Assembly: GCA_964518475.1 (NCBI GenBank)
Contig: CAZFGR010000040.1
Location: forward strand, 1-10,456
Source: an uncultured Nitrososphaerota archaeon
GTDB lineage: Archaea; Asgardarchaeota; Njordarchaeia; Njordarchaeales; Njordarchaeaceae
Direction of reading: 5' to 3'
Length of the DNA stretch: 10,456 nt
Positions 1 through 10,456 of this stretch are shown piece by piece. Position numbers and translations under genes: made by a program. Every line of letters starts with the position of its first letter. Position 1 is the stretch's first letter. The notes under the pieces were generated by a model that saw only the letters and a list, made by a program, of their open reading frames with translations, was not told the origin of the DNA and did not search any database.

Positions 1-557
1 GTTTCTATTAGACCGAGTTTAATCTCATACGCTAAGAGTTCTTTCTCCATTTCTTTATAGTTTGGGTAGCGTTTTTGGATGCATATCCAGAAATCTTTAT
101 TATGTTTTGGCTCGATTATGTGACATATTTCGTGGTATATTATGTATGATATTAGATGATCGGGAAGATAACTGGCTAGTGTGTTTATTGTGATGGTTCC
201 TTTTGGACTACAACTAGCCCAGCGCGATTTCATCTTTCTTATAACGATTCTACACGGGTTCATACCTAGAATCTCCTTTGTAGCTTGCTCAACAAGTTCC
301 TTCACCAAGTTCCTGAACTCGGCTTTGCTCCTTTCTACTAACTCAACATTTCTTGAACGTTCTAGAGCCTCAAGGAGCTCTGCATGTTTTTTCTCAATCC
401 ATGCTCTGTGTCTCTCTATAATCCTATATGCTTCGTTTCCATCTACTCCTTCAGGTAGAGTTACTAGTATTCCCCAGGGCTTAACTTCGAGCTTAGGTCT
501 TATGTTTTTGGAGTATTTTATCTGTACTTTCCACTTACTCTCGCTGTTCTGAATCAA
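1..557 (-). CDS. YgjP/DUF45-like (M48/SprT-like) zinc metallo-hydrolase, 3'-truncated by the window edge
   Basis: Not in the supplied ORF track; translated by hand. The frame is open from TTG at 557-555 to the window edge, and the TTG is preceded by GAGGGTGA, an SD-like sequence inside the 3' end of hsdR. The product reads ...KWKVQIKYSKNIRPKLEVKPWGILVTLP...IRKMKSRWASCSPKGTITIN...LISYIIYHEICHIIEPKHNKDFW...YPNYKEMEKELL. The 'MKSRWxSC' and HExxH (HEICH, 134-120) + H-x3-FW motifs are typical of YgjP/DUF45 proteins, which commonly follow hsdR. The start codon is uncertain. Confidence 0.88.
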   Translation of the reverse strand, partial: MIQNSESKWKVQIKYSKNIRPKLEVKPWGILVTLPEGVDGNEAYRIIERHRAWIEKKHAELLEALERSRNVELVERSKAEFRNLVKELVEQATKEILGMNPCRIVIRKMKSRWASCSPKGTITINTLASYLPDHLISYIIYHEICHIIEPKHNKDFWICIQKRYPNYKEMEKELLAYEIKLGLIE

Positions 558-3500
558 TGCTCTTCACCCTCTCAACTAGTAGGTCTACAAGTTTCTTCGC
601 ATTCTCCTTTGGAAGACCAGCTCTACGAGCCTCACGTAGTATTGTTATAGCAACTCTCCTCTCTACATCGCGAATTAGCTTAGGGTTATGAATCCAACCT
701 GGCACACTAATTCTATCACTCACTTGCTTCATAAGCTCCTTTGTAACCTCCATTGCACGTCTCTGCTCAAAGCCTGCATCTATTAGTGTACGATAAACTA
801 AGTACTCTCTGCGTCCGAAACGTAGCTTTGCCTGCTCCTCTTTTAAAGCGTATATCTCTTCCCAAAGCCTTTTAGCCTTCTCATAAAGCTCTAGGCTAGT
901 CTTCTGCTTCCTTCTCCACTCCTCTAGGAGAGCCTCTATTTTATCAGCTACAGACACATAGACAGGGTCATTACGTGCGTATAACCTAAACCTAATTATA
1001 CCCATGATAAGAGCCGAGGCCTTCTCTTCATCACTCATATCTCTGCTTTGTATGAATTCTTCGAAGAACTTACGGTCTATAGTAATAGGAGAAAACTCTG
1101 CCTCCTTCTCTAAGACTTGTAGAGACCGGCTTATGGCCTCAATAGTCCTCTTGTAATATTTCTTCGCTAATTCCTCCTCTGGGCTAGTACCTACAAAGTT
1201 CTTTATGTAGAATGTATATATGTCTGAAAGCCACTTATACTCTTCTCGTTCCTGTCTCGTAAGCTTTGGTGCTATGAGCTCGTATAATCTACGAAGTACA
1301 CGATATTTCTCAGTGAACTCTCTCTCTAATTTCTTGTCTTTAACTATGTTCTCTGCCTTAATCCTTACGTGTTTAAACAATTCTTTATCACTCTTAACGG
1401 TGGGTCTTGAACCAATGAGCTGTAGTAATTGTTGAAGTATCGTCCTAAACCTTCCTAGAATGTCTTCAACGTCAAATACTGCTCCCTTAAGGTCTTCCCT
1501 CTCATACATAGCGAAAGCTCTTTCAAGCTCATCGAATATCCCTATGAAGTCTATGATAAGTCCATACTCCTTAACTCCACGGTAAGGCCGGTTAACTCTC
1601 GCTATAGCCTGCAAGAGACGGTATCCTTTCAGGAGTTTATCAAGGTACATTGTCTGAAGTATCGGTGCGTCAAATCCCGTTAAAAGCATGTCTGTAACAA
1701 TGAGTATTCGTGGATTCTCCTCTGTCCGGAATTTCTCTATGATTTTTTGAACAGCGTCTTTGGGGTCTGTTACATGGTATCTTTCCATTAACTCTCTCTT
1801 ATACTCCTCTATTAATTCATCCTTCTCTTGGTTCTGAAAGGTCATCACGACCTCGCTGTACTCTGGCGGCAAATACTTATCCAAAGCCCTCTTATATAAG
1901 ACACATGCTTTCCTGCTAGTAGCTACAACCATGGCTTTGAATCTACCATCAACATTTTCTCGGAAATGCTTTGCTATGTATTCTGCGACTTTATCTATTC
2001 TTTTTGGATCTTCTAGAAATACCTTGAACTTCCGTACATCAAGTTCCTTGCCTATACGCTTCTCAACCCTTCTCCTAACCTCCTCGGGTAACTCGTCAAA
2101 CTCCGACTCCAAGAACTCGTCGAGAAGCTCTCGTCTAAGCTTATAGTCGAAGGGGCCAGGTTGATAAGCTATCCTTACCGTGTATCCATCTCTTATCGAG
2201 TCGAGAATGAAATACTTGTCGAGGTATAGTTCAGTAGGCGGGCTGAACTTTGCAAATGTATTCTTTAGTGGGTTCTTCCTCGGCACAGGAGTACCCGTGA
2301 ATGCGAAATAATTAGCCTTTCTTAATAACTTCATCATTTGCTCCGCTAATACTCCATACTGTGTCCTGTGTGCTTCATCTACTAGTACAATAATATCTTT
2401 CCTATCCATGACCGTCCCTAGTCTAATCTTAGCTATAGCTTCGAGGAGCTTCTCAAGTTCTTCAAACTCCTTAGGCAAGAACTTCTGTACTGTAACCACA
2501 AACACTCCAGGCTCCCCACGGTAATCATTATAGCTTAAAACTTGTCTGAGCCTAGGGATACTATCGATGAGCTTCGGCTTAACCTCAGGGCCTAAGTCTA
2601 ACTTGGTGAGGTTCTCATAGTATAACTGATTCTGAAGTTCTACTCGGTCAACAACAAAGAAAATCATCGGGTTCTCCAACAACCAGTAAAGCTTCATAGC
2701 AGCGAAAATCATTGTCAAAGTCTTACCACTACCCTGCCAATGCCAGATAAGGCCACGGTCAATATCGGTCTCCCCTCTAAGCCTCTTTAAGACACGTTCA
2801 ACAATCTTGTTGGCAGCCCTATACTGCATATACCTAGCTATAACCTTGGTTTCCCTACCCTCTTCCATCCTAAAGTATGTATAGAACCTTAGGATATCAA
2901 GAAGTTTCGTAGGCCTCAGCATCTCAATAGTCGAGTCTATAGAGTCTAAGCCCTCTTCTCTCCACTCATAAACAGTTATATTATCGGGCTTAGCCCAAGG
3001 CACAATAGGGAAATACCGAGCAACAGCCTCAACAGCCACACCAATCTGGATATACTTATAAAGCTCCGGAACATCCTGTTCATAACGCTTAATTTGGAGG
3101 AAAGCATCACGCCAAGAAACACCAAGGTCAGTAGGACTCTTAACCTCAATATTAACTAACGGAATACCATTAACGTAGAGAATTATATCGTTCCTAATCT
3201 CATGAATACCGACATGAGGAACTTGCTTAGAAACAATAAACTCGTTCCTACCAGGGTTGTCATAGTCTATCAGCTTAAGCCTAGCAGAAGTACGTGTCTC
3301 ACTAAGCTTGACTGGAACACCAAACTTTAGATACTCAAGAATCTTGCGGGCACCCTTAGGCCCATAACTACGTCCTTCAAGAAGCGAAATAGCCTCAGAA
3401 ATATCCTCTTCGGAGACGCCAGGATTGAACTCACGAATCTTACGCCGTAAAATAATATAAAGAAGTGGCTTATCCAGCCCTTCCCGCTCTAAGCGTGAGG

Positions 3501-3573
3501 AGCCAACGTATCTCCAGCCACGCCTAACAAGCTCATCAATGATATAATCCTCAAGTCCTCTCTCCCGAACCAT
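535..3573 (-). CDS. hsdR: Type I restriction-modification enzyme, restriction (endonuclease/translocase) subunit R
   Basis: 1012 aa. N-terminal nuclease motif RNDIILYVNGIPLVNIEVK (D...ExK) plus QIKRY (QxxxY). Walker A WHWQGSGKT, Walker B VDEAHRTQY, motif III FTGTP, LLTGFDAP and motif VI QAIARVNR. SD AGGTGA lies 7 nt upstream of the ATG. Confidence 0.97.
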   Translation of the reverse strand: MVRERGLEDYIIDELVRRGWRYVGSSRLEREGLDKPLLYIILRRKIREFNPGVSEEDISEAISLLEGRSYGPKGARKILEYLKFGVPVKLSETRTSARLKLIDYDNPGRNEFIVSKQVPHVGIHEIRNDIILYVNGIPLVNIEVKSPTDLGVSWRDAFLQIKRYEQDVPELYKYIQIGVAVEAVARYFPIVPWAKPDNITVYEWREEGLDSIDSTIEMLRPTKLLDILRFYTYFRMEEGRETKVIARYMQYRAANKIVERVLKRLRGETDIDRGLIWHWQGSGKTLTMIFAAMKLYWLLENPMIFFVVDRVELQNQLYYENLTKLDLGPEVKPKLIDSIPRLRQVLSYNDYRGEPGVFVVTVQKFLPKEFEELEKLLEAIAKIRLGTVMDRKDIIVLVDEAHRTQYGVLAEQMMKLLRKANYFAFTGTPVPRKNPLKNTFAKFSPPTELYLDKYFILDSIRDGYTVRIAYQPGPFDYKLRRELLDEFLESEFDELPEEVRRRVEKRIGKELDVRKFKVFLEDPKRIDKVAEYIAKHFRENVDGRFKAMVVATSRKACVLYKRALDKYLPPEYSEVVMTFQNQEKDELIEEYKRELMERYHVTDPKDAVQKIIEKFRTEENPRILIVTDMLLTGFDAPILQTMYLDKLLKGYRLLQAIARVNRPYRGVKEYGLIIDFIGIFDELERAFAMYEREDLKGAVFDVEDILGRFRTILQQLLQLIGSRPTVKSDKELFKHVRIKAENIVKDKKLEREFTEKYRVLRRLYELIAPKLTRQEREEYKWLSDIYTFYIKNFVGTSPEEELAKKYYKRTIEAISRSLQVLEKEAEFSPITIDRKFFEEFIQSRDMSDEEKASALIMGIIRFRLYARNDPVYVSVADKIEALLEEWRRKQKTSLELYEKAKRLWEEIYALKEEQAKLRFGRREYLVYRTLIDAGFEQRRAMEVTKELMKQVSDRISVPGWIHNPKLIRDVERRVAITILREARRAGLPKENAKKLVDLLVERVKSIDSEQRE

Positions 3574-3580
3574 AAATAAG

Positions 3581-3586
3581 TCACCT
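3581..3586 (-). promoter_or_regulatory. Shine-Dalgarno-like AGGTGA for hsdR, overlapping the hsdS stop codon
   Basis: The minus strand reads TAGGTGACTTATTTATG. Related motifs precede hsdS (AGGTGA, 4975-4970), the YgjP-like gene (GGGTGA) and the 422-aa gene (GAGTGA). Confidence 0.7.
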
Positions 3587-4961
3587 AAGAAACACGCTCA
3601 ACTCTTACCCTAACCCTACCAGTTAAGAGAAGCTCCATCAAACCACGCTTCAAGCGCTCAAGCTTCCCCTTACGCTCCTCTTCCGATATAATCCACTGGT
3701 CAATTGAGAAAAGCGTGTTTGCTATCATCTTCTGCTCTTCTATAGGCGGTCTTGGAACTAAGAATGATTCTAGGTCTTTCTTTGTGATAGCCTTGAATGT
3801 TGAACCCTTTCCCATAGCTTCAAGTTTTGGTTTAATTAAGCTAAAATAGTAGAAATAGAATAATGTAATGGCACTATCGTTATTGAAACGGATAGCTGTC
3901 AACCCTCTTCCTATGCATAGTTTATACGGTGCTATGTTTACATCACCTACAGGTGCCCGAACAGATATTAAGAGATCACCCCTTTCAGCTACTTTGATTG
4001 GTTTAGACGTGTATAGCTCTGGTGTAGGATAAATACGACCAAACTCAGCCTTACCCTGCAAGAAGGGCAGTCCAACACCATCTTCGTTATAAGTGCTAGA
4101 TGGCGGCGACTGACCCATAATAATTCTAGCAATTCTCGAAAGAGATACTACTTCCCATTGTTTTGGTATTTTTCCTATTGGTGTTTGTTTGTATTCTTTG
4201 TGTCCTATTCCCTTGGTTAGTAGCTCCTGCATTAGACCACGTTTCAAACGCTCAAGCTTCTCGATGACCCTCTCAGTAGCCTCGATAGCCCTGTCAACCG
4301 TGGAGAGAACCTCAGCAATACCCCACTGCTCCTCTAATGGTGGAAGCGGTATAGTGAAATTAACCAAGAATTCCTTCCTTAGATTTTTTATATTTGTTCC
4401 AGATACTCTGTTTATTAGATATCGTTTGAATATATTGGATTTAAGTAGATGATATATGAAAGTCGGATTCAAGACTCTACTATCAATCCTTAGTATCCCT
4501 AGAAATGCTCCAATAGCAATTTGCTTACTAACTAATTCTTTGATGAGCAGAGATCTTCCAACAAGATGTCTACTTCCGCTTGAAGTTACTATTATTATGT
4601 CGTTTTTCTTAATTATCTGAGAAGGCTTGACCCTATTTCTATTGATATAAATTAAGTTGTCAAGCAGAAGAGAGTGTTCCCCTAGATTGGTGGCTCTTAA
4701 TATTGGTATTGAATCATCCGTAGGGATGAAACTTATTTCTGTATTTTTAAAACTCACTCCTCGTACAAATTCCTTTATATGTCTACCTAGCTTAGAAATT
4801 GTCCATTCTTTTGGAATTCTACCTATAGGTGTGTCCTGAACTGTTGTTTCCTTATAGAATCCTAGTATTTTGTATATCGTCTTTTCTTGTGTCTCCTGCT
4901 TAGTTATTTTTGGTGAAACAGTATATCGTTTTAAATATTCGTCAAGTGTTTTCATCTGCAT
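3585..4961 (-). CDS. hsdS: Type I R-M specificity subunit S
   Basis: Two-TRD architecture with duplicated conserved regions: TPIGRIPKEW / TPIGKIPKQW and IPLPPLEEQ...KLERLKRGLMQELLT / VPRPPIEEQ...KLERLKRGLMELLLTG. The ORF track starts at GTG 4973, but that GTG sits inside an AGGTGA SD located 8 nt before ATG 4961, which is the more likely start. The gene overlaps the hsdM 3' end. Confidence 0.95.
   Translation of the reverse strand: MQMKTLDEYLKRYTVSPKITKQETQEKTIYKILGFYKETTVQDTPIGRIPKEWTISKLGRHIKEFVRGVSFKNTEISFIPTDDSIPILRATNLGEHSLLLDNLIYINRNRVKPSQIIKKNDIIIVTSSGSRHLVGRSLLIKELVSKQIAIGAFLGILRIDSRVLNPTFIYHLLKSNIFKRYLINRVSGTNIKNLRKEFLVNFTIPLPPLEEQWGIAEVLSTVDRAIEATERVIEKLERLKRGLMQELLTKGIGHKEYKQTPIGKIPKQWEVVSLSRIARIIMGQSPPSSTYNEDGVGLPFLQGKAEFGRIYPTPELYTSKPIKVAERGDLLISVRAPVGDVNIAPYKLCIGRGLTAIRFNNDSAITLFYFYYFSLIKPKLEAMGKGSTFKAITKKDLESFLVPRPPIEEQKMIANTLFSIDQWIISEEERKGKLERLKRGLMELLLTGRVRVRVERVS
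3642..4260. repeat. Internal direct repeat of hsdS conserved regions (3642-3666 and 4236-4260)
   Basis: accacgcttcaagcgctcaagcttc vs accacgtttcaaacgctcaagcttc, 23/25 identical. Both copies encode KLERLKRG on the minus strand. Confidence 0.85.
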
Positions 4962-6699
4962 TTTTGGCTTCACCTTTGTTCGCTCGAATTATTTGTTGTA
5001 TATATTGTAGTGCCTTGGCTCTGGCTTCCATCGCTTGTTTCTCTATTTCTAGAAGCTCCTGTAGCTCTTTCTCCAAGTCTATTTCCTCAGTTTCCAATGG
5101 TGGAGTTACGTAGAGTGTTACGTTTAGGTTGAAGTCGTTCTCCCTTACCTCTTTAATATCTACTACTCTGGTGAAACCTTCTATGTCTTTGAACTCGTGG
5201 TACGCTCTGGCTATTTTCTCGATGTTCTTTCTTCCTAATCTGTTGAGCCTTCTTATGCTTGGGTGTGGTTCGTATTCATTGCTCGCGTTTATGAATAGTA
5301 TTTTTCCTTTCCGTTCTGGTGGTTTCTGTTTGTTGAATATTATTATGACTCCCGGTGCTTGTGTGTTGTAGAAGAGTTTTTCAGGTAGTAGTATAACTGC
5401 TTCTACTAGGTCTCTTTCCAATATTTTACTTCTTATAGTCTTCTCTCTACCTCCTCTAAATAACGCTCCATTATCTATCACTATTCCTACTTTGCCTCTA
5501 GGTTTAGCCGCTGCTAACATGAGCTGTATCCATGCCCAGTCAGCGTGTTGACTTGGTGTGTATCCGTACTTATATATTAGGCGATATTTCTCGTTCTTCT
5601 TTAATACTTGTTCGTTGTAGCCGTCTTGGTTCCATGGCGGGTTGGCTATTACTATGTCCCATTCCTCTAGACCAAACTTGGGGTAGAGGAGAGAGTCTCC
5701 AACTTCTATCTTGTGGTTCTGTATATTGTGTATGTACATGTTCATTTTCGCTAAGGCCGCTGTCTTCGCATTGACTTCTTGGCCAAATAGGAATAGTTTA
5801 TCTGCTTCTTCCCTCCCATATTTCTCTTCAACATATTTATAGCTTATTATGAGCATGCCTCCACTTCCAGCTGCTGGGTCTAGTATCTTATCGCCTGGCT
5901 TTGGATCTAGTATTTCTACCAGAAGTCTGATGACTTCTCTTGGAGTATAAACTTCACCTTCTTTGGCCTTCTCTGGGGCAAACATCATTAATAGCCACTC
6001 GTAGGCATCTCCAAGAATGTCTGGCGGAGTATCTATTAAGGGTACGGAGTCAAAAAGTTCCACTAGTTGGCGGAGTATCTCGCTGTTCTCTTTACTGGAG
6101 GCGAAAATGTGGAAGTCGAAGTTATCGAATATCGGGCGTAGCTCTGGGTTTAGTTCTCCTAGCTTCTTTAGTGCTCGTGAGAAATAGACGTGTAGTTCTC
6201 CCTTATGCTTAACTATGTTGTCCCATAGGTATTCCTCTGGTATTTGGAACTGGTGAAAGTATTTATCTCTTGCCAGCTCCTTGGCTTCTTCTGGGCTGTA
6301 TCCTTCTTCTATCAGTTCCTTATACGTTTTCTGGAACTCTAGTTTCCATTGGTCACTTATCTTCTTATAAAATAGAAGCACTAATATGAATGAGTAATCT
6401 ACGCGGGTTCTTATTAGGTCAGCCGCTTTTTTAAGAATTGATTCTAGGTCACCTCTGGTCACTGGTATTTGACGAAGCGAGTATATTTTTTTCTTAGGAT
6501 TATCAGGATCCACCGCAACTACTACAAGGTTATGGCGTCTCAGATTACTTAGAAGTGTTATCACACTATCTACTGGTCGCTCTAGCACCTTAGATGCGTC
6601 CTCTACAGTAAATGGTTTTTCGCCAAAATATGCACGAAGACGTATATAGTCGTTAAGCATCCAAGAGGGGATTTTATTTGACGGCAAAACAGTCACCAT
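4942..6699 (-). CDS. hsdM: Type I R-M N6-adenine methyltransferase subunit M with an N-terminal winged-HTH-like extension
   Basis: 585 aa. The HsdM N-domain starts at about aa 80 (LESILKKAADLIR...LLFYKKISD). Motifs: LGDAYEWL, GEVYTPREV, SAM-binding motif I ILDPAAGSGGML, FGQE, catalytic motif IV IANPPWN, LPEKLFYNT, LFINAS. Residues ~10-76 look like a wHTH (FTVEDASKVL...VITLLSNLRRHNLV...DPDNPKKKIYSL). Confidence 0.96.
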   Translation of the reverse strand: MVTVLPSNKIPSWMLNDYIRLRAYFGEKPFTVEDASKVLERPVDSVITLLSNLRRHNLVVVAVDPDNPKKKIYSLRQIPVTRGDLESILKKAADLIRTRVDYSFILVLLFYKKISDQWKLEFQKTYKELIEEGYSPEEAKELARDKYFHQFQIPEEYLWDNIVKHKGELHVYFSRALKKLGELNPELRPIFDNFDFHIFASSKENSEILRQLVELFDSVPLIDTPPDILGDAYEWLLMMFAPEKAKEGEVYTPREVIRLLVEILDPKPGDKILDPAAGSGGMLIISYKYVEEKYGREEADKLFLFGQEVNAKTAALAKMNMYIHNIQNHKIEVGDSLLYPKFGLEEWDIVIANPPWNQDGYNEQVLKKNEKYRLIYKYGYTPSQHADWAWIQLMLAAAKPRGKVGIVIDNGALFRGGREKTIRSKILERDLVEAVILLPEKLFYNTQAPGVIIIFNKQKPPERKGKILFINASNEYEPHPSIRRLNRLGRKNIEKIARAYHEFKDIEGFTRVVDIKEVRENDFNLNVTLYVTPPLETEEIDLEKELQELLEIEKQAMEARAKALQYIQQIIRANKGEAKNADENT

Positions 6700-6830
6700 T
6701 CATACCTAATATACATTATTTTTTAGTTAGATATCTAAATCTAAAAAATTTTCGGTTATATGATTTTTATAACCTATGCCAGCACACATACTATAATTAG
6801 GGAATAGTCGGTATCTAGGATGCGATTTCA
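6700..6830. promoter_or_regulatory. Divergent promoter region between hsdM and pAgo, with two inverted repeats and TATA-like boxes
   Basis: AT-rich 131-bp spacer between head-to-head genes. Palindrome ATTTTTTAG-TTAGATATCTAA-at-CTAAAAAAT (6718-6749) and inverted repeat GGTTATA-N7-TATAACC (6754-6774). TATA-like TTTTATAA on + (about 6765-6772) and TTTAGATA on - (about 6739-6732). Confidence 0.6.
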
Positions 6831-8918
6831 ATGTACTTCAAGCCATCATTTATAAGAATTCGTCAAAGCATACTGGATGTCCAGGCTATTGTAATCCCTA
6901 ACATCTCCAGGCTTAGTGGTATTAGGTCTATGGACGTCCAACGTTTCTTCAGATCGAATAATTTACCCACAATTGCCTCTAAGCAATATATTGGTTTTCT
7001 CCCTGTTGCAAAGCGTAGTGATGAAGGCTTAAAGATGGTAGAACGAAATCTTCAACATCTTAGTTTTTTGATCAAAAACAAGAAGGTTAGGTCCATTCTT
7101 AAGGATATTATGGAAGATTTGGAGTTTATGCCATTAAGAGAGCTAATTGATATATATGATAAGCATTGGATAAATGTCGTTGATGTCCTAAAGAAATCTT
7201 TTCTAAACGGTTTTCATGCTTGGGGATTGTTAAATAATGGTAGAATTATGAGTAATCTAATTGATCCTAAATTGGGAATAAGCTTTGATGTATCCTTGTT
7301 TTTGAAGTTTCTGCGTCTCCCACCAGATTTTCCAATCGTAATGGTTTGTAGACCAAAAGCTATCGGAGAAAAATCTGGGGAGCGGGTTACATTAAGTAAA
7401 GCTGGAAAAGCTCTTGTGCTCGAGAAGTTTGAGGAATTTAAATCGAAGCTTAAAAAGATCTCATTCTACGTCGGAGGGACTAAAATTGATCTATCTAAAG
7501 CAGAAGAATTTGAGGACGTTATTCATTTAAAGGAAGACTCTATTGAAATTCCCTCAAACGAGAAAGTGCCGACTTTCTTAGAGATTCATCGCGCTATTAT
7601 CGATGAATTAGTTTACTCCGCTACCATTAAGCGATTATATCATTATGGGGAAGAGCAAAAAGAACATCCATATCGTGATTTGCAGAATCTTCTGCCTTAT
7701 GACTTATCCTTTAAAAAGTTCAGAAAAATCCGTATGATATTCGCTATCTCTTCTAACGAAAATGAAAAAGTAAAGGACCTGTTTCAAAAGTTTTACAATG
7801 CAATTGAGGAAAGTCCAAAAGATATGTTAAGGTTTCTTGGTGGCTCTGAAAAACTCGGGGATGTTCTTAATCTCAAGATTGTGGATGATATCATCGAGTT
7901 TAATTCTGTGGACGATCTCATCAACGATCTCAAACAAACTGCCCGTCCATTAAGTGTTGCTCTAAGTCAGGAAGAAGCTGACATTATAATTATTGGCACA
8001 TCAGCTTATAGGGGAGCTCCACGAAAATCTGGGGCTAAAGAAAAGTATGATGCGGTTAGAAAGAAGTTATTAGAAAATGGTTATGCGAACCAGTTTATAT
8101 CTTATTATTCTGCGTCTGGAAATCCAGCGGGTCTTTTAGCACAATTTGAGCGTGGAGGCTCTAGTTATGAGTTCTCGCTTGGGAATTTTATGTTAAATGT
8201 GTATTGCAAGGTTTCTGGGAGACCTTGGGCTGTTCGTCAAGATCCAAGTTCTGCAGCACATGCAATCATTGCATTAGGTTTTGCTAAAAGTGATGATAAT
8301 AAATTCGGCATAGGAGTATCCGTCGTTATTGATGAGTATGGGGATCTAATACAAATAAGCTCATGGGATCTCCCAGACTCAGTACTACGTTCTAAAAACC
8401 TCTTCGTTGATAAAGGTAAAATGAAGGACATAATATTACGTGTTGCAGATAATATAGCACACAATAAGAAATATCTGTCAAGGATTAGCCTTACAGTATA
8501 TAAATATGGTCGCTTCTCTGAGGATGAGCTCCAAGGTATGCGTGATGCGGTTGATGAGTTGAGTTCATCGGAGCTTCGAATATCACCTATTTCTGTTCAG
8601 AAAGAGAGCATATATCCATATTCCTCTAAGAAATATGTTAGACTCACGAATCGGAGTGTTCTTTTTAGTCCTCTCAAAAATGCTTATGCATCCGTTGCGA
8701 TACTTTGGCCTTTAGGGAGTGATTATGATTACTTTTCTGATTTAGGGGGTATGGTCAATAACATTGAGGCCTTATTGAGACTACATTGGCAGACTCTCTG
8801 GACTAGAATACGTCGATTAGCAATTTTAAAGGCTGCGAACAGAATTGCTCGAGATCGCTTGAATGGTTATAGTTTGCCCTCTGATCCAGCGTTGATAAAG
8901 ACTCCGTGGTTCATTTGA
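6831..8918 (+). CDS. ago: Prokaryotic Argonaute (PIWI-domain protein), predicted catalytically inactive, long-B-like
   Basis: 695 aa. MID 5'-end pocket pattern KY(406)DAVR(410)KKLLENGYANQ(421)FI and MID/PIWI junction N(452)FMLNVYCK(460)VSGRPW (cf. the generic 'N..l.i.aKlGG.PW'). PIWI strands AIIALG(483)FAK...GVSVVIDEYG, LTVYKY(559)GRFSEDE and ISVQK. C-terminal LLRLHWQT...LAILKAAN(670)RIA and terminal PWFI. The Asp positions of the GxD and RDG motifs are replaced by Gly and Tyr. Confidence 0.88.
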   Translation: MYFKPSFIRIRQSILDVQAIVIPNISRLSGIRSMDVQRFFRSNNLPTIASKQYIGFLPVAKRSDEGLKMVERNLQHLSFLIKNKKVRSILKDIMEDLEFMPLRELIDIYDKHWINVVDVLKKSFLNGFHAWGLLNNGRIMSNLIDPKLGISFDVSLFLKFLRLPPDFPIVMVCRPKAIGEKSGERVTLSKAGKALVLEKFEEFKSKLKKISFYVGGTKIDLSKAEEFEDVIHLKEDSIEIPSNEKVPTFLEIHRAIIDELVYSATIKRLYHYGEEQKEHPYRDLQNLLPYDLSFKKFRKIRMIFAISSNENEKVKDLFQKFYNAIEESPKDMLRFLGGSEKLGDVLNLKIVDDIIEFNSVDDLINDLKQTARPLSVALSQEEADIIIIGTSAYRGAPRKSGAKEKYDAVRKKLLENGYANQFISYYSASGNPAGLLAQFERGGSSYEFSLGNFMLNVYCKVSGRPWAVRQDPSSAAHAIIALGFAKSDDNKFGIGVSVVIDEYGDLIQISSWDLPDSVLRSKNLFVDKGKMKDIILRVADNIAHNKKYLSRISLTVYKYGRFSEDELQGMRDAVDELSSSELRISPISVQKESIYPYSSKKYVRLTNRSVLFSPLKNAYASVAILWPLGSDYDYFSDLGGMVNNIEALLRLHWQTLWTRIRRLAILKAANRIARDRLNGYSLPSDPALIKTPWFI

Positions 8919-8928
8919 GTGATGATGT

Positions 8929-10197
8929 ATGAAATTGTTGCTGGAAATTCTAAACATGATAAAGGATGGAAATGAGCTCTTCAAAAAGTGGACTAATAAG
9001 AACAAATCGCAGATCAGTAATCTTATTATGAGTATCTTATCAAATATCGAGGATAATCTTACACGCAAAAGCAATGAATTATATTATGGATTCAGAGAAT
9101 TCTTCAGAGACTCAATTGCTTTAATGATGTATGCTATGGGATTCCATCTCGTATTTGGATGTGATGAGATTATTGCCAAGATAAAACGTTTAACCAGGTT
9201 GCTAGAAGATAAAGCGAGAATATTACATCTCACGGACATTAACTATTTTAGGGAAATCCTAGAAAATCTTGATAAAATTTATAGCAAGTACAAAGATCCT
9301 TCGTCGATAAGCCCTCCAGACGTAAATGATCCTTATTTCCACTATGATTATGTCCTTAAATTATATCATAGCTTTCTCACAGCTTTGGATTCGGAGGAGG
9401 CTGAAAACTTTATTTCCCGTTATTTAATACCTATAAACAGGGTGTTTGCATACACGATAGATCTGGCCTCTGACCTACGAGCCGAGATGAATAAGGGGGC
9501 ATTTTTAACGGAGAGAAATTGCTTTCTCGTCACTGGAATATGTAATCTATTACTCAATTTATTACAAAAAATCCTCAGTAAAGCCTCCAAATTGTTTACC
9601 AAAATGTGCGTGAAAACTTTAAGCAACAATCGTTTCTGGGAGAACTTAAAGTCACTTCAACAGAATGAGCACAAAATATTAGAAAATCTAAAATGCTTAG
9701 GAACCGCTCTAAAAGATGCAAATACTACCTATGTGGGTGCCGCATTAGTTAATGTAGAACTCTCTGATATCGAATTTGACGGTTATATAGAGGTTCTTGG
9801 GGAGGAGCCTTCTGGACAGAGAAGACATTACATAATTATGATTATTGAATGCAAGCTTGAAATGTTTTCTGAGGACTATTCGGAAAGCGATCGAATAAAA
9901 ACCCAAGCAAAGAGACATTTAAAGGTTATAAGGGAGAAAATAGTCCCTTACTTCAAGCTTCTATATAGAAATCCGCCTTTAATCGCATATTTTCTTCTAG
10001 TGAATCGTGAGTTGTCTAAAGAAATAAAAGATATTTTAAAAGAATTAGAAAACGAATTTACAGGCGAAGATTATAAAATATGTGTTAGTTTTCTTACTCA
10101 TAAAGCTCTAGAACGCGCTGTTAGGAAGTATAGCGGCTTTTCTGACGACTTAATTAATTTCTTTTTCTCGAGCATGATAGGGGAACGGGATCATTAG
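8929..10197 (+). CDS. Putative pAgo-associated effector: unknown helical N-terminal region plus C-terminal PD-(D/E)XK (Mrr/REase-like) nuclease domain
   Basis: 422 aa, starting 10 bp after the pAgo stop with an SD-like GAGTGA. The C-terminal ~180 aa show helix NE(247)HKILENLKCLG, strand DIE(282)FD(284)GYI, IMIIE(307)CK(309), helix ...KTQ(326)AKRH, then strand AYFLLVN, helix SKEIKDILKE, strand ICVSFL and helix KALERAVRKY. This order and these residues fit the restriction-endonuclease-like fold. Confidence 0.7.
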   Translation: MKLLLEILNMIKDGNELFKKWTNKNKSQISNLIMSILSNIEDNLTRKSNELYYGFREFFRDSIALMMYAMGFHLVFGCDEIIAKIKRLTRLLEDKARILHLTDINYFREILENLDKIYSKYKDPSSISPPDVNDPYFHYDYVLKLYHSFLTALDSEEAENFISRYLIPINRVFAYTIDLASDLRAEMNKGAFLTERNCFLVTGICNLLLNLLQKILSKASKLFTKMCVKTLSNNRFWENLKSLQQNEHKILENLKCLGTALKDANTTYVGAALVNVELSDIEFDGYIEVLGEEPSGQRRHYIIMIIECKLEMFSEDYSESDRIKTQAKRHLKVIREKIVPYFKLLYRNPPLIAYFLLVNRELSKEIKDILKELENEFTGEDYKICVSFLTHKALERAVRKYSGFSDDLINFFFSSMIGERDH

Positions 10198-10402
10198 AAT
10201 TCTTTCAATTGTTATCATTCCCTAAGGTTATCTCGTACTCTGATGCATCCTTAGTCAAAGCGATTATGCTTAATTCCTTGACAATTACTGAGCTTTGTTA
10301 CTCATTCGCCTTTCAACTACCTGATTAATCATTATGCTTCCTTAAATAATTACTAGAGTACTCTATATTACTGGTGTCGCATAGTAAAGCGAGACTGAAA
10401 CC

Positions 10403-10420
10403 GACCTTCGTTTGAAGGTC
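10403..10420. other. Short stem-loop (GACCTTC-gttt-GAAGGTC) in downstream non-coding DNA
   Basis: Perfect 7-bp stem with a 4-nt loop, seen directly in the sequence. Function unknown, and there is no adjacent poly-T tract. Confidence 0.3.
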
Positions 10421-10456
10421 AATATGTAGGGAAGAGGTTGGGGAAAGGGTTAGGGC

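Follow-up and report, generated by a model that had tools for sequence, protein, structure and literature searches.

Comparative analysis of an Asgard archaeal gene pair encoding a predicted non-slicing Argonaute and a putative separate nuclease effector

That inactive Argonautes can switch on separate effectors is a recently established principle, and to our knowledge it has been worked out almost wholly in bacteria, plus one Sulfolobus system that has a membrane effector. The closest precedent for the locus described here is BPAN, which consists of a long-B pAgo and bAgaN (e.g., EcBPAN of E. coli; Song et al., 2023, PMC10620215; Liu et al., 2026, PMC13535254). It is a bacterial two-gene operon in which a catalytically dead pAgo of ~700 residues with an N-terminal lobe is accompanied by a partner that is encoded separately and has two domains, an N-terminal docking domain and a C-terminal restriction endonuclease-like PD-(D/E)XK domain with a D...E-x-K motif. 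In SPARDA an inactive short pAgo is paired with DREN(DUF4365)-APAZ, an effector whose PD-(D/E)XK nuclease belongs to the Mrr/RecB-like group, and in the archaeal SiAgo-Aga1-Aga2 system of Sulfolobus islandicus a short pAgo is accompanied by the N-lobe protein Aga1 and the membrane effector Aga2. The Argonautes of Asgard archaea have been surveyed for their phylogeny and tetrad statistics (Bastiaanssen et al., 2024, PMC11217426; Leao et al., 2024, PMC11291487), and Asgard-specific clades were found to mix long and short forms and to be sister to short pAgos; the searched text of these two papers describes no partner nuclease, operon or mechanism for the clade considered here. Their catalog does include a 742-residue Njord asAgo, ASG575_01292 (ATG start, TAA stop), whose length and stop codon match P0013, the relative of our pAgo in G287.

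The window, that is the whole stretch of DNA that we analyzed, comprises 10,456 nt (assembly GCA_964518475.1, contig CAZFGR010000040.1, positions 1 to 10,456, forward strand) and has the following features:

3..6699, minus strand: Type I restriction-modification (R-M) operon and YgjP-like metallopeptidase (Pfam and PADLOC)
3-557, minus strand: YgjP-like metallopeptidase gene
535-3573, minus strand: hsdR
3585-4973, minus strand: hsdS
4942-6699, minus strand: hsdM
6700..6830, no strand: putative divergent promoter region, the hsdM-pAgo interval
6831..8918, plus strand: pAgo gene (P0001, 695 residues), predicted slicer-dead by its tetrad residues (ORF, PADLOC, PDB profile and fold matches)
6831..7712, plus strand: pAgo N-terminal lobe, residues 1-294, probably N-L1-(reduced PAZ?)-L2
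7713..8216, plus strand: pAgo MID domain, residues ~295-462, with predicted pocket residues Y406 (8046-8048), R410, Q421 and K460 (8208-8210)
8217..8915, plus strand: predicted inactive pAgo PIWI domain (PIWI*), residues 463-695 (HMMER against the PIWI of SPARDA Ago and AfAgo; TtAgo motif mapping)
8283-8285, 8505-8507 and 8838-8840, plus strand: predicted pAgo tetrad positions A485, Y559 and N670
8919..8928, plus strand: spacer of 10 nt, GTGATGATGT, which contains an SD-like GTGAT
8929..10197, plus strand: partner gene (P0002, 422 residues), candidate effector nuclease (ORF)
8929..9717, plus strand: partner N-terminal all-helical domain, residues 1-263 (DSSP of the model)
9718..10167, plus strand: partner C-terminal predicted PD-(D/E)XK (Mrr/FokI-like) domain, residues 264-413
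9778-9780, 9847-9849 and 9853-9855, plus strand: putative catalytic-site residues D284, E307 and K309 of the partner

The two genes are thus co-oriented and 10 nt apart with an SD-like motif between them, just as the original prediction, made from the DNA letters, had described. A GTGAT or GGTGA motif lies 5-8 nt ahead of the partner ATG in related loci (seen in the window and in L001, L002, L003, and L007) and fits an archaeal anti-SD. The promoter region contains a palindrome at 6727-6738, TTAGATATCTAA, and after it a TATA-like box rich in A/T; the palindrome and a TATAAAAA-like box are kept in L002 and L003, in which the flanking DNA is only 62-68% identical. Apart from this palindrome, repeats inside the operon are at chance level, and scans of the window and L007 with Rfam and for tRNAs gave no match.

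P0001 belongs to the Argonaute/PIWI superfamily and is a MID-PIWI protein. It matches the PADLOC pAgo model PDLC02436 (E = 6.5e-35), Foldseek returned 177 matches at E≤1e-3 (all 50 of those listed were Argonautes), and in an unbiased fold scan of 48,161 chains the best 28 were all Argonautes. Pfam Piwi gave no match to P0001, which appears to be too divergent for detection by that family. The PIWI half was modeled poorly (pLDDT <50), as were residues 230-294 of the N-terminal lobe, and the protein ends in TPWFI. When a P0001 profile was compared with PDB sequences, the best match was SPARDA Ago (9qbp_B, 1.9e-12), AfAgo scored 3.4e-6 and SPARSA Ago was also matched, whereas EcAgo (1.3e-4) and RsAgo (0.07) were both weaker than the short pAgos. 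By sequence the PIWI therefore resembles short pAgos most, unlike that of BPAN, although this short-versus-long-B ranking consists of PDB profile scores, which are only a proxy for position in a MID-PIWI tree. The protein had originally been called a long Argonaute, and that description stands in part: there are ~290 residues before the MID, and the alignment of the model with the long Agos CpAgo, RsAgo, and CbAgo starts at residue ~4 (rmsd 9-11 Å), but no PAZ subdomain is resolved in the model of the lobe and the PIWI is closest in sequence to short pAgos.

The predicted loss of the catalytic tetrad was examined by colinear alignment with TtAgo, in which A485, Y559, and N670 of P0001 fall at D478, D546, and D660, respectively. 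Because this hhalign alignment has a low statistical probability, the mapping rests on local motifs (GFD to GFA, RDGR to KYGR, and ADRL to ANRI), and it covers three positions, the glutamate-finger position not being reliably alignable. In the subclade of P0013 the tetrad positions are Y, L, and E, with the fourth position acidic (E) and the others non-acidic. The DEDX tetrad thus appears to be absent from P0001, which we predict to be non-slicing, in line with the broken tetrad originally proposed. Conversely, the pocket for the guide 5' end is predicted to be intact, with the arrangement Y406-x3-R410-x10-Q421 ... K460. Y406 and K460, which had been singled out beforehand as pocket residues, are invariant in six pAgo sequences together with Q421, whereas residue 410 is either R or K. 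A Y-(K/R)-Q-K pocket is of the long-pAgo YK type rather than the HK/RK type of short pAgos, and P0001, with a predicted inactive PIWI* and a YK-type MID, has the combination described for long-B pAgos (Ryazansky, 2018, PMC6299218).

The partner was less easily placed. Sequence searches of Pfam, NCBIfam, PADLOC, and the PDB with P0002 returned noise only, with no Pfam/NCBIfam match to curated families (Mrr_cat, NERD, DUF4365, Cas4, etc.) at E≤0.1 to 1; Mrr_cat was suggested only by language-model and structure leads, including Mrr_cat clusters in the Atlas. The model of the C-terminal domain has an alpha-beta-beta-beta-alpha-beta core with D284 at the start of beta2 and E307-C-K309 at the end of beta3, and Foldseek matched the partner to N.BspD6I, MspJI, EndoMS, FokI, Shedu, and HamA. 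Across six members of the family, with identities down to 19%, D284, E307, C308, and K309 do not vary. We conclude from the model that this domain is a predicted member of the PD-(D/E)XK nuclease superfamily, with a restriction-endonuclease-like fold and an invariant D...ExK. An alpha1 glutamate is common to many PD-(D/E)XK enzymes but is not conserved in this family. E247, initially read as part of the active site with D284, E307, and K309, is replaced in relatives by K, F or other residues, and that part of the assignment has to be dropped. The N-terminal all-helical domain matched generic helical bundles only and is a candidate docking module for the pAgo or a candidate regulatory domain. 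Members of the partner family lack TM segments. A complex prediction for pAgo residues 290-695 with the whole partner gave a score of 0.01, which amounts to no verdict and was counted neither way.

Does the partner belong to the pAgo at all? Its fold matches in the Atlas and the PDB are to Mrr-type restriction enzymes and R-M genes surround the locus, leading us to consider that the two genes are independent neighbors in a defense island, with an Mrr-like restriction enzyme (Type IV-style) standing alone beside a pAgo that is orphan, inert or regulatory. We regard this as very improbable given the linkage of the genes. At each of the seven non-identical loci with visible upstream DNA the two are adjacent and on the same strand, with the partner 10-20 nt downstream of the pAgo (window, L001, L002, L003, L019, L007-L010, and L011). 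These loci form two deeply diverged subclades, between which identity is 27% for the pAgo and 19% for the partner, and they occupy three different neighborhoods. No partner homolog with a visible upstream region was found without a pAgo, either among 1.84 billion representatives or in 400 genomes of the phylum, nor does P0002 have a recognizable DNA-recognition domain of Type IV enzymes. Both genes have dN/dS values of ~0.1-0.2, which points to purifying selection on each; two metagenomic contigs carry a copy of the partner gene whose frameshift could reflect decay or sequencing error. The original prediction had named two refuting conditions that can be checked by computation, the lack of a PIWI fold in the first gene and homologs that do not co-occur; with the Argonaute fold and the strict co-occurrence found here, neither refuted it.

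The two-gene unit is very rare. The profile search of the 1.84 billion representatives yielded no further relatives, and a word-indexed protein search with single sequences and the pAgo alignment recovered four pAgos and two partners only; there was no match in a genome-contig collection scanned with the pAgo alignment or in a viral-contig collection scanned with the partner. In all, the partner family has fewer than 10 sequences among the billions searched. Within the phylum the pair was found in two of the seven genomes of the host genus and in none of 393 others sampled, its occurrence within the genus therefore being patchy. The host, an archaeon from hydrothermal sediment, belongs to genus JAHQWF01 (Njordarchaeaceae, Asgardarchaeota). 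The host taxonomy was taken from a same-genus genome, classified by GTDB as Njordarchaeaceae, because a 16S gene was not found in the MAG; the host genome also encodes ribosomal protein S8e, and the suspected archaeal origin is thereby upheld. The same genome has a second, different pAgo system (contig C41) that is more SiAgo-like in appearance. The N-lobe of P0001 showed no similarity to the 354-residue protein of that system, nor P0002 to its 433-residue membrane protein.

The neighborhood of the pair is a defense island. R-M genes lie next to it in three different contexts: in the window they form a Type I system, in G287 another Type I system (37-48% identity), and in L001 the neighbor is a Type IIG Eco57I-like enzyme. 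This recurrence, the patchy occurrence and an operon that itself has no replication or transposition genes all argue against a non-defense role, such as processing of chromosomes or replication intermediates or support of a mobile element, to which we give hardly any credence. Roles of this kind have been put forward for certain pAgos, some of which aid replication or decatenation, and also for the Lokiarchaeia HrAgo2 operon; HrAgo2-type Asgard operons include transposition and replication genes (PMC11217426), and in G287 a TnpB/OrfB_IS605 gene lies ~4 kb downstream.

Set against the described systems, the pair shares with BPAN the general design outlined above, and BspD6I is among the structural neighbors of both P0002 and bAgaN; the Asgard host differs from the bacterial one. 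A P0002 profile found nothing relevant among PDB sequences (E≤10) and in PADLOC, a result whose bearing on bAgaN depends on the presence of bAgaN in those collections. The parallel between P0002 and bAgaN thus appears to be architectural only, with no sequence-detectable homology to any characterized pAgo effector. The predicted inactive pAgo and PD-(D/E)XK effector are likewise shared with SPARDA. Unlike in SPARDA, in which the APAZ is on the effector, the equivalent region (~290 residues) is fused to the pAgo here; P0002 carries an all-helical N-terminal domain and lacks a DUF4365 match, and at the first position of the MID pocket it is Y that is found in P0001, where short pAgos typically have H or R. 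The differences from SiAgo-Aga1-Aga2 are a predicted soluble nuclease in place of the membrane effector Aga2 and the presence of two genes only, without a separate Aga1-like N-lobe protein.

By analogy with these systems, we think it probable that the pair is a two-gene archaeal defense operon, in which an inactive Argonaute activates a separate nuclease effector in a guide-dependent, BPAN-like manner. The pAgo, with its guide pocket kept and slicing lost, would load short guides and scan for complementary invader nucleic acid, and target binding would recruit or de-repress the 422-residue partner, whose helical domain may serve as a docking or autoinhibitory module. The Mrr/FokI-like PD-(D/E)XK domain (D284, E307, and K309) would then degrade DNA, and the outcome, as in bacterial BPAN, may be destruction of the invader or abortive infection. 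Overall the original prediction is supported. The analysis shows the folds, motifs, tetrad loss, gene linkage, selection and defense-island setting; that guides are loaded, that the two proteins touch, that the partner is a nuclease activated in this way and that defense results is what we infer from them.

The linkage and the nuclease fold would fit equally well if the partner were a helper, employed by the pAgo for specific cutting of the invader (DdmDE-like) or for guide generation, with no collateral damage or abortive infection. Helper nucleases of pAgos have precedents (PMC12094033; PMC11162769; DdmDE preprint), and Cas4-family ACE1 or co-encoded nucleases make guides for long-A pAgos. 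However, the guide-generating helpers are known with catalytically active pAgos, whereas P0001 appears to lack the tetrad, and the two-domain architecture of the partner is like that of bAgaN, a collateral DNase. Nothing in the sequence discriminates targeted from collateral cleavage; we consider the helper role rather unlikely.

As for the defense operon that we favor, its concept is already known from BPAN, and the novelty lies in an archaeal (Asgard) host, a divergent clade of pAgos and a partner family that had not been classified. We advance only tentatively the stronger proposal of a distinct, Asgard-restricted pAgo type: a deep-branching clade combining an N-lobe with a short-pAgo-like PIWI, an effector unrelated in origin to bAgaN and DREN, coupling through the helical domain in another way than by the 8:8 bowl of BPAN or the filaments of SPARDA, and an N-lobe swapped between strains as a cassette. 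Between strains, nucleotide identity in the pAgo N-lobe is 62-78%, as against ~99.7% in the remaining operon, and such a cassette might be exchanged in response to anti-Argonaute factors of viruses.

Asgard archaea are the prokaryotic lineage nearest to eukaryotes and, if our reading is true, the Argonaute-nuclease design extends to them. Nothing is overturned by this, and specialists may see an expected yet undescribed branch. The pair would give a compact setting in which to study the coupling between target recognition and a nuclease when no APAZ adaptor is involved; its partner would supply defense-finder models with a new PD-(D/E)XK family, and its pAgo would exemplify modular exchange of an Argonaute N-lobe.

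The window makes up one entire contig, C40 (10,456 bp). The metagenome-assembled genome that holds it (2.33 Mb, 121 contigs, 91% complete, 5.8% contamination) encodes ribosomal protein S8e and is therefore archaeal, an origin the original prediction had considered probable. The window carries the following genes:

3-557, minus strand, YgjP-like metallopeptidase (Pfam/PADLOC)
535-3573, minus strand, hsdR of a Type I restriction-modification (R-M) operon (Pfam/PADLOC)
3585-4973, minus strand, hsdS of the same operon (Pfam/PADLOC)
4942-6699, minus strand, hsdM of the same operon (Pfam/PADLOC)
6831-8918, plus strand, the Argonaute (pAgo) P0001, 695 aa; ORF divergent from hsdM
8929-10197, plus strand, the partner P0002, 422 aa; ORF divergent from hsdM

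As had been read from the sequence, the two co-oriented genes lie 10 nt apart (GTGATGATGT) with an SD-like motif, GTGAT/GGTGA, immediately 5′ of the partner ATG; this element was seen again in all related loci and fits an archaeal Shine-Dalgarno sequence. In HsdM (585 aa) the Pfam HsdM_N match begins at residue 85, leaving ~80 extra N-terminal residues.

Pfam searches identified no Piwi domain in P0001, and the PADLOC pAgo model PDLC02436 matched residues 273-630 (E=6.5e-35). A family profile built from six sequences matched the solved pAgos SPARDA Ago (9qbp_B, 1.9e-12), AfAgo (3.4e-6), SPARSA Ago (6e-5), EcAgo (1.3e-4), KmAgo (5e-3) and RsAgo (0.07). The AlphaFold model of P0001 is mediocre (mean pLDDT 62; N-lobe and MID acceptable, PIWI poor); Foldseek returned 177 matches to it at E<=1e-3, with Argonautes making up 50/50 among the matches listed, and when 48,161 chains were scanned without bias (VIA), the best 28 matches were also Argonautes. 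Alignment of TtAgo (plasmid pTT27) to the family profile had a low hhalign probability, was colinear and had coinciding local motifs; it places GFA at GFD (D478 to A485), KYGR at RDGR (D546 to Y559) and ANRI at ADRL (D660 to N670), in agreement with the predicted MID-PIWI protein with a broken tetrad. By the same low-probability alignment, the MID pocket residues R418/K422/Q433/K457 correspond to Y406/R410/Q421/K460, of which Y406, Q421 and K460 do not vary among the six family members. At the first pocket position, Y is characteristic of long pAgos and H or R of short ones (Ryazansky, 2018, PMC6299218). The profile and fold matches together with these motifs mark P0001 as a dead Argonaute.

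P0002 had no match in Pfam, NCBIfam, PADLOC or PDB sequences. Its model (pLDDT 68) has an all-helical domain (residues 1-263) followed by an alpha-beta-beta-beta-alpha-beta domain, for which the Foldseek matches listed include N.BspD6I, MspJI, EndoMS/NucS, FokI, Shedu and HamA, and a shape search of the ESM Atlas gave mostly Mrr_cat clusters. D284, I287, E288, E307, C308 and K309 are among the residues invariant across six members (down to 19% identity), and in the model they fall where catalytic residues are canonically found, at the beginning of beta2 and the end of beta3. Three of the four proposed active-site residues (D284, E307, K309) thus held, while E247 is not conserved. No TM segments were predicted in the partner family. 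P0002 is, by fold prediction and conservation, a new two-domain PD-(D/E)XK protein.

The pAgo-partner family is extremely rare: a word-indexed search of 5.8 billion sequences yielded three further pAgos and one further partner, and a complete HMMER search with the profile over 1.84 billion representatives contributed no more than two fragments and P0012, a distant relative of 412 aa. The partner occurred in 2/7 genomes of the genus and 0/393 other sampled genomes of the phylum, and was not found on viral contigs; metagenome runs from sediment and hydrothermal vents contain the window DNA. At every locus with visible upstream DNA (the window, L003, L002, L001, L019, L007-L010 and L011, whose partner is frameshifted), the partner lies 3′ of the pAgo on the same strand after a 10-20 nt gap; the pairing recurs in two subclades. 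The distant pair P0013/P0012 comes from L007 of GCA_026993975.1 (G287), a genome of the window's genus classed as Asgardarchaeota; Njordarchaeia; Njordarchaeaceae; g__JAHQWF01 (bioRxiv 10.1101/2025.07.24.666526 supplement). It is only 27% (pAgo) and 19% (partner) identical to the window pair and has in common with it the C-terminal TPWFI, the best-scoring PADLOC model and the D...ECK motif. For both genes dN/dS is about 0.1-0.2. On this sequence evidence, pAgo and partner are a unit. Their surroundings differ, yet R-M genes are present in every one: the window has a Type I system, G287 another one of Type I (37-48% identical to the window's) and L001 a Type IIG Eco57I-like enzyme.

The hsdR-YgjP order is common to both Type I operons, with the YgjP-like (WLM/SprT-type) metallopeptidase gene after hsdR in the window and at L007 5307-5651. 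Between this gene and the pAgo, the distant subclade encodes P0015 (L007 5751-7061; 436 aa, no known family, two C-terminal TM segments), which is absent from the window's version and could be a third component in that subclade. The partner gene is frameshift-split in two metagenomic contigs (L011 3651-4876 and L012 1-707), which could reflect decay or assembly error.

The divergent hsdM/pAgo promoter region contains a palindrome, TTAGATATCTAA, and after it an A/T-rich, TATA-like box (6719-6746). Both are retained in L002 and L003 though the surrounding DNA has diverged, and the palindrome may therefore be a shared operator. The window and the metagenomic contig L003 are ~99.7% identical between roughly nt 7954 and the last base of the window (10456), only 62-78% identical over the promoter and first ~350 pAgo codons (N-lobe and MID start; dS ~1.2, dN/dS ~0.18), and 88-89% identical upstream at the end of hsdM (compared from 6673). 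Such a sharp mosaic suggests that recombination has swapped the Argonaute N-lobe between alleles as a cassette.

The pair shares with bacterial BPAN (PMC10620215, PMC13535254) an inactive pAgo and a separate two-domain partner with C-terminal PD-(D/E)XK, and differs in that its partner is without detectable homology, its PIWI is closer to short pAgos than to long-B, and its host is an Asgard archaeon. It is not SPARDA, because the effector lacks APAZ and the N-lobe forms part of the pAgo itself, nor SiAgo-like, because a membrane effector is missing. A 742-aa Njord asAgo catalogued by Bastiaanssen et al. (PMC11217426) fits P0013; the consulted sections of that paper describe neither a partner nor a mechanism for it. 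The window's genome also encodes a second Argonaute system (contig C41, 3273-9045), whose layout resembles SiAgo-Aga1-Aga2: a 354-aa protein, a 453-aa short pAgo (PDLC02436, 9e-56; Pfam Piwi match), a protein of 433 aa that has several TM segments at its C-terminus, and one of 666 aa, with EVE-domain and radical-SAM/SPL-like genes upstream.

Apart from E247, the original observation is confirmed, and as far as computation allows its interpretation is supported. By analogy, we lean toward a mechanism in which the pAgo would switch on the partner DNase in a guide-dependent manner, the outcome probably being abortive infection.
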